Numbered from the stretch's first letter, positions 1-64,000 are shown. The stretch: DNA of 64,000 nt from Deltaproteobacteria bacterium (GCA_030694465.1 JAUXYJ010000103.1:219057-283056), one strand, 5' to 3'. Notes: generated from the sequence alone by a model not told the origin. Translations and numbers: made by a program.

Positions 1-80
1 TCGCCCTCGCGCTGGGCAGCACCGCGTCTGCCCTGCTCGCGGCGGACGCGCTCAGCGATACCGGCGCCGAGCAGCCCCGC

Positions 81-599
81 GTGCTGTCCCTCTTAGGGCT
101 CCGTGGCGCAGGAAAATCCACGGTAGGATTGGCCGTAGCCGCAGCCCTCGGGGTCCCCTTCGTCGAGCTCGACGCGTGCGTCGAAGTGCGTGTGGGCATG
201 AGCCTCGCGGGGCTCTTTGAGCTCCACGGCGCGGCCTACTACCGACGCGTCGAGCGCCAAGCCCTGGTCGAGCTCTTGAGCCAACGCAAGCCCCTGGTGA
301 TCGCCACCGGCGGCGGCATCGTGACCGACGACGACACCTTCGCGATCTTGCGCAGCGAGACCCGCACCGTGTGGCTCCGCGCGCGACCCGAAGACCACCT
401 CGCGCGTGTGCGAGCCCAAGGAGACACGCGCCCCATGGCCAACCACCGCGACGCCCTGAGCGATCTTCGCAAGATCTTGGCCGAGCGCGAGCCCCGCTAC
501 GCTCGCGCAGACAGCACCGTGGACACCAGCGCGCTGGGGCTCTCTCGCAGCGTCAAAGCCGTGCTGCGCATCGCGCGGACCCTACGGTCCTCGGCCTGA
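81..599 (+). CDS. aroK: shikimate kinase
   Basis: P-loop GLRGAGKST near the N-terminus. Family-typical LVIATGGG and arginine-rich lid, ~170 aa. The reading frame is open back to the window start, so the true start or a fusion with an upstream gene is unresolved. Confidence 0.8.
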   Translation: MLSLLGLRGAGKSTVGLAVAAALGVPFVELDACVEVRVGMSLAGLFELHGAAYYRRVERQALVELLSQRKPLVIATGGGIVTDDDTFAILRSETRTVWLRARPEDHLARVRAQGDTRPMANHRDALSDLRKILAEREPRYARADSTVDTSALGLSRSVKAVLRIARTLRSSA

Positions 600-637
600 A
601 CCCCCACACACTTCACGCGGGTGATAGAGTCTCTCGC

Positions 638-2086
638 ATGACTTACCGCTCGCTCACGCACGCTCTGCTCCTGGGGCTGTGCCTCGTGCCCATGGTGCAC
701 TGCACCTCCGTGCCGCTCCGCGAAGACGCGGGGGACGCGAGCACAGACCAAGCGATCACCGCGATGGACACCGCTGCAATCGACGCTGCGCAGCCTAGCC
801 TAGACGCCGAAGACCGCGTGTCCCCCGTGGACGTCTCGAGCGACCCGGCGACGTCGCCGGATGTGTCTACCGCAGACACCGGAGGCACATGCCCCGCGGG
901 ATTGCTGAGCTGCGCCGGACGCTGCGTCGATCCCAACAACAGCGCAGAACACTGCGGAATGTGTGGCCAACGATGCCCCACGGGCACCAACGGCACTCCG
1001 CGCTGCGCTGCGGGCGCGTGCTCTCTCGCGTGCGCGAGTGGCTTCGCAGACTGTGATCTCTTTGCGGGCAACGGCTGCGAGGTCAGCACCGCCAGCAACG
1101 CGAACCACTGCGGCGCCTGTGGCCGCAACTGCACGCTCCCCAACGCCACCGCGGCCTGCGCCTCGGCACAGTGTCGTGTCGGCACGTGCAACGCGGGCTT
1201 CGCCGACTGCGACACGAGCGCAACCAACGGATGCGAGACTCGGCTCGATTCGGCCAGCAACTGTGGCGGCTGTGGCGTGCAGTGCTCGGGCGCCACCCCC
1301 GTATGCGACTCGGCCGCGCGGCGCTGCGTGAGCGGCTGCACAGCGCCCGCACTTCGCTGCGGCGGATCTTGCGTGGACACCACCACCAGCACCGCGCACT
1401 GCGGCGGCTGCAACATGGCATGCCCGTCGCCGGCCAACAGCATCGCGAGCTGCAACGCGGGCCGATGCGCGCTCACCTGCATGCCGGGCTTCGCCAACTG
1501 CGATGGCGTCGACACCAACGGATGCGAGGTCGACCTCAACGCCAGCAGCACAGACTGCGGCATGTGTGGCAACGCCTGCCCCTCACGGATCAGCGCGACC
1601 AACACCTGCGTCCGCGGCGTCTGCACGCTCCAGTGTCGCCCTGGCTTTGCGAACTGCGACGGCAACGACACCAACGGATGCGAAGTCTCGACCGCCAACA
1701 ACCCATCCAACTGTGGCACGTGTGGCACCGTGTGCTCGGGCTCGATCTGCGCGGCGGGCGCTTGCCAGCCCTGTGGTCGCCCCACGATCGCCTGCAACAA
1801 CGTCTGCGTCAGCCTGCAGACCGACCAGAGCAACTGCGGAGCCTGCGGCTACCGTTGCCCTCGCTCCACAGGCATCAGCCGCTGCGAGAGCGGAAACTGT
1901 TACGAGGGCACCGTCTGCCGGCCGCAGCTGGCCGACTGCGACCGCAGCGCGCTCAATGGCTACGAGGTCAACACCGACACGAGCCGACTGCACTGCGGCG
2001 CATGCAACAACGCCTGCCGTCTTGGCGACAATTGCTGCAACGGGCGCTGCCAGTCGACAGCATGTACCCCTTGCTCACTGATGTAG
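638..2086 (+). CDS. secreted/lipoprotein, cysteine-rich tandem-repeat protein
   Basis: ATG at 638 gives signal peptide MTYRSLTHALLLGLCLVPMVHC. About 9 tandem ~45-aa units each with 6-8 Cys, pattern HCGxCGxxCP...C..G.C...C..GFADCD....NGCEV. The track ORF from 371 is an N-terminal extension with no start support. Confidence 0.7.
   Translation: MTYRSLTHALLLGLCLVPMVHCTSVPLREDAGDASTDQAITAMDTAAIDAAQPSLDAEDRVSPVDVSSDPATSPDVSTADTGGTCPAGLLSCAGRCVDPNNSAEHCGMCGQRCPTGTNGTPRCAAGACSLACASGFADCDLFAGNGCEVSTASNANHCGACGRNCTLPNATAACASAQCRVGTCNAGFADCDTSATNGCETRLDSASNCGGCGVQCSGATPVCDSAARRCVSGCTAPALRCGGSCVDTTTSTAHCGGCNMACPSPANSIASCNAGRCALTCMPGFANCDGVDTNGCEVDLNASSTDCGMCGNACPSRISATNTCVRGVCTLQCRPGFANCDGNDTNGCEVSTANNPSNCGTCGTVCSGSICAAGACQPCGRPTIACNNVCVSLQTDQSNCGACGYRCPRSTGISRCESGNCYEGTVCRPQLADCDRSALNGYEVNTDTSRLHCGACNNACRLGDNCCNGRCQSTACTPCSLM
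843..862. repeat. copy 1 of palindromic 20-mer ACCCGGCGACGTCGCCGGAT (inside the CDS)
   Basis: Exact 20-nt match to the two intergenic copies at 2096 and 2153. The core CCGGCGACGTCGCCGG is a perfect 16-bp palindrome. Confidence 0.8.
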
Positions 2087-2093
2087 ACAGAGC

Positions 2094-2172
2094 ACACCCG
2101 GCGACGTCGCCGGATCGTGGGACTGGGGTCGCAAACGCAAACAGCATTCGCCACCCGGCGACGTCGCCGGAT
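2094..2172. terminator. two direct copies of a 21-nt GC-rich palindrome-containing element between convergent genes; candidate bidirectional terminator
   Basis: CACCCGGCGACGTCGCCGGAT at 2095-2115 and 2152-2172. Each contains a 16-bp perfect palindrome able to form an 8-bp GC stem. It sits between the stop at 2086 (+) and the stop at 2217 (-). Confidence 0.4.
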
Positions 2173-2216
2173 GATCGCGCTCCCCCAGTGTGCCCCCCAC
2201 CGTGGCCTACGCTAGC

Positions 2217-4430
2217 TCAGGGAGCGGTCGCGTTGAGGCTGAGCGCGTACGCCGAGACCGGCGCGCGCGTGTCGGCGTTGTTGCGCAGACACACGTAGTA
2301 GGTCCCAGCGGCGAGGCCCGAAGCCCACGAGAAGTTGCTCGTGGTGTCGGCGCCGTCGATGCGGGGGCAGCCGTACGAGCCCGAGTCTGTGTCCGTCCCC
2401 ATCAAGCGCACATCGGTGCCCTCGAGGCGGTAGAGATCCAGAGCCAGGTCCGCGGGGCAGAGCCCCGAAGGAGCGGTCGCGCGTGCGAACACACGGCCCA
2501 TCGCGGGGACCGTGAGCGCGTAGCAGTCGACGTCGGCGAGCGAGAGCGATCCAGCGATCGCAGCAGGTGCGGTCACAGGCATCAGGGTCGAAGCGACGAG
2601 GTCATTGGGCTCGCGCTCCATCGTGGGCGCTGTGCACATGCCCATCGAGAGCGAGGTCGCGCGGCACACTTGGCCCATGGGGCAGCGGTTGGTCGCGAGC
2701 AACGCGTCGCATGCGCCTGTGGCTGCACGCTGACAGATTCCGTCTGCGGTCGCGCCGCTTGAGCAGGTGAGCCCGGTGTCACAAGACATCGCGCCACCGC
2801 GGCAGCGCGCGCCTTCTGCGCCCTGTGCACGGCAGGTCCCCGCGAAGGGCATGCCCACGGCCGAGGTACGAACACAGGTCTGTGTGTCCGCGCACTGCGT
2901 GACGAAGTCACACATTCCGCCAGCCGCTGCCATCGCGATGCAACGCCCGTCTGCGGGCATGGTCGTGTCGCTGCAGGTCAAGCCCGTGTCGCAGTTGGGA
3001 GCCGCCGCGCGGCAGGGGCCGCCACGACCGCCCGCTGCGAAGCACATGCCCTGCGTGCGGTTGTTTGGCTCGTTGAGGTAGCAGGTCCCGTTCATCGAGC
3101 ACTCGTCGAAGACCCCGCAGGTCTGGCCGGTCATGCGCGTACCCACGCACACCATGCTGGTGCCGCGAGTTCCGCAGGTGAGCCCTGCGCCCGAGCACAT
3201 GCCCGCTGCGCAGTCAGCTCCGGCGGCCGAGCCCAACGCGCGGCAGGTGCCCGCGGTGCCCAGCACCGAGGCGCTCACGCAGTCTTCGCCCATGGGGCAA
3301 GAGCTGTCGTAGGTGCTGCACATTCCGCCCATGGGGGCGGCACGAAGACAGATCCCGTCCGCGGCGCCCATCGGGGTCACACAGGTCAAACCAGCTGCGC
3401 ATGTGACGCCCGTGCCGCAGCGCGAGCCCACGACCGAGCCGCCCGCGCGGCACACGCCGAGCGTCGAGCCACGCTGCAGTGACACACACGACGACGTGGT
3501 CCCGCAGATGCGAAACGGGTCGCAGGGCATGCCATTGGGCACGTTGACGGTCTGGCAACGGCTGGTCTCTGGGTCGCACATCAACGGAGCCGTGCAAGCC
3601 CCCGCGTTGCAGCCCGCGCCTGCTGCGGTGCCATCGGCAACACAGCGCCCCGTGGGCGAAGTGAGCGTGTCGCCGACACACGTAAACGCGTCGTCGCATG
3701 CGTTGGTCAGGCGGCGTGGGTCACACATGCCGTTGGCCGCAACGAGCGAAAGCTCTTGCACGCTGAGCTCAAACGTCCCGCGCTCACCCTCGGTGTTGCG
3801 TGCGCCCATAACCGGCACAAATCCGCCCACCGAGATGTACACAGTGCTCCCCGCCATCACCTTGCGCAGGGTCACAACAGACGAAGTAATCCGTCGGTCG
3901 TCTCCGTCAAACGACTGGTCGTCGTCGTTGCATGCAAGCAACGCGCGGGCTTGGTTGGTCGCCGTCGCGGGGCAGGGCATCGAGTACACCAGCAGCGTGG
4001 TGTCAAAACCCGGCGTCGTCGCCGCGTTGGTGGTCGAGATGCGCAAGACCGTGTTGGTCGTCGCGCGGTACGCAAACACGCGCTGATACGCCGTGCGAAA
4101 CGCGCAGCCATTGAGGCCCTGGATCGCGGCGCTCGTCTGCGCTCCGACCCCAGGCATCTCGTTGGCCATGTTGTTGTTGCCGGTGTAGCGGAGCGTGTCG
4201 CCTGCGACCATTCCGAGCATGTTGAGGTCTTCGATCGCGACGCGGTTGCACTGCGCGCCGCCAGCTTCGGACCCCATCGTGTCGGTGCCCGTCACGTCGG
4301 GTGTCATCGAGCCATCGTTGCCAGACGCATCGGTGGTGGGCATGGGCGGCGAGCAGGCCGCGGCGGCGAGCAAGAGCCCACCGATCGTACAGAAGCGCGC
4401 AGCGCGCAGAGAGAGAGCGTGGTCGGTCAT
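2217..4430 (-). CDS. lipoprotein with Cys-rich disulfide repeats and a C-terminal PPC (pre-peptidase C-terminal) like domain
   Basis: Internal ATG at 4430 gives lipoprotein signal MTDHALSLRAARFCTIGGLLLAAAAC. The central region has repeats like GxCxxxxxxGxxCxxGxCxxxLxC. The C-terminus DCYALTV...GTYYVCL...YALSL resembles PPC-type beta-sandwich domains. Confidence 0.7.
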   Translation of the reverse strand: MTDHALSLRAARFCTIGGLLLAAAACSPPMPTTDASGNDGSMTPDVTGTDTMGSEAGGAQCNRVAIEDLNMLGMVAGDTLRYTGNNNMANEMPGVGAQTSAAIQGLNGCAFRTAYQRVFAYRATTNTVLRISTTNAATTPGFDTTLLVYSMPCPATATNQARALLACNDDDQSFDGDDRRITSSVVTLRKVMAGSTVYISVGGFVPVMGARNTEGERGTFELSVQELSLVAANGMCDPRRLTNACDDAFTCVGDTLTSPTGRCVADGTAAGAGCNAGACTAPLMCDPETSRCQTVNVPNGMPCDPFRICGTTSSCVSLQRGSTLGVCRAGGSVVGSRCGTGVTCAAGLTCVTPMGAADGICLRAAPMGGMCSTYDSSCPMGEDCVSASVLGTAGTCRALGSAAGADCAAGMCSGAGLTCGTRGTSMVCVGTRMTGQTCGVFDECSMNGTCYLNEPNNRTQGMCFAAGGRGGPCRAAAPNCDTGLTCSDTTMPADGRCIAMAAAGGMCDFVTQCADTQTCVRTSAVGMPFAGTCRAQGAEGARCRGGAMSCDTGLTCSSGATADGICQRAATGACDALLATNRCPMGQVCRATSLSMGMCTAPTMEREPNDLVASTLMPVTAPAAIAGSLSLADVDCYALTVPAMGRVFARATAPSGLCPADLALDLYRLEGTDVRLMGTDTDSGSYGCPRIDGADTTSNFSWASGLAAGTYYVCLRNNADTRAPVSAYALSLNATAP

Positions 4431-4642
4431 GCGAACCAAGAGTCCTTTCGAAAACACTGACAATTTGCTAATCAAATGCCTGCTGTCTCCGCGCAAGACA
4501 CCCACGGGGTGTCCTCGATAGAGATCGTGGCGCGCATGACGCAGGGCCTGTAAAGCGGCGCGAGGATACCCCAACGCACGGTGCGCGCACTGCATTTGCT
4601 CGCCCAAAAACTGCGGCCGACAAAACAATTGTGTCGCGCCGC

Positions 4643-5419
4643 TCAGCGCTCTCGCTGCGTACTCGTGGGGCTCTGCACAGCGAGCTCATCAGCCGCCCCG
4701 AGCACACTCATCGCTTCGCCCGCAACACGTACGGCGCTCTCTGAAACCCCACGCTGCGCGATGGCCCTCGCCTGCGCTTCGTACTCGGGGCCGAGCTGCA
4801 CCGCGAGCCTCCGCACCATGGACGCGTGCACCAACGTCACGAGCGCGTACGCAAAGACCACCACCGCCAAGCCGACGTTGGGCGAAGCCACTCGATTGGA
4901 CACCCAAAACAGCGTGACCAGCGTGAGCGCGCCGCCCACAGACCAAGGCACCAAGCGCAGGGCGGCCTGCGCGTGCTCTTGGCTGCTGCGAAGCAACGCG
5001 GTCATGCGCTCGCTCACCCGCGAGAGCAGGAGCACAATCACCCAAATCAGCGCTAAAAAAGAGAACAACACCGCGTCTCGCATGCGCCCATTCATGAGCA
5101 CGACGATGTGACTCAGAGCGAAGAGCCCTGCGATCGAGCCCGCGAGCCAGAGCACAAACGACACCGCCCGCGGGAGCCACAAGAGCCGTGGCTCTCCCGC
5201 TGCGCGCGAAAACTCTCGCACTTGGTGCACAGACTGCTCTCGAAAGGGCCCGCTCCCTACGCTCGAATCCGACGCAATGTGCACCACACGCGCAGGCCAG
5301 TCGGGTCGATTAGGCGAGGCAAAACGCAGCCTAAACTGACGCAAGCCCGTAAACACCAGCCCACCCACCGAGGTCCCGAGGAGCAAGACCAAGTAGGGCG
5401 TGTACCCGGACAGGTTCAT
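4643..5419 (-). CDS. hypothetical polytopic membrane protein
   Basis: 4-5 hydrophobic helices. The start overlaps the stop of the upstream desaturase by 4 nt (ATGA), suggesting one operon. Confidence 0.5.
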   Translation of the reverse strand: MNLSGYTPYLVLLLGTSVGGLVFTGLRQFRLRFASPNRPDWPARVVHIASDSSVGSGPFREQSVHQVREFSRAAGEPRLLWLPRAVSFVLWLAGSIAGLFALSHIVVLMNGRMRDAVLFSFLALIWVIVLLLSRVSERMTALLRSSQEHAQAALRLVPWSVGGALTLVTLFWVSNRVASPNVGLAVVVFAYALVTLVHASMVRRLAVQLGPEYEAQARAIAQRGVSESAVRVAGEAMSVLGAADELAVQSPTSTQRER

Positions 5420-6405
5420 GCGGTCTGAGGGCGAAGCTCTGGGACGCTCTCGCGCAGACGCTCACGGTCGCGCTCGGCGATCTCAGACTCGGACTCGGGG
5501 TCCAGCGTCGCGGCGCGCTTGAGCAGCCCCCAGGCGAGCGGGACAAAGTCCGTGTGGATGTTGGCCTTCACCTCGGCCGAATAATACGGCAGCGCCTCGA
5601 AGTGAAACTGCTTGAGATTGTACCAGGGAATTCCCGGGTATTTGTGGTGCTCGTTGTGAAACGTCGTGCCGCTCCAGAGCCAATCCAAGAGCGCAGAGCT
5701 CGTGCCGTACGTGCGCGACGAGTACGCGTGGTCTGCGTGGTACGCGATGCCAAAGTGCTCGCACATCGACGTGATGCTCGCGAAGAAAGCGCCCACGACG
5801 AGCTGCGTGATCATCACGGTCCAGAAGGCGACAGGGACCATCACTTGACTCAGACCCACGATGCACCCGGCGACGGCCAAGAGCTCGAGGTTCATCCGAA
5901 CCTTCTGCGCGAGGGTCATCTTGCGGACGTAGCGCTGCACTGAGAAGAGCCAGTAGATGGGATACATTCCCAAGTAAATCACCACACGGATCGCACGAGA
6001 GAGCTTCGCGCTCTTGGTGAACCTAGACACCGTCAAGCGGTCCACGTCGTGTGGCATGTTCACGATGCGATGGTGGTCCAAGTGATAGGTGCGATAGAGC
6101 GTGTAGGACATCAACGTCGCGCTCCACGCCCAAAACCCGATGAGGTAGGTCAGCGTCGGAGAGCGTGACACGGTGCCATGCGCTGCATCGTGCCCGATCG
6201 AGCCCAGGCCGCGAACGAGCGAGCCGATCAGCACGCCAGCGACCAAGCTCGCGACAAACGCGAGCCCCGTCGAGGTGTGCTTGCTCACTTCGTTGGCTGC
6301 AAAACCCATCGCAAACACGAGACCCCAGAAGAATGGAAGCTTCAGCAGGTAGAGCGGCCTACGCTGATACGCTCGCTGAAGAACCTCGCTCGGAACCGCC
6401 TGCAT
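5416..6405 (-). CDS. membrane fatty acid desaturase family protein
   Basis: Three His boxes: HDAAH, HLDHHR, HNEHH. Four TM segments. Start chosen at MQAVPSEV. Confidence 0.8.
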   Translation of the reverse strand: MQAVPSEVLQRAYQRRPLYLLKLPFFWGLVFAMGFAANEVSKHTSTGLAFVASLVAGVLIGSLVRGLGSIGHDAAHGTVSRSPTLTYLIGFWAWSATLMSYTLYRTYHLDHHRIVNMPHDVDRLTVSRFTKSAKLSRAIRVVIYLGMYPIYWLFSVQRYVRKMTLAQKVRMNLELLAVAGCIVGLSQVMVPVAFWTVMITQLVVGAFFASITSMCEHFGIAYHADHAYSSRTYGTSSALLDWLWSGTTFHNEHHKYPGIPWYNLKQFHFEALPYYSAEVKANIHTDFVPLAWGLLKRAATLDPESESEIAERDRERLRESVPELRPQTA

Positions 6406-6603
6406 TGTCGACCACTCCTTCAGTGTGCATTCACACGTCGTGCACACGTCGCGTGTGCCTCGGATTTGTTTACCGTGGCGTCCTTTGCCACGACAAGCCG
6501 CGGCACGCTAGCACCATCAAAACCGCAGCGCGAATGCAGCGCTTGTGCGTAGCGCTCTTCGCACTGAGACTCTGGTGCGGCGACCTCTTTGCGCACGGGG
6601 GGT

Positions 6604-8109
6604 CTAGCGCGCGATCACCACGCTAAGCATGTCCCCGGCCACGCAGAGCGTGCGCTCGTCGTGCACGGTATACGCGACATCGTCGATCGTAAGGACCACC
6701 GCGTCGCCGATGACCTCGAGGCCTATTTGGTAGGGCAAATCCGCGACGATCGCGCTGGATGGGTCGAGGCCTACCAGCGCCCGGCCACCCAGCAAGAGCA
6801 GCGTGCAGAGGCCGCGGCCCTCTGGGTCAGTGCGGGTCAGGGTCGCCCACTGCGGAAGGGCTCCGCGCTCGCTAGGGCCATGAACAAAGCGCAATTTGCA
6901 GTGCGGCCCGAGCGCAATGAGCGCAGAGGAGCGCAGGGCCACCGGCTCGCGCGTGACCTCGTGACCGTCGACCCGCGTAGCGTTTGCGCCCAGGTCACAG
7001 AGTCGCGCCTGGCCACCGCGCCAATCGAGGAGGGCGTGCTGTGGTGCCACGCTCCTTTCGCGCGCACGGTTGGCGTCGTTGGGCGGCAAAAATCGCGTAC
7101 AGATCCCCGCCGATCGGTCGCTCCCCAAGATCACCGTAGAGCTCACCAAGAGCGCCAAGGTCTGTGGCAGACGATCACACAGAAGCTCCCCTCGCAGGGT
7201 GCGTGGTGACCACGCGGGCGCGGCGTGCGCGAAGGCCTCTGGCGGGACCCGAACACCGGTCGCCTCTGCGAGGGCCTGCGCCATCGCGAGCGCAGACTCA
7301 AACCGCTCGTCCGCTCGTTTGGCGAGCGCACGACGGACGATGGGCTCGATGCGCTGCACCATCGGGTTGGCGTGGACCATCGTTGGCACCGGCGCGAAGA
7401 AGTGTCCCGCGTAGATGGCGGCCACGTTGTCGCCCCCAAACGGGAGCCTTCCCATGAGCAATTCGAAGAGCAAAATCCCTACAGAGTACACATCCGTACG
7501 CGCGTCCACGGGCTCTCCGCGCCACTGCTCGGGGGACATGTACTCGGGGGTCCCGAGCGCCGCATTGGCCGCCGTTCGAAGGTGAATCGAGCCCTCAAGC
7601 GCGCGATCGGCGACCTTGGCGAGACCAAAATCGGTGACCTTGGCCAGCTCTCCGTGCTCGCTCGGCGCGAGCAAAATATTCTCTGGCTTGATGTCTCGGT
7701 GAACAATACCGCGGGCGTGCGCCTCACAGAGCGCGGCCAAGACCTCGAGCGTCCAGCGCACCGCGGTCGGAGGGTCCACAGCGCCACGGTCGAGCGCGGT
7801 CGCCATGTCGCGCCCCTGGACGGCCTCAAGCACGAGATAGCGCGTCTGGTCTTCGAGCTTTCCGACGTCGTAGACGTGCACGACGAAGGGCGAGCGCAAC
7901 ACCGACGCCGCGCGGGCTTCGCGTGAAAATCGCGCCGACAACATGGGATCTCGCGCGTACTCAGGGGCCAGCAACGCGATGGCTACGTCTACGGCGCCGA
8001 GCGTGTCTCGCGCGAGATAGACCCGCTTGGATCCGCCTCGACCAAGCTCGCGTGCGATCACATAGCGCCCGCCCACACGGTCCCCAGCGATCAGCTCCGA
8101 CGTCGTCAT
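6604..8109 (-). CDS. Ser/Thr protein kinase with C-terminal FHA domain
   Basis: Hanks motifs GRGGSKRVY, HRDIKPENILL, DFGLAK, GTPEYMSPE. The C-terminal ~100 aa are FHA-like. Confidence 0.85.
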   Translation of the reverse strand: MTTSELIAGDRVGGRYVIARELGRGGSKRVYLARDTLGAVDVAIALLAPEYARDPMLSARFSREARAASVLRSPFVVHVYDVGKLEDQTRYLVLEAVQGRDMATALDRGAVDPPTAVRWTLEVLAALCEAHARGIVHRDIKPENILLAPSEHGELAKVTDFGLAKVADRALEGSIHLRTAANAALGTPEYMSPEQWRGEPVDARTDVYSVGILLFELLMGRLPFGGDNVAAIYAGHFFAPVPTMVHANPMVQRIEPIVRRALAKRADERFESALAMAQALAEATGVRVPPEAFAHAAPAWSPRTLRGELLCDRLPQTLALLVSSTVILGSDRSAGICTRFLPPNDANRARERSVAPQHALLDWRGGQARLCDLGANATRVDGHEVTREPVALRSSALIALGPHCKLRFVHGPSERGALPQWATLTRTDPEGRGLCTLLLLGGRALVGLDPSSAIVADLPYQIGLEVIGDAVVLTIDDVAYTVHDERTLCVAGDMLSVVIAR

Positions 8110-8175
8110 GTCAGCCCCCTTGTGTTGGGGCTCGACGATCGCATCGCACTGCGTAAACTCCGCACGCCCTTCATC

Positions 8176-8502
8176 ATGAACCCAAGCCGCGAACCTGACA
8201 CCTCCCTTGCATCACAACTTCGCGTCGCAGAACAACAGCGCGACGCCCTGCGCGACCGGCTCGCGTGGTGGGAAGAGAACAAACACATCTGGATGTTTCC
8301 GGGGATGCTCGTGGGGCTTTTGCTAGGGTATTTGCTAGGTCGAACAGTCACTGAGCTCTTGCACCAGCCCGAACAAGGCGCCTGGTTTGCCGCGGTCGCT
8401 GGCCTGCTCATGGTGGGCAAAGGGATCACGATGCGCTTTGACCCAAGCAAACTCGACGCCGCCCAACGCCGAGTCCGCGCGCTCAAAGCACGCACGCCTT
8501 AG
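8176..8502 (+). CDS. hypothetical small membrane protein
   Basis: One predicted TM segment (IWMFPGMLVGLLLGYLLG). The competing minus-strand ORF is Ser/Arg-rich junk. Weak call. Confidence 0.3.
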   Translation: MNPSREPDTSLASQLRVAEQQRDALRDRLAWWEENKHIWMFPGMLVGLLLGYLLGRTVTELLHQPEQGAWFAAVAGLLMVGKGITMRFDPSKLDAAQRRVRALKARTP

Positions 8503-9428
8503 GTCAGCTCCATCACGCGCTGCTCTAGCGAGCGCCCACGTGTGAGCTCACGCACGCGCGCACCGCGCTCAAGCAACACACGCAACACCGCAGAGCTCAC
8601 GTCGTCGGGATCACTCGTGGGATCCAAGACCACCACGAGCCGCCCGCTCGCCTCATCGAGGGTCACCGTCGCGACGCCTGGCTGCCCGCTCACGATCTGC
8701 ACATACGCGGGCGGGCTCGAAGAGCTCGAAGGCGCGAGCTGAACGGTAAACTCACGCGTGCTCGAGGTGAGCTCTGTCATGGTCCCGTTGGCGATGAGCT
8801 TGCCACGATCGAGCACCGCGGCTTGATCGCAGACCTCTTCGAGCTCCTGCAAATTGTGCGACGAAACGACCACAGTGCACACACCACGCAGGCCCTTGAT
8901 CACCTGCCTTACACCGTACGCTACGCGCGGATCGAGCCCCGCCGTGGGCTCGTCGAGCAGCACCACCTTGGGCCCGCCCAGGAGCGCCTGCGCGATGCCT
9001 ACGCGCTTGGCCATGCCGTGCGAGAGCTTGCCGCAGCGCTGCGCGAGCCAGTCGTCACCGCCCACTTGCGCGAGCACATCGCGCACCGCCTTAGGTGTAT
9101 CTGCCGCAGAAATTCCCTGCATTCGTGCAAGGTAGGACAAGAACTGCTCGACGGTCTCGCTCGCAGGCAAGAGCGCATCTTGGGGCAAGACGCCGAGCTT
9201 TCCCTTGAGCGCACCGACGTCGCGCGGCGAGACCCCCAGCACCCTCGCGGCGCCTTCGCTCGGCTCAAGGTAGCCCGCAAGCATCGAGAAGGTCGTGGTT
9301 TTTCCGGCACCGTTGGGCCCGATGAGCCCAAAGATCACTCCCTCTGCGACCGTCAGCGACACGGTGTCCACCGCGCGTTTGCTGCCAAAATCTTTCACGA
9401 CGCGATCAAGCTCAATTGCGTAAGTCAT
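8499..9428 (-). CDS. ABC transporter ATP-binding protein
   Basis: Walker A GPNGAGKTT, signature LSHGMAKRVGIA, Walker B LLDEPTAGLD. Start at MTYAIELDRV. Confidence 0.85.
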   Translation of the reverse strand: MTYAIELDRVVKDFGSKRAVDTVSLTVAEGVIFGLIGPNGAGKTTTFSMLAGYLEPSEGAARVLGVSPRDVGALKGKLGVLPQDALLPASETVEQFLSYLARMQGISAADTPKAVRDVLAQVGGDDWLAQRCGKLSHGMAKRVGIAQALLGGPKVVLLDEPTAGLDPRVAYGVRQVIKGLRGVCTVVVSSHNLQELEEVCDQAAVLDRGKLIANGTMTELTSSTREFTVQLAPSSSSSPPAYVQIVSGQPGVATVTLDEASGRLVVVLDPTSDPDDVSSAVLRVLLERGARVRELTRGRSLEQRVMELT

Positions 9429-9442
9429 CTGTGGGCTCTCTT

Positions 9443-10300
9443 TCACACGTCGCGCTTCGACAAGAGCGTGCTCGCTCCGAAAAGTGCTGCCATCGTCCAG
9501 GCTAAACACACCGCGGTCCCTACGCCCCAGTGCGCAAACAGCGGAGACAACAGCCGATCATCCCAAGCCCCAGGGACCACATCGCGAAACACCCGCACGT
9601 ACGAAGGCGCCCAGCTCGCGTCGGCCAAATGTCTGAGAAAAAACAACCCTGTCGCGACGCTGCCTGTGCCCAAGAGCGCCAGCACGGGCGTGCGCACCAT
9701 CGCGCTCATCAAGATCGTAAGCGCGGCGTACCAGAGCGAGAGCGTGCACGACGCTAGCCACATCCGCGCGCCGTAGTGCAGCACAATGTCCCAAGAGAAC
9801 GTGCCGTTTGCGATCAGTCCGCCCCAGAGCACCATGGACACGAGCAGCGACACAAGCGCGCCCGCAGACCACATCGCGAGCCAGCGGCCGACGACCAGCG
9901 AGGGTCTCCGCGCACGCAGCGTGACAAAGCGGATCGTGCGGTACTGCACGTCCGCCGCGATCGCGTCGAAGCCCCACACCACCGTGAGCACAAACAGAAA
10001 GAACGTGCACACCGGGTAGAACGCCAACAGCGGCTCGGGCGCCTTGGCCAAGTAGTCAATCACCGCGCCCTTGTCGCTCACGTCTTGATAGATCGCCTCA
10101 AGCGCGACACGACGAAGTCGATCTCGGCTCTCGCTGCCTCCTTCGTAGAATTGCCCGCGTTGCAGCGCGCTAAACAAGATGATCGCGGCCCCTGCCCCGC
10201 CCATCAAGAACAGCAGCAAACCCGCGAGGCCCTTGCCGCTCCGCAGCGTGCGCCGCAACTCTCGCGCCCACGTGAGCGTGATCTCTGAAACAATGTCCAT
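9443..10300 (-). CDS. ABC-2 type transporter permease
   Basis: Six hydrophobic helices, sits immediately upstream of the ATPase. Start set at MDIVSEITL; an earlier in-frame start at 10360 is possible. Confidence 0.7.
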   Translation of the reverse strand: MDIVSEITLTWARELRRTLRSGKGLAGLLLFLMGGAGAAIILFSALQRGQFYEGGSESRDRLRRVALEAIYQDVSDKGAVIDYLAKAPEPLLAFYPVCTFFLFVLTVVWGFDAIAADVQYRTIRFVTLRARRPSLVVGRWLAMWSAGALVSLLVSMVLWGGLIANGTFSWDIVLHYGARMWLASCTLSLWYAALTILMSAMVRTPVLALLGTGSVATGLFFLRHLADASWAPSYVRVFRDVVPGAWDDRLLSPLFAHWGVGTAVCLAWTMAALFGASTLLSKRDV

Positions 10301-10400
10301 GGCTACCTTGGCTGCGGACGCTACGGGCCCGACGCGTCCAAGGTCAAACGCCGTCGTCACCTTCGCCTCGCGCGCTCACCCATCCCAGAGAGCTCTCTCA

Positions 10401-11237
10401 GTGACCACCGACCACGCCACGATCACTGCCCCTCGGGCCGCTGTGCAGACCCACGTCCGCGCGTGGCTCACCGAGCGCGCGCGCGCGTTGCATGCGAAGA
10501 CTCAGCGCACGGTCGTGCTCGGCCTCTCGGCCCCTCAGGGCTGGGGAAAGACCACCCTCTGCGCCCACATCGCGCGCGATCTACAAGCCCATTCGCTCAA
10601 CGTCGTCACGCTGTCTCTCGACGACCTCTACCTCACGCACGCGGCGCAATCTGCCCTTCGCGACGCCCACCCAGACAACCGTTATCTCGCGCAGCGAGGC
10701 TACCCCGGCACGCACGACCTCGACCTCGCACACGACGTTCTCTGTGGGCTCTGCGCGCTCGATCGAGACCAGCTCTTCGCGGTCCCGCGCTACGACAAGA
10801 GCGCGCACCAAGGACAGGGCGATCGCGCCCCCGAGCGGCTCTGGCCCACCACGCGAGGCCCCGTCGATGTGCTGCTCATCGAGGGCTGGATGCTTGGATT
10901 TATCCAGGCAGATCGCACTCCTCAGGTGTCCAAGATTTTTCGCGACGACCCCGCCCTCGCCGCGTGCGACGCGAGGCTCGCCGCGTACCAGACGCTGCAC
11001 GCTGCCATCGATGGGTGGGCGTGCGTTCGACCGCGTGACGTGTCGCAGGTGTTGGCGTGGCGAGTCGCCGCAGAGCGAGCGCGCAGAGACCGAGGCGAGG
11101 GCGCGATGAGCGAGCAAGACATCACGCGGTACATTGCAGGATTTTTACCCGCGTATTCGCTCTGGGGCGCGGCCCTGGGTCAAGGGACCCAAGACCCCCG
11201 CGAGCCCTCGCTGCGCTGCTGGATCAGCGAAGACTGA
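10401..11237 (+). CDS. P-loop kinase of the D-glycerate 3-kinase (GLYK/YGR205W) family
   Basis: GLSAPQGWGKTTL P-loop, SLDDLYLTH and RGYPGTHD resemble plant/yeast GLYK-family motifs. GTG start at 10401 chosen; in-frame ATGs at 10293/10299 would overlap the divergent permease start. Confidence 0.55.
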   Translation: MTTDHATITAPRAAVQTHVRAWLTERARALHAKTQRTVVLGLSAPQGWGKTTLCAHIARDLQAHSLNVVTLSLDDLYLTHAAQSALRDAHPDNRYLAQRGYPGTHDLDLAHDVLCGLCALDRDQLFAVPRYDKSAHQGQGDRAPERLWPTTRGPVDVLLIEGWMLGFIQADRTPQVSKIFRDDPALAACDARLAAYQTLHAAIDGWACVRPRDVSQVLAWRVAAERARRDRGEGAMSEQDITRYIAGFLPAYSLWGAALGQGTQDPREPSLRCWISED

Positions 11238-11260
11238 GCTTTTGTGAGCCTGCATGAATC

Positions 11261-12103
11261 TCAGAGCGGCGTAGGCAGACACGTGCCCATCGAGCACGCG
11301 AACCCATCGGGACAGTTGAGCGAACACGGCCCGCCACAGCGATGAAAACAGTCGCCGTTGGTGCACACACCCGCCGAGCCACACTGCGCGTCGGTGGTGC
11401 ACATTTTTGTGCAAAAACGCCGCATATACATGGTCATTCCGGCGCGAAACCCACGCTCTTGGCAGGTGGTCCCGCTCGCAGCGGTGCACGCGGACTCGTC
11501 GGTGTCGCAGCCCACAAACTGATCAGCGCCGCCAAACCCGCCCTCAGGGGTCGCGGCCGCACAGCGCGCAGTGCCACGGAGATCTTCGAGCCCTACGAGC
11601 GCCCAGCGACGTCGCCCCATTCCGGGGTTCGAGCACGTGCCGTCGTTGCCCACGCCCGCGATCGCGCGGCGACCATTGGTAGTCTGCACAACGACAGAGT
11701 AGCCCGTCGCTTCGTTGATCTTGCAGCCGGGCGTCATCGCATCAAACGTGCAAAACGACGGCATTTCGGTCGTCCCGGCGTTGGCAAAGCTCATCGACGA
11801 GAGCTCACACAGCGGCCGACACATCGGGTTGTTCGGGTTCGGAAAACACCGCCGCCGGTCGCCAATAAAGAACGTCGCGCCCATCTCGGCCGCCGACAAG
11901 CGCCGGTTGCATGCGTCCGCAGCTTCGTCTCCGCCTGCGCTCGTGCAGTGCAAATTAATGCTGTCATTGCAGTCCGAACACGGAGGCCCCGCGTCGGCGT
12001 CCGCGCCTCCGTCCGAGCTCATCGAGCCCGGTCCGCAGGCCGCCAACAAGAGCGTAAGTGAGAGCGTCCAGCCCAATCCCAACGTCGAAGTGCGCTTGGT
12101 CAT
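11261..12103 (-). CDS. Cys-rich lipoprotein, hypothetical
   Basis: Internal start gives MTKRTSTLGLGWTLSLTLLLAAC lipobox. About 30 Cys in the mature part. Confidence 0.55.
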   Translation of the reverse strand: MTKRTSTLGLGWTLSLTLLLAACGPGSMSSDGGADADAGPPCSDCNDSINLHCTSAGGDEAADACNRRLSAAEMGATFFIGDRRRCFPNPNNPMCRPLCELSSMSFANAGTTEMPSFCTFDAMTPGCKINEATGYSVVVQTTNGRRAIAGVGNDGTCSNPGMGRRRWALVGLEDLRGTARCAAATPEGGFGGADQFVGCDTDESACTAASGTTCQERGFRAGMTMYMRRFCTKMCTTDAQCGSAGVCTNGDCFHRCGGPCSLNCPDGFACSMGTCLPTPL

Positions 12104-12167
12104 ACTGGTCGCGGAGCCTACGACTGTGCGCGCCGAGATCCAAACACCTCTGTGCGCTCGTCGTGAT

Positions 12168-12599
12168 TCACATGCCGATTCCGCCCACATCGCGCCCCTG
12201 CGCGACGCAGACAAACGGTCCCCCCGCGGGCTGGTTGTAGCCATAGACAAACACCCCACCCGAGGCCGGACACGTCACCGTGGGCCCCGAGCACGCGCCG
12301 CCACACTGTGCGTCGCCGTCGTTGAGCGCGCTGGTCCCGCGCACGCACGCTTGCTCAGACTGGCTCGCGTCACACACACGGATCGCTGGGGTATTTGCAC
12401 ACGATTGCGCACCGTCTCCGCAGGTCGGGCTGCACGTAAACCGCACGCGACGTCCCGCAGGACAGATCGCAAAGCCCCCTCCGGCCTCGGTCAGCGAGCG
12501 CCATGGCCGCTGCACCTCGGCGTCGGGTGTGGGCATGGGTCCGCATGCACAGAGGCCCAAGAACAACAGCGCCCAAATCTTAGAAGCGCAAGATGTCAT
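12168..12599 (-). CDS. small Cys-rich lipoprotein, hypothetical
   Basis: Signal and lipobox MTSCASKIWALLFLGLCAC. 14 Cys in ~120 aa. Confidence 0.5.
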   Translation of the reverse strand: MTSCASKIWALLFLGLCACGPMPTPDAEVQRPWRSLTEAGGGFAICPAGRRVRFTCSPTCGDGAQSCANTPAIRVCDASQSEQACVRGTSALNDGDAQCGGACSGPTVTCPASGGVFVYGYNQPAGGPFVCVAQGRDVGGIGM

Positions 12600-13014
12600 C
12601 AGCGGTCTCCGCGCGACGATCAGGGCCCAGCGAGCGGAGCCTCACGACGCCCCCCACACAGTCGATTTCGTACGAAGATCCCCACGGATCTTGGCTCATG
12701 GTCGCGCGATCAAAGCCGCTCGATGACGAACCCGAGAGATCGAGCAGCGTGGGACAGCGCGTGCGGCCTCCGTGCTCCAACCGCCAAAACCCGACCACCG
12801 CTCTGAGAGCCAACATGGTCTGCCGCGCGCGCTCGACCTCGGGCCCGCTGGCCGTCGTCTGCGGCAGCCCCGCTTCGATCTCTTGCGCGGTCATCGCGGC
12901 GCGCGGCCGCGAGGCCAGCGGGTCACGATGAGGCTCACGACACGCCCCCAGCGAAGCGAGCGTCATCAGCAAAAAAGCACTCCATGTGCATTTTGTATCT
13001 CTACCTACGTGCAT
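12580..13014 (-). CDS. lipoprotein with type II secretion GspG (pseudopilin) like globular domain
   Basis: The C-terminus DPWGSSYEI....LRSLGPD....DDI matches the GspG DPWGNPY..LySlG.DG motif. The preceding RAVVGFWRLEHGGRTRCPTLLDL resembles the GspG YxLDNGRYPTTEQGL region. The N-terminus is a lipoprotein-type signal (LLMTLASLGAC), not a prepilin leader. Confidence 0.55.
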   Translation of the reverse strand: MHVGRDTKCTWSAFLLMTLASLGACREPHRDPLASRPRAAMTAQEIEAGLPQTTASGPEVERARQTMLALRAVVGFWRLEHGGRTRCPTLLDLSGSSSSGFDRATMSQDPWGSSYEIDCVGGVVRLRSLGPDRRAETADDILRF

Positions 13015-13055
13015 GCTGCGCTCTCTATCTTCCACCAGAGATCTCTATCACACAC

Positions 13056-14330
13056 TCAGCGCGACGCTCTCCGTCTCGGAGCGAGCGTCGGAGGCGTCGG
13101 AGCGCGCCGCCCGATGTGATACCGGGCTTGATCGGTGTCTTGCACGATCAGCGAGATCAGCCCATCCGTGCGACGAATGGTGCACCGCGTGACGTTCTCA
13201 CGGAGCACCGTACACCGCGTTCGGTCACGCGAAACACGAGACAACCGAAGCACGACAGGGGACAAGAGCGCTTCGTCGCGGGTCACCCACAGGTCCTCGG
13301 ACTCTTGCGCAAAGTCCCGCGGATCGATCACTGCGAGCACGCGGTAGAAGTCATTGCGGCCCAGGTCGACGATGGGATCATGGGGCGCGGGGTGGCTATG
13401 ATCGAGGCGCTGAAAGCTCGTATAAGACTCTGCAATGAGCTGCTTTTCTGCAGGCGTAAGCGACTCAAGTGTCCGTGGATTGACGGCGAGATTAAGCCCT
13501 CGCGCGGCCAGCTTGGCCAGCTCTTGCGCAGTCTCGCGAGACACCGGGATCAGCGCCGCTTCGCCCTCTGGGATCAACCAAGAGGCGCTCACCGCCGTCT
13601 GCGGATGAGCTTGCGCGATCAGCGATTCGCCACGCGCAATGGCGTCTGGCACACCCGCTTGGACCCTCACGATCCCGGCCGGACTGATCCCTGGATAAGG
13701 CAAGCCCTGAAAACCTCCGATGACGCTCCAGGGGGCTCGCAGGACCCTCCATGCGAGCCTCGCGGCTGCGCTACGGGGGCGCTCAAAGCCATCGACGGTC
13801 TGCAACATCACGTGGAGATTCACGGATCGATGCGTGATCTCGCACCAGTTCAAGACCATCACGCTCCCTTCGGTCGAAGCGAAGCTCAGCATCCCAGCGC
13901 TCGGGACAAAGTCACCGGATCGCTCAGGCACAGAGCTCTCAAACCGCGTCGCGCTCTCTTCGGTCTGTTCAAGAATGGCACCAAACCGCGGCGCAGCGAC
14001 GCCGCCCACCGTCGCCAGAACGACCGCGACGCACTCGTTGTCGCCGATGGACAATGGCTGATGCCAGCGGCTCCACCCTGGACGATCAGAGATCTCTTCG
14101 ACGTTCGCCTCGGCGGGCTCTTCGCGTGGCGCAAAACCATGGGCAACGGCCTCTTGGGTCGCGTGAGTCAGCAGCGCTCTTCCGCGAGTGGGGTCCATCG
14201 CATGAAGAGCCTGAGGCGCAAGCGCGCGCGATCGCCGTGCGTTGCCCCCGAGAATTCCCCCGCCCAGTGCGAGCACGAGCGATACAGCGAGCGCAACCTT
14301 GCGATCCTTTGTCACCGCGAAAGAATCCAT
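13056..14330 (-). CDS. secreted hypothetical protein
   Basis: N-terminal signal MDSFAVTKDRKVALAVSLVLALGGG. No recognisable domain. Confidence 0.5.
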   Translation of the reverse strand: MDSFAVTKDRKVALAVSLVLALGGGILGGNARRSRALAPQALHAMDPTRGRALLTHATQEAVAHGFAPREEPAEANVEEISDRPGWSRWHQPLSIGDNECVAVVLATVGGVAAPRFGAILEQTEESATRFESSVPERSGDFVPSAGMLSFASTEGSVMVLNWCEITHRSVNLHVMLQTVDGFERPRSAAARLAWRVLRAPWSVIGGFQGLPYPGISPAGIVRVQAGVPDAIARGESLIAQAHPQTAVSASWLIPEGEAALIPVSRETAQELAKLAARGLNLAVNPRTLESLTPAEKQLIAESYTSFQRLDHSHPAPHDPIVDLGRNDFYRVLAVIDPRDFAQESEDLWVTRDEALLSPVVLRLSRVSRDRTRCTVLRENVTRCTIRRTDGLISLIVQDTDQARYHIGRRAPTPPTLAPRRRASR

Positions 14331-14395
14331 GGAAACCCACCCCTTGTCGATCACCCAGACCCCTATTGCTGCAATCTCGTCCGCAGACTCGTACG

Positions 14396-15838
14396 ATGCA
14401 CGCTATGGGTGACCCTCGACGACGAGCCACACGCACCACACTGTGCGGTTCGCTTGTGTTTTTACTGGCTCTACTTACGAGCGAGCCGGCCAACGCCCAG
14501 CGCTCTGGCGGGCGCTTTGGCGGGTCAAGTGGCTTTCGATCGAGCGCTCCAAGCTATCGATCAAGCGCTCCAAGTTATCGATCGAGCGCTCCAAGTTATC
14601 GGTCAAGTTCTTGGGGCACGCCGTCGAGCTCTTGGGGCACTCGATCGAGCTCTTCAAGCTCTTCACGCTCATCGGGCGACCGCACGGGCAGCGGCCCGGT
14701 TATGGGCGGAAGGCTCCTCTATGTTCCGCCCCCACCGCCACCGCCGCCCTGGCTCACAGCACGCGAATACAGTCGCCCGTCAGCACGCGCGATTGTCGTC
14801 GCGAGTCCGCCACTGCGTGGTGGTTTGCCCGACGAATACCAGTTCGTCGCCCAGCGCCAGGACCCCGGTGTCTTTCTGAAGGGTCCCTTCAATTGGGCCG
14901 CGGGGCTCTCTACGAGCGCTGTGCTTATGGCCTTCTTCGGCGGCATCTCGTGGCTCGCTACACAAGCCCGCCCCCCCGTGCCCTATTTTCCAACAGGGCC
15001 GTATCCCAAGCACTCCGGCTCGGCGCACAGCCCGCGCGTCCCAACAGGGCACGGCGAGTGCGAAGTGCGTCGCGTCTCGATCGCGTTTGATTGGTCCGTG
15101 CGCGCACACCTGCAGACCCAGCTCGACGCCATCGCGGGCCGCTTTGACATGGGCCGCCAAGACGGGCTCTTCGCAGGCGGAATCGCTGCAAAAGACCTGC
15201 TCATCAGCGCCCTCCCTTACGCCGTCGCCGGCTGCTTCGAGCGCGCACGCGGCAGCGCTCATCGGGCCCAAGAGCTCTTCGACGCGACCTGCAACAACAT
15301 CAACGCTCGCTACGACCAAGCCACGATCAACAACCACCAACGCAGCGCTGCGCCCGACGTCTACGCACGCAGCGAAGAAGGCCAAGGGCTCGTCGTGGTG
15401 ACGCTCATTGTGGGCATCAACGGCAACGCACCCGAGCTGCCCGAGTGGCCCGCCAAGCACACGATGGCGCAGGCACTTAGCGCACTTTTTCCGGCTTATC
15501 TCGTCGATATGGCGGCCCTCGAGGTTGTGTGGTCCCCCTCAGTGGACCAAGACCGATTGTCCAGCGCAGAGCTCGCGGTGCTCTATCCCGAGCTCGTCTA
15601 CTTCGACGGGCGCTCGGACCTCGGCCGAGTGATCTGTCGCCCCTGCAAGACCGTGTTTGCGCGTGAGCTCGGTCGCTGCCCCACCTGCGGCGCGAGCGAC
15701 GCACAGCCCTCACCACACGCGGTCGCACCGACGCAACAGGCCTCGTCGGCACACACGATCGCGTGCCCGTTTTGCAGGCAAGCGACCCCGTCGTACGAAG
15801 TGCAGTGTCAGTCGTGTGGCGGGCGCCTAAAGCAATAA
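14396..15838 (+). CDS. membrane protein with Ser-rich heptad repeats, poly-Pro tract, one TM helix and C-terminal double zinc ribbon
   Basis: ATG 14396 gives signal MHAMGDPRRRATRTTLCGSLVFLLALLTSEPANAQ. Then (SSAPSYR)x3-4, PPPPPPPP, TM AAGLSTSAVLMAFFGGISW. C-terminal CRPC..CPTC and CPFC..CQSC pairs. Confidence 0.6.
   Translation: MHAMGDPRRRATRTTLCGSLVFLLALLTSEPANAQRSGGRFGGSSGFRSSAPSYRSSAPSYRSSAPSYRSSSWGTPSSSWGTRSSSSSSSRSSGDRTGSGPVMGGRLLYVPPPPPPPPWLTAREYSRPSARAIVVASPPLRGGLPDEYQFVAQRQDPGVFLKGPFNWAAGLSTSAVLMAFFGGISWLATQARPPVPYFPTGPYPKHSGSAHSPRVPTGHGECEVRRVSIAFDWSVRAHLQTQLDAIAGRFDMGRQDGLFAGGIAAKDLLISALPYAVAGCFERARGSAHRAQELFDATCNNINARYDQATINNHQRSAAPDVYARSEEGQGLVVVTLIVGINGNAPELPEWPAKHTMAQALSALFPAYLVDMAALEVVWSPSVDQDRLSSAELAVLYPELVYFDGRSDLGRVICRPCKTVFARELGRCPTCGASDAQPSPHAVAPTQQASSAHTIACPFCRQATPSYEVQCQSCGGRLKQ
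14541..14603. repeat. 21-bp tandem repeat x3 (CGATCRAGCGCTCCAAGYTAT) encoding SSAPSYR heptads
   Basis: Three near-identical 21-nt units seen directly. A degenerate 4th unit follows. Confidence 0.8.
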
Positions 15839-15990
15839 TCAATCAGTGATTTTGCAGGCGAATCGCTTCACACAAGGTCGCCCCCCGAGCGCGCATCAAC
15901 GTGACGAACCGAGCGCTAGCCCAACCACAACAGCGCGGTCCGACTGCTCGGTGGCGGTGGACGCCACGCGATGCGCGCCGGAGAGAGAAA

Positions 15991-17487
15991 TCACATCGCG
16001 TGCTCGAGCGTGAAGGGGTAGTTCACGACGATCGCCGAGCCCTGGGGTGACGGAAACTGCCACCGACGGACCGCGTTGGCGATGCACTGCGCGGTCGCTG
16101 GGACCGCCAGCGAGCTCTCTCGCACGCTCGAGCCAGAGACGTTGCCCGCGGGGTCGATCACGAAGCTCACAACCACACGGCCCGCGAGCTGAGAGTTCTG
16201 CAACAAGCCCTGCTCGTGGCAGTGCGTCACTTGCGAAAGATTGCGCAAAACAACCCGCCGAATGAGCCCGCGGTCGTACTCGCCGATCACGTTGGGCGAG
16301 GCCGCGGTCACGCGCGGGCCGTGGCCCTGGCGCGGTCCCAGTCGGTTGCCGGTCGTCTGTCCGTAGCGATCCCCGTTGGGCGATCCGCCCACACCGAGCG
16401 TGCTCATGCCGCAGCTGCTCCCGCTGCAGACGGTGCCCTCACCGTTGCCGCCTTGGCCTACGCCTGTGCCGGTGTTTCCCAGGCCATTCATCCCAAACGC
16501 GTCACCGATGCTGTCACCCGAGAGGTTGCCCCAGTGGCTCGCGCTGTCGTGCCCCGACTCGGTCAGCCCGCCAAACGGGCTCACCGGACCCGAGGCGCCG
16601 TTGGTCGCCGCCACAGGTGCACCAAGGGCCGCAAAGATCCCGCGCGAGGCCGTGATCTCACGCGCACTCTGCCTGGACAATTGCGGAGGAAGGTTGTTGT
16701 CCCGCACGCTCAACCGGCGGTTGGTCGCTGTCGAAGCGCGTGTGCCCGAGACGCCAGACTCACCGCGCGCTGCGGCACCCTGCGCGCTCGGCGCAGACTC
16801 GCTGGCCTGAGGCTGTGTGGGCTGAGGCTCTGGCGACCGCTCACGCGACCGGTTGACCAAGCCCATGATGTCCGCCATGCGCTCTTCGCCCGAGTCACTC
16901 ACGAGCGAGCCGCTGTTTGCGCTTGTTGCGTAGCCCATGCCCATCATGGAGCCGATGGCGACCAAGGCCCCGAGGGTCGAGGCGATCATCGCCGGGTCGC
17001 GGCGTGCACGTCCGGCGACCTTGCGCCCCTCGGCGACGGTCTTGGCCGAGACGGTGAGCGATCCGACTGACATTTTGCAGCGCATTCCGCTGCGAAGCGA
17101 GACCATGATGCTGCCGTCTGCGCGCTGGGTCGCGACGCCCTGGCTCACGGCGTCGGAGAGCGAGAGCTTGGCGCCATCGAGCGAGAGTTCACCTGCCACG
17201 TTGGGAGCGAAGACGAAGCTGCCGTTGCTCACCACGCTCATGGCGACGCTTGACTCTGGGAGCATCGAGCCGTCGACCACCATGCAGCGGTCGCTCTCGA
17301 GGCCTTCGCTGCTGAGCGAGAAGCTCTCGGTCGCGCTCAGGTGAACCACACGGAGGATCGCGGTCTGCCACAAGATCGAGAGCTCGGTCACCGAACGATC
17401 GCTCCGCTCAACCTCGGTGGCGTCGATGTCGCCACGCTTTACGAGCTGAAATACTGCGTCGGTGTCGTAGCTGTTCTTGATGGACAT
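15991..17487 (-). CDS. TonB C-terminal domain protein (possible motility/envelope energy-transducer-like)
   Basis: Last ~90 aa (RVVVSFVIDPAGNVSGSSVRESS...AVRRWQFPSP) are TonB_C-like. Long Gly/Ser-rich linker. N-terminal ~150-aa domain of unknown function. Start MSIKNSYD. Confidence 0.6.
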   Translation of the reverse strand: MSIKNSYDTDAVFQLVKRGDIDATEVERSDRSVTELSILWQTAILRVVHLSATESFSLSSEGLESDRCMVVDGSMLPESSVAMSVVSNGSFVFAPNVAGELSLDGAKLSLSDAVSQGVATQRADGSIMVSLRSGMRCKMSVGSLTVSAKTVAEGRKVAGRARRDPAMIASTLGALVAIGSMMGMGYATSANSGSLVSDSGEERMADIMGLVNRSRERSPEPQPTQPQASESAPSAQGAAARGESGVSGTRASTATNRRLSVRDNNLPPQLSRQSAREITASRGIFAALGAPVAATNGASGPVSPFGGLTESGHDSASHWGNLSGDSIGDAFGMNGLGNTGTGVGQGGNGEGTVCSGSSCGMSTLGVGGSPNGDRYGQTTGNRLGPRQGHGPRVTAASPNVIGEYDRGLIRRVVLRNLSQVTHCHEQGLLQNSQLAGRVVVSFVIDPAGNVSGSSVRESSLAVPATAQCIANAVRRWQFPSPQGSAIVVNYPFTLEHAM

Positions 17488-17818
17488 GGTGGGCTCTCCT
17501 GCGAGTTGGACAGCGCAAGCGCGCTGCGAATCAATGGAATCGTTGGCTACCGAGAGCGGCCGCACGAAGGGGTTAGCCTTGCGCGCTGTTGTTGCACCGT
17601 GACTGCGATTTCGCTGCCGAAACGCTCGGTACAGTTGCTCGGTTCAAGGGATGAGACAGGGGTCTTGGGAGAAGGTTCCCGCGGAGTGAAATTTTTTTTC
17701 ATTTCGACCCAAGGGCGCCCAATCCCCTGCAAACACCGCGAAGACCTTGCGCATTCACGCGTCTGCCTTGCATCGAGGGCCTTGAGAGTGGTTGGCTCGC
17801 ACGCACAGAGGCCAAGCT

Positions 17819-19327
17819 ATGTTTAAGAAAGTTCTCGTCGCAAACCGGGGCGAAATCGCTGTTCGGGTAATCCGCACCCTCCACGAAATGGGCATCCGCG
17901 CCGTCGCGATCTACAGCGAGGCCGACCGCGCCGCGCTGCACGTCCGCATGGCCGACGAGGCCTACTGCATTGGCCCTGCGCCCGCACGCGAGAGCTATCT
18001 CGACATCGAGCGCGTGCTCGCAGCGGCCAAGCGCTCGGGCGCCGAGGCCATCCACCCCGGATACGGCTTTCTCTCTGAGAACCCCGCGTTTGCAGAGGCG
18101 TGCGAGCGCGCAGGGATCGTCTTTATTGGCCCTCCCGCGAGCGCCATGCACGCGATGGGCAGCAAACCCGCAGCGCGAACCAAGATGGCCGCCGCCGGCG
18201 TCCCGATCGTGCCCGGCGTAGAGTCTGGCTCAATCGAAGAGCTCGCGGTCGCTGCCGAGCGCGTAGGCTATCCCGTGATGCTCAAAGCGGCCTCGGGAGG
18301 GGGCGGCAAGGGCATGCGCCTGGTCGATCGTCCCGAAGACCTCCACGAGGCGTTTGAGCGCGCTCAGAGCGAGGCGCTCAAGGCCTTTGGAGACGCCACG
18401 GTCTATCTCGAGAAGGCCATCGTGAAGCCACGACACGTCGAGATCCAGGTGCTTGGAGACCGCGAAGGCAACGTCGTGCATGTCTTTGAGCGAGATTGCT
18501 CGATCCAACGCAGGCACCAGAAGGTGGTCGAAGAGAGCCCTTCTCCCGTCGCCACCCCCGAGCTCGTCGCGCGGATGGGCGAGGTCGCCGTCCGCGGAGC
18601 CAAAGCCGTCGGTTACTTCTCTGCCGGAACCTTCGAGTTTCTCTTAGGACAAGACGGAAGCTTCTATTTTCTCGAAATGAACACCCGCCTCCAGGTCGAA
18701 CACCCGGTCACGGAGCTCATCTCTGGGCTCGACCTCGTGCACGAAATGGTGCGCATCGCCTACGGAGAACCGCTGGGTTATTCGCAGTCGGATTTGCACC
18801 GCCGCGGCCACGCGATCCAGTGCCGAGTCTACGCCGAAGACCCCTCGAGTAACTTCTTGCCCTCCCCTGGGCGCATCGAGACGCTCAAGCTCCCCGGCGG
18901 CCCGGGCATCCGCGATGACTCGGGCGCCTATCCTGGCTGTGAGATCTCGAGCTTCTACGATCCGCTGGTGTCTAAGCTCTGCGTGTGGGCCCCGGATCGC
19001 CCTCGCGCGATCGCCAAAATGCGCCGCGCGTTGCGCGAGTACGTCGTGACTGGGATCAAGACCAATTTGTCTTTTCACCAGCAATTGTTCTCGCATCCTG
19101 AGTTTATCGCGGGGCACTACGACACGGGCTTTATCGCGCAGTACCACGAAGAGCTCTTGGGCTACGCCCCCCTGCCCGAGGCTCACAGCGACGCGTGGGC
19201 TGTGGCCATCGCGCTCGCCGCATCGAAGCTCGAAGGCGCACCCGCGACCGCACAAGCAGCGCAACAAGCAACCGACGGGCTCTCGCCGTGGGTCGCCGCA
19301 CACCGCGCAGAGCGCCTAGGACGCTGA
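17819..19327 (+). CDS. accC: acetyl-CoA carboxylase biotin carboxylase subunit
   Basis: MFKKVLVANRGEIAVRVIRT, ATP-grasp motifs, EMNTRLQVEHPVTE. No biotinyl domain, ~500 aa. Confidence 0.85.
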   Translation: MFKKVLVANRGEIAVRVIRTLHEMGIRAVAIYSEADRAALHVRMADEAYCIGPAPARESYLDIERVLAAAKRSGAEAIHPGYGFLSENPAFAEACERAGIVFIGPPASAMHAMGSKPAARTKMAAAGVPIVPGVESGSIEELAVAAERVGYPVMLKAASGGGGKGMRLVDRPEDLHEAFERAQSEALKAFGDATVYLEKAIVKPRHVEIQVLGDREGNVVHVFERDCSIQRRHQKVVEESPSPVATPELVARMGEVAVRGAKAVGYFSAGTFEFLLGQDGSFYFLEMNTRLQVEHPVTELISGLDLVHEMVRIAYGEPLGYSQSDLHRRGHAIQCRVYAEDPSSNFLPSPGRIETLKLPGGPGIRDDSGAYPGCEISSFYDPLVSKLCVWAPDRPRAIAKMRRALREYVVTGIKTNLSFHQQLFSHPEFIAGHYDTGFIAQYHEELLGYAPLPEAHSDAWAVAIALAASKLEGAPATAQAAQQATDGLSPWVAAHRAERLGR

Positions 19328-19413
19328 GCCCCTGAGCCCCTCGCGCGAGCATTGCACTCGCGTAGAGACACCCAACTGCGGTACGGCTTGTGACTTCACG
19401 GAGGTGTCTTGCA

Positions 19414-20814
19414 GTGCAGATTGAGGTTGAACACGACGTGGTCGTGATTGGCAGTGGTCCCGGGGGCGAAGGCGCCGCGATGCGCGCACGCAAAGCGGGG
19501 GCCTCAGTCGTTGTGATCGATCGCAACGCACAGGTGGGCGGCGGGTGTACCCACTGGGCGACGATCCCGAGCAAAGCGCTGCGGTACTCGATCCGGCGCG
19601 TGATGGAGTTTCGGCGCAACCCGCTGTTCTCTGCGGTGGGCGGGCAGCTCGAAGCGAGCTTTCCGGACTTGCTCCGCGCGGCCGAGCGCGTGATCGCGGA
19701 TCAGGTGTCCGTTCGGCGGGATTTTTACCTCCGCAACAAGGTCCCGGTGATCCACGGGCGCGCGCGATTTACCGATCCAAACACCGTCGAAGTGCACACC
19801 ACAGACGGCCCGACACGTACCGTACGCGCGAAGAAGTTCTTCATCGCGGTGGGCTCAAGACCCTATCGCCCGAAGGACATCGATTTTGCCCACCCCAACG
19901 TCTTCGACAGCGACACGATCTTGCAGCTTGATCGCACGCCCGAGAGCGTCACGGTCTACGGCGCCGGCGTCGTGGGTTGCGAGTATGCGAGCATGCTCCG
20001 CAACCTCGGGATGAAGGTCAATCTGATCAATTCGCGCGATAAATTACTGTCATTTCTCGACGACGAGATCATCGACGCGCTCTCGTATCACCTGCGTGAC
20101 CAGGGCGTCTTGGTGCGCCACAACGAAGAGTACGACCGCGTCGAGACCCAACATGACCAAGTCGTGTTGCATCTGAAGTCTGGCAAGAAGCTCCGCTCCG
20201 ACATCTTGCTCTGGGCGCAAGGCCGCACCGGAAACACCCAAGATCTCGGCCTCGAGAGCATCGGAATCGCTGCAAATTCGCGGGGACAAATCGACGTCGA
20301 CGAGTTCTATCGCACCGTACAGCAGCCGCACATCTATGCCGTAGGCGACGTGGTGGGCTACCCCTCGCTCGCGAGCGCGAGCTACGACCAGGGACGCTTC
20401 GCCGCAGAACACGCGATGACTGGCGAGTGCGACACGCGCTTGGTCAAAGACATCCCGACCGGGATCTACACCTCGCCCGAGATCTCTTCGCTCGGACGCA
20501 CCGAGCGCGAGCTCACCGCAGAGGGCGTGCCCTACGAAGTGGGCCACTCGATGTTTCGCTCGCTCGCGCGTGCGCAGATTACGGGCAACACGGTGGGCAT
20601 GCTCAAGCTGCTATTTCACCGGGAAACCCTGCAAATTCTCGGGATTCACTGCTTCGGCGACCAGGCCGCTGAGATCGTTCACATTGGCCAAGCGATCATG
20701 GCCCAGCGCGGCGACGCCAACAGCATCAAGTACTTCGTAAACACGACGTTTAACTACCCGACGATGGCCGAGGCCTACCGTGTAGCGGCACTCAATGGCC
20801 TCAATCGTCTGTAA
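19414..20814 (+). CDS. sthA: soluble pyridine nucleotide transhydrogenase
   Basis: Collinear with E. coli SthA by recall: [36 protein letters not shown], and C-terminal [29 protein letters not shown] start at 19414 preceded by GGAGG with a 9-nt spacer. Confidence 0.9.
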
Positions 20815-20815
20815 T

Positions 20816-20827
20816 TTCGCTAGCGAA
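20816..20827. promoter_or_regulatory. perfect 12-bp palindrome TTCGCTAGCGAA, 2 nt after the sthA stop and ~30 nt before the K+ channel start
   Basis: Seen directly. No loop, so more likely a dimeric protein site than a terminator hairpin. Confidence 0.3.
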
Positions 20828-20857
20828 TTGCATTTTATCAAGAGAGCCTGAGCGCGC

Positions 20858-21907
20858 ATGACCCCGCCACCACGAGACATCCGCGCACGTCAGCTGCTCG
20901 CCCCAGCGCTCGCGTTGGCCTCGGTCGTGTGTGCGGGCGGAGTCGCGCTCTGGCTGCTCAGCGGGCGCCGCTGGACGCTGAGCGAGTCGATCTTTTTCGC
21001 GATTATTTCGGCTACTACCGTGGGCTACGGCGAGATCGATCACATCGGCGAGGTCCCCGGCGCCCGGATCGTGACCGCCCTCGTGATCCTCGGCGGGCTC
21101 ATCGTGGTCGCTTATTTTCAATCCAGTCTCACAGCCTTCTTGTTCGAAGGTGTGCTGGGACACCGCTTTCGGACACGACGCATGAAGCAAAGAATCAGCG
21201 CGCTCAGCGACCACATCGTAGTCGCAGGCGCGGGCTCGACGGGTCGACACGTGATCGCCGAGCTCATCGCCACCAACACACCCTTTGTGCTGGTCGAGCG
21301 CAGCGAACAGTCCATCGCAGACCTGCTCGAGTCGCTCAATCAACGTGAGATTTTGCACGTCTTGGGAGACGCGACCCACGACGCCGTGCTGCTCGCCGCG
21401 GGGGTCTCACGCGCCCGCGGGATCGTCGCCGCGCTCACCGAAGACCGCGACAATCTCTACGTGACGCTCAGCGCTCGCGACCTCAACGCCAAGGCGCGCA
21501 TCGTCACCAAAGTCATCGAGGCCGAGGCCGAACACAAGATGCTCAGGGCCGGCGCAAACTCGACCGTGTCGCCCAATCGCATCGGCGGGATGCGCATGGC
21601 GAGCGAGATGCTCAGGCCCACCGCCGTGCGCTTTCTCGACCGCATGTTGCAAGCCAAAGGCGGCGTACTCAGAGTCGAAGAGGTCGCGGTGCCCGCGGAC
21701 TCTTGGTTTGTCGGAAAAGCGCTCAAAGACCTGCCCATCCGCGCACACGCCAACGCGCTCGTCGTAGCGATCCAAGACGGCGACGAGTTCGATTACAACC
21801 CCATCCCCACCACCGTTCTTGCCGCAGGCAACGCGCTCGTGGTGATCGCAGATGTCGCCAACATCGAGCGGCTGCGCACCCTCGCGCGCCGGAGCACCCC
21901 GCCATGA
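20858..21907 (+). CDS. potassium channel (2TM pore with TVGYG filter) with cytoplasmic RCK/TrkA-N and TrkA-C domains
   Basis: Pore helix and filter SATTVGYGEI. Rossmann GAGSTGRHV. MthK/Kch-like layout. Confidence 0.8.
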   Translation: MTPPPRDIRARQLLAPALALASVVCAGGVALWLLSGRRWTLSESIFFAIISATTVGYGEIDHIGEVPGARIVTALVILGGLIVVAYFQSSLTAFLFEGVLGHRFRTRRMKQRISALSDHIVVAGAGSTGRHVIAELIATNTPFVLVERSEQSIADLLESLNQREILHVLGDATHDAVLLAAGVSRARGIVAALTEDRDNLYVTLSARDLNAKARIVTKVIEAEAEHKMLRAGANSTVSPNRIGGMRMASEMLRPTAVRFLDRMLQAKGGVLRVEEVAVPADSWFVGKALKDLPIRAHANALVVAIQDGDEFDYNPIPTTVLAAGNALVVIADVANIERLRTLARRSTPP

Positions 21908-22971
21908 ACCTCGAGCCAGCGATCACACAGTCCTTGCCGCACGTGCTCGCGCGGTGGCACGCATTTGATTCTCGCACGCCGGACGTTCGCCCCCTCGGGA
22001 CTGGGCTGATCAACGACACCTTCATCGCTGAATTGCCTGACAAATCGCTGGTCATTCAGCGTGTGCACCCGATGTTCTCAGCCAGCGTTCACCAAGACAT
22101 CTTCGCGGTGACCGAGCACCTCGCGCGCAAGTCTATGTGCACGCCGATCCTGCTGCCCACACGGGAGGGCGAGCTGTGCGCGCTGCACCAAGACCGCCTC
22201 TGGCGCGTGATGACCTACGTCCCCGGGGTGGCCCTGGACAAAATCGATTCGCCTGCGCGCGCGCACGCCGGAGGCGCCCTGGTGGCCCAATGGCACCGCG
22301 CCCTCGCAGACTTCGATACGCCCATGCAACACGTCCGCGCCAACAAGCCCCACGACACGGCGCAACACCTCCGGACGCTCGCGCTCGCGCTCAGCGATCA
22401 CCGCGATCATCGCTTGTATGACTCGGTCGCACGCGACGCCCACGCGCTGCTCGAGGCCGGCGCATCGCTCCCCGCGCTCGGCACCCTGCGCGCGCACATG
22501 GCTCACGGAGACCTAAAGTTATCCAACCTGCTTTTTGACAGAGATTCTGGTCAAGGGCTCTGTCTCATTGACCTTGACACTATGGCGCGAATGCCCCTGG
22601 CGCTCGAGCTCGGCGATGCCCTGCGCTCGTGGTGCAACCCCAAGGGCGAAGACGTCACGCAGGCCACCGTGGACACCCAGATTCTGGCCGCAGCGCTCAC
22701 TGGGTATGCCCACCAGGGTCGCGCACATGTGGACGACGACGAGGTGATCTCGATCGCAGACGGGCTCGGCGTGATCGCGCTTGAGCTCGCGGCGAGGTTC
22801 TATGCAGACGCGCTCGCGGAGAGGTATTTCGGCTTTAATTCGAGCAAATTTGCGGCGCGTGGCGAGCACAACCTGCTGCGCGCTCAAGGCCAGTGGGCCC
22901 TGGCGCGAGACGCCCTCGCCCGCCGTGACGAGCTCCGAGAGATCGCTACGCGCGCGTTTGCGTCGGGCTAA
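21904..22971 (+). CDS. aminoglycoside phosphotransferase (APH)/choline kinase-fold small-molecule kinase
   Basis: Catalytic loop HGDLKLSNLLF and IDLD motif. The ATG overlaps the channel stop (ATGA). Confidence 0.7.
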   Translation: MNLEPAITQSLPHVLARWHAFDSRTPDVRPLGTGLINDTFIAELPDKSLVIQRVHPMFSASVHQDIFAVTEHLARKSMCTPILLPTREGELCALHQDRLWRVMTYVPGVALDKIDSPARAHAGGALVAQWHRALADFDTPMQHVRANKPHDTAQHLRTLALALSDHRDHRLYDSVARDAHALLEAGASLPALGTLRAHMAHGDLKLSNLLFDRDSGQGLCLIDLDTMARMPLALELGDALRSWCNPKGEDVTQATVDTQILAAALTGYAHQGRAHVDDDEVISIADGLGVIALELAARFYADALAERYFGFNSSKFAARGEHNLLRAQGQWALARDALARRDELREIATRAFASG

Positions 22972-22980
22972 GCGCAGCGA

Positions 22981-23283
22981 TCACTCGGTGACGGTGAGCT
23001 CGGCGACCCGCGCGGACTGCGCTGCAAACGCAGCGCGCACGGCGACCGTGGCGTCAAGCAGGCGACCGCGGACGTCCCAGAGCCCCTCCGAGACCTTCTG
23101 CGAACGCGCGACTTTGAGCGTAAACGCTAGCGATTGTGTGTCGTGACGGAGCGTGCCGCCCGCGGGCTTGCCAGGGGGATAGGGCACGGACGAGCGCACG
23201 ACGACTTCGATTTCGCGCGCGGTACGCACACTTGCGGCGCCGCCCTCGTTCCAGGTGATGGTGTCTGTGATCTCAGTGCTCAT
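22981..23283 (-). CDS. hypothetical protein co-transcribed with smpB
   Basis: 100-aa ORF whose start overlaps the smpB stop by 4 nt (ATGA). No recognisable motif. Confidence 0.45.
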   Translation of the reverse strand: MSTEITDTITWNEGGAASVRTAREIEVVVRSSVPYPPGKPAGGTLRHDTQSLAFTLKVARSQKVSEGLWDVRGRLLDATVAVRAAFAAQSARVAELTVTE

Positions 23284-23762
23284 TGGTTGCGTGCTTTTAG
23301 CACCGCGCGGGTCTCACGAATGGACTCTCGCTCTTTGATCTCTTGTCGACGATCGGCGCCGTCTTTGCCCTTGCAGAGCCCCAGCTCGATCTTGATCCGG
23401 CCCTCTTTGAGGTACACCCGCATCGGGATCACCGTGAACCCCTTGGCTTTGATCTTGGCCTCGAGCTTGGTGATCTCTTTGCGATGCGCCAAGAGCGTCC
23501 GAACACGCTTGGGCTCGTGCTTGTACGCCGTCGCAAACGTGTAGGGCGCGACGTACGCGTTGAGCAAGTGCAGCTGTCCCTGGCTCGAGACATGGACCCA
23601 TGCGTCCGCGACCTCGATTTTTGCAGCGCGAATGCTCTTCACCTCGGAGCCCACCAAGACAACCCCGACCTCCATGAGCTCTTCGACAGTGTACTTGGCG
23701 CGCGCCCGACGGTTCTCGACGAGCGTGCGATTGGCGTAGTCAATCTTGTTGGGCGTTGTCAT
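23280..23762 (-). CDS. smpB: SsrA-binding protein
   Basis: Full-length match to the SmpB family (GSEVKS, HISPY-like core, C-terminal basic tail). Confidence 0.9.
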   Translation of the reverse strand: MTTPNKIDYANRTLVENRRARAKYTVEELMEVGVVLVGSEVKSIRAAKIEVADAWVHVSSQGQLHLLNAYVAPYTFATAYKHEPKRVRTLLAHRKEITKLEAKIKAKGFTVIPMRVYLKEGRIKIELGLCKGKDGADRRQEIKERESIRETRAVLKARNQ

Positions 23763-23847
23763 CGCGAGTCACCATCCAGAGAGGTCATCAGAGTCCCCAC
23801 ACACGAGCACACAGCATGCGAACGCTTGGCACAAACGCAAGGCACGA

Positions 23848-24759
23848 TCACGGATAATCGTGGGCAATACGCAGGGTCTCACTGCACGGTCGGCACATGG
23901 CCGATGGCGTCCCCGAGTTGCGCCGTGTGCGCCCCGCGACCGCTTTAAACACCTCGCCGCTCCGCGTCTCGTCGCAGGCCAGGCACGCGTTGATCTGCCC
24001 ATTGGCGAGGTTGTAAGGAGCCGCGAGCAGGCGAATGCAAATCTCGCCGCACACATCGCGCGTGTTCTCGGTATTGAAAGCCCACACTTGCGCGCACGGC
24101 AGCGTAAATCCCAGCGCGCGGAGGCAGGTCACCAGGCCCTCGTGCCCTCCCCCTCGCAACCCACAGGTGCGCACAGGCTCGGTCAAATCGGGGCGCTCCG
24201 CGTAGACCGCGAAATCTTCAAGCGACGAGCACACCCCGCACACGCCCCCGTGCGTGACGTGCGCTCCCGCTGCGAGCGCGAGCTCGGCGCTGGCAAAGTC
24301 TTGCAGCCGGTAGGTGTGCGCGGCGCGATCCACGACGACCACCGCACAGACCGCGCCGTCGGGCACGGTGCGCGCAGGAGAGAGATAGGGATTCACTGTG
24401 ATTTCGCTCACAGCATCGAGCAATCGATAGGCACGAAGGCTCGCCAATCGCGCGGCGTCAAACGTGGGCGCGGTCCACCGTGATGCGCCACAGCCGCACG
24501 CGGGCTGACAGCGCGCAGCAGACAGCCCCGTGCGCGCGTTGGGGACCCCAAAGAGGGCGTCGCAGGCGTCCACCGGAGGCTCAGCCTGATCCGCGCTCGC
24601 GTCGGCGGTGAGGGCGTCGTCAAGCGACATCCCGGCGTCCACAGCGTCGGCGGATCCCTCCGTGGACGCGTCGGTAGGCGCCACTGTCGGAGCTGGACAC
24701 CCAGACAAAACACAGACCAGCGCGCCTAAGAGGCCGGCGCTGAGGGCAGGATGGTTCAT
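23848..24759 (-). CDS. lipoprotein, hypothetical (Cys-rich)
   Basis: Start MNHPALSAGLLGALVCVLSGC gives a lipobox. 20+ Cys. The track ORF from 24936 is an N-terminal extension. Confidence 0.5.
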   Translation of the reverse strand: MNHPALSAGLLGALVCVLSGCPAPTVAPTDASTEGSADAVDAGMSLDDALTADASADQAEPPVDACDALFGVPNARTGLSAARCQPACGCGASRWTAPTFDAARLASLRAYRLLDAVSEITVNPYLSPARTVPDGAVCAVVVVDRAAHTYRLQDFASAELALAAGAHVTHGGVCGVCSSLEDFAVYAERPDLTEPVRTCGLRGGGHEGLVTCLRALGFTLPCAQVWAFNTENTRDVCGEICIRLLAAPYNLANGQINACLACDETRSGEVFKAVAGRTRRNSGTPSAMCRPCSETLRIAHDYP

Positions 24760-24829
24760 GACGATCCCGACTGTACACAATGAGCGGGCGAGCCCCTCGG
24801 GACAATCTGCGCGTGAGGACTTGACGACT

Positions 24830-24868
24830 TTGTGAACATTGTTCACATTGCGAACATGGTTCACAAAT
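24830..24868. promoter_or_regulatory. operator-like cluster of GTTCACA/TGTGAAC half-sites overlapping the TetR start
   Basis: TGTGAACATTGTTCACA is a perfect 17-bp palindrome, followed by GAACATGGTTCACA. It overlaps both candidate start codons of the TetR gene. Confidence 0.45.
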
Positions 24869-25569
24869 TCGAGGCCTACAGCCGTCGACGCGATGACAAG
24901 ACCGAGGCCATTCTTACGGCGGCGATGGCGTTGCATGCGCGTGATGGGCTCGAGGCGCTCACGCTGCAGCGCTTGGCCAAAGAGCTGGGCCTAGTGACCA
25001 CCGCGCTCTATCGCTATTTTGACTCAAAAGACGCCCTCTTGGCCGCGCTGCAACAGCGCGCGATCACGACGATTCACGCACAGTATCGGCAAGAGCTCTT
25101 GCGCTGGGAGGCGGCGTGCAAGCGCTTGTCCGACGACCGCAAGAGCCTGGCGATGATTGTAGCTTCGGCGAGGTTTTACACAGAGCTTCCGACCGAGATG
25201 CCCGAGACCTACCAGATGATGGCCATCTTGCTGAGCGACCCCAAGCCGCTCGTGCGTGACGATGACGCTGCGCAGTCCATCCCGTTGGTCGCTGCGTTGG
25301 TGAGCGAAGCGTCCGCGCTCTTTGATCTCGCAGAGAAGTCCAAGGCCATCACGAGCGGCGGGCTGCTGCGGCGCACCGTGCTCTTTTGGGCCTGTCTGCA
25401 GGGGATTATGCAGCTCTCTAAGCTCCGACGGCTCGTCCCGCAGGCCCCGACCATCCGCGCGCTCGCGGACGAAGCGTCGACCACGCTGCTGCGCGGAATG
25501 GGCGCGACCGAGGTAGACCTCCGGCGCGCGGTACGAACCGCAGATCGCATGCAAAAATCCAGCACTTAG
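24856..25569 (+). CDS. TetR/AcrR family transcriptional regulator
   Basis: N-terminal HTH (LTLQRLAKELGLVTTALYRYF) and C-terminal ligand domain. Start at 24856, or 24832 (both inside the palindromes). Confidence 0.75.
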   Translation: MVHKFEAYSRRRDDKTEAILTAAMALHARDGLEALTLQRLAKELGLVTTALYRYFDSKDALLAALQQRAITTIHAQYRQELLRWEAACKRLSDDRKSLAMIVASARFYTELPTEMPETYQMMAILLSDPKPLVRDDDAAQSIPLVAALVSEASALFDLAEKSKAITSGGLLRRTVLFWACLQGIMQLSKLRRLVPQAPTIRALADEASTTLLRGMGATEVDLRRAVRTADRMQKSST

Positions 25570-25617
25570 TCACAGATCACTTCGCAACGCGTACCCACCC
25601 GAAAGCTACCCACGACC

Positions 25618-26271
25618 ATGTTCGCACCCCTGTCGTTTGCCGCTGGCGCGCTCACTTGGAGCGCGGCCGAGTACTGCATCCACCGCTTCGTAGGCCACGG
25701 CCCGAGACGCAAACGGCCTGCGAGTCTGCGGGCACAGTTGACGCTTGAGGGCTTGGCAGGCGCGTTTAACGAAGAGCACCTCGCGCACCACAGCGACCCG
25801 CAGTACTTTGCGCCCACGTCGCAGAAGCTCCTCGCGGCCACGGCGGCGATGACCGCCGCGACCCTGGTCGCCTCCGTGCTCTTGGGACCGCGGCGAGGGA
25901 TCGCGTATGGGCTGGGATTTGGGCTCGCGTATGGCGGCTACGAGGTGTTGCACCGGCGGATCCATACGCACGCGCCACGCAACGCCTACGGGCGCTGGAT
26001 GCGGCGGCACCATCTCTATCACCACCACAAGACCCCACGCGCCAACCACGGCGTCACGAGCCCTGTGTGGGACCGCTGGATCAAGACCGAAGAGCAGCTC
26101 GGAACCCAAGAGCCTCTGCGCATCCCGCGCAAGGTCGCCCCTCCCTGGATGCTCGACGCGCAGGGAGAAATCGCAGAGCAATTTGCGGCAGATTATGTGC
26201 TCGTAGGCAGCGCCGCGAAGAGCAAACCGGGCGCTGAGACGCCTGGCTCTGCCTCGCCTAACTCGCGCTAA
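25618..26271 (+). CDS. fatty acid hydroxylase superfamily (sterol desaturase-like) membrane enzyme
   Basis: His boxes HRFVGH, HLAHHSD, HRRIHTH, HHLYHHH in a ~215-aa protein. Directly downstream of the TetR gene. Confidence 0.6.
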   Translation: MFAPLSFAAGALTWSAAEYCIHRFVGHGPRRKRPASLRAQLTLEGLAGAFNEEHLAHHSDPQYFAPTSQKLLAATAAMTAATLVASVLLGPRRGIAYGLGFGLAYGGYEVLHRRIHTHAPRNAYGRWMRRHHLYHHHKTPRANHGVTSPVWDRWIKTEEQLGTQEPLRIPRKVAPPWMLDAQGEIAEQFAADYVLVGSAAKSKPGAETPGSASPNSR

Positions 26272-26494
26272 CAATCGGGCCTACGACGACGCGTTAGCGT
26301 CAGACCATAGGTTCGGGGGAACGTACCTCCAGTGTTTTCTCGTACACTCGGCTCTCGTGGCCTCTGCGATGTGCACTGCCGTCCAGAGCCCCGACCGGGA
26401 GCAGACCGAGAGACACGATCCTGCCCCCCACCCAGACCATGTCGCCCCACACGACCTCCGCTGCCCCCGTCGTGCGTGAAGAAAGGCCAATTCT

Positions 26495-29488
26495 ATGAAA
26501 AAAACGCCAAGAATGCGCTCCCTTGTATTGCTGACGGTCGTCGCGGTGACCGCCGTTGGATGTCGTCGCTCACGCCAGACGGACGCGAACCAACGCGCGA
26601 CGGCCCAAGCCGATCGCAACACGTTGCTCGACCGCCAGGCGCAGCTCGCGCCCTCGGCGGTTGGGACCCAGCAGCGCTCGGAGGCCGACCACTACGAGGT
26701 GCCCGTTGTGCAGGGTGACCGGCTGGTGGTGACCGTCGAATCGACAGCGTTTGATCCCGTGCTTGAGGTCGTGCTCCCGGATGGATCGTCGCGCATCAAC
26801 GACGACTACCAGGGGAGCCGTCAGCGCTCACAGCTCACGCTCGCAGCGACCACCGCAGGGGCGCTCAAGGTCCGCGTGCGAGCCTATCGGGGCAACACCG
26901 GCGGCGCTTACCACGTGCGGGTCGCGCGCTCGACCGTCGCGGCCGTGGCCAACACCAACGCGCTCTCACCGCAGTATGCGCAGGCGCTCAACGCGAGCAA
27001 CGCAGTCAACGGGCTGGGCGCGCAGGGCGCTGCGTTTCTGGACTACCTGCAGCCCTCTGAGGCGACGACGCATCACCGTTTGCCCGCGGCATTCGCGGCT
27101 CAGACCGCGCTGACTTCGGGACGGGACGTCCGCGGGACTCTCGCCGAGGGCGACACGGTGTTGCCGAGCGGCGAGCTCGCGGACGCGTACACGTTTACGG
27201 GACAAGTCGGCGAGATGGTCGTCTTGGGCATGAACTCAACCGCGTTTGACTCGTACCTGATCGTTCAGACTCCGTCGGGGCGCGTGCTCGCCGACGACGA
27301 CTCGGGCGGAACGCTCAACTCCCAGCTCACCCTCGCCATCACCGAGCCCGGCGAATACCGCGTGATCGCAGCCAGCGCGCGGCCCGCCGTCAACGGCGCC
27401 TATGAGCTCAAGTTTCAACCGACCCGACGCACGATGAACCAAGAGTGGTACGGACAGCCAGGGCAGCCCGCACAGCCGGGTCAGCCGGGTCAGCCGGGTC
27501 AACCTGCACAGCCCGCGCCTCCGGTGGCAGCCACGGTGCAGCCAGGGACGCTCGCGACCGGCGATCAGACGCTGCGCACGGGTGAATTCGTGGACCGTTA
27601 TCAGTTCAACTGGCCCGTGGGCTCGACGGTGCGTGTGCGCCTAGAGAGCAGCGCGTTTGATCCGTACGTGATCGTGCGCGCTCCGTCGGGAGCCCAGCAA
27701 GACAACGACGACGCCTCGCCCTCGGACCGCAACTCGCAGCTTGACTACGTCGTGCGTGAAGCGGGCCAGCACACCGTGATGGTCACCAGCTATCGGCCCG
27801 GCGAGTCGGGTGCATACCAGCTCACCGTCGGCGGCGGCGCAGGGCAGCCCGGCGCGCTCCCGATCGCTCCGATGCCTTCGCAGCCCACGCAGCCCACGCA
27901 GCCTTCGCAGCCTTCGCAACAGCCCGGAGCGCTCGGCGCACAGACCGTCCAGGGAGTGCTCGCGCAGGGTGATGCGACGCGTCCATCGGGCGAATTTGCT
28001 GACAGTTTCCAGTACACGTTTCCTGCCGGTGCGGCCGTACGACTCGAAGCTACGAGCGAAGCGCTCGACACCTTCTTGATCGTGCGATCGCCCTCGGGAC
28101 AAGAGCAGCAGAACGACGACGGCATCCCCGGAACGACCAACTCTGCGCTGAGCTTTGTCACAAGCGAAGCGGGCGCATACACCGTCACCGTGAGCTCGTA
28201 TCGCGCTGGCGAAACAGGCGCGTACGCGCTCTCGGTGCAAGCCCCCGGGATCACAGGCGGCACGCAGCCCACCGCGCAGCCCAGCTTGCCCACCGCCATC
28301 CCAGTGCAACCCTCGCAACCCTCGCAACCCTCGCGGCCCGCAGGGCAACGCGAGATCCGCGGGACCCTCGCGCGGGGTGACACTACGCTGCAAACGGGCG
28401 AGTTTGTCGACACCCACGCGATGCAGTTTCGCCCCGGCGAGAGCGTACGTCTGCGCTTGGACAGCGCTGCGTTTGACACGTATCTCATCGTGCGAACACC
28501 CGGTGGACGTCAGCTCGACAACGACGATTTGGTCTCGGGCAATACGAACTCTGGCTTGGATATTCCGTCGGCAGAGGCTGGCAACTACCAGATCCGCGTG
28601 ACGAGCTATCGCCCCAACGAGACGGGCGAATATACGCTGCGGATTGACCACGGAGCCGCAGGCTCGCTCCCCGCGGACACCGCGCAGCCTTCGCAACCCG
28701 GACAACCCTCGCAGCCGTCTCAGCCCGGGCAGCCCTCCATCCCCAGCGTCGCCGGAGGAGCCCGTGTTTGGGGCGTATTTGCAGGGATTACGGACTATCC
28801 CGCAGGCGTCAACGACCTCCCCGAGTGCGCCAACGACGCGACCAAGCTCGTCGAGACACTGACCGAGCGTGGGTTGCTCACAGCCGAGCGTCGCGTGCTG
28901 CTCACCGACAGCCAAGCCACGGTCGAGAACGTGCGCCAAGCGATCCGACGCATCGGACCGCAGCTGGGTCCACAAGACGTCTTTGTCTTTTTCTACTCAG
29001 GTCATGGCGGTCGGACCAGCGGAGGATCACGCGACGCACGCGAGCTCGACGGCATGGACGAGTACCTCTATCTCTACGATGGTCGCTTGATGGACGACGA
29101 GATGGGGACGCTCTTTGACAGCGTCCGCGGGAGCACCAGCATTCTCGCGTTGGACTCTTGTTTTGCAGGCGGATTTGCCAAAGACGTGATCACGCGCCCC
29201 GGCCGTATCGGGCTGTTCTCGAGCGAAGAAGACGTCACCAGCTCGGTCGCACAACAGTTTCGCGCGGGTGGTTATCTCTCGCACTTCTTGCGCTTGGGCA
29301 TGGGCGGCGAGGCCGACCGTGATCCGCGAGACAACGCGCTCACCGTGGGCGAGCTCACGCACTATGTGTGGCGCCAGTTTGCGCAAAACGCGGCCAACGT
29401 GGACCAAGGCGAAGGCGCCTATCAGCACCTCGTCGTAGACCGCGGCGCGGTGCCCGTCGGCCAAGTGCTCTGGACCTACGGACGCTGA
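26495..29488 (+). CDS. lipoprotein with five PPC-like repeats and a C-terminal caspase-like (peptidase C14) domain
   Basis: Signal/lipobox MKKTPRMRSLVLLTVVAVTAVGC. Five ~80-aa repeats (D.Y.F....G..V...L.S.AFD.YL.V..P.G....DD.......S.L......G.Y.V.V.SYR....GAY.L.V) separated by QP(G/S)QP linkers. C-terminal FFYSGHGG (His) and LDSCFAGG (Cys) give a caspase-type dyad. Confidence 0.8.
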   Translation: MKKTPRMRSLVLLTVVAVTAVGCRRSRQTDANQRATAQADRNTLLDRQAQLAPSAVGTQQRSEADHYEVPVVQGDRLVVTVESTAFDPVLEVVLPDGSSRINDDYQGSRQRSQLTLAATTAGALKVRVRAYRGNTGGAYHVRVARSTVAAVANTNALSPQYAQALNASNAVNGLGAQGAAFLDYLQPSEATTHHRLPAAFAAQTALTSGRDVRGTLAEGDTVLPSGELADAYTFTGQVGEMVVLGMNSTAFDSYLIVQTPSGRVLADDDSGGTLNSQLTLAITEPGEYRVIAASARPAVNGAYELKFQPTRRTMNQEWYGQPGQPAQPGQPGQPGQPAQPAPPVAATVQPGTLATGDQTLRTGEFVDRYQFNWPVGSTVRVRLESSAFDPYVIVRAPSGAQQDNDDASPSDRNSQLDYVVREAGQHTVMVTSYRPGESGAYQLTVGGGAGQPGALPIAPMPSQPTQPTQPSQPSQQPGALGAQTVQGVLAQGDATRPSGEFADSFQYTFPAGAAVRLEATSEALDTFLIVRSPSGQEQQNDDGIPGTTNSALSFVTSEAGAYTVTVSSYRAGETGAYALSVQAPGITGGTQPTAQPSLPTAIPVQPSQPSQPSRPAGQREIRGTLARGDTTLQTGEFVDTHAMQFRPGESVRLRLDSAAFDTYLIVRTPGGRQLDNDDLVSGNTNSGLDIPSAEAGNYQIRVTSYRPNETGEYTLRIDHGAAGSLPADTAQPSQPGQPSQPSQPGQPSIPSVAGGARVWGVFAGITDYPAGVNDLPECANDATKLVETLTERGLLTAERRVLLTDSQATVENVRQAIRRIGPQLGPQDVFVFFYSGHGGRTSGGSRDARELDGMDEYLYLYDGRLMDDEMGTLFDSVRGSTSILALDSCFAGGFAKDVITRPGRIGLFSSEEDVTSSVAQQFRAGGYLSHFLRLGMGGEADRDPRDNALTVGELTHYVWRQFAQNAANVDQGEGAYQHLVVDRGAVPVGQVLWTYGR

Positions 29489-29586
29489 GCGCAGACCTCA
29501 CCGAGTGCCATGGGCGTCGCTGAGAGAGCCTCGCCCGCACACGGTTTGATCACTGAATTTACAGGGAATAGCGCCGGCAGTGCCGA

Positions 29587-30489
29587 TCAGTGAGCCAAGC
29601 GATACGTCGCGAAGAGCCCTGTCACGAGCGTGACAAAGATCGTCAGGGCGACGAGAAATCCCGTGATCATCGCAGACGAATCCGACGTGAGCCCAAAGCG
29701 CTTGCGCATCCATGGGCGGACCATCGCCGTGATCGTCCCTGCAATGGCCAGCCCCACAAGCACACCCCAGAGCCCTGGCCTCACACAACGCAAGAGCGCG
29801 GGGCCGTCGAGATCCCCCTGACAACGCGAGCCCGACAAGACGCTAAAATACAGGCCAAGCCCCAGCATAATCACCAGCAAACTCGCCGCGAAGAGCCCCA
29901 TCATGGGCCCAAGCAGCGGGTGATTGCGGTGTTTGTCTCCGGTCGCGACGACCCGCGGAACCCCGCGCGCGAGCGCCGCCAATGCGCTCAGCACGGTGCG
30001 CCCCGGCGTGGGATCTGTCGGCGACGAGACAAACCTCGTGACGCTCACGGATAGCGAATAGTCAGGCCAAACGTCGATCTCGACGCGCGGGATGTCCATC
30101 GAGAGCAGCGCCAAGACGGCCGCGCGGACCTCGTCGTTGAGCACCTGCGCGAGGACCTCGTTGCGCGTCGGCGAGTCGATGTACACCGCAGCATCAAAGC
30201 GCTCATCGCCGGTCTGAAACTCAGTGTTTACGCCCGCGCGCTTTGCCTCGCGGTCTGCCGAACGCTCAACCGTTGCCAAGATATTCATGGGGCGGATCGC
30301 ACGGATTTCGGGCTGCGCGCGGTAGCCCTGCGCGCTCGCGCTTGACCTCGCCGCGCCGTCGTACGCGGTCGTGAGCGTGAGCTTAGGGTTGTCCTCGCCC
30401 TCGAAGCTCACGGCGATGTGCACGCCCTCCCAGACCAGCGCAAAGTCGTCGCCCTGCGCCCCTGCGAGCAGGCGAAGCTCGGCAATCAT
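29587..30489 (-). CDS. hypothetical membrane protein (soluble ~200-aa domain plus three C-terminal TM helices)
   Basis: ORF directly downstream of the giant surface-protein gene on the same strand. Start at MIAELRLLAG, or 30570. Confidence 0.5.
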   Translation of the reverse strand: MIAELRLLAGAQGDDFALVWEGVHIAVSFEGEDNPKLTLTTAYDGAARSSASAQGYRAQPEIRAIRPMNILATVERSADREAKRAGVNTEFQTGDERFDAAVYIDSPTRNEVLAQVLNDEVRAAVLALLSMDIPRVEIDVWPDYSLSVSVTRFVSSPTDPTPGRTVLSALAALARGVPRVVATGDKHRNHPLLGPMMGLFAASLLVIMLGLGLYFSVLSGSRCQGDLDGPALLRCVRPGLWGVLVGLAIAGTITAMVRPWMRKRFGLTSDSSAMITGFLVALTIFVTLVTGLFATYRLAH

Positions 30490-30615
30490 CGCGTTCTTGG
30501 GGTCGTCGTTCACAAAGCAGATCTTAGTCCTGACCCAGGACACGAGAAATCGATCCAGGCCAGTGATCACTCACCGCCGACCGATGCCCCGCTCACGAGT
30601 GCCCCCGCTTCGTGA

Positions 30616-33600
30616 CTACGCGCTGCGGCGCGCTTGTGCGCGGCGGCGCTGTCGCACGACCACCAAGGCGAGCGCACTCAGAGCGAGCCCCGTCTTGGAT
30701 GCGGGCGAGCCCTGCGCAGGTGCGCTGCCAACCACGCGACACGCGCACGCGCCGTCGCCGCTCAGGACACCGTTGAAGCCGCCTGCATCCGGACGAACCG
30801 CGCCGTCCATCGCGACTGCGCCGTCCATCGCGACTGCGCCATCGTTGATCGCTGCGTCGCCGAGGGCTGCGTCCATGACGCCACCATCGACACCGCCACG
30901 CGGTACGCAGCGCTGCGCCATGACGTCGCACTGGTGCGTCGGTGCGCAGTCAGAGTCCATCGTGCAGCCGCACATGCCCGCTGCGCCTGCCATCGGGCCA
31001 ACACAGGCGGTGCCTGCCATGTCCGAGCGGCATCCGTTGGCGTTGCCGCCTGGGCCGACGGTGCAGACCACGCAGGTCATCGCAGAACACACCGGCAAAT
31101 TTGCAGGGCACTCTGGATCGGTCGTGCAGCCCATGCGCGGTGCGCAGCGGCCGACAGCGATGTCGCACACGGGCGTCGCGCCCATGCACTGCGTGCTGTT
31201 GACGGCAGAGCACTGGCCACACGCGCCGGTTGGCTGACACGCGGGGTTTGCGCCGCCGCACTCGGTGTCCATCGCGCAGCCGCGACACACGCCCGCTGCG
31301 ATGTCGCAGACCGGAGCGCTCCCGCCGCAGTCTGCGTTGCTCATGCAACCCGAGCGGATGCTGAACGTGCTCATGGTGCTCGCCATGTTGCCCGCAGCGT
31401 CGCGCGAGGTCGCGGTGACGGTGTGCATTCCGTCCATGAGAATCCCCACGGTTGGTGCGCTCCAGCGTCCCATGGCGTCTGCCATCACGACGATGGGAGC
31501 GCCGCCGTCCACGATCACAGTGACCACAGCGTTTGGCTCGGTGGTGCCTGTGATCGTGGGGGTGCGATCGTTGATGGTGGATGCGTTCGCGGGGCTGACG
31601 ATCACGATGGCTGGGACCGTCGCGTCGATCACAAACGTGGTCGTCGCGCGTCCGGTCATCCCACCAGACATCACCGTGGCGACCACGGTGGTGCTCCCCT
31701 CGGGGAGGGGCATGGTAGGTGTCAGGGTCCAGATGCCCATCGCGTTGGCGGTCACGGTGACCGGAGCGCCACCGTTGATCGACACTTGGACCATCGCGCC
31801 TGGATCCGCTGTGCCCGTGATCACAGGCATGCGGTTCGAGGTGGTCGAGCCGTTGGGGGGCGTGGTGATCACGACGTTGAGCGAGCTCGTGTCGATCGTG
31901 AAGGTGCTCATGGTGCTCGCCGTGTTGCCGGCTGCGTCACGTGCAGTCGCCATCACAAGGTGCATCCCGTTGGCGAGCGCTGCGGGTGGAGTGACCGACC
32001 ACAGACCGAGGGCGTCCGCGGTGGTCATCAGCACGGTGCCGCCGTCGAGGGTCACAGTGACCTGCGCGCCGGGCTCGGTGGTGCCCGTGATGTTCGGTCG
32101 AACGTCACGGATGGTGCTTCCGTCCACGGGGGTGTTGATCACGATCGCCGGAGCGCGCGTGTCCACCGTGAAGCTCGTCGAGGACATGGCCGTTCCGCCC
32201 ATGGGGTTGGTCGTGGTGGCGACCACAACGTGAGGTCCATCCACCAGCGGAATCGCTGGTGTCAGGGTCCAGTTGCCCATCGCGTCCGCGGTCACAGTGA
32301 CAGGGACGCCACCGTCCACGATCACGACGACCATCGCGCCTGGGTCTGCACGACCCGAGATCACCGGGCGCGGGTTCGACGTCACGCTCGCGTTAGGCGG
32401 CGTGGTGATCGTCAGCGTGGGCGCAGTGACGCTCACGGTGAAGGTCGACATCGCGTTGGCGGTGTTGCCCGCTGCGTCCGTCGCAGTTGCTGCGACCGTG
32501 TGCGGGCCGTCCATCAACGCGACGAGCGTCGGGATGGACCAGTTGCCCATCGCGTCGGCCATCGTGACCACGGGCGCGGCGCCATCCACCACAACGCTCA
32601 CACTCGCGTTGGGCTCAGTGCGTCCCGAAATCGTCGGCATGCGGTCCGAAGTTGTGGCTCCGTTTGCAGGCGAAACGATCGTGATCGCGGGCGCGACCGT
32701 GTCCACGGTGAAGGTCGTGGTTGCGGTCGACACATTGCCCGCAGCGTCCACCGTCCGGGCGCTCGCCGTGTGAGGCCCTTCGCTCAGCGGCGCAGCGGGT
32801 GTCAGGGTCCAGTTGCCCATCGCGTCCGCAGTCACGTTGACCTGAGCGCCACCATCGAGGCTCACGCTCACGGTCGCGCCAGGGTTAGCGCGGCCAGTGA
32901 CGGGCGGGCGGTTGTTGCGCGTCGAGCTGCCGTTCGGGGGCGTGACGATCGTGAGCAGCGGCGCTGCCGTGTTGATCGTAAAGCGCGTGGTCGCGCTCGC
33001 GCTGTTGCCCGCTGCATCCGTTGCAGTTGCAGTTGCGCTGTGGCTACCGTTCATCAACGGCGCCGCGGGTGTGACGGTCCAGTTGCCCAACGCGTCCGCG
33101 GTGGTCATGAGCGCGGGTCCACCATCGATCGAGACCGTGATGATCGCGCCGGGCTCGCTGCGTCCAACGATCGGCGGCTGGTTCATCGCGACCGTGCTGC
33201 CATTGGCAGGGCTCGTGATGACAATCACCGGCGCAGTCGCGTCCACGATAAACGTGGTCGTCGCGCTCACCGAGTTGCCCGCGCTGTCGGTCACGCGAGC
33301 AAGCACGCTGTGCATTCCGTCAGTCAAATTACTGACTGGAATGAGGGTCCAGTTGCCCATCGCGTCTGCCGTCACGGTGACCGCGGGGGCTCCGTCAATC
33401 GACACTTGGACCATCGCGCTGGGGGTCGTGCGTCCCGTGATCGGCACGCGGCGGTTGTTCGTCGTGCTGCCATCAGCAGGCGTCACAATCGTGATCGTCG
33501 GCAGGGTCGCGTTGACGGTAAACGTCGTGCTCGCCATCGCCGTGTTGCCCATCGCGTCACGCGCGGTCGCGATCGCGGTGTGCATGCCGTTCATCAGGGC

Positions 33601-35862
33601 CATCGGTGGGGTCACCGACCAGTTGCCCATCGCGTCGGCAGTGGTCATCACGCTGGCGCCGCCATCGATGCTCACGGTCACCGTCGCGCCTGGCGCGGTG
33701 GTCCCCGTAATCGCAGGGCGGTTGCTGGTCGTTGTTGAGCCGTTCGCCGGCGCGGTGATCGCGAGGTTAAGACTGCGGATGGTCACCGGAGCGCCACCCA
33801 CAATGGTGGTCTCAGTGAGATTGGTACCGTCGTTGTAGGTCACGACGATGTCGCTGTCGTAGTCCGGTGGCGACTGCGGGATCGCGCTGCCCGCACGGGC
33901 GTTGAAGCGAATGGTAGCTCGTGCGCCAGCGGCAAGCGTTGATGCACCAAAAGGCCAGCTCAATTGCTGACGGTTCTCTGTGGTGTACGGCACCAACGTC
34001 GGAGGTGCCGCGGCGGTCGGAGCCGCTGCGGGCCCGCCGGTCACCATGCTGCTGCCGACGACAAAGTCAAAGCGCGAGTTAATTCCCATGCCGTTGTTGG
34101 TCGCCAACAGCGCATGGACGTTGATCGCGGTCGCAGGGCGTGTGCCGCTATTGATGATGGTCAGCGTGTACTGTGTGGTCCCCGCAACTGGAATGGTCGC
34201 AGGATTTGCAGTGAGATTGAGCAAGAGGTTTGCTTGGTCACCCACAGTGACCACCGACGTTGACTGCGCCGTGGGGTTGAGCCCCGTCGCCGCGAGGCGC
34301 GATGTGCTGATCAGCACGTCGCCATTTCCGCCGGCAATTCGCACGTCATACTCGACAACGCCGCCCTCACCCGTCGCGAGCGAGGCCACCGTGCGAAAGG
34401 TCATGGTCGCCCCGCTGCCTGGGCACGCAGGTGTGCTGGGCAAGAGCGCAGGGCCGCTCACAACCACTGCGTTTGAGACAGGGCATCCGCCGGCCAAACG
34501 CGGGGGCAACACCACCGAGATGATCGTGTTCGGCAGCGGGATCCCCCCCATGTTCTGGTAGGTGATGCGGTAGCGCAGGAGCGCGCCAGCAGGGACCAAC
34601 GAGCCCGTTGCGGGCACGCCGTTGACCGAGACCAAGGTGTGCGCCAAGAGCACGCGCGAGTTGGTCGCAGCCACGCTGGGCACGTGATAGCGCCACGAGT
34701 TGTCTTGACCGCGCTCGCCCGCCGCAGTAGCCGAATCGCCACCAAAGACCTCTGAGTTCACGATGTATCCGCTCGCCGGTGGGGCAGCCGTCACCCGCAC
34801 CGTGAGGCGCACATAGCGGAGCGTGCCGACCACCAAGCGACCCACAGCCCAACGCACTGCGTTGGTCCCCGCAGGGAGCGGGGCTGCTGCCGAGACCGCG
34901 CGGCCCAGCGTGGTGTAGTTGCCATCAACAAAGGTACCGCTGCTGCCATCTGCATTGATCGCAGGGGTGCCCGCGGCGCTACCGATGCGCGAGCCCTGCG
35001 CAGCGATGCGCTGCCACGGACCTACGTTGCCGGTGTTGTCCAGGGGGCTCGCCGAGTCAGGACCTGCGACGGCCGAGCCCGACATAAAGGGAGCCGCACC
35101 ACGACCATCACCGATCGCGAGCGCGACAGACTTGGGGTTGGCGAGCGCTGCCGCTGCTGCTGCGGTCGATCCAAACGCGTTGGTCTGGTCGGCGTCCCAC
35201 AGGTTGTGCGTGGTCGCACGCGCCTGACCAATAATGGGATTGAGCTGTCCAGCGCCTGTGGGGTTGATGTTGTATCCGTTGGTCCCCTGGCGAGCGATCC
35301 CGTCGGTGTCATTGAGCACAACCAGCGCCGTGCGCGCATTCGTCGAGAAGAAGATCCCGGTGTCTGCGTAGATCTGCGCCATACGAGCCGTGCAGTTCGC
35401 CGGTGTCTTCATCGCCGCGGTGCAGCGCGCGGCGTAGGTCGCGTTGGTGGTGACAAATCCCGTGTAGCCACCTTGGCCACGGTTGCCCCAGCCGTCGGAC
35501 ATGGGCCCCGGAAGCTGCGGTGTGGTAATCACAAAACCGCCAGCGCCGTCGGGCGCTACGTAGTCCGCGCCGATGACCTGCAGCCCTGCCGGGATATAGC
35601 CCGTCACGTACCCACCAGCACCGACGGTGGCGCCGTTGGCCACCGGAGTAAACTCGATGATGTAGCTCAGCGTGTCGCCGAGGCGGATGCCCGGCATCGC
35701 CGACATCCCGCGCGAGGCCAAGAGTGACGCGGTCGCTGGGTCAAAATAAATGGACGTATTGACTTGTCCTACGGAGTGTGCTTCGGCCGTTCGATAGACG
35801 ACCAGCAGGGAGAGTATGAGCGTCCAAAACGCGACGGCATATCTACGAAAACGTTGTTCCAT
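30616..35862 (-). CDS. giant (1748 aa) cell-surface protein: N-terminal beta-rich domain, 9 tandem Ig-like repeats, Cys-rich module, MYXO-CTERM-like sorting tail
   Basis: Signal MEQRFRRYAVAFWTLILSLLVVYRTAEA. Nine ~89-aa units (P.NGST....RP.ITG.TEPGA.V.V..DGG......ADAMGNW...P...L..G.H...ATA.DAAGN.....T.FT.D). Then ~25 Cys. The tail is GACACRVVGSAPAQGSPASKTGLALSALALVVVRQRRRAQARRSA, i.e. Cys, Gly/Ser, a TM helix and an Arg cluster. Confidence 0.8.
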   Translation of the reverse strand: MEQRFRRYAVAFWTLILSLLVVYRTAEAHSVGQVNTSIYFDPATASLLASRGMSAMPGIRLGDTLSYIIEFTPVANGATVGAGGYVTGYIPAGLQVIGADYVAPDGAGGFVITTPQLPGPMSDGWGNRGQGGYTGFVTTNATYAARCTAAMKTPANCTARMAQIYADTGIFFSTNARTALVVLNDTDGIARQGTNGYNINPTGAGQLNPIIGQARATTHNLWDADQTNAFGSTAAAAAALANPKSVALAIGDGRGAAPFMSGSAVAGPDSASPLDNTGNVGPWQRIAAQGSRIGSAAGTPAINADGSSGTFVDGNYTTLGRAVSAAAPLPAGTNAVRWAVGRLVVGTLRYVRLTVRVTAAPPASGYIVNSEVFGGDSATAAGERGQDNSWRYHVPSVAATNSRVLLAHTLVSVNGVPATGSLVPAGALLRYRITYQNMGGIPLPNTIISVVLPPRLAGGCPVSNAVVVSGPALLPSTPACPGSGATMTFRTVASLATGEGGVVEYDVRIAGGNGDVLISTSRLAATGLNPTAQSTSVVTVGDQANLLLNLTANPATIPVAGTTQYTLTIINSGTRPATAINVHALLATNNGMGINSRFDFVVGSSMVTGGPAAAPTAAAPPTLVPYTTENRQQLSWPFGASTLAAGARATIRFNARAGSAIPQSPPDYDSDIVVTYNDGTNLTETTIVGGAPVTIRSLNLAITAPANGSTTTSNRPAITGTTAPGATVTVSIDGGASVMTTADAMGNWSVTPPMALMNGMHTAIATARDAMGNTAMASTTFTVNATLPTITIVTPADGSTTNNRRVPITGRTTPSAMVQVSIDGAPAVTVTADAMGNWTLIPVSNLTDGMHSVLARVTDSAGNSVSATTTFIVDATAPVIVITSPANGSTVAMNQPPIVGRSEPGAIITVSIDGGPALMTTADALGNWTVTPAAPLMNGSHSATATATDAAGNSASATTRFTINTAAPLLTIVTPPNGSSTRNNRPPVTGRANPGATVSVSLDGGAQVNVTADAMGNWTLTPAAPLSEGPHTASARTVDAAGNVSTATTTFTVDTVAPAITIVSPANGATTSDRMPTISGRTEPNASVSVVVDGAAPVVTMADAMGNWSIPTLVALMDGPHTVAATATDAAGNTANAMSTFTVSVTAPTLTITTPPNASVTSNPRPVISGRADPGAMVVVIVDGGVPVTVTADAMGNWTLTPAIPLVDGPHVVVATTTNPMGGTAMSSTSFTVDTRAPAIVINTPVDGSTIRDVRPNITGTTEPGAQVTVTLDGGTVLMTTADALGLWSVTPPAALANGMHLVMATARDAAGNTASTMSTFTIDTSSLNVVITTPPNGSTTSNRMPVITGTADPGAMVQVSINGGAPVTVTANAMGIWTLTPTMPLPEGSTTVVATVMSGGMTGRATTTFVIDATVPAIVIVSPANASTINDRTPTITGTTEPNAVVTVIVDGGAPIVVMADAMGRWSAPTVGILMDGMHTVTATSRDAAGNMASTMSTFSIRSGCMSNADCGGSAPVCDIAAGVCRGCAMDTECGGANPACQPTGACGQCSAVNSTQCMGATPVCDIAVGRCAPRMGCTTDPECPANLPVCSAMTCVVCTVGPGGNANGCRSDMAGTACVGPMAGAAGMCGCTMDSDCAPTHQCDVMAQRCVPRGGVDGGVMDAALGDAAINDGAVAMDGAVAMDGAVRPDAGGFNGVLSGDGACACRVVGSAPAQGSPASKTGLALSALALVVVRQRRRAQARRSA
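31348..33750. repeat. array of ~267-bp tandem coding repeats (9 Ig-like units of the giant gene)
   Basis: Protein-level periodicity of 89 aa. It also creates a 1034-aa stop-free antisense frame. Boundaries are approximate. Confidence 0.7.
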
Positions 35863-36036
35863 GTTGATTCCTTGGCAACTTTACAAAACGAGCAATGACC
35901 AAGTTCGCGCGGGCCCCGCTTGACGTCAACGGAATATCTGGATTCAACCCATTTATTCTCTAAAACAGCAATGTGAGTCGAGGTCATCGTCAAGCATTGT
36001 TCAGCAATGACACAGCGAAGCTCGTAGGCTCTCGCG

Positions 36037-36603
36037 ATGCACTTCGCCCGCACGCTGTTGTCTGCCTCGCTCGTCACCCTCCCCGCGCTCACGCACGCCC
36101 AGTCAACGAGCTCACGGTCTCTCGAGACCGCCACCGCTGCACCCCGACGAGAGCACGCCATCCAAGCCGACCTGGGCCTCGCCGTCGTGGGTCTCGCGTA
36201 CGAAAACGTGATGAGCCGACACCTCGCGCTTCAGGTCGAAGGCCACGTGTTTGGCACCTGGTTTTGGCCCATTTTTTCGGGACTCCCGAACTTCACCGGC
36301 GGAGGCATCCAGACGCGATTGTCTGTCTTTTTGCTAGGCGATGCACCCAACGGAGTCTACCTCGCTGCCTTCGCACGCTTCGACGTCGTCGGCGCGCAAG
36401 CCCGAGACCAGAGCCACGGTCTCGGCTTCGGAGGCTCTGTCGGAGGCTTCGCGGGTTGGTCCTTTGCGATCGCAGACCGCTACAACCTCCGCGTCGGTGC
36501 CGGTGTGCAATACATGGACTATGAGGTCCCCACAGCGACCTCGCGCGTAGTCGCACGCACGGTCTACCCCGCGATCGATCTTGTACTGGGTTATCGCTGG
36601 TGA
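36037..36603 (+). CDS. outer-membrane beta-barrel protein, hypothetical
   Basis: Signal MHFARTLLSASLVTLPALTHAQ. Alternating amphipathic strands. C-terminal aromatic motif LVLGYRW. Confidence 0.5.
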   Translation: MHFARTLLSASLVTLPALTHAQSTSSRSLETATAAPRREHAIQADLGLAVVGLAYENVMSRHLALQVEGHVFGTWFWPIFSGLPNFTGGGIQTRLSVFLLGDAPNGVYLAAFARFDVVGAQARDQSHGLGFGGSVGGFAGWSFAIADRYNLRVGAGVQYMDYEVPTATSRVVARTVYPAIDLVLGYRW

Positions 36604-37229
36604 TCTCGCGTAGGGCCTGCGCGCCCTCCGAGCGCGTCGCGGGTCAAAAGCGAGTACGCCAGCCCCACATCCACGCTCAGCAAGACCCGCCCCGCGTGCA
36701 CATCGTTCGAGGCCGTGTGAAGCCACTGATGCGAGACCTCAGCCTCAATCACGCCGCGCAAGAACCCTACGGCGACCCCGTTGCGCATCCCTACCGCGAG
36801 GTCTCCGTTGGCGCTCCCCAGCACAAACCGCGGCGACCACCGTAGCGCGATCAAACCCACGCCCACGCCTGGTGAGACCCCGAGCATCGCGAGATGCCAC
36901 GCTTGGCCCGAAGAGAGCTCCCACGCGTAGCCACCCTCCAAGAGCAGGTCAAACACCGGCTCTTGGCTCGCCAACACCAGCCTCCGTGCGCCCAGCGTGA
37001 GCTCGCCTGAGACTCCGAGCGGCCCCGCAGGTGCGAGCCACGACGCGCCCACGCTCGCACGGAGGCTCGCAAACCACTGCGCAGAGACGCGCTCTGCCGG
37101 AGTGACCGCAGGCGGGGTGACCCACACGGCCTCTGCGCGCGAGGACAAACAAAACAGCGCACAAGACGCTGCAATAACACTCACCAAAGAGCGCGACCGT
37201 GATCGCTTAGCGCTTCGCGTGTGGTCCAT
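36591..37229 (-). CDS. hypothetical secreted protein
   Basis: N-terminal signal, Gly/Ala/Leu-rich strand-like segments. Overlaps the previous gene by 13 nt. Weak call. Confidence 0.35.
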   Translation of the reverse strand: MDHTRSAKRSRSRSLVSVIAASCALFCLSSRAEAVWVTPPAVTPAERVSAQWFASLRASVGASWLAPAGPLGVSGELTLGARRLVLASQEPVFDLLLEGGYAWELSSGQAWHLAMLGVSPGVGVGLIALRWSPRFVLGSANGDLAVGMRNGVAVGFLRGVIEAEVSHQWLHTASNDVHAGRVLLSVDVGLAYSLLTRDALGGRAGPTRDHQR

Positions 37230-37240
37230 CGAGGGCTCTC

Positions 37241-38110
37241 TTATACGCGCCGTCGCTTCTGAGATCGCCTTAGCGCGTCCATCTCAGAGGGGCGCCCAAA
37301 GATCGCAGTGAGCTTGGCCCGCGCCCCCTTGAAGCACCCCACATCGATCGCGATCGCGACCCACTCGTGCACCGCGATCCACAAGGGATTGAAGCTCTTG
37401 ATCGGCGTCACGATTCCGTACGTTGGGCGCTCACTCTCGCGAACAAAGGTGCCAAACCATCGGTCCCACACGATGAAAATCCCGCCGTAGTTCTTGTCGA
37501 GATACTGCGCGTTGCGTGCGTGGTGTACGCGATGACTCGAGGGCGTGCTCATCACCGCCTCGAACCAAGGGGGCATACGCCCAACGGCCTCGGTGTGCAC
37601 CCAGTACTGGTACAACAGCGACAGCCCGATCTGAAACGTCACCCAGCTCGGAGTAAACCCTAACCAGCACAACGGCAGCCAAAAAACCCAGCCCCCCGAG
37701 AGCCAGCTCGTCCACGACTGCCTCATCGCGGTGCCAAGGTTGTAGTGCTCGGAGGAGTGATGATTGACGTGCCCCGCCCAGAAATATCGCACCTCGTGGG
37801 AGGCGCGATGAAAGCCGTAGTACGCGAGGTCTTCGAGCAGCACCAACGCCACGTAACTCTGAGCGCTCATCGTGATGTCCGAGAGGCGATGTGCGTAGAC
37901 GAAGCTCATCGCGGCATGCACAACGGGCGCGATCGCAGCGCCAACGAGCATGTTTCCGATGCCCATCGCGATCGATGATAGCCAGTCTTTTCGCTCGTAT
38001 TGTGCGACAGCGCGCGCACCCCGTGCCCGCAACCACACGGCCTCGAGAGCCATGAGCAGCGCGAAGAACGGGATCGCGTAAAACACCAAATACGGCAGCG
38101 CGTTGGCCAT
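37241..38110 (-). CDS. sterol desaturase / fatty acid hydroxylase family membrane protein
   Basis: His boxes HRASHE, HVNHHSSEH, HRVHHARN. Start MANALPYLVFYAIPFFALLM. The ORF upstream of 38110 is Arg-rich and unsupported. Confidence 0.7.
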   Translation of the reverse strand: MANALPYLVFYAIPFFALLMALEAVWLRARGARAVAQYERKDWLSSIAMGIGNMLVGAAIAPVVHAAMSFVYAHRLSDITMSAQSYVALVLLEDLAYYGFHRASHEVRYFWAGHVNHHSSEHYNLGTAMRQSWTSWLSGGWVFWLPLCWLGFTPSWVTFQIGLSLLYQYWVHTEAVGRMPPWFEAVMSTPSSHRVHHARNAQYLDKNYGGIFIVWDRWFGTFVRESERPTYGIVTPIKSFNPLWIAVHEWVAIAIDVGCFKGARAKLTAIFGRPSEMDALRRSQKRRRV

Positions 38111-38120
38111 CAGCGCGTGC

Positions 38121-40346
38121 TCAGTCGAGCTGTGTGTAGAGCGTGTAGAGCCCACCAGCGCCCGAGAGTGCGTCGACAAAAATGCGATACGTCCCAGGGT
38201 CGAGCGTGACGTCGAGCGTTGTCCGCGTGCCAAGCGTGCACGTCGAAGTCGTCGAGACCGGCGACATACCCGGGCACGCGTCATCACGGGTCACATAGAA
38301 CACATTGAGAAACGCCGTATCGAGCACCGCGGTCAGCCGGCGTCGACGGTCGAGCGTGAGCTGATAGACCGCGTCAGGACCGGTCGCGTTGGCACACGTC
38401 CCACGGTAATCGTGCGCGAGGCCCACAAGCGTCGCCCGAAAGAGCGCGCGGTCCGCGGTGATCGTCCGCGCGGTGGCGCAGGTGTCATTTCCGGTGGGCG
38501 TGGTCACTGGGACCAGGTCGTAGGTGCGTAGCGTGACCTGCACATCTGCAGGCCGAAGCGTCTTGAGCGTCACGAAGTAAGTCCCAGGATCGAGCGCGAG
38601 CGCGATCAACCGCGTCGTGTTCGAGTTGGTCGTGCAGAGCCGCTCATTGCCGCGCTCAACGGGACAGACACTGTGCAGCGCGAGGCCGATAAAATCTGAG
38701 CTCGCGCCTGCCGCGGTCAAGATCACGTCGCGTCGATCGGTGAGCGTAAACTGCATCACCGCGTCACGACCGCTTGAGATGCAGGTCGGTCGATAGTCGT
38801 TCTCGAGCGCGCCGGTCGAGACCATCAGCGGCGCGGTCTCGGTCAGGGTGAGCGGGGATGCGCACGTGTCACCCGTGGGCGGAGGGGTCGGATCCGAGAA
38901 GTTCACCGAGAGGGTAAAGAGCAACGGATCAAAGGCCTCGACGGCCACGTAATAGCGCCCCGCGGGCAGCGAATAGCTTCGCATCTGGATGCTCGAGCCC
39001 GTCTCACACCGGAGCGTCACCGGTGTCCGCTCACAGCTCGACAAGAGCGAGAGCACGAGGTTGTCGGTGCGCGCACCCGCGAGCGAGAGCGAGACGTTCT
39101 GCGGGCTCGTGAGCTCAAAAGTGTAGAACGCGTCGTTGGCAGAGCCGCCGCAGCGGGTCGAGGCATCGTCGCGTAACCCAATGAGATCACTACGAAATGT
39201 GCCTCCCATGGGGACCGGAATCTCCGTCGCCATCGCGCACACATCGTTGGCCGGCTGCGGCGTGGCAGGCGTGAGCTGCACGCTGAGATCCACCACACCG
39301 CGAACGCTCGTCGCCACGATGATGAAGTAGTCCCCTGCCGGCAATGAGTGCCTCCGCACATTCGCCGGAAACCCCGAGTCGCACTCAAGCGTGTTGCTCG
39401 GGTCCGTGCCGCCACACATGCTCTGCACCGCCACCGAGGTCACTCCCGTCGGCGAGCTCACCGAGATCGCGATGTCCCGGGGCTCCGTCAGTCGCAAGCG
39501 CGCCACACCGTCACGCATCAAGCGTCCGCCACAAGGCAGCGGGTAGTCCGCCGGAGACGCCGACAGGTCCATCGTAAAGATCCCCCCACGCGAGACATCG
39601 AGCGGATCGTCACAGCGGTCGTTCGGTGCGCGGCGACAACCTCCCGGCTCCATCGCGTCGATCGCGCCGTTGCAGTTATTGTCGATCCCGTCGTCGCAGA
39701 TTTCGGGCAGCGTCGATGCGACCCGTGGGTTGCTGTCGTCGCAATCGCGACCCACCCAACACACCAGCATCCCGCTGTCGTTGATCCCCGCCTCTGCGCC
39801 GCTGTCGCCGCATGTGCGGTCATAACAGTGGTCGTCTGGGTCGCCGTCGCCGTCGCGATCAAGTGGGCGTGAGATGCACGTGCGGGTCATCTCGTCGCAG
39901 CGATCCGACGTGCAAACTTCCCCGTCGTTGCAGTTGATGGGCTCTCCGCGGATGCATCCTCGGCGGCTGTCACACACCTCTTGGCCGTTGCAATAGACGC
40001 GGTCGTCGCACATGTCGGCGTTGGGGAGGTTTTCGCAGCGACCGTTCGCGGCACAGACGTCGGTTGTGCACTCGATCCCGTCGTCGCACATGGACGAGCG
40101 TGTGCACGCGCGACCGAGCGTCGCGGTGTCTTCTCGAGGCTCTTCGACCGTGTCGATCACCACCGCGTCGATCCCGGTCGCGTCCAGCGCGCTCGCGTCT
40201 TCGCCCGCGTCCTCACCAATGCGCGGTGGGGGCGAGCACGCGAGAAGCAAACAGACCAACGAAGAACAGAGCGCCAGCCATAACGGCGAGAGCCGACCAA
40301 GACGACAAAGAGCGGCTTCGGAGATGGGCAAAGGATCCTCCTGCAT
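38121..40346 (-). CDS. lipoprotein with Myxococcus-type Cys-rich repeat, MopE-like Cys/Asp metal-binding motifs and four PPC-like domains
   Basis: Start MQEDPLPISEAALCRLGRLSPLWLALCSSLVCLLLAC. CDDGIECTTDVCAANGRCENLP..CDDRVYCNGQEVCD..CNDGEVCTSDRCD, then DRDGDGDPDDHCY and CDDGIDNNCNG, then four repeats of DAFYTF....G.Y.V.V..........L.V type. Confidence 0.75.
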   Translation of the reverse strand: MQEDPLPISEAALCRLGRLSPLWLALCSSLVCLLLACSPPPRIGEDAGEDASALDATGIDAVVIDTVEEPREDTATLGRACTRSSMCDDGIECTTDVCAANGRCENLPNADMCDDRVYCNGQEVCDSRRGCIRGEPINCNDGEVCTSDRCDEMTRTCISRPLDRDGDGDPDDHCYDRTCGDSGAEAGINDSGMLVCWVGRDCDDSNPRVASTLPEICDDGIDNNCNGAIDAMEPGGCRRAPNDRCDDPLDVSRGGIFTMDLSASPADYPLPCGGRLMRDGVARLRLTEPRDIAISVSSPTGVTSVAVQSMCGGTDPSNTLECDSGFPANVRRHSLPAGDYFIIVATSVRGVVDLSVQLTPATPQPANDVCAMATEIPVPMGGTFRSDLIGLRDDASTRCGGSANDAFYTFELTSPQNVSLSLAGARTDNLVLSLLSSCERTPVTLRCETGSSIQMRSYSLPAGRYYVAVEAFDPLLFTLSVNFSDPTPPPTGDTCASPLTLTETAPLMVSTGALENDYRPTCISSGRDAVMQFTLTDRRDVILTAAGASSDFIGLALHSVCPVERGNERLCTTNSNTTRLIALALDPGTYFVTLKTLRPADVQVTLRTYDLVPVTTPTGNDTCATARTITADRALFRATLVGLAHDYRGTCANATGPDAVYQLTLDRRRRLTAVLDTAFLNVFYVTRDDACPGMSPVSTTSTCTLGTRTTLDVTLDPGTYRIFVDALSGAGGLYTLYTQLD

Positions 40347-40488
40347 CCACAACGGACGCGACTGTGACGCTGTGCAGTATGGCAGATGCGCCGCAGGCCG
40401 CGCGAGTCTATCGATCTGGACGAATGGGCCCGCGGGACACAAACGGGCGCCGCAGAGCCCACAGGTTGGTGATAGAAAGTCCGTCGCT

Positions 40489-41910
40489 ATGGATCACCAA
40501 AGACGCGCAAAAATCGTGTGCACGATCGGCCCAGCATCGTGCACGAGCCAGCAGCTCGATCAGCTGATGGACGCCGGCATGGACGTCGCGCGACTCAATT
40601 TTTCTCACGGAACCCACGAAGACCATCGCCTCGCCATCGAGGCCATCCGCGCGGTCAGCGAGCGGCGCCGCAAGGCAATCGCGATCCTCGGGGACCTCTG
40701 TGGACCGAAGATTCGCCTGGGAAAACTCGGGACTCCCTCACGGGTGATCCCGGTGGGCGCCGTCGTCGAGCTCTTCTCGGGAACACAGACCGACGACGAG
40801 CGGCTCCCAGTGCGCTACGCGACACTCGAGACCGACGTCAAGCCCGGCGATCACATCCACATCGATGACGCCCGCGTCCGGCTTCGCGTAGAGAATGTCC
40901 AAGACAAATCGGTCTTTTGCGTGGTCGAAGAGGCAGGACAGATCCGTGACAATGTCGGGGTCCATCTCCCGTCTGGCGAGCTGCAGATCTCGGCCCTCAC
41001 CGAAAAAGACAAGCAAGACCTGATGTTCTGCCTGTCCAACGGCGTGGACTACATCGCCGTGAGCTTCGTTCGATCGCCCGATGATGTGCGATTTGTGCGA
41101 GATATCTGCGAAGCGTGGGGCGCGGTGCTGCCCATTGTCTCTAAAATCGAGACGCCCCAAGCCATCGAGCGACTCGAAGAGATCGTGCGCGTGAGCGACG
41201 CGGTGATGGTCGCGCGCGGGGACCTGGGCGTGGAGTTTCCGCCCGAACATGTGCCAGTGCTGCAGCGCAAAGTGATCGCCGAGGCCGCACGATTTAGGCG
41301 CCCAGTGATCGTCGCGACCGAGATGCTTCAGTCCATGGTCAAGAGCTCACGCCCCACACGCGCCGAAGCGAGCGACGTCGCACACGCGATCTTCGACGGC
41401 GCCGACGCCACCATGCTCTCGCAAGAGAGCGCGTCTGGAGACCACCCCGCGCTGGCCGTCTCCATGATGGCTCGGATCGTACATACCGCTGAAAATTCAC
41501 CCTATTATGCGCGGCGCTCGATCGCCCCCGCGCAGTCCCCGGTCGCGTTTGGTGACGCGATGGCCAAGGTCGCCGTCCAGGCCGCTCACGACGTCGGCGC
41601 CAAGGTGATCGCAGTGTTTACACAGAGCGGAGACAGCGCGCGCTTGGTCTCGATGGAGCGCCCCTCGATGCCCATCGTAGCGTTCTCGCCCAGCGAAGGG
41701 ATCCGACGACGACTGGGCCTCAACTGGGGGATCACCGCGCGCGTGATGCTCGCCGTGCGAGACACCGACGAGATGGTCGAGCAGGTCCAGCGACGCCTGC
41801 TCTCTGAAGGCTTCGTTCAGCCTGGCGATCGCATCGTGGTGGTCTTTGGTGCCCCCGTGAGCGTCAAGGGCCGTACAAACTCCATCCGAGTCCACACGGT
41901 CGGTCCGTGA
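40489..41910 (+). CDS. pyk: pyruvate kinase
   Basis: KIVCTIGPAS, RLNFSHG, DLCGPKIRLG, MVARGDLG. 473 aa from ATG 40489. Confidence 0.9.
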   Translation: MDHQRRAKIVCTIGPASCTSQQLDQLMDAGMDVARLNFSHGTHEDHRLAIEAIRAVSERRRKAIAILGDLCGPKIRLGKLGTPSRVIPVGAVVELFSGTQTDDERLPVRYATLETDVKPGDHIHIDDARVRLRVENVQDKSVFCVVEEAGQIRDNVGVHLPSGELQISALTEKDKQDLMFCLSNGVDYIAVSFVRSPDDVRFVRDICEAWGAVLPIVSKIETPQAIERLEEIVRVSDAVMVARGDLGVEFPPEHVPVLQRKVIAEAARFRRPVIVATEMLQSMVKSSRPTRAEASDVAHAIFDGADATMLSQESASGDHPALAVSMMARIVHTAENSPYYARRSIAPAQSPVAFGDAMAKVAVQAAHDVGAKVIAVFTQSGDSARLVSMERPSMPIVAFSPSEGIRRRLGLNWGITARVMLAVRDTDEMVEQVQRRLLSEGFVQPGDRIVVVFGAPVSVKGRTNSIRVHTVGP

Positions 41911-44255
41911 AAGAGCTCGCGATCGACGGCAACCGGATCGCTGAAGAGCTCCCCTGTGCGCTGGTCGCGTTGGACGCAGCCGGCACAGTGATCCATCGCA
42001 ACGCGCTCGCCGTTGCGCTACTCGGCGAGTGCAAAGAATCGTGCATTTTTGCAGCGCGTTTTCTCGAACTCGATCAGCCGCTCATCACGCAAGCCCTCGC
42101 AGAGCCCGCCGCGAGCGCCATCGAAGACGCGCACTTGGTGTGCGACGACGGAGCGCTCGTCACGATCTCGCTCAACATCGGGCCGCGCAGCGCGGACCCC
42201 GAAGCACCGCGCTTTGTCTTTATGTTTAACGCGAGCGAGCGCGTCGCGCGTGAGCGCGAATACGAACAGCGCGCCACGATGTTCGCGTTTGCCGCAGAGC
42301 TGTCCGAGACGCTCTCGCACGAGATTGACTCCGAGCAGGGCTTCGACCGCATCGCGGCGCTCTTGCGCGAGTACTTATCGCTCACCGGGTTTGCCCTGGC
42401 TCGCTCAAGCAGCGACGGCTCACCCCGCGCGCTCGTCGGTGCCTGGGGGCTAACGACGAGCACCCTCACGCGATGGCTCGCACAACAGCTAAACAACGAT
42501 TTTGAAGCGACAACGCGAGAACTCAGCGCGCTCGCAGAGCAGACCCATCCGCAGAGCACAGTGCGCTTGTTTGCGCTCTCGGTCAGCCACGAGCCCGTCG
42601 GACAAGCGCTCTTCGTCGCAGACAAAAACACCGACGCTCACTCGCTCGCCCTGATGGAGCTCGCGGTCCGCGCACTCTCCATGGCGCTCAAGTCGTCAAG
42701 CGCACTGAGCGCGCAACGGACCGCCGATGCCGAGCGCACACTGCTGCTCGATGCGATCCCGACGTGGGTCTTTCGCGTGGACGCCGAGACCACACAGACG
42801 CTGTATGTCAACGGCGCGGTCCTTCGTGGACTTCAGCTCCACGAAGGACGGATGACCCCGTCGTTGCTCGACCATTTCGCTTCAGACGACGACCGCGAAG
42901 ACTTTCGCAATGCCTGCAAAATCGCTCTTGAAATGGGATCTAGCCCCTGGAGCGATCGACGGTTTATCACGGGCGATCGGCGCATACTTACGCTGCGCAC
43001 GAGGCTCTATCGCCTCGTCGGCGCCCGCGGTGAAGGCCCCGTGATCGAAGGCATCGCAGACGACGTGACCGAAGAGCTCGAGACTCGCAAACAGCTCGTG
43101 CACACCGATCGCCTCGCGTCGCTTGGCACCCTCGCCGCGGGCGTCGCTCACGAGATCAACAACCCCTCGACGTTTATCCTGCTAGGAACCCAGCAGCTCT
43201 CACGGCTGCTCGCTCAGACCCAGGCCCAATCGCGAGAGTCCACGCCTGCCCTCGACACGCTCAACGCGCGCATGACCGAGATCGTGGCCGACCTGAGCGA
43301 AGGGGTGCAACGGATCACGCAAATCGTAGGCGAATTGCGGCTCTTTGCGAGAATCCCTGAGGACGCCGTGTCCACTCCTGTCGACCTCAATCGGCTGATT
43401 CGTTCTGCACTTACGCTCACGCAGGCCGAGCTTCGGCAGCACGCCAACGTGCAGATTGAGCTGGGCTCGCTCCCGCCTCTGCCTGGGAGCTACACGAGGC
43501 TCGGCCAGGTCTTCGTGAATCTCTTGATCAACGCAGCGCAGGCCTTCCCACACGGCCGCAACGAGAACAACTCCGTCACCGTCAAGACCTGGGCGACCGA
43601 CGACTCGGTGTTTGTCTCGGTGGCCGACACAGGCGAAGGGATTGCACCAGAGAATCTCTCGAGAATTTACGATCCATTCTTCACGACCAAGGCTCCGGGC
43701 GAGGGCACTGGGCTGGGTCTCTCGATCTCGGTGGACCTGATCAAGCGCGTGGGCGGCACCCTCCACGCCGAGAGCACCGTGGGCGTCGGGACCACGTTCA
43801 CCATGCAGCTGCCCATTCGCACGCCCACGCCCACAAGCGCTCCCCCGCCACGCTCTTCGTCCGTGGTCCCGCGAGGCACCCGCGTGCTCGTCGTCGAAGA
43901 CGAACAACCCCTCGCCGTCGCGCTCTCTCGCGCGCTCTCCTCGCGCTTTGTCGTCGAGCACGCCGCGGATGGAGTGCTCGCCCTTGAGAAGCTCGTGGCA
44001 GCGCAAAGCGTCTTCTACGACGTCGTGCTCTGTGACCTGCGAATTCCCGGCATCGATGGGCTCGCGCTCTATGAATCAGTCCTCGCTTCGCACCCCCAAC
44101 AAGCCCACCGCTTTGTGTTCTTGAGCGGCGCATCCTCGGTCGAGCGCCCCACAAACCTCGAGGCCACCGGGCGCCCCATCCTCGAGAAGCCCTTTCACAA
44201 CGAAGACCTCGATGAAGTCCTCACGCTCGTGCTGCAACGAGCGAAGAGTGCATGA
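41907..44255 (+). CDS. hybrid sensor histidine kinase/response regulator
   Basis: N-terminal PAS/GAF-like sensory region, H-box HEINNP, G-boxes DTGEGI and GLGLSIS, C-terminal receiver VLVVEDE...LCDLRIPGIDG. The GTG start overlaps the pyk stop (GTGA). Confidence 0.85.
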   Translation: MKELAIDGNRIAEELPCALVALDAAGTVIHRNALAVALLGECKESCIFAARFLELDQPLITQALAEPAASAIEDAHLVCDDGALVTISLNIGPRSADPEAPRFVFMFNASERVAREREYEQRATMFAFAAELSETLSHEIDSEQGFDRIAALLREYLSLTGFALARSSSDGSPRALVGAWGLTTSTLTRWLAQQLNNDFEATTRELSALAEQTHPQSTVRLFALSVSHEPVGQALFVADKNTDAHSLALMELAVRALSMALKSSSALSAQRTADAERTLLLDAIPTWVFRVDAETTQTLYVNGAVLRGLQLHEGRMTPSLLDHFASDDDREDFRNACKIALEMGSSPWSDRRFITGDRRILTLRTRLYRLVGARGEGPVIEGIADDVTEELETRKQLVHTDRLASLGTLAAGVAHEINNPSTFILLGTQQLSRLLAQTQAQSRESTPALDTLNARMTEIVADLSEGVQRITQIVGELRLFARIPEDAVSTPVDLNRLIRSALTLTQAELRQHANVQIELGSLPPLPGSYTRLGQVFVNLLINAAQAFPHGRNENNSVTVKTWATDDSVFVSVADTGEGIAPENLSRIYDPFFTTKAPGEGTGLGLSISVDLIKRVGGTLHAESTVGVGTTFTMQLPIRTPTPTSAPPPRSSSVVPRGTRVLVVEDEQPLAVALSRALSSRFVVEHAADGVLALEKLVAAQSVFYDVVLCDLRIPGIDGLALYESVLASHPQQAHRFVFLSGASSVERPTNLEATGRPILEKPFHNEDLDEVLTLVLQRAKSA

Positions 44256-44327
44256 CATGTAAGTCTAATTCTATCGGACAATTTGCAGTAGTTTACTGTG
44301 TCCGCACGCTATGCTCCTCGCAGACCT

Positions 44328-45458
44328 ATGAGCATCGACCACCCCGCACCGAGTGAGCGCTTCGACGTCAGCGTACAGAAGGCGCTCACCGTGGCGACGC
44401 CGCTGCGCATGATGGCCGCGCGAGGGATGGCGCCCATGCCCCCCGCGACGCTCGTCTCGGTGATCTATCTCAGCCAGTACGACAGCAACCCCAACCTCGC
44501 CTCGGCCGCCAAGGCGACGTTTGCTGCGCTCGCCACACCGATTCTCGACGGCGCCCTCGCCAACGAGGACCTCAACGCGGCGGTGTTAGACGCGCTCGCG
44601 ACGGCCTACAAAGGCAACGACACGATCTTGCAGCGCATCGTGCGACACAAGGCCACAGACGCCAGCACGGTGACCGCCATCGCGACCCACGCCAACGACG
44701 CGCTCTGTGAGTTTATCGCGGTCGACGAGCAGCGCTTGATCGCCAACAAAGCGGTCATCGAGGCGCTCTACTACAACGAGCACCTGCGCATGAGCACCGC
44801 AGATCGGCTCTGTGAACTCGCAGCGCGACACGGGCTCAGTCTTGACATCCCGGGCTTCGAAGAGATCGTGGCGTCGCTGCAAAATCAGCTGATTTTTATG
44901 CCTGGCGAAGAGAGCCCCGCGGACCATATTTTTCGCGAGGCGATCGCAGAAGCGTCGACCATCGAAGAGACCGAAGACGGCGACCTCTTCGAGCGCGACG
45001 AAGACGGAAACGCTAAGCAAATGAAGCCCGAAATCGAGAAGGTCGCCAAGCGTCTCCAAGACATGACCATCTCCGAGCGCATCCGTACGGCCATGCTCGG
45101 GAGCGCGTCACAGCGCCGCGTGTTGGCGTGCTCTCCGATGCGCGTAATCGCCGAAGCCGCGGTCAAATCACCTCGGATGCAGGCCGAAGAAGTGATGAAA
45201 CTCGCCATGATCCCCGAGGCACACGAAGAGGTCCTGCGGGGGATCGCGCGACGTGGTGACTGGCTCAAGAGCACACGCATCCGGTTCTATCTCGCGCGCA
45301 ACCCCAAGTGCCCCGCCGCGGTCGCGATCGCGCAGCTAAACTACGTGACCGAGTTTGACCTGAAGACCCTCGTACGCAGCCGAACGGTGCCCTTTAACGT
45401 GCGCAACGTCGCGAAGCAATTGCTGGATAAACGCACGCAAAATCGCGGCGGCGGCTAA
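44328..45458 (+). CDS. hypothetical alpha-helical cytoplasmic protein
   Basis: 377-aa ORF after the hybrid kinase with helical-repeat-like composition. Start at 44328 or 44298. Confidence 0.5.
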   Translation: MSIDHPAPSERFDVSVQKALTVATPLRMMAARGMAPMPPATLVSVIYLSQYDSNPNLASAAKATFAALATPILDGALANEDLNAAVLDALATAYKGNDTILQRIVRHKATDASTVTAIATHANDALCEFIAVDEQRLIANKAVIEALYYNEHLRMSTADRLCELAARHGLSLDIPGFEEIVASLQNQLIFMPGEESPADHIFREAIAEASTIEETEDGDLFERDEDGNAKQMKPEIEKVAKRLQDMTISERIRTAMLGSASQRRVLACSPMRVIAEAAVKSPRMQAEEVMKLAMIPEAHEEVLRGIARRGDWLKSTRIRFYLARNPKCPAAVAIAQLNYVTEFDLKTLVRSRTVPFNVRNVAKQLLDKRTQNRGGG

Positions 45459-46138
45459 GCCCCTCTGCGCAGCCACCACGCCAACGCGAGCACCGCCCCC
45501 CCAGCGCACGCGGCCAAGGCAGCGAGCCACAGCGCGAGCAGAGGCCCCCAGGCTTCGCGCACCACCACGCGCCACCAAGAGAGCGCACACACCAACATCG
45601 GCGCGTCGTCCGCGTGTCTGCTCAGCACACCCTCGACCACCACGCCGCGAACCAAGACCTGTGCGCCCTCGGTGATCGCGGCCTCTTCGAGCTCGAAGAA
45701 GGTCCCGCTCGGTGGCCGCTTGGCATAGCCCGATCGCGACAATATCCGCGAAATCACAGGAGAATCGTGCTCGATCACCTTCTCGGTTCCGCGCCGCCAC
45801 AGGACCGACGTGAGCACCTGCACGTGGTCCCACACGATGGGCACCGTCCCGTGTGCACATCGCAAGACCGCTGGGGTATGCAAGGTCTTTCCCCAGAGCT
45901 CACGTGCCTCTCCACCGCCCGGAGGAGGCCCCAAGACCCGCGCGTGCACCCACACACTCGGCCGCGACGAAAAGGGCGCCTGCACGGGCTCTTCGCGCGC
46001 CACGAGCGTGCCAACAACCACCCCGCGCCGAAGCACCACCCAGCCCACCGCGCGCCACAACGCCACGCTCGCGCGCCAAGCGAGCATGCACGCGAGGACC
46101 AAGCACAAGAGCGCGACCGAAAGACCCAAGAGAATCAC
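45455..46138 (-). CDS. hypothetical two-TM protein (N-terminal and C-terminal TM helices bracketing a ~170-aa domain)
   Basis: GTG at 46138 overlaps the stop of the upstream paralog-like gene (GTGA). The 70 aa upstream in the track ORF are an out-of-frame read of that gene's TM region. Confidence 0.45.
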   Translation of the reverse strand: MILLGLSVALLCLVLACMLAWRASVALWRAVGWVVLRRGVVVGTLVAREEPVQAPFSSRPSVWVHARVLGPPPGGGEARELWGKTLHTPAVLRCAHGTVPIVWDHVQVLTSVLWRRGTEKVIEHDSPVISRILSRSGYAKRPPSGTFFELEEAAITEGAQVLVRGVVVEGVLSRHADDAPMLVCALSWWRVVVREAWGPLLALWLAALAACAGGAVLALAWWLRRGA

Positions 46139-46839
46139 GCGCGACCACGCTCCCAGCGACGCAACGCGAGGCTCCCGACAAGCACGCACAGCGCAGTAAA
46201 AATGGCCGCAGCAGCCGAGACAAACACCAGCGCATGCAGCGCTCGGGCTCGCACCGTCGCCCTCGACGGGAGCAAGAACATCCGCGAAGGTACCCCGTCT
46301 GCGCACGCCACAATCGCAGGCTGATTGTCGTCGTCCAGCCCCCCACAACCGACGATCTCAGCGCGCGCGTTGTCGGGTACCGTCCAGCGCTGATAGCGCA
46401 CCTCAGAGCCTCGGGCCTCGGGCAAAACCGCACGCAATCGTCCAGGGACCGCTCGCTCAGACATCGCACCCCAGTCGCTCTCTCGCAGGGACACTCGGCT
46501 CACACGACGGGCCGTCGCGTCCTCTGCGATGCACGCGTTGTCTTCTCCACGCGCGAGCACACGCTCGATGCCATGCTCTCCACGTCGCACGAGCCGCCAG
46601 CGGTGCAGTGCGACGTCTTGCTCAGGATCGATGGGATGCAATGTCACCCGATACGCCGCGCGTACACGAGCCTGGTTAGCGAGATTGATCCGCATAATTC
46701 CACGCGAAAACGAACCCTCGTCGCGGGCTGGGCGCACAATGGCCACGTCCAGCGCCAGCGCCATCACGACCCCCATCACCAAGCTCATCGAGGCCGTGAG
46801 CCATGCCGACGCAGGTGCAGTGCGATGTCGATGCCACAT
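46135..46839 (-). CDS. hypothetical two-TM protein with the same architecture as its downstream neighbour
   Basis: N-terminal TM LTASMSLVMGVVMALALDVAIV and C-terminal TM ALHALVFVSAAAAIFTALCVLVGSLAL. Follows the monooxygenase gene on the same strand. Confidence 0.45.
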   Translation of the reverse strand: MWHRHRTAPASAWLTASMSLVMGVVMALALDVAIVRPARDEGSFSRGIMRINLANQARVRAAYRVTLHPIDPEQDVALHRWRLVRRGEHGIERVLARGEDNACIAEDATARRVSRVSLRESDWGAMSERAVPGRLRAVLPEARGSEVRYQRWTVPDNARAEIVGCGGLDDDNQPAIVACADGVPSRMFLLPSRATVRARALHALVFVSAAAAIFTALCVLVGSLALRRWERGRA

Positions 46840-46895
46840 GTCGCCGCAGCTCGCTTTCTACCTTCGGACGCCCGCAACAACCCACGGCACAGCGG

Positions 46896-49139
46896 TCAGC
46901 GCCGACGTGGCGCGACGTGGCGCCCCGCTTCGTAGGGCGAGGGCCAACGCTGTGAGACAAATCCCTGCGCTCCCGCAGCGCGTGCGGTGAGATACGGGTC
47001 CGCCAAGTGAGCTCGCGCGAGGGCCACGAGGTCCGTGCGCCCCGAGGCCACGAGCGTGTTTACATGGTCCCCTTCGGAGACGGCGCCGACACAAATCGTG
47101 GGGACCTCGGCCGCGCGTCGGACGTGATCGCAGAGCTGCGACATCCAGAGCCGCCCATACGGAGGCTGCGAGCGCACATCGGTCTGCCCCGACGAGACAT
47201 GAATAAGATCTGCACCCGCATGCCGAAGCGCTCGCGCGATCTGCACGGCGTCGTCCGCGGTCGTCCCACCAGGGACCCAGTCGTGCGCCGAAATCCGCAC
47301 CGAAATCGCCCGATCTTTAGGCCAAACGGCCCGCACAGCCTCAAGCACCTCGAGCGGAAATCTCAGACGATTTGCTAGCTCTCCGCCATACTCGTCCGTG
47401 CGCAGGTTGCTCAGCGGCGAGATAAAACTCGAGAGCAAGTAGCCATGCGCGCAGTGCAACTCGACGAGGTCAAAACCCGCCTCGATGGCCAGCTTGGCGC
47501 TCTGCACAAACTGCGATTTCACACGGTCCATGTCCTCGCGATCCATCGCGCGAGGCACCTCCGAGTCTTCGCGATACGGCAGCGCCGAGGGCGCCAACAA
47601 GGGCCACGCGCCCGTGGCAAGCGGCGTGTCGTAGCCGCCATCCCAGGGCGTACACGTGGCGCCCTTGCGCCCCGCGTGACCTAGCTGCACACCGATGAGC
47701 GCACTGGACTGGCTGTGAACAAAGTCCGTGATCCGGCGCCACGCTTGCGCGTGTTGTGGGGTCCAGAGGCCCGCACAGCGCGGGGTAATTCTCGCGTCGG
47801 GCGCAACGTCGGTCATCTCGGTGAGCAGCAAGCCTGCGCCACCCACCGCGCGCGAGCCGTAGTGCACCAAGTGAAAATCGTCGACTCGGCCCTCGTCCGA
47901 CGAGTACATGCACATCGGCGCGAGGACCACGCGATTGACCAGCGTTTGTCCAGACCGAAGCGCAAATGGAGCGAACATTGGCGGGGTCTCGGCAGGCACA
48001 CCCGCGCGTTTGGCGAAGTCTTCGCGCACGCGCTGCACAAAGGCCGAATCCCGAAGCGCGAGGTTGTCGTACGTGATGCGCTTGGAGCGCGTCATGAGCG
48101 CAAACGTGAGCTCCTCGATCGAGCCATGCACGTAGCGCGAGGTGTTCTCAAAAAAGTCCAGAGAGTCTTCGGCCGCACGCTGAATGCGCTCAACGACGGG
48201 TCGACGCTCACGCTCGTACACATCGAGGGCTTGCGCGACGTCGGCGGGATGCGCGCCAAGCGCGGCGTCGAGCGCGATCGCGTCCTCCATCGCGAGCTTG
48301 GTGCCCGAGCCAATCGAGAAGTGAGCCGTGTGCGCAGCGTCGCCCAACAGCACGACGTTGCCCTTGCTCCATCGCGCGTTTTTTACCGTGAGAAAAGTCA
48401 GCCACGACGAGTGATTCGACTGCAGCGTGTGCCCCTCAAGCACGCCCGCAAAGAGCCCCTGAAGATAGACCAGCGCGTCCTCGATGGGCATGCGATCGAG
48501 CCCAGCGCGCGTCCACGTCGCTTCGTCACATTCGACAATAAACGTGCTCGTTTGCTGCTCAAACGGATATGCATGGACCGCAAATACGCCGTGCTCTGTG
48601 GTCTCAAACGCAAACGTAAACGCGTCAAAGCGCCGCGTGGTCCCGAGCCAGATGTAGCGACAGCTGTGGTTCTTGGCCTCAAACCCAAAGCCCTCGGGAT
48701 CGCTGCTTCGCGTGCCCGAACGCACACCATCCGCGGCCACTACGAGGTCGTGCGCGCGAGAGAGCGTGTCCGCATCGGGAGCCTCATGACCTTGCACGAG
48801 CTCAACCCCCAGCTCGTATGCGCGGCGCTCAAGAATGGCCAAGAGCGTCTTGCGCGCGAGCCCCGAGAACCCATGCCCTCCCGAGCGCATCACGTCTCCG
48901 CGAAAGTGCGTATCGATCGCAGTCCAATGCACAAAGCTCGCTTGGATCTCTGCGAAGGTCTTAGGGTCCGCGTCGCGTAGATTTCCCAGCGTTTCGTCAG
49001 AGAAAACAACGCCCCAGCCAAAGGTCACGCCTGGCGGATTGCGCTCGTAGACCACCACGCTCTGGCTCGCGTCACGCGCCTTGAGCAAGATCGAGAGATA
49101 CAAGCCGCCGGGACCACCGCCGAGGATCGCTACGTTCAT
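46896..49139 (-). CDS. bifunctional FAD-dependent aromatic-ring monooxygenase / Old Yellow Enzyme-type NADH:flavin oxidoreductase
   Basis: N-terminus MNVAILGGGPGGLYLSILL (GxGxxG) with salicylate-hydroxylase-like motifs. C-terminal half has the OYE signature LHCAHGYLLSSFISPLSN. 747 aa is the size range recalled for anthraniloyl-CoA monooxygenase/reductase and salicylyl-CoA 5-hydroxylase fusions. Confidence 0.85.
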   Translation of the reverse strand: MNVAILGGGPGGLYLSILLKARDASQSVVVYERNPPGVTFGWGVVFSDETLGNLRDADPKTFAEIQASFVHWTAIDTHFRGDVMRSGGHGFSGLARKTLLAILERRAYELGVELVQGHEAPDADTLSRAHDLVVAADGVRSGTRSSDPEGFGFEAKNHSCRYIWLGTTRRFDAFTFAFETTEHGVFAVHAYPFEQQTSTFIVECDEATWTRAGLDRMPIEDALVYLQGLFAGVLEGHTLQSNHSSWLTFLTVKNARWSKGNVVLLGDAAHTAHFSIGSGTKLAMEDAIALDAALGAHPADVAQALDVYERERRPVVERIQRAAEDSLDFFENTSRYVHGSIEELTFALMTRSKRITYDNLALRDSAFVQRVREDFAKRAGVPAETPPMFAPFALRSGQTLVNRVVLAPMCMYSSDEGRVDDFHLVHYGSRAVGGAGLLLTEMTDVAPDARITPRCAGLWTPQHAQAWRRITDFVHSQSSALIGVQLGHAGRKGATCTPWDGGYDTPLATGAWPLLAPSALPYREDSEVPRAMDREDMDRVKSQFVQSAKLAIEAGFDLVELHCAHGYLLSSFISPLSNLRTDEYGGELANRLRFPLEVLEAVRAVWPKDRAISVRISAHDWVPGGTTADDAVQIARALRHAGADLIHVSSGQTDVRSQPPYGRLWMSQLCDHVRRAAEVPTICVGAVSEGDHVNTLVASGRTDLVALARAHLADPYLTARAAGAQGFVSQRWPSPYEAGRHVAPRRR

Positions 49140-49180
49140 ACCGCGGCAGTGTCACCGAGGAGCGATCGCTCGGCAATCAC

Positions 49181-51325
49181 TCAACGCGACGTCGCAGGAG
49201 CCTGAAGCGCGGTCGCCCCGAGAATCGCTTCAAGCTCGACCACATGCGCGTCAATGCTTGAGACCCACTTGAACACCCAACGAGCACCATTGCGATAAAT
49301 CTCGGTGCGGTCATCCCGTCCGTCGCCGTCTTGATCCCCAGTGTACGTCATGCTCTGAATAATCTGTGTCGCGCTGCCGACCCGCGTGTCTGCTGAGACC
49401 ACCATCGGCATCATCCCTGGCACCGTCTGCACACGCAGAGCTCGTCCCGCCGTGACGCCCATCAGCTGCCACCCCGGCTCGTGAATCCACATCGACCCCA
49501 CCCCGCTGCTGTCAAGATGCCCGGCGACCGAAAACCCTGCGCCAAGCCCGCTCATCGTCTGCATTCCCATCAGCAACACCGGCATTGTCGGCGTCACGAT
49601 TCCCCCCATGGATCCTCGATAAATTCGCACCTCGCCAACCCCCACGGGCGTCCCGTCCGAAGGCGTCTCGGTGCTCACCACCAGGTCCGCATAGCCATCC
49701 GCGGTGACGTCGCCTCCGAGTTGCAATCCACGAGCAAAATTGCGGTGTGTTGACAGAGTTGGCTGCATCCAGTCCCCCCCGGTTCCAGTCGCCGCACCGC
49801 GCACCACGTGCACTTCTTCGTCGAGCACACTCGAGTCGGTCACAAACGAGTACGCCACATCGTGACGGTGGTCACCATTGACGTCCCCCGCACCGGCGAC
49901 CCACACCCCCTGCCGCGTTGTAGCCCCGCGCGCAGGCTTGTCTCCGCCGCCAATTTCTCGCGCGATGGTCAGGCTGTTCGCACGCGTACCAGTCCCCAAA
50001 AGCACCACGAACCGATGACGTACGAGCGGGCTCGTCAGCTCTTGCGCGATCACCACATCCGAATAGCCATCGCCGTCAAAGTCTCCCGCAGCTGCGATCC
50101 GATCGGTCGCGCTCATGCCCGAGATGGTGACCGATCGAGAGGGGTCGACGCCTAATGGTCCACCCCAGAATAGCTGCAAATTTCCACTCATTGTGGACGC
50201 AACAAGGTCAACGTACCCGTCGCCATCCACATCGCCAGCCACAGTCAGCTGGGTCAGGCCCGTCGTGCGAAGAATTCCCCCGCCCGTCAAGTCACCCGCT
50301 GAGCCCACCCTCGTTGCAATGGGCGTCGATCCTCCAGAGACCGCAAGCATCGCGAGGTCGCTGAACCCGTCCCCGTTGAAGTCAGGGTCAAACCCGTGCG
50401 CGGTACTCACGCTGGCCTGTGGCCCTTCAGGCAGCCTTGTCTGCCAGGGTCTCGCTGCGCCAGGCGCATAGCCCGCTCCCACCCGCGCACGCACACGCCA
50501 AAACACGACGCCTGGGCTCAGGGTGCATGACGGCAATAGCTCTGAAATCCCAGCAGGAACCTCGAAGTTGGCGATCACCATCGCACACGCAGGGTCACGG
50601 CAGACCTCGACCAGCGCACCCTCCGGCGACGTCGCCGGATCCCACCGAAAAAACGGCCTCACGTTGGTGCTGCGCGACCCGCTCGGTGGCCACACCATCC
50701 GTACGGGCATCCCCGCCGCCATCGCGACCGAAGACACCGTGCAGGCGCCCATCGGTCGCGCGTCGGACTGCACAACGTCACCTGGTGAATCACTCGCGCT
50801 GTCGCCGACAGAGGCGTCTCCATCGCGTGTAAATTCTGGCAGTTCTGCGCGCTGCCGAGACACACAGAGACCTTCGCGACAGGTCTGCCCCATGGATTCA
50901 CAGACCGTGGACGCCATGCCTACACAAGCGCTTGAGAGGTCCATCGAGAGCAGCAGTCTTCGCCCGCGCCCAAACGACACGATCGCCTCTTGCTTGACCG
51001 TAGTACTGTCGCTCAATTGTCCAGTCACTCGTACGAGAACTGGCCTTGGATCATCGGCGCGATCGGGTGTCACACGGACATATCCAGGGAGCACAAGCCG
51101 CCCCGCACGGAGGTCATGGCTCTGTTGGCTCACGACCCGCTGAGTGCTGGCCTCGCGCAGCTCGATGACTACGGACTCAAGACCACTCGCTCCCGCCGTC
51201 CCCACTGGAATATTGCTCGTGATCTCGACCCAAAGCTCCGTCCGTCCCTGACACGAAACACTCGCTAGCGACACCACCGAAGAGATCAAAAGGCTTGTCG
51301 TCGCCCAGGCCGAAGGCTTCTCCAT
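49181..51325 (-). CDS. secreted FG-GAP (integrin-alpha beta-propeller) repeat protein
   Basis: Signal MEKPSAWATTSLLISSVVSLASVSC. Repeats GDFNGDGFSDL, GDVDGDGYVDL, GDFDGDGYSDV, GDVNGDHRHDV, GDVTADGYADL. Confidence 0.7.
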   Translation of the reverse strand: MEKPSAWATTSLLISSVVSLASVSCQGRTELWVEITSNIPVGTAGASGLESVVIELREASTQRVVSQQSHDLRAGRLVLPGYVRVTPDRADDPRPVLVRVTGQLSDSTTVKQEAIVSFGRGRRLLLSMDLSSACVGMASTVCESMGQTCREGLCVSRQRAELPEFTRDGDASVGDSASDSPGDVVQSDARPMGACTVSSVAMAAGMPVRMVWPPSGSRSTNVRPFFRWDPATSPEGALVEVCRDPACAMVIANFEVPAGISELLPSCTLSPGVVFWRVRARVGAGYAPGAARPWQTRLPEGPQASVSTAHGFDPDFNGDGFSDLAMLAVSGGSTPIATRVGSAGDLTGGGILRTTGLTQLTVAGDVDGDGYVDLVASTMSGNLQLFWGGPLGVDPSRSVTISGMSATDRIAAAGDFDGDGYSDVVIAQELTSPLVRHRFVVLLGTGTRANSLTIAREIGGGDKPARGATTRQGVWVAGAGDVNGDHRHDVAYSFVTDSSVLDEEVHVVRGAATGTGGDWMQPTLSTHRNFARGLQLGGDVTADGYADLVVSTETPSDGTPVGVGEVRIYRGSMGGIVTPTMPVLLMGMQTMSGLGAGFSVAGHLDSSGVGSMWIHEPGWQLMGVTAGRALRVQTVPGMMPMVVSADTRVGSATQIIQSMTYTGDQDGDGRDDRTEIYRNGARWVFKWVSSIDAHVVELEAILGATALQAPATSR

Positions 51326-51506
51326 GAGGCAGAGTTTCTCAGTAATTTTGCTGAGATCCAAGGCTCTGCGTAGGTCCCCCTCGAAAGACCACAGCGATCA
51401 CTGCCTCGCTGGTTTACCCTCGCACGCTCACACCTCTCGCGCCCACGCAGACCACACCAACGCGTGCGCACAGCCTGTTGTCCCACGAAGGAGCAAGTCA
51501 CCCACC

Positions 51507-53147
51507 ATGATGCACGGCGGTCGAATCGTTGCAGAGCAGCTCAAACGCGAAGGCGTCACTCATCTCTTTACTCTGTGTGGTGGGCACATCCAGTCGATCT
51601 ACGATGGATGCATCGACATGGACATTCGCGTGGTGGATGTCCGCCACGAGCAGACCGCGGGCCACGCCGCAGATGGCTGGGCGCGCGTCACGGGTGTGCC
51701 CGGGGTCGTCGCCGTCACAGCGGGCCCCGGCGTGACCGACGTGGTCACTGCCCTCGCCAACGCACAGCGCGCGAATGTCCCGCTCGTGTGTCTGGGCGGC
51801 GCGGGGCCGGCGCTGTTGTCCGATCGTGGATCACTTCAGGACATGAATCACCTGGATTTGATCAAGCCAATCACCAAGGCCTGCTGGCGCGTACTGCACA
51901 CCGATCGCTTGGCCGAGTACGTGAGCATGGCCTTTCGAGTCGCCCTCTCGGGCGTCCCAGGGCCAACGTATCTCGAGCTCCCACTCGACGTGCTCATGAA
52001 CTTCGCCGCGGTCGACGAGTGGCCTGACCCTGCGACTTCGCGCACGAGCGCGCAGTCGGCGCCCGATCCAAAGTATCTTTCGCGAGCCATTTCGCTACTC
52101 GAAAGCGCAGAGCGCCCCGTCGCCATCATCGGCTCACAGCTCCGTTGGAGCGAAGACCGCGGCGCACTCGAGCGGCTCATCGACCGCTACGCGATGCCCA
52201 CGTACGTCAACGGCATGGCCCGCGGCTCGGTCCGCGCCGATCACCCATGCCTGTTCTCGCGCTCTCGTCGCGTCGCCCTTGAGCAAGCCGACGTCGTGCT
52301 CATGTGTGGAACTCCCTTTGATTTTCGCGTCGATTACGGCCGCGCTCCCACCTGGAACCCCGCCACCAAGATCATCAAGGTCGACCGCGACGCGACCACC
52401 CTCGGGCACAACAAGGGCGTCGACGTGGGCCTGGTAAGCGACACGGGGCTCCTCCTCGAGGCGCTCACCGCACAGCTACCCGCCCGCGCTCCGGGCGCCT
52501 GGGTTGAGACCATCCGCAGAGACGAAGACAAACGACGTGCAAAAATGCAGGTCGAAATCGCCGTCGCAAGCGACCCGCCGAACCCTCTTCGCGTGTGCGC
52601 CGAGCTCAACAAGTTCTTGCAGCCTGACTCGATCGTCGTGGGCGATGGCGGAGACTTCGTCGCGACCGCGGCCTACGTGCTCACCGTGCGGCCCGAGGGA
52701 TTTTGGATGGACCCCGGGCCCCTCGGGACCCTCGGCGTCGGCCCCGGATACGCTATGGCGGCCAAGCTCGCGCGTCCAGACAGCCGCGTGGTGCTCGTGT
52801 TTGGCGACGGCTCTTTTGGACTCCATGCGATGGAGCTCGAGGCCATGGCCCGCCAAAAAATCCCCGTCGTGTGTGTCATCGGCAACGACGCCGGGTGGAC
52901 ACAAATCCGCCGCGGACAGGTCGAGATGTACGGCGAAGAGCGCGCCGTCGCGACCGCCCTCGAGTACACCCGCTACGACAAGGTCGCCGAAGCGCTGGGG
53001 TGTTACGGCGTCTGGGTCGAGCGAACCGAGGACCTGGCGGCCGCTTTCGCCGAAGCGTTTCGCGTGAGCGAGACCGAGCAGCGCCCCGCGGTGGTCAACG
53101 TCAAGATCGCGTCGAGTGATTTTCGTAAGGGCTCCATCAGCGTGTGA
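51507..53147 (+). CDS. thiamine-pyrophosphate enzyme of the acetolactate synthase / oxalyl-CoA decarboxylase / 2-hydroxyacyl-CoA lyase family
   Basis: N-terminal Pyr domain, central domain, C-terminal TPP motif GDGSFGLHAMELEAMARQKIPVVCVIGNDAGW. 546 aa from ATG 51507. Confidence 0.8.
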   Translation: MMHGGRIVAEQLKREGVTHLFTLCGGHIQSIYDGCIDMDIRVVDVRHEQTAGHAADGWARVTGVPGVVAVTAGPGVTDVVTALANAQRANVPLVCLGGAGPALLSDRGSLQDMNHLDLIKPITKACWRVLHTDRLAEYVSMAFRVALSGVPGPTYLELPLDVLMNFAAVDEWPDPATSRTSAQSAPDPKYLSRAISLLESAERPVAIIGSQLRWSEDRGALERLIDRYAMPTYVNGMARGSVRADHPCLFSRSRRVALEQADVVLMCGTPFDFRVDYGRAPTWNPATKIIKVDRDATTLGHNKGVDVGLVSDTGLLLEALTAQLPARAPGAWVETIRRDEDKRRAKMQVEIAVASDPPNPLRVCAELNKFLQPDSIVVGDGGDFVATAAYVLTVRPEGFWMDPGPLGTLGVGPGYAMAAKLARPDSRVVLVFGDGSFGLHAMELEAMARQKIPVVCVIGNDAGWTQIRRGQVEMYGEERAVATALEYTRYDKVAEALGCYGVWVERTEDLAAAFAEAFRVSETEQRPAVVNVKIASSDFRKGSISV

Positions 53148-53188
53148 AATTCCAAGGGATTTAGCGTCCCTTGTGCAGTCACACCAGA

Positions 53189-53572
53189 TCAGCAGCCTTC
53201 GTCAATCGAGCCGTTGCAGTTGTCGTCGCAGCCGTTGCCACAGACCTCTTGGGCTCCCTGACGACAGACACACTGCACGGGCACGGGCTGCGGATGTGGG
53301 TCGTGGTAGACCACTCCGCCCGAGGGCTGCGCCACCGACGATGTGACCGCCACGCCGCCGCCGCCGCAACCTTCGTCGACGATGCCGTTGCAGTTGTCAT
53401 CGCAGCCGTTGCAGACCTCTTGAGCGCCCTGGGCACAGACACACTGGCCACCGCCCTGCATGCCGCCGTTGACCACGACGCCGCCTTGCACATCGACCTG
53501 TGCGGGGCGTGTGTACACAAAACAGCCTGAGAGAAGAAAAGCGAAAACCAAGACAGAAACGTGGCGAATCAT
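53189..53572 (-). CDS. small lipoprotein with two MopE-like Cys/Asp metal-binding repeats
   Basis: Lipobox MIRHVSVLVFAFLLSGC. Two copies of CxCxQGAQEVC(G)NGCDDNCNGxIDEGC. The internal DNA duplication is visible. Confidence 0.6.
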   Translation of the reverse strand: MIRHVSVLVFAFLLSGCFVYTRPAQVDVQGGVVVNGGMQGGGQCVCAQGAQEVCNGCDDNCNGIVDEGCGGGGVAVTSSVAQPSGGVVYHDPHPQPVPVQCVCRQGAQEVCGNGCDDNCNGSIDEGC

Positions 53573-53690
53573 AGGTGTTTTAGGGTCCTTTCGGCGGATG
53601 GTTGTACGCGAGAAACAAGCTCAAGCGTCGCTTGATGGTGCGTCGACGGTAGCGACGAAGCGCAGGGTCGACTACCTTCCGCGCGCTCGA

Positions 53691-54506
53691 ATGCTACGCG
53701 GTCCTACGATCTCAGTCTCCCTTCTCTTCACGCTCTGTGTGGCGGCTACTGCAGTGGTCACTCCGTCGTGTGCAACGCAAACCCGCAGACCCACGCTGAA
53801 CTACGCCGATCGCGCCCGACGCGAGTACGAGGCAGCGATGCAGCTCTTTGATGCCGGCGAGTGGACCGATGCACAGGAGCAAATGCAGCGAATCAAGCGA
53901 GATTTCGGGGTCTCTCGCTACGGTTGGCTCGCCGAACTGCGGCTGGCCGACATTGATTTTCGCACCGAAAAATACGCCGAGGCGATCGGTACGTATCGCA
54001 ACTGGATCCGCTACCACCCGTCGCAGCCCGAGGTGACCTACGCGCGCTTTATGATCGCGAAGTGTCACTTTAGCCAGATCCCGCAAGACTGGTTCTTGGT
54101 GCCCACGTCGTGGGAGCGAGACCTAGGCGCAGCGCAAGACGCGCAAGACTCACTTCGCAATTTTTTGCGAGACAACGCGCAGAGCACTTTTGCGACCGAA
54201 GCCAGGGATTTGCTTAGGCAAACGCGCGCGGTCCTCGCACGCGGCGAGATCCATGTCGCAGAGTTTTATCTCACGCGTGGGCACTCGGACGCGGCCATCG
54301 CGCGCTTGCAGACCGTCCTGTCGGACTACGCGGGCTCGGGGCTAGAGCCCGCCGCGTTGCTTAAGATCGGCGAGATCCACATGGCAGAGGGGCGCCAACG
54401 TGAGGCTCGCGAAGCGTTTCAATCATTGGTCGAGCACTTCGCCAGCAGCGACGTGGCCCCAGCGGCCCGACGGTACCTCGTGTTCTTGCAGCGATCTGCG
54501 GGCTAG
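53691..54506 (+). CDS. bamD: outer membrane protein assembly factor BamD (TPR lipoprotein)
   Basis: Signal plus conserved BamD/YfiO pattern (YEAAMQLFDAGEWTDAQEQMQRI..., YAEAIGTYRNWIRYHP, AEFYLTRGHSDAAIARLQTVLSDY). Confidence 0.75.
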   Translation: MLRGPTISVSLLFTLCVAATAVVTPSCATQTRRPTLNYADRARREYEAAMQLFDAGEWTDAQEQMQRIKRDFGVSRYGWLAELRLADIDFRTEKYAEAIGTYRNWIRYHPSQPEVTYARFMIAKCHFSQIPQDWFLVPTSWERDLGAAQDAQDSLRNFLRDNAQSTFATEARDLLRQTRAVLARGEIHVAEFYLTRGHSDAAIARLQTVLSDYAGSGLEPAALLKIGEIHMAEGRQREAREAFQSLVEHFASSDVAPAARRYLVFLQRSAG

Positions 54507-54567
54507 TTTTCACTCAAGCTCAGCGATTTTGCTCGCTTGGCAACCGTATCTTTCGCCAGAGAGTTCT

Positions 54568-55365
54568 ATGGACGAGACACTCAAACAGCAGCTCATCCTG
54601 GCGCGTGAGCACTACGAAAAGCACGAGTACGACCAGGCCTTGCCCGCGCTCGAGGCCATCGTAGCCACGTCCGATCGCTTCGCCGATGTGCACAACATGC
54701 TCGGCGTCATTCGCTACGATCGCTGCGATTTTGCAGAAGCGCGCGCACACTTTGCAGCAGCCGTCGAGTGCAACCCGACCTACACCGAGGCCTTGATTAA
54801 CCTCGCGGTGACCCTCAACGAGCTCGGACAGTTTGCCGAGTCTCGCGCGGTCCGTGAGCGCTTGGCAGAGCGCGGCGTGAGCACCTCGCCCGCGACTCCC
54901 GCGGACATCGAGCCCTTCGCACGCGGAAAACTAGCCAATCTCCACGCAGATCTAGCCGACGCGTACGGCGCCCTTGGGCTCTTGTCCCACGCCGCAGGCG
55001 AGTACCGTCGCGCCCTTGAGCTTTGCCCTACCTTCGCGGATTTGCACACGCGCTTGGGTCACGTGCTCAGAGACGCCGGGCTGCTCGACGCGGCAGCGCA
55101 GGCTTATCTGCAAGGGATCGTGGTCAACCCTCACTATGTGCCCGCGCGTGTAGGGCTGGGCGTCGTGCAGTTCTCAAAGGGCGACCGCGACGCCGCCGAG
55201 CGCAGCTGGAACGAGGCCCTGACCATCGCGCCCAATGACCGCCTCGCGTCCATGTACCTGCGAATGTCCAAGGGAAAGCGCATGACCCCATCGGTGCAAT
55301 TGCGCGCCGTTCAGCCCGCAGACGCCCAGACCATCGCGCCAGACCCGGCCAAAGAGCCGCAGTAG
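54568..55365 (+). CDS. TPR repeat protein
   Basis: Multiple 34-aa TPR units (W-LG-Y-A-F-A-P patterns). Start MDETLKQQ. Confidence 0.7.
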   Translation: MDETLKQQLILAREHYEKHEYDQALPALEAIVATSDRFADVHNMLGVIRYDRCDFAEARAHFAAAVECNPTYTEALINLAVTLNELGQFAESRAVRERLAERGVSTSPATPADIEPFARGKLANLHADLADAYGALGLLSHAAGEYRRALELCPTFADLHTRLGHVLRDAGLLDAAAQAYLQGIVVNPHYVPARVGLGVVQFSKGDRDAAERSWNEALTIAPNDRLASMYLRMSKGKRMTPSVQLRAVQPADAQTIAPDPAKEPQ

Positions 55366-55407
55366 CCTCGCAAGAAGCGCCAGGACGCGCTTGACGCAGG
55401 CGAGTTA

Positions 55408-55423
55408 TTGAGCGATCACTCAA
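55408..55423. promoter_or_regulatory. 16-bp near-palindrome TTGAGCGATCACTCAA upstream of the TetR gene (TTGACG -35-like at 55391)
   Basis: One mismatch from a perfect dyad. 5 nt upstream of the ATG at 55428. Confidence 0.45.
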
Positions 55424-55427
55424 CGCA

Positions 55428-56069
55428 ATGGCTCGCCCCCCTTCCATCAGCGATGAGACGCTGCTCAAGGCCGCTCACGCGGTGCTCAAAGAGCGCGGTG
55501 CCTCTGCGAGCACCATCGAGATCGCCGAGCGCGCAGGGGTGAGCGAGGGCACGTTATTTCACCGTTTCGGCAGCCGACACGGCCTCATGAACGCAGTGCT
55601 CAGCAGCCTCTCATCGCCCTGGTTGCAAGCGCTCCCTGGGCGCGTGGGCGAGGGCGAGGTCTTCGAGCAGCTCCGCGTGCTGGCCCACGAGACCTTGGGC
55701 TTCTTTCGCGAGCTGATGCCGCTCACCATGATCGCGATGAGCTCTCAGGGGCAGCAGGGTCCCGAAGCGCTCGCTGAGCGCGCCGCGGGCAAGCTCCGTG
55801 GCGAGCGCATCGTGGCGCAGTATCTCGACGCCGAGATGCGCCTCGGGCGGCTACGAAGACTCGACGCCGAGGTCGTCGCGATGGCCTTCTTGGGCGCGCT
55901 CCACAGCTTCGCCATGAATGAGTACATCCTGAGAAATCACAGGACTTTCTCGATCCCTGAGCACACCTTCGTCCGCGGCCTGATCGAGACCCTTCAGAGC
56001 GGCATCGGGCCAGAATCCCCCCCAGGTCCGCCTGCAAACGCACGACCTCGTCGCCGCAGCGCAACCTAA
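55428..56069 (+). CDS. TetR family transcriptional regulator
   Basis: HTH ASTIEIAERAGVSEGTLFHRF. 213 aa. Confidence 0.8.
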   Translation: MARPPSISDETLLKAAHAVLKERGASASTIEIAERAGVSEGTLFHRFGSRHGLMNAVLSSLSSPWLQALPGRVGEGEVFEQLRVLAHETLGFFRELMPLTMIAMSSQGQQGPEALAERAAGKLRGERIVAQYLDAEMRLGRLRRLDAEVVAMAFLGALHSFAMNEYILRNHRTFSIPEHTFVRGLIETLQSGIGPESPPGPPANARPRRRSAT

Positions 56070-56137
56070 GCCCTCTCTCACGCAACCAACGAACCGCTCA
56101 CAACGACCCGCCGTTGTCTCATTCGCTCGGAGAATAA

Positions 56138-56153
56138 TTGAGTGATTACTCAA
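56138..56153. promoter_or_regulatory. second copy of the operator, TTGAGTGATTACTCAA, overlapping the start of the efflux operon
   Basis: Same dyad family as 55408-55423 (TTGAGyGATyACTCAA). It overlaps the GTG at 56142. Confidence 0.45.
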
Positions 56154-57470
56154 CATGACAGTCGATCTACCGCGCCCCTTGCCGCAATGCTCTCGATCGC
56201 AGCGAGTCTCTTCGCGCTGCCTACGAGCTCAGACGCACAACCACTTTCCAGCTTTTTGCGCGCCGCGATCACCCACAGCCCAGACCAACGCGAGTCCGAA
56301 GCGATCACGCGACAGCGGACCGAAGAGCGACTGCAAGCGCTGGGACGCTTGCTCCCCTCGCTGAGCGCACGCGCGGGGTACACACGCAACCAAGTGCAGG
56401 TCTCGGTGACGTTGCCCCCCGAGACAGGCAGCACCACCACGCGCCAAGCTATTATCACGCCGTACGATCAGGTCGAGCTCAGCGTGACGCTGGATGTGCC
56501 CGTGCTTGACCTCGGCGCCCTCGCGCGACTCGATGCCGCGCGCATGAGCGAAGAGGGCGCACAAGACCGGGCGCGTGGCTCGCGCGATGAGCTACGCCGG
56601 AGCGTGACGCGGAGCTATTTTCAGTGGGTCGGCGCAGCAGCACTGCAGCGCGCGTCCGAGCGCGCCCTCGTCGTGTCCACGCAATCGGTCGAGCGCCTGC
56701 GTGCGCGATTGAGCGCGGGCTCAGCGACTCAGCTCGATGTGCTTCGCGCCGAGGCCGAGCAAGCGAGGGCGCAACAATCGGTCGCAGAGAGCATGCTGAC
56801 CACGATGAGCGCAGCGCGCGCCCTCGCGTCAAGCACAGGCATCACCCCCGCGGCGCAACCACCCACGCTCGATGTCTCGCTCGACGACGTGGGCGAGCTC
56901 TCGCAGTGGGAAGATGGCGCACAACAATCCCCTGCAATTCGTGCGGCCGAAGCAGACGTTCGGGTCGCCAACGCGCAGAGCCGCGCGGCGTGGATGGCCC
57001 TCGCGCCCACGCTCAACGCCACGGCAACGGAGCGTGTCACCAACGCAGCGGGCTTCGGTGTCCCCGCGACGTTTTCGGCCGGGGTCAACCTCCAGTGGCG
57101 CTTGGACGTGAGCGCGATCGCAGCCGCGCGCGCGTCCAGCGTGGCGCGGACCGTCGCCGACGAGCGCGTCCGTCGCGCCGAAATCACCGCGCGCGACCAG
57201 GTGCACAGCGCCTGGCTCTCTGCACGCGTTGGCATCGAGCGCGCTCGCGCTGCGCGGGCCCAAGTGCTCGCGAGCGAGGCTGCAGCCGCTGCTGCCCGAG
57301 AGCGACTCACGAGCGGCACTGCGACTGAGCTTGAGGTGCTCCAAGCAGACCGCGACGCGCTGAGCGCCAACGTCTCGAAGATCCAGACCGACGCAGACCT
57401 AGCCTACGCGCGCGTCGCGCTGCGGATCGCGTCGTCACGGTTGAGCGCGAGCGAAGGAGGGACTCAGTGA
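56142..57470 (+). CDS. TolC-like outer membrane efflux protein
   Basis: Signal peptide and two tandem OEP-type repeats rich in Ala/Gln/Leu coiled regions. Confidence 0.8.
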   Translation: MITQHDSRSTAPLAAMLSIAASLFALPTSSDAQPLSSFLRAAITHSPDQRESEAITRQRTEERLQALGRLLPSLSARAGYTRNQVQVSVTLPPETGSTTTRQAIITPYDQVELSVTLDVPVLDLGALARLDAARMSEEGAQDRARGSRDELRRSVTRSYFQWVGAAALQRASERALVVSTQSVERLRARLSAGSATQLDVLRAEAEQARAQQSVAESMLTTMSAARALASSTGITPAAQPPTLDVSLDDVGELSQWEDGAQQSPAIRAAEADVRVANAQSRAAWMALAPTLNATATERVTNAAGFGVPATFSAGVNLQWRLDVSAIAAARASSVARTVADERVRRAEITARDQVHSAWLSARVGIERARAARAQVLASEAAAAAARERLTSGTATELEVLQADRDALSANVSKIQTDADLAYARVALRIASSRLSASEGGTQ

Positions 57471-58642
57471 GCGATCTATCAGTCAAATTGCAGAGCGCAG
57501 GACGACTCGCCCGATGGCGTGTGATGGCCCGCGTCGGCATCCGCATGATGCTGCACGATCGGCTCAAGAGCATCGGGACGCTCGTGGGCGTGGTCTTTGC
57601 GACGCTGCTAGTCAATCAGCAGGCGGGGACCTTCTTGGGGCTGATGCAAAAGAACGTGATGCTCGTGCACAACACGCGCGCGGACCTGTGGGTGATCCCG
57701 GGGACACTGCCCACGCTCCAGCCCACGACGCCCATGTCAATCGCCGTGCTCCACCGTGCGCAGGTGACACGCGGCGTCGGGTGGGCAGAGCCCTTGGCGT
57801 ACGGCGGCGGCTCGGTCAAGGTGCCCAACGGAGGCACCGAGCAGGTGACCATTGTGGGCACAAGGCTCCCCCGCGCCGCAGGTGGCCCATGGAACGTTGT
57901 CCAGGGAAATGTCAGCTCATTGAGCGAACCCGGCGCGATGTTCTTCGAAGACTCCGAGCGCGAGAAGCTCGGCGGAATCAACATGCGCTCACGTCGCGAG
58001 GTCAACAACCGGCGTGTGCACGCGGTGGGCTTCACGTGGGGACTGATCCCGTTTGGTCCCGCGTACGCGTTCACCGACTACGAGACCGCGAAGGACATGC
58101 TCGGGCTCGCGCGTGACCAGACCCACTTTGTGCTCGTGGGCGTGGCACAGGGCGAGAATGTGGTCACCGTGAGAAATCGATTGCGTGAGCAAATTCCCTC
58201 GGCACAAGTGCTTACCCGCGCCGAGTTCGAGCGCAAGATCGTGATGTACATTCTCACGCGCACGGCCATCGGGATCACCTTTGGGACCAGCGCACTCTTT
58301 GGGCTCATCGTGGGCTTCGTCATCGTCGCCCTCACGATGTTCTCTGCGGTGATCGACAACCTCCGCGAGTTCGGGACACTCAAAGCCATCGGCGCGACCA
58401 ACAGCGATCTCGCGTTCTTGCTCTTTGTGCAGTCCGTCTTGTTCGCCCTCATGGGCACGCTCATTGGGCTCACGCTCGTGACGCGCATGTCCGAGGGAAT
58501 TCGCTCAGCAAATCTCGCACTCGTGCTGCCTCCGCAGCTCTTTCTAGGCACGGCCGTTGGCATGGTCGTGCTGTGCGTGTTTGCCTCTTCTCTCGCCCTC
58601 TTGCGCGTGCGCAAGGTCGAACCTGGGATGGTGTTTCGATGA
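57467..58642 (+). CDS. ABC transporter permease, FtsX/DevC/MacB type
   Basis: N-terminal TM, large periplasmic domain, C-terminal 3-TM FtsX module. The GTG overlaps the upstream stop. Confidence 0.8.
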   Translation: MSDLSVKLQSAGRLARWRVMARVGIRMMLHDRLKSIGTLVGVVFATLLVNQQAGTFLGLMQKNVMLVHNTRADLWVIPGTLPTLQPTTPMSIAVLHRAQVTRGVGWAEPLAYGGGSVKVPNGGTEQVTIVGTRLPRAAGGPWNVVQGNVSSLSEPGAMFFEDSEREKLGGINMRSRREVNNRRVHAVGFTWGLIPFGPAYAFTDYETAKDMLGLARDQTHFVLVGVAQGENVVTVRNRLREQIPSAQVLTRAEFERKIVMYILTRTAIGITFGTSALFGLIVGFVIVALTMFSAVIDNLREFGTLKAIGATNSDLAFLLFVQSVLFALMGTLIGLTLVTRMSEGIRSANLALVLPPQLFLGTAVGMVVLCVFASSLALLRVRKVEPGMVFR

Positions 58643-59343
58643 GCGAATATGCCATCGAGGCGCGCGGCATCGGGAAAACCTACGGCCAGGGCGCCCTCGC
58701 GTTTCGTGCGCTCACCGACGTAGATTTTCTGGTCACACGCGGCGAGTTCGTCATGCTCCGAGGCCCGTCTGGGTCCGGCAAGACCACCCTCTTGTCCATC
58801 CTGGGCTGCGTGCTCCGTCCCACCGAGGGCAGCCTAAAGCTCTTCGGCCGAGACGTCTCGAACGCCAAAGAGTCCCAGCTCCCAGCGCTTCGCCTCGGAA
58901 TGATCGGCTTTATCTTTCAGGGTCACAACCTCGTGGCTTCGCTCAGCGCGCAAGACAACGTCGCGCTCGTGCTCGAGCTGCGCGGGCAGTCGCGCAAGCA
59001 GTCCCGCGCCGAGGCTGCGCGCTTGCTCACGCTCGTGGGCCTCGGCGACAAGGTAGACCGCAAACCATCGGATCTCTCGGGTGGCCAGCGACAGCGCGTC
59101 GCGATTGCCCGCGCGATCGCCGGCAATCCGCCGCTCATTTTTGCAGACGAGCCCACCGCGAGCCTCGACGCAACCTCGGGACTTCAGATCACCGAGCTCT
59201 TGCGCGAGCTCGCCAAAGAGCTGGGCTGCACCGTGGTCGTGGTCACCCATGACAACCGCATTTTTCACCTCGCCGATCGCATGGTCTCCATCGAAGACGG
59301 CAGGATCGTCCCCGAAGATTCTCTCGCCGCGAGTCACGCATGA
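58639..59343 (+). CDS. ABC transporter ATP-binding protein (DevA/MacB/LolD type)
   Basis: [34 protein letters not shown] overlap with the permease. Confidence 0.9.
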
Positions 59344-60473
59344 AAAAGCCATTCTACAAGCAAATTCCCATTAAAGGTGTCATCGCGTCGCTCGCCGTCG
59401 CGGGGATGCTCGTCACCGTCGGGCGCTCGGTGATCGCGCAGCCCTCGACGGTCCCGCGCCCTCGCGACGCCGCAAGATCGACCCGCGAGCTCGCGCCCCC
59501 TGGGCAGACCCTCGACACGCAGGTCGCGCCCCCGCCCACCGCAGGCCGATGGATCGCAGGCAACGGGATCATCGAGCCCGCCGCGCCAGAGACCCGCGTC
59601 GCGGGCGCGATCGCCGGTCGAATCGCTAGGATTTTAGTGGCCGAAGGCGCGCAGGTCACCGCGGGACAGCCCCTCGTCGAGCTCGACGCCGCGACCGAAC
59701 GCGCAGCCCTCGAAGCCGCCGAGGCCGAGGTCACCGTGGCGCGCGCAGAGCTCACCCGCGCGATGCACGGGAGCCGCCGCGAAGACATCGAAGCGGCGAC
59801 CGCGGACACCGCCGGAGCGCAGCGACGCGCAGAGCTCACCCAGTCGCTGCTTAGCCGCACCGAGGGACTGTTTCGCTCTGGAAATGCCACGCAAGACGAG
59901 CTCGATCGCGCCCGCGCCCAGGCCGACATCGACCGCGCGAGCGCCCGGCAGCTCGACGCACGACGCCGGGCCACCGTCGCGGGGACACGGCGCGAAGAGA
60001 TCACCGTGGCCGTAGCCCGTTTGCGCTCTGCCGAGGCTCGCCGCGCACAATCCCAAGCCACCCTCGAGCGGCTCACCGTGACCGCGCCGCTGGACGGAGA
60101 AGTGCTGCAGGTGAAGTTTCGTGTGGGAGAATACTACGCTCCCGCAGGAGAGCCCCTGATGGTCATCGGCGACACACGGACCTACCGCGCGCGGATTGAC
60201 ATCGATGAGCGCGAGTTCGCGCAGGTCTCTGTCGGCGCCAACGCGTACGTAGTCGCAGACGCCTACGGCGAGCGACGCTTCGGCGCGCGGGTCACCCACG
60301 TCGCGCGTCGATTCGGCCGACGCAACCTGCGCACCGATGACCCCTCCGAGCGCATCGACACCAAGATCCTTGAGGTCGTGCTGACCCTCCAGAACGCCAA
60401 CGGTCTGCTCGTGGGGCAGCGCGTGGTGGGATATTTACAGACAGTGTCTGGCAGCGGCAACGCGCAACCGTAG
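59340..60473 (+). CDS. HlyD/membrane-fusion periplasmic adaptor (DevB/MacA type)
   Basis: N-terminal TM anchor, coiled-coil segment, beta-barrel domain. ATGA overlap with the ATPase gene. Confidence 0.8.
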   Translation: MKKPFYKQIPIKGVIASLAVAGMLVTVGRSVIAQPSTVPRPRDAARSTRELAPPGQTLDTQVAPPPTAGRWIAGNGIIEPAAPETRVAGAIAGRIARILVAEGAQVTAGQPLVELDAATERAALEAAEAEVTVARAELTRAMHGSRREDIEAATADTAGAQRRAELTQSLLSRTEGLFRSGNATQDELDRARAQADIDRASARQLDARRRATVAGTRREEITVAVARLRSAEARRAQSQATLERLTVTAPLDGEVLQVKFRVGEYYAPAGEPLMVIGDTRTYRARIDIDEREFAQVSVGANAYVVADAYGERRFGARVTHVARRFGRRNLRTDDPSERIDTKILEVVLTLQNANGLLVGQRVVGYLQTVSGSGNAQP

Positions 60474-60598
60474 CGTAGACTTACAGCGTGGTGGTTGCTC
60501 ACAGAGCGGAAGCAAAGGCGGATGCGTCCCATTGTTGACGGGGCTTCAGCGATGGTTCTACCCTCTGAATTTACGCGGGTTTTACCGCGGTCTACCGC

Positions 60599-61471
60599 AT
60601 GTCGAGCCCCACCGAACAAGCCGCTGCCCGCCTACTGCACCTGCTTCCGCGCGAGAGAATCACGCGCGCGATCGGGAAGCTGACCGAGGCACGCGTTCCC
60701 CGCCCCCTTCTTGACAACGTCTTGTCGGTCTACCGAAAAGCGTACAACGTCAACATGGACGAAGCCGTCGTGCCCGAGGGCGGCTTTGAGACATTTAACC
60801 AGTTTTTTACCAGAGAACTCAAGCAGGGCGCGCGCCCCATTGACCCGCGCGAAGACGTGCTTGTCTCTCCCGCAGATGGTCGCTTCGACGACGCCGGCGC
60901 TCTGGATTTACAGACGCGCTTTACGATCAAGAACAACCCCTACGACGCCGCTTCGCTTCTCGAGAGTGACGAAGACGCTAGGGCATTTGCAGGCGGATCG
61001 TTTGGCATCGTGTACCTCTCGCCCAGGGACTACCACCGCGTGCACACCCCCGACGCGCTCACAGTCGACCGCGTGCGACACATCCCTGGCCTTCTCTACC
61101 CGGTCAATGACTTTGGGGTTCGACATGTTCCGGGGCTCTTTGCTCGCAATGAGCGGGTTGTCGTCTTCGGAACGTCCCCAGCGTTCGGGCGAATCGCGGT
61201 GGTCTTCGTCGGCGCCATGGTCGTCGGCCGTATCGAACTCGTGATCGATGGCCCCGCACGGCCGCCGATCGGAGGCCCCACCGCCGAGCGATCGCTTGCT
61301 CCAGCAACACAGCTCGCCCGCGGTGACGAGCTCGGTGCATTCTTGCTGGGATCTACGGTTGTCCTGCTGGTCCAACCACCCAGCGACGGCATGACACATG
61401 AGTGGGACGCCTCACTGCGCGGACGGTCCGTCCGCATGGGAGAGGCTCTTGCGCGAAGGAGAAGGGCATGA
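60599..61471 (+). CDS. psd: phosphatidylserine decarboxylase proenzyme
   Basis: Conserved PSD core and LGST self-cleavage motif (LGSTVVLL). Confidence 0.85.
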   Translation: MSSPTEQAAARLLHLLPRERITRAIGKLTEARVPRPLLDNVLSVYRKAYNVNMDEAVVPEGGFETFNQFFTRELKQGARPIDPREDVLVSPADGRFDDAGALDLQTRFTIKNNPYDAASLLESDEDARAFAGGSFGIVYLSPRDYHRVHTPDALTVDRVRHIPGLLYPVNDFGVRHVPGLFARNERVVVFGTSPAFGRIAVVFVGAMVVGRIELVIDGPARPPIGGPTAERSLAPATQLARGDELGAFLLGSTVVLLVQPPSDGMTHEWDASLRGRSVRMGEALARRRRA

Positions 61472-63324
61472 GCGACGACAAGCACAAGTCGCAACCACGT
61501 ATGGACTCCGAGCTGCCCCCGCCAGGTCGCAAGCGCCGCCCGTCGCGAGGACTGCGTGTCCCCAATGACCCGGTCCCACGTTTGTCCATGGATCGGATCG
61601 AGACACCCAGCGATGAGATGTCCCGTCCGACCATGCCGTCCATCGAGACTTCTGTGCAAAATTCCTCGGTAATCGATGTCCCCGCGGCGCCCTTCGTCGT
61701 GAGCCTAGACCGAGACGCCCTCCGCGAAAACGAGCACCTCGTGACCGTCGAAGACGACGCGCCCGTGGTGGACTTGGCCACTCCGAATCCAGCCCCCGTG
61801 CACCTCGCGACACCGGGTCCAGCCTCGATCCCGCGCCCGCGTTCTTCGGTTCTTCCACCCGCGCTCGAAGCTGCGCCGCCGAAGGCCGAAGAGCAGAGCG
61901 TGGTGGTAAGACAGGTCCGCCGACGGATCCGCTCGATTGGGACAGACGAAGCGGCCGAACCGTTGCCCGTTGAAGAGGACGAGAGCGAGTCTTTTACGCT
62001 CGAAGACGACGGCGCATCCATCGAAGTCGCGTCGCTCGTGATGGCCCATCCGCCAGCGATTTCGCTCACTTCTAGCGAAGATTCGTCGGCCCTGGTGAGC
62101 TCCCTGCTCGAGAGCCTCGAGAACGACAACGCCGAGTCGCTGGACCACCTCGCGGCGCTCGCCGACGAGCCCTCCGAGCCCGCGACTCGCACCGCGTCTA
62201 TGCCCCCGCCCCCGCCGGGCCCGACGCCGAGCGCGCTCCGACGGCCGTCGTTTCTTCCTCCGTCGATTCCGGCCCCGGCGCAGAGCGCTGAGCCTGAGCT
62301 TGTCACCGAATCCGAAGAGCTCATGGCCACTCCGTCTCTGCTCACGTCCCTCGAGGACCTGATGGAAGACGCCGACGACGACTCGCTCTCGGACGTGCAG
62401 CTCGAGACTGTCGACGAAATCGCCATTGAGCCTGTGCCACCGCCTAACGAAGCCGCACACGCGACCGAGAGCAAGGACGGCGAGGCCCCGCCCCCGCGCC
62501 CGCCCCCTCGCCCGTCCAACGTCGAGTCCGCCGCGCGACCCACGATCGCGGAGAGCCGCGCAACACGACGCCGCCAGTGGTGGGAAGAGATCTTCAACGA
62601 CGACTACCTCCGCACGCTGCCCAAATACACACCCCAACAGGTCGCGTCCGAAGGCGACTTCATCGAGGCTTCCCTCGGTGTCGAGCGCGGAGCGACCGTG
62701 CTCGACCTTGGCTGTGGTGTAGGCCGTCACGCGATCGAGCTCTCCAAGCGCGGGTACGATATTCTTGGCTTGGATCTGTCACTCGCGATGTTGGCTCGAG
62801 CCTCTGAAGAAGCGCAGAACCGCGAGGCGAAGCTCAACTTCTTGCACGCGGACATGGGCGAGATGGATTTTCAGGGAAACTTTGACGCGGCCTACTGCAT
62901 GGGCTCGACGTACGGGTGCTTTGACGACGAGAAAAACACAGACCTCGTCCACCGTGTTCATCGCGCGCTCAAGCCAGGCGGAACTTTTTTGCTCGAAGTG
63001 GTCAACCGTGACTACGCCGCAGAACAGCACCCCTCGATGGTCTGGTACGAAGCCGATGGCTGCGTCTGCATGGAAGAGACCAATTTCAACTGGTTTACTT
63101 CACGACTTGAGAGCAAACGCACCCTCTTGCTCGAAGACGGAAAACAGCGCGAGCACAAATTCTCACTGAGGCTCTACTCCCTCCATGAGCTGGGCAAATC
63201 GCTGAGCTCTGCAGGGTTTCGAGTGATCGAAGTGTCGGGCCACCCCAAGACGCCTGGGGCGTTCTTTGGGAGCAACTCCCGCACAATCTTGATCCTCGCC
63301 CAAAAGCGCGAAAACGACGCGTAG
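61468..63324 (+). CDS. SAM-dependent methyltransferase with a ~400-aa acidic/Pro-rich disordered N-terminal region
   Basis: The ATG overlaps the psd stop (ATGA). C-terminal ~200 aa carry class I MTase motif I VLDLGCGVGRH plus post I/II motifs. The N-terminus is low-complexity (PPPPGP, EEDESE). Confidence 0.7.
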   Translation: MSDDKHKSQPRMDSELPPPGRKRRPSRGLRVPNDPVPRLSMDRIETPSDEMSRPTMPSIETSVQNSSVIDVPAAPFVVSLDRDALRENEHLVTVEDDAPVVDLATPNPAPVHLATPGPASIPRPRSSVLPPALEAAPPKAEEQSVVVRQVRRRIRSIGTDEAAEPLPVEEDESESFTLEDDGASIEVASLVMAHPPAISLTSSEDSSALVSSLLESLENDNAESLDHLAALADEPSEPATRTASMPPPPPGPTPSALRRPSFLPPSIPAPAQSAEPELVTESEELMATPSLLTSLEDLMEDADDDSLSDVQLETVDEIAIEPVPPPNEAAHATESKDGEAPPPRPPPRPSNVESAARPTIAESRATRRRQWWEEIFNDDYLRTLPKYTPQQVASEGDFIEASLGVERGATVLDLGCGVGRHAIELSKRGYDILGLDLSLAMLARASEEAQNREAKLNFLHADMGEMDFQGNFDAAYCMGSTYGCFDDEKNTDLVHRVHRALKPGGTFLLEVVNRDYAAEQHPSMVWYEADGCVCMEETNFNWFTSRLESKRTLLLEDGKQREHKFSLRLYSLHELGKSLSSAGFRVIEVSGHPKTPGAFFGSNSRTILILAQKRENDA

Positions 63325-63596
63325 ATTTTCCTGATTTTGGGTCCAAATGGTGGGTAGACCAACTGGTCTGGACTGTTTCAATTGTGTACAGTCTGGCCCC
63401 TGTGTGCGGACGACGGAGGTCTGGCTCACAGCGTCATTTTCCACAAAATGTGACGTCGTCGGCCCTCAAGTTTCCCCTCGGCAGCGCTGCGAGCACTCCC
63501 GCGCGACACGTACGTTGCACGCGAAGTGTTGGGCGCTGTGCGCGCGTGATTCCATCACCGGGGCCCCTTAATCCATTGGCAAGGAATCTTTGGTTC

Positions 63597-64000
63597 ATGA
63601 TTAGAAAAACTGCCCTGCTCTGTTCAACCGCGCTCGCCATGATGGCCTGCGGAACTCCTAGCAATCCCGCGGATGCAGGCGACGCGTCGCGTGCAGACGT
63701 GCGCACCGACATCGTCGCAGTCGACAATGTCGCGCCTCCCGACGCCTCGGATCCATGCGCCGCCCTCGTGGGCTGTGACACCTGCGCGGCGAACCCGGCA
63801 TGTGGTTTTTGCCGCAGCAACAGCCGCTGTCAGGCCGGCACGGCGGCGGGCTCATCCGACGGAATGTGCTCGGGCACGACCTGGGCGTTTGCCGCCAGCG
63901 ATTGCACCAGCGCACCTGACGCCGGAACCGAAGCAGGGACCGAGGCAGGCACCGAAGATGGCTCGGTCATGTGCAGTATTGGACTGGCAGCCTGCGGCGG
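63597..64000 (+). CDS. Cys-rich lipoprotein, partial (runs off the window)
   Basis: Signal/lipobox MIRKTALLCSTALAMMAC. CxxCxxxxxCGFCRSNSRC PSI-like knot. Confidence 0.45.
   Translation, partial: MIRKTALLCSTALAMMACGTPSNPADAGDASRADVRTDIVAVDNVAPPDASDPCAALVGCDTCAANPACGFCRSNSRCQAGTAAGSSDGMCSGTTWAFAASDCTSAPDAGTEAGTEAGTEDGSVMCSIGLAACG

What the first reader, a model, noticed from the sequence alone, without database searches (positions are those of the whole stretch)
26495..29488. Lipoprotein combining five PPC-type repeats with a caspase (C14) catalytic domain
Five PPC-like beta-sandwich repeats, each preceded by a (Q/P/S/G) low-complexity linker, precede a domain with the canonical caspase His (FFYSGHGG) and Cys (LDSCFAGG) dyad, all on a lipobox signal. 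PPC domains normally sit at the C-terminus of secreted peptidases and are removed. Here they are N-terminal and multiplied, so the protein looks like an envelope-tethered protease carrying a multivalent binding or presentation stalk. I do not recall this architecture as characterised.
Basis: partly seen in the sequence, partly recalled or inferred. Interest (0 to 1): 0.7.

Follow-up and report, generated by a model that had tools for sequence, protein, structure and literature searches.

The report
Exported metacaspase-like protease on PPC stalk
This gene encodes a probably lipid-anchored, exported cysteine protease of the metacaspase type, carried behind five PPC beta-sandwich modules; the reading is correct, but it is the standard design of a large, already annotated and experimentally unstudied bacterial family, not a one-off.

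Summary
ORF 26495-29488 (+) encodes 997 aa: a signal peptide with lipobox (Cys23), five PPC-type repeats, and a C-terminal Peptidase_C14 domain with His837 and Cys889. Pfam, AlphaFold2 models (pLDDT 91 and 96) and fold searches confirm both folds. The catalytic domain is closest to metacaspases and Geobacter GSU0716. It keeps the acidic S1 pocket (Cys778, Asp781, Ser835, Asp887) and the metacaspase Ca2+-site aspartates, so Arg/Lys specificity and Ca2+ dependence are the likely properties (inferred). The protein is not unique. It is NCBI MDP3279083.1, "caspase family protein". Its catalytic subfamily has 256 representative clusters at E<=1e-30 and at least 534 loci in species-representative genomes, mostly Polyangiales/Sandaracinaceae, also Caulobacterales and Sumerlaeota. 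Nearly all have a signal peptide, 1-10 N-terminal PPC repeats and a C-terminal C14 domain. Repeats are position-specific orthologues. Genomic context is not conserved, and there are no defence or cell-death partner genes. New here: a conserved L-x-R-x-H-H-x-L-P motif in the spacer before repeat 2 (91/119 relatives). Best reading: an exported, anchored Arg/Lys endopeptidase whose PPC array binds or spaces substrates. No paper describing this architecture was found. Verdict: new variant of a known kind, moderate interest.

The parts
26495..26563 (+). Signal peptide with lipobox (residues 1-23, MKKTPRMRSLVLLTVVAVTAVGC). Cys23 is the predicted lipidation site.
   Evidence: Sequence. A lipobox-type Cys after the hydrophobic core occurs in 82/120 close relatives and 38/145 distant representatives; most of the rest have a signal-peptide-like hydrophobic N-terminus.
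26564..26623 (+). Polar tether (residues 24-43, RRSRQTDANQRATAQADRNT); +2/+3 residues are Arg-Arg.
   Evidence: Sequence. CRR[ST]R is conserved in the closest clade.
26624..26932 (+). PPC repeat 1 (residues 44-146), the 'type 1' repeat that is always first in the array.
   Evidence: Family repeat-HMM envelope 45-146. Pfam PPC 22.5 bits, E=2e-4. Position-specific orthology.
26933..27121 (+). Spacer of 63 aa (residues 147-209) that is not Q/P-rich.
   Evidence: No Pfam match (protein 6).
27059..27088 (+). Conserved short motif EATTHHRLPA (residues 189-198; His193-His194; family consensus L-[AS]-R-x-H-H-[QR]-[LF]-P). Arg195 is the only basic residue in the spacer.
   Evidence: Present in 91/119 relatives, always in the spacer before the type-2 repeat, although spacer length ranges from 12 to about 170 aa. 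His frequency in the family is 1.6%.
27122..27424 (+). PPC repeat 2 (residues 210-310), 'type 2'.
   Evidence: Repeat-HMM envelope. Pfam PPC 18.3 bits, E=4e-3. 42% identical to repeat 3.
27425..27532 (+). Linker 2 (residues 311-346) with (GQP/AQP)n low complexity at 320-343; Arg311-Arg312 lie at its start.
27533..27838 (+). PPC repeat 3 (residues 347-448).
   Evidence: Pfam PPC 29.3 bits, above GA 25.9. AF2 pLDDT 95.7, eight beta-strands. Foldseek matches: Tk-SP C-domain, ColG CBD (TM 0.73, rmsd 2.3 A) and B. anthracis collagenase PPC 5sv5.
27839..27940 (+). Linker 3 (residues 449-482), P/Q/S/T-rich, with no Arg or Lys.
27941..28246 (+). PPC repeat 4 (residues 483-584).
   Evidence: Pfam PPC 28.5 bits. 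Repeat HMM.
28247..28348 (+). Linker 4 (residues 585-618), P/Q/S/T-rich; its single Arg614 is followed by Pro.
28349..28654 (+). PPC repeat 5 (residues 619-720), 'type 5', always next to the catalytic domain.
   Evidence: Pfam PPC 27.2 bits. Position-specific orthology.
28655..28762 (+). Linker 5 (residues 721-756), (QPS/QPG)n, with no Arg or Lys.
28763..29485 (+). Metacaspase-like Peptidase_C14 domain (residues 757-997). Catalytic His837 (nt 29003-29005) and Cys889 (nt 29159-29161). S1-pocket positions Cys778, Asp781, Ser835, Asp887. Ca2+-site positions Asp855, Asp867, Asp868 (and Asp897). Conserved FSSEED at 908-913.
   Evidence: Pfam 50.4 bits vs GA 21.4. AF2 pLDDT 91.2, pTM 0.90. Foldseek top hits are metacaspases and GSU0716, E down to 6e-13, TM 0.6-0.66. 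Sequence alignments. Invariance. Residue mapping via PMC4357240 and PMC9622860.
29486..29488 (+). Stop codon.

Best explanation
The gene encodes an exported, probably lipid-anchored endopeptidase of the metacaspase branch of family C14.

Shown: a Sec/lipoprotein-type signal with Cys23; five PPC beta-sandwich modules of ordered, position-specific types joined by Pro/Gln/Ala/Thr-rich linkers; and a complete caspase-hemoglobinase domain at the C-terminal end. That domain has an invariant His837-Cys889 dyad, an acidic S1 pocket (Asp781, Asp887, with Cys778 and Ser835) and the metacaspase Ca2+-site aspartates.

Inferred: after export and lipidation the protein stays tethered to a membrane by Cys23, with the protease about 730 residues away on a segmented stalk. 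The enzyme cleaves after Arg/Lys and needs Ca2+. It would then be inactive at cytoplasmic Ca2+ levels and become active outside the cytoplasm. The PPC modules act as protein- or polymer-binding modules and as a spacer. This would raise affinity for large or insoluble substrates, as retained PPC/CBD modules do in secreted metallo- and serine proteases. The most likely role is extracytoplasmic protein degradation or processing (nutrient scavenging, prey or matrix proteins) by a stand-alone gene, not intracellular cell death or defence signalling. The conserved R-x-H-H-x-L-P motif between repeats 1 and 2 is a candidate processing or regulatory site. Cleavage there would detach the rest of the protein from its anchor.
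For: Domain calls: Pfam PPC x5 and Peptidase_C14.

Catalytic fold: AF2 pLDDT 91.2. Foldseek best hits are C. glabrata, yeast, Arabidopsis and T. brucei metacaspases and GSU0716, followed by MALT1. phmmer and profile hits to the same structures have His and Cys in register.

Catalytic competence: His837, Cys889, Asp781, Ser835, Asp887, Asp852, Glu856 and Asp867 are invariant in 76 relatives. Asp855, Asp868 and Cys778 are conserved in about 88-93% of them.

Residue mapping: these positions correspond to the TbMCA2 S1 pocket (Cys92, Asp95, Ser156, Asp211) and Ca2+ site (Asp173, Asp189, Asp190, Asp220). The mapping uses the explicit 7qp0 alignment together with PMC4357240 and PMC9622860. All characterised non-caspase C14 members prefer basic P1 residues (PMC5756287).

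Repeat fold: AF2 pLDDT 95.7. Best matches are the Tk-SP C-domain, ColG collagen-binding domain and B. anthracis collagenase PPC. PPC domains retained in mature E495 bind proteins and raise catalytic efficiency on protein substrates (PMC3327674).

Export: lipobox or signal-peptide-like N-termini occur in most relatives. The mature protein has only two Cys, both in the active site.

Selection on the layout: SP-(PPC)n-C14 holds in 134/145 distant representatives and in all complete genome loci examined. Repeats are position-specific orthologues.

Stand-alone gene: the neighbours differ in every locus examined, and none is a gasdermin, NTPase or other partner. PADLOC gives only a partial generic caspase match.
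Against: There is no experimental evidence for activity, specificity, Ca2+ dependence, lipidation or localisation of any family member.

The lipobox has Ala at -3, which is atypical compared with the E. coli consensus. The +2/+3 Arg-Arg gives no reliable sorting prediction, so a periplasmic location is as possible as surface exposure.

The region after the catalytic Cys aligns with the metacaspase p10 region only at fold level. The sequence-profile alignments stop about 12 residues after Cys889. The fourth Ca2+ ligand (Asp897) is one residue out of register.

The ligand of the PPC modules is unknown. The AF2 models give no information on inter-domain contacts, because only isolated domains were modelled.

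In the query itself the Arg at -2 of the HH motif is Thr.
Confidence: 0.55

Rival explanations
1. Zymogen model. The PPC array and linkers form a large N-terminal pro-region (folding aid, inhibitor or secretion carrier) that is removed by autoprocessing. The working enzyme is then a free catalytic domain of about 27 kDa, as with the C-terminal PPC domains that many secreted proteases lose on maturation.
For: PPC is defined as a 'pre-peptidase' domain that is often cleaved off. E495 loses one or both PPC domains. Metacaspases and gingipains are self-inhibited by N-terminal regions and mature by autocleavage (PMC4357240; PMC9622860). Basic residues sit at some domain borders (Arg311-Arg312, Arg195 in the HH motif, Arg757).
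Against: Repeat number varies from 1 to 10, while the first, second and last repeat types are conserved by position over long evolutionary distances. That is more constraint than a disposable pro-piece needs. Linkers 3 and 5 contain no Arg or Lys, and family linkers are depleted in Arg (3.5% vs 6.5%) with no Lys. Linker 5, next to the catalytic domain, therefore offers no site for an Arg/Lys-specific self-cleavage. In E495 the form that keeps one PPC domain is a stable mature enzyme with better activity on proteins.
Confidence: 0.2
2. Periplasmic processing-protease model. The lipoprotein faces the periplasm, on the inner membrane or the inner leaflet of the outer membrane, and cleaves a small set of envelope proteins. 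The PPC modules act as specific protein-protein recognition domains, not as general substrate binders.
For: Most Gram-negative lipoproteins face the periplasm (established knowledge). Position-specific conservation of repeat types and the conserved HH motif fit specific partners. Genomes carry two or more paralogues, as expected for enzymes with different specific targets.
Against: No conserved neighbouring gene points to a partner or substrate. An extended stalk of five modules with four long Pro-rich linkers looks long for the periplasm (my estimate, not computed). Relatives outside Myxococcota have ordinary signal peptides without an anchor, which fits soluble secreted enzymes.
Confidence: 0.17
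3. Intracellular cell-death or anti-phage effector, like the cytoplasmic bacterial caspase-like proteases that act with sensor NTPases, gasdermins or CRISPR-associated modules.
For: The Peptidase_C14 domain gives weak matches to NCBIfam 'caspase, EACC1-associated type' (49.5 bits) and to a PADLOC 'caspase' model (52.9 bits, only profile positions 4-84 of 453).
Against: The NCBIfam score is far below the cut-off of 140, and the PADLOC match covers only the generic N-terminal part of the fold. A signal peptide or lipobox is conserved across the family. No sensor, gasdermin or other partner domain is present in the protein or next to it, and the context varies.
Confidence: 0.03
4. Non-catalytic adhesin or pseudo-enzyme. 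The caspase-like domain serves only as a binding module for basic peptides at the end of an adhesive stalk.
For: Pseudo-orthocaspases with an intact acidic pocket but no dyad exist in bacteria (PMC6426788). The protein sits near a Ca2+-stabilised repeat adhesin gene.
Against: His837 and Cys889 are invariant in 76/76 aligned relatives, and the glycine-rich motifs around them are also kept. Known pseudo-variants replace these residues with Tyr/Ser.
Confidence: 0.05

Closest known systems
Type I metacaspases (family C14B: T. brucei MCA2, S. cerevisiae Yca1, C. glabrata MCA-I)
   Same: Caspase-hemoglobinase fold (best Foldseek hits, TM 0.6-0.66). YSGHG and DxCxxG motifs are in register. The S1-pocket residues and Ca2+-site aspartates are conserved.
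   Different: They are eukaryotic and cytosolic, with a Pro/Gln-rich or zinc-finger N-terminal prodomain and a longer p20-p10 connection. Here the protein is exported and carries five PPC modules upstream. There is no 70-residue inhibitory N-terminal segment, and the connection after the catalytic Cys is short. Identity is only 14-26%.
GSU0716 of Geobacter sulfurreducens (PDB 3BIJ), a structural-genomics bacterial metacaspase-like protein
   Same: Best sequence match among solved structures (E=4e-13 with the single sequence, 3.6e-22 with the profile). It shares the motif SYSGHGG...DG.DE...DGEL.DDEL...DSC.SG.
   Different: It is a single-domain protein of 285 residues without PPC repeats, and its function is unknown. 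The PDB title calls it 'uncharacterized protein'.
Orthocaspases (prokaryotic C14 proteins such as Microcystis MaOC1)
   Same: Prokaryotic, with a His-Cys dyad and an acidic pocket. Arg/Lys specificity has been shown for MaOC1 (PMC5756287).
   Different: Orthocaspases are described as p20-only, with accessory domains 'commonly located C-terminal'. Here the accessory domains are N-terminal, the fold continues through a p10-equivalent region, and the protein is exported.
Gingipains RgpA/Kgp of Porphyromonas gingivalis (family C25, clan CD)
   Same: This is an analogy in how it may work: a clan CD, Arg- or Lys-specific cysteine protease outside the cytoplasm, retained at the cell envelope and combined with several beta-sandwich adhesin or binding modules (specificity and clan from PMC4357240; the adhesin-domain architecture is from my own knowledge).
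   Different: Gingipains belong to a different family (there is no Peptidase_C25 match at E<=1). Their adhesin domains are C-terminal and of another fold, they are secreted by the type IX system, and they are anchored through a modified LPS rather than an N-terminal lipid.
Secreted proteases with PPC / collagen-binding domains (thermolysin-like E495, Clostridium ColG/ColH, Grimontia collagenase, Tk-SP, KP-43)
   Same: Same accessory fold. Retained PPC/CBD domains bind protein substrates and raise activity on macromolecules (PMC6168687, title and abstract listed).
   Different: In those enzymes the domain is C-terminal, present in one to three copies, and attached to metallo- or serine proteases. 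Here it is N-terminal, present in five copies of distinct conserved types, and attached to a cysteine protease.

Membership tests
Peptidase family C14 (Pfam PF00656, caspase domain) | Profile match above the curated threshold | tested here: met
   46.9 bits for the whole protein and 50.4 bits for the isolated domain, against a gathering score of 21.4.
Peptidase family C14 (Pfam PF00656, caspase domain) | Caspase-hemoglobinase fold | tested here: met
   AF2 pLDDT 91.2, pTM 0.90. 193 PDB matches at E<=1e-3. The 50 listed are metacaspases, GSU0716 and MALT1.
Peptidase family C14 (Pfam PF00656, caspase domain) | Catalytic His and Cys at the ends of the conserved strands, aligned with known enzymes | tested here: met
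   His837 and Cys889 align with the catalytic residues of GSU0716, Yca1, CgMCA-I and AtMC4. They are invariant in 76/76 relatives.
Peptidase family C14 (Pfam PF00656, caspase domain) | Peptidase activity | not testable with these tools
   Requires enzyme assays.
Metacaspases (C14B) | Acidic S1 pocket (TbMCA2 Cys92, Asp95, Ser156, Asp211) giving Arg/Lys specificity | tested here: met
   Cys778 (68/76), Asp781, Ser835 and Asp887 (each 76/76) occupy these positions. Specificity itself is inferred.
Metacaspases (C14B) | Ca2+ site of four aspartates (TbMCA2 Asp173/189/190/220) | tested here: inconclusive
   Asp855, Asp867 and Asp868 align explicitly through CgMCA-I Asp198/214/215. Asp897 is one residue out of register with Asp220/Asp245 and lies beyond the aligned stretch. 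Ca2+ binding was not tested.
Metacaspases (C14B) | p10 region homologous to metacaspase p10 (with the 280-loop) | tested here: inconclusive
   Foldseek alignments span the whole 253-residue model against mature metacaspase chains (257-265 columns). Sequence and profile alignments end about 12 residues after Cys889.
Metacaspases (C14B), type I | N-terminal Pro-rich or zinc-finger prodomain | tested here: not met
   The N-terminal region is a signal peptide plus five PPC repeats. I therefore call the protein metacaspase-like, not a type I metacaspase.
Orthocaspases | Prokaryotic p20-only C14 protein, with accessory domains usually C-terminal | tested here: not met
   Accessory domains are N-terminal, and the fold continues about 100 residues past the catalytic Cys.
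PPC domain (Pfam PF04151) | Profile match above threshold | tested here: met
   83.9 bits for the whole protein against a gathering score of 25.9, in 5 stretches. Repeats 3-5 pass singly; repeats 1-2 do not (22.5 and 18.3 bits).
PPC domain (Pfam PF04151) | PPC / collagen-binding-domain beta-sandwich fold | tested here: met
   AF2 pLDDT 95.7. Matches: ColG CBD 1nqj TM 0.73, rmsd 2.3 A; 5sv5 'pre-peptidase C-terminal domain' TM 0.73; Tk-SP C-domain E=7e-5.
PPC domain (Pfam PF04151) | Position C-terminal to a secreted peptidase domain | tested here: not met
   All five copies are N-terminal to the peptidase domain.
NCBIfam NF047832, caspase, EACC1-associated type (conflict systems) | Score above the curated cut-off | tested here: not met
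   49.5 bits against a cut-off of 140. No EACC1 or NTPase partner is present in the neighbourhood.
Known anti-phage defence systems (PADLOC) | Full-length match to a defence-system protein, plus partner genes | tested here: not met
   Only profile positions 4-84 of 453 of a 'caspase' model match. The neighbours have no hits.
Bacterial lipoproteins | Signal peptide ending in a lipobox with an invariant Cys | tested here: met
   The pattern {n-region K2 K3 R6 R8}-{SLVLLTVVAVTAV}-G-C23 matches a PROSITE-like lipobox expression. A Cys is conserved at this place in 82/120 close relatives. Lipidation itself is not testable here.
Gingipains (C25) | Sequence membership in Peptidase_C25 | tested here: not met
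   No such Pfam match at E<=1. The resemblance is functional only.

The most novel reading that the evidence does not exclude
The family could be an externally acting 'caspase' weapon or release switch. The enzyme would be held inactive on the producer's envelope by its ordered PPC array. The conserved L-x-R-x-H-H-x-L-P element between repeats 1 and 2 would serve as an autocleavage or pseudosubstrate site. Its cleavage, on Ca2+ or substrate contact, would release a soluble four-PPC protease that binds and degrades prey or sibling cell-surface proteins. That would link caspase-type proteolysis to predation or developmental lysis from outside the cell in Polyangia.
Probability: 0.12. Interest if true: 0.7.

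Novelty: new variant of a known kind. Interest (0 to 1): 0.42.

Why it matters
Bacterial caspase homologues are mostly discussed as intracellular enzymes of cell death, defence or regulation. Very few have been studied biochemically, and the 2017 review consulted here names only one characterised orthocaspase.

This family shows a large, coherent branch that is built for export. It has at least 534 loci in species-representative genomes and 256 representative clusters at 50% identity. It keeps the full metacaspase catalytic and Ca2+ machinery, and it carries an ordered array of binding-type modules on the unusual N-terminal side.

If the prediction holds, these would be abundant extracellular Arg/Lys-specific cysteine proteases of soil and sediment Myxococcota and of some Alphaproteobacteria. 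That is relevant to predation, protein turnover and vesicle cargo. They would also offer a simple bacterial system for studying Ca2+ activation of metacaspases.

The gene itself is an ordinary member of that family, so its value is as an entry point and not as a singular oddity.

Tried and rejected
1. Conserved gene neighbourhood. Four homologous loci (Sandaracinus amylolyticus, a 9-Mb Polyangiales genome, a close metagenomic relative and a distant one with an ordinary signal peptide) and the window share no neighbour. A PpiC-type rotamase appears near two of them but not in the window. The operon idea was dropped.

2. Defence or cell-death system. The PADLOC and NCBIfam EACC1-caspase matches are partial or far below cut-off. 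Rejected.

3. First attempt at a repeat alignment with full-length relatives (A2). It put the query's own repeats in different columns and was not used. It was replaced by an alignment of 63 excised repeats (A3).

4. Single-repeat sequence search of the PDB. It gave only chance-level filamin matches (E 0.02-0.8). The fold search was needed to identify the fold.

5. Weak Pfam matches to GBD_IRG7_N, Filamin and Y_Y_Y are all below their thresholds and overlap the PPC repeats. I treat them as generic beta-sandwich similarity. The NCBIfam FDP_fam match (31.5 vs cut-off 29, residues 515-582) lies on repeat 4 and was not pursued.

6. Promoter and terminator scan. It found no sigma-70-like promoter, and terminator-like hairpins were at chance level. 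Uninformative in this high-GC genome.

7. Long ORFs on the opposite strand inside the gene (for example 27641..28975, 444 aa) have no support and are treated as high-GC shadow ORFs.

8. Literature searches for PPC combined with metacaspase, orthocaspase or Peptidase_C14 found no description of the architecture.

9. McLuskey et al. 2012 could not be fetched. Its residue lists were taken from two open reviews or papers instead. One paper prints Ser159 where the review prints Ser156; Ser156, at His-2, fits the motif.

Full report

Yes. The ORF list shows a 997-codon frame at exactly 26495..29488 on the + strand. It has an ATG start, and a GAAAGG sequence lies 8 nt upstream. Codon-position GC is 0.69/0.52/0.77, typical of a coding frame in this 62-69% GC window. 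The long frames on the opposite strand are shadow ORFs of a high-GC gene.

Pfam finds PPC (PF04151, E=1.4e-23, five stretches) and Peptidase_C14 (PF00656, E=3.6e-12, residues 763-896). Scanned one by one, repeats 3, 4 and 5 pass the PPC gathering score. Repeats 1 and 2 are below it (22.5 and 18.3 bits) but are 36-42% identical to repeat 3 in a repeat-level alignment.

The N-terminus is MKKTPRMRSLVLLTVVAVTAVGC: a basic n-region, a hydrophobic core, then Gly-Cys23. This fits a lipoprotein signal.

One detail needs correcting. Q/P/S/G-rich linkers precede repeats 3-5 and the catalytic domain only. Repeat 1 follows a short polar tether, and repeat 2 follows a 63-residue spacer of different composition.

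**2. The catalytic domain**

*Sequence matches to solved structures.* A phmmer search with residues 755-997 finds Geobacter GSU0716 (3BIJ, E=4e-13), then Arabidopsis MC4/MC9, yeast and Candida glabrata metacaspase-1, and T. brucei MCA2. YSGHGG and DSCxxG are in register. A family profile raises these to E=1e-22 to 1e-14.

*Fold.* An AlphaFold2 model of residues 745-997, built on 76 relatives, is confident (pLDDT 91.2, pTM 0.90). Its best Foldseek matches in the PDB are the same metacaspases and GSU0716 (E down to 6e-13, TM 0.6-0.66 over about 260 columns). MALT1 paracaspase follows.

*Conservation.* In the 76-sequence alignment His837, Cys889, Asp781, Ser835, Asp887, Asp852, Glu856, Asp867 and the block F-S-S-E-E-D (908-913) are invariant or nearly so.

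*Residue mapping.* The clan CD review lists the TbMCA2 S1-pocket residues as Cys92, Asp95, Ser156 and Asp211, and the allosteric Ca2+ site as Asp173, Asp189, Asp190 and Asp220 (PMC4357240). The C. glabrata paper gives the equivalents Asp198, Asp214, Asp215 and Asp245 (PMC9622860). Using the explicit alignment to that protein:
- The S1-pocket positions in the query are Cys778, Asp781, Ser835 and Asp887.
- Three of the four Ca2+ ligands are Asp855, Asp867 and Asp868.
- Asp897 is one residue out of register for the fourth ligand and lies outside the aligned stretch.

All characterised non-caspase C14 enzymes cleave after Arg/Lys because of this acidic pocket (PMC5756287). I therefore infer an Arg/Lys-specific, probably Ca2+-dependent endopeptidase. 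This is an inference from conserved residues, not a measurement.

*Classification limits.* The part after the catalytic Cys matches the metacaspase p10 region at fold level only, because the sequence alignments stop about 12 residues after Cys889. The protein lacks the Pro-rich or zinc-finger prodomain of type I metacaspases. It also does not fit the description of orthocaspases as p20-only with C-terminal accessory domains. 'Metacaspase-like C14 domain' is the accurate label.

**3. The repeats**

An alignment of 63 excised repeats from the family gives this consensus:

G-x-L-x-x-G-D-x-x-L-x-x-G-E-F-x-D-x-Y ... S-x-x-F-D-T-Y-L ... P-x-G ... N-D-D ... G-x-Y ... T-S-Y-R-x-G-E-T-G-x-Y-x-L

The acidic and Asn positions are nearly invariant. 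The AlphaFold2 model of repeat 3 is an eight-stranded beta-sandwich (pLDDT 95.7). Its best PDB matches are:
- the C-terminal beta-jelly-roll domain of the Thermococcus subtilisin Tk-SP;
- the C-domains of KP-43 and SubHal;
- the collagen-binding domain of ColG (TM 0.73, rmsd 2.3 A);
- the 'pre-peptidase C-terminal domain' of Bacillus anthracis collagenase (TM 0.73).

So the repeats are PPC/CBD-type modules, and the second refutation test is also passed.

The repeats are not interchangeable copies. When each repeat of 119 relatives is matched back to the five query repeats, type 1 is first, type 2 is second (or third), type 5 is last, and types 3/4 fill the middle in varying number. The array is therefore old and ordered, and copy-number change happens in the middle.

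The linkers between repeats are Pro/Ala/Gly/Thr-rich across the family. They contain no Lys and about half the family-average Arg content. In the query, linkers 3 and 5 have no basic residue at all.

**4. An unreported feature**

The spacer before the type-2 repeat carries a short motif with consensus L-[AS]-R-x-H-H-[QR]-[LF]-P. In the query it reads EATTHHRLPA, residues 189-198.

It is present in 91 of 119 relatives, always at this place. The spacer length varies from 12 to about 170 residues, and His makes up only 1.6% of these proteins. It is missing from N-terminally truncated fragments, from one six-repeat subclade, and from the distant relatives with ordinary signal peptides.

In the query, Arg195 inside the motif is the only basic residue of the spacer. 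A conserved Arg-containing linear motif in an otherwise variable spacer of a probable Arg-specific protease is a natural candidate for an autoprocessing or pseudosubstrate site. His-His could equally bind a metal.

**5. How common is it, and where?**

The exact protein is in NCBI as MDP3279083.1, 'caspase family protein [Deltaproteobacteria bacterium]', from a 313-kb MAG contig.

- *Word-indexed search.* It returned 251 relatives at E<=1e-5, limited by the candidate cap. All 120 listed carry PF04151 plus PF00656, and they have 2-10 repeats, most often 5 or 4.
- *Exhaustive search with the catalytic domain alone.* It finds 256 representative clusters (50% identity) at E<=1e-30. Of 145 new representatives, 134 have 1-9 PPC-type repeats upstream, and the C14 domain is almost always at the very C-terminus.
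- *Species-representative genomes.* The scan found at least 534 loci. Most are Polyangiales/Sandaracinaceae MAGs, plus Sandaracinus amylolyticus. Sumerlaeota, Bradymonadia, Caulobacterales and a cultured Brevundimonas are also present, often with two or more paralogues per genome.
- *N-termini.* They are lipobox-type in 82/120 close relatives. In distant ones they are mostly ordinary signal-peptide-like (85/145), with lipoboxes in 38/145.

The design signal peptide-(PPC)n-C14 is thus the norm of a large family.

**6. Context**

Upstream on the same strand are a TetR regulator and a fatty-acid hydroxylase-family protein, separated from the gene by 223 nt. Downstream, on the opposite strand, are a 327-aa membrane-like ORF without family matches and a 1748-aa Ca2+-stabilised Ig-like repeat adhesin.

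The neighbours in S. amylolyticus, in a 9-Mb Polyangiales genome, in a 66%-identical relative and in a distant relative are all different. There is no gasdermin, NTPase sensor or other partner. PADLOC gives only a partial generic caspase match, and the NCBIfam EACC1-associated caspase model scores 49.5 against a cut-off of 140. The gene works alone.

**7. Most likely mechanism**

*Shown:* the export signal with Cys23, the ordered PPC array with flexible linkers, and a complete, conserved metacaspase-type active site at the far end.

*Inferred:*
- Lipid anchoring of the mature protein.
- Arg/Lys specificity and Ca2+ dependence. Ca2+ dependence would keep the enzyme quiet before export.
- PPC modules that bind protein or polymer substrates and hold the enzyme away from the membrane. 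This is by analogy with the retained PPC domain of protease E495, which binds proteins and raises efficiency on protein substrates (PMC3327674), and with collagenase CBDs (PMC6168687, from the title and abstract listed).

The mature protein has only two cysteines, both in the active site, so no structural disulfides are possible.

I put about 0.55 on this reading as a whole. The identity of the parts is near certain. The role of the PPC array and the exact compartment are not.

*Rivals:*
- A zymogen whose PPC region is cut off (0.2). Arguing against it are the position-specific conservation and the absence of basic residues in the linker next to the catalytic domain.
- A periplasm-facing specific processing protease (0.17).
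- A pseudo-enzyme adhesin (0.05). The invariant dyad argues against it.
- A cytoplasmic death or defence effector (0.03). The export signals and the lack of partners argue against it.

**8. Comparison with what is known, and novelty**

The nearest relatives by sequence and fold are type I metacaspases and GSU0716. The nearest functional analogy is the gingipains: clan CD, Arg/Lys-specific, cell-envelope-associated and fused to several adhesin modules. They belong to another family and have the opposite domain order.

The 2012 survey of prokaryotic caspase homologues noted 46 sequences with an N-terminal helix that may be a signal peptide and 30 'extracellular' ones, but it does not mention PPC (PMC3501461). 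The later surveys and full-text searches also gave nothing on this architecture.

I rate it a new variant of a known kind. Both domains and the enzyme class are known, and the protein is already annotated by domain. What has not been described is the exported, N-terminally PPC-arrayed branch, with its ordered repeats and HH motif.

Interest is moderate (0.42). It is a good entry point to extracellular bacterial metacaspase biology, but it is neither a unique gene nor a surprise in kind.

Noticed in passing
window 27059-27088 (residues 189-198): A conserved short linear motif, L-[AS]-R-x-H-H-[QR]-[LF]-P, lies in the otherwise variable spacer before PPC repeat 2. It is present in 91/119 relatives and absent from the non-myxobacterial branch. 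Its function is unknown; candidates are an autoprocessing, pseudosubstrate or metal site.
   Followed up: partly
window 30616-35862 (-): A 1748-aa protein with nine Ca2+-stabilised Ig-like repeats (NCBIfam Ca_tandemer 312 bits; Pfam Big_13 x9, Big_6). It also has a Cys-rich C-terminal region ending in a hydrophobic stretch and an Arg-rich tail (...GACACRVVG...LALSALALVVVRQRRRAQARRSA). From memory this resembles a MYXO-CTERM-type sorting signal; no model for it was among the matches.
   Followed up: partly
window 24832-25569 (+) and 25618-26271 (+): A TetR-family regulator is followed by a fatty-acid hydroxylase-family membrane protein, directly upstream of the protease gene on the same strand (223-nt gap). 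This pairing is not seen next to the homologues examined elsewhere.
   Followed up: partly
window 23848-24936 (-) and 29587-30570 (-): Two ORFs (362 aa and 327 aa) have no Pfam, NCBIfam or PADLOC match. The first is Cys-rich, and its hydrophobic N-terminal stretch ends in LSGC, a possible lipoprotein signal. The second has several hydrophobic segments near its C-terminus.
   Followed up: partly
L001 11686-12498 and L002 9018-9392: A PpiC-type rotamase gene lies near the homologue in two Polyangiales genomes. In L002 it overlaps the 3' end of the protease gene. No such gene is next to the window's copy or in loci L003-L005, so this may be coincidence.
   Followed up: no
genome loci L015/L061, L041/L052, L030/L054, L028/L059: Several genomes carry two or more paralogues of the PPC-C14 protein with different repeat numbers (2 to 6), which suggests functional diversification within one organism.
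   Followed up: no
P0078 (1408 aa) and P0119 (985 aa): Two relatives have precomputed hits to PF01067 (both) and PF09250 (P0078 only) in addition to PPC and C14, and P0078 has ten PPC-type repeats. These are rarer, extended versions of the architecture. The extra domains were not examined.
   Followed up: no
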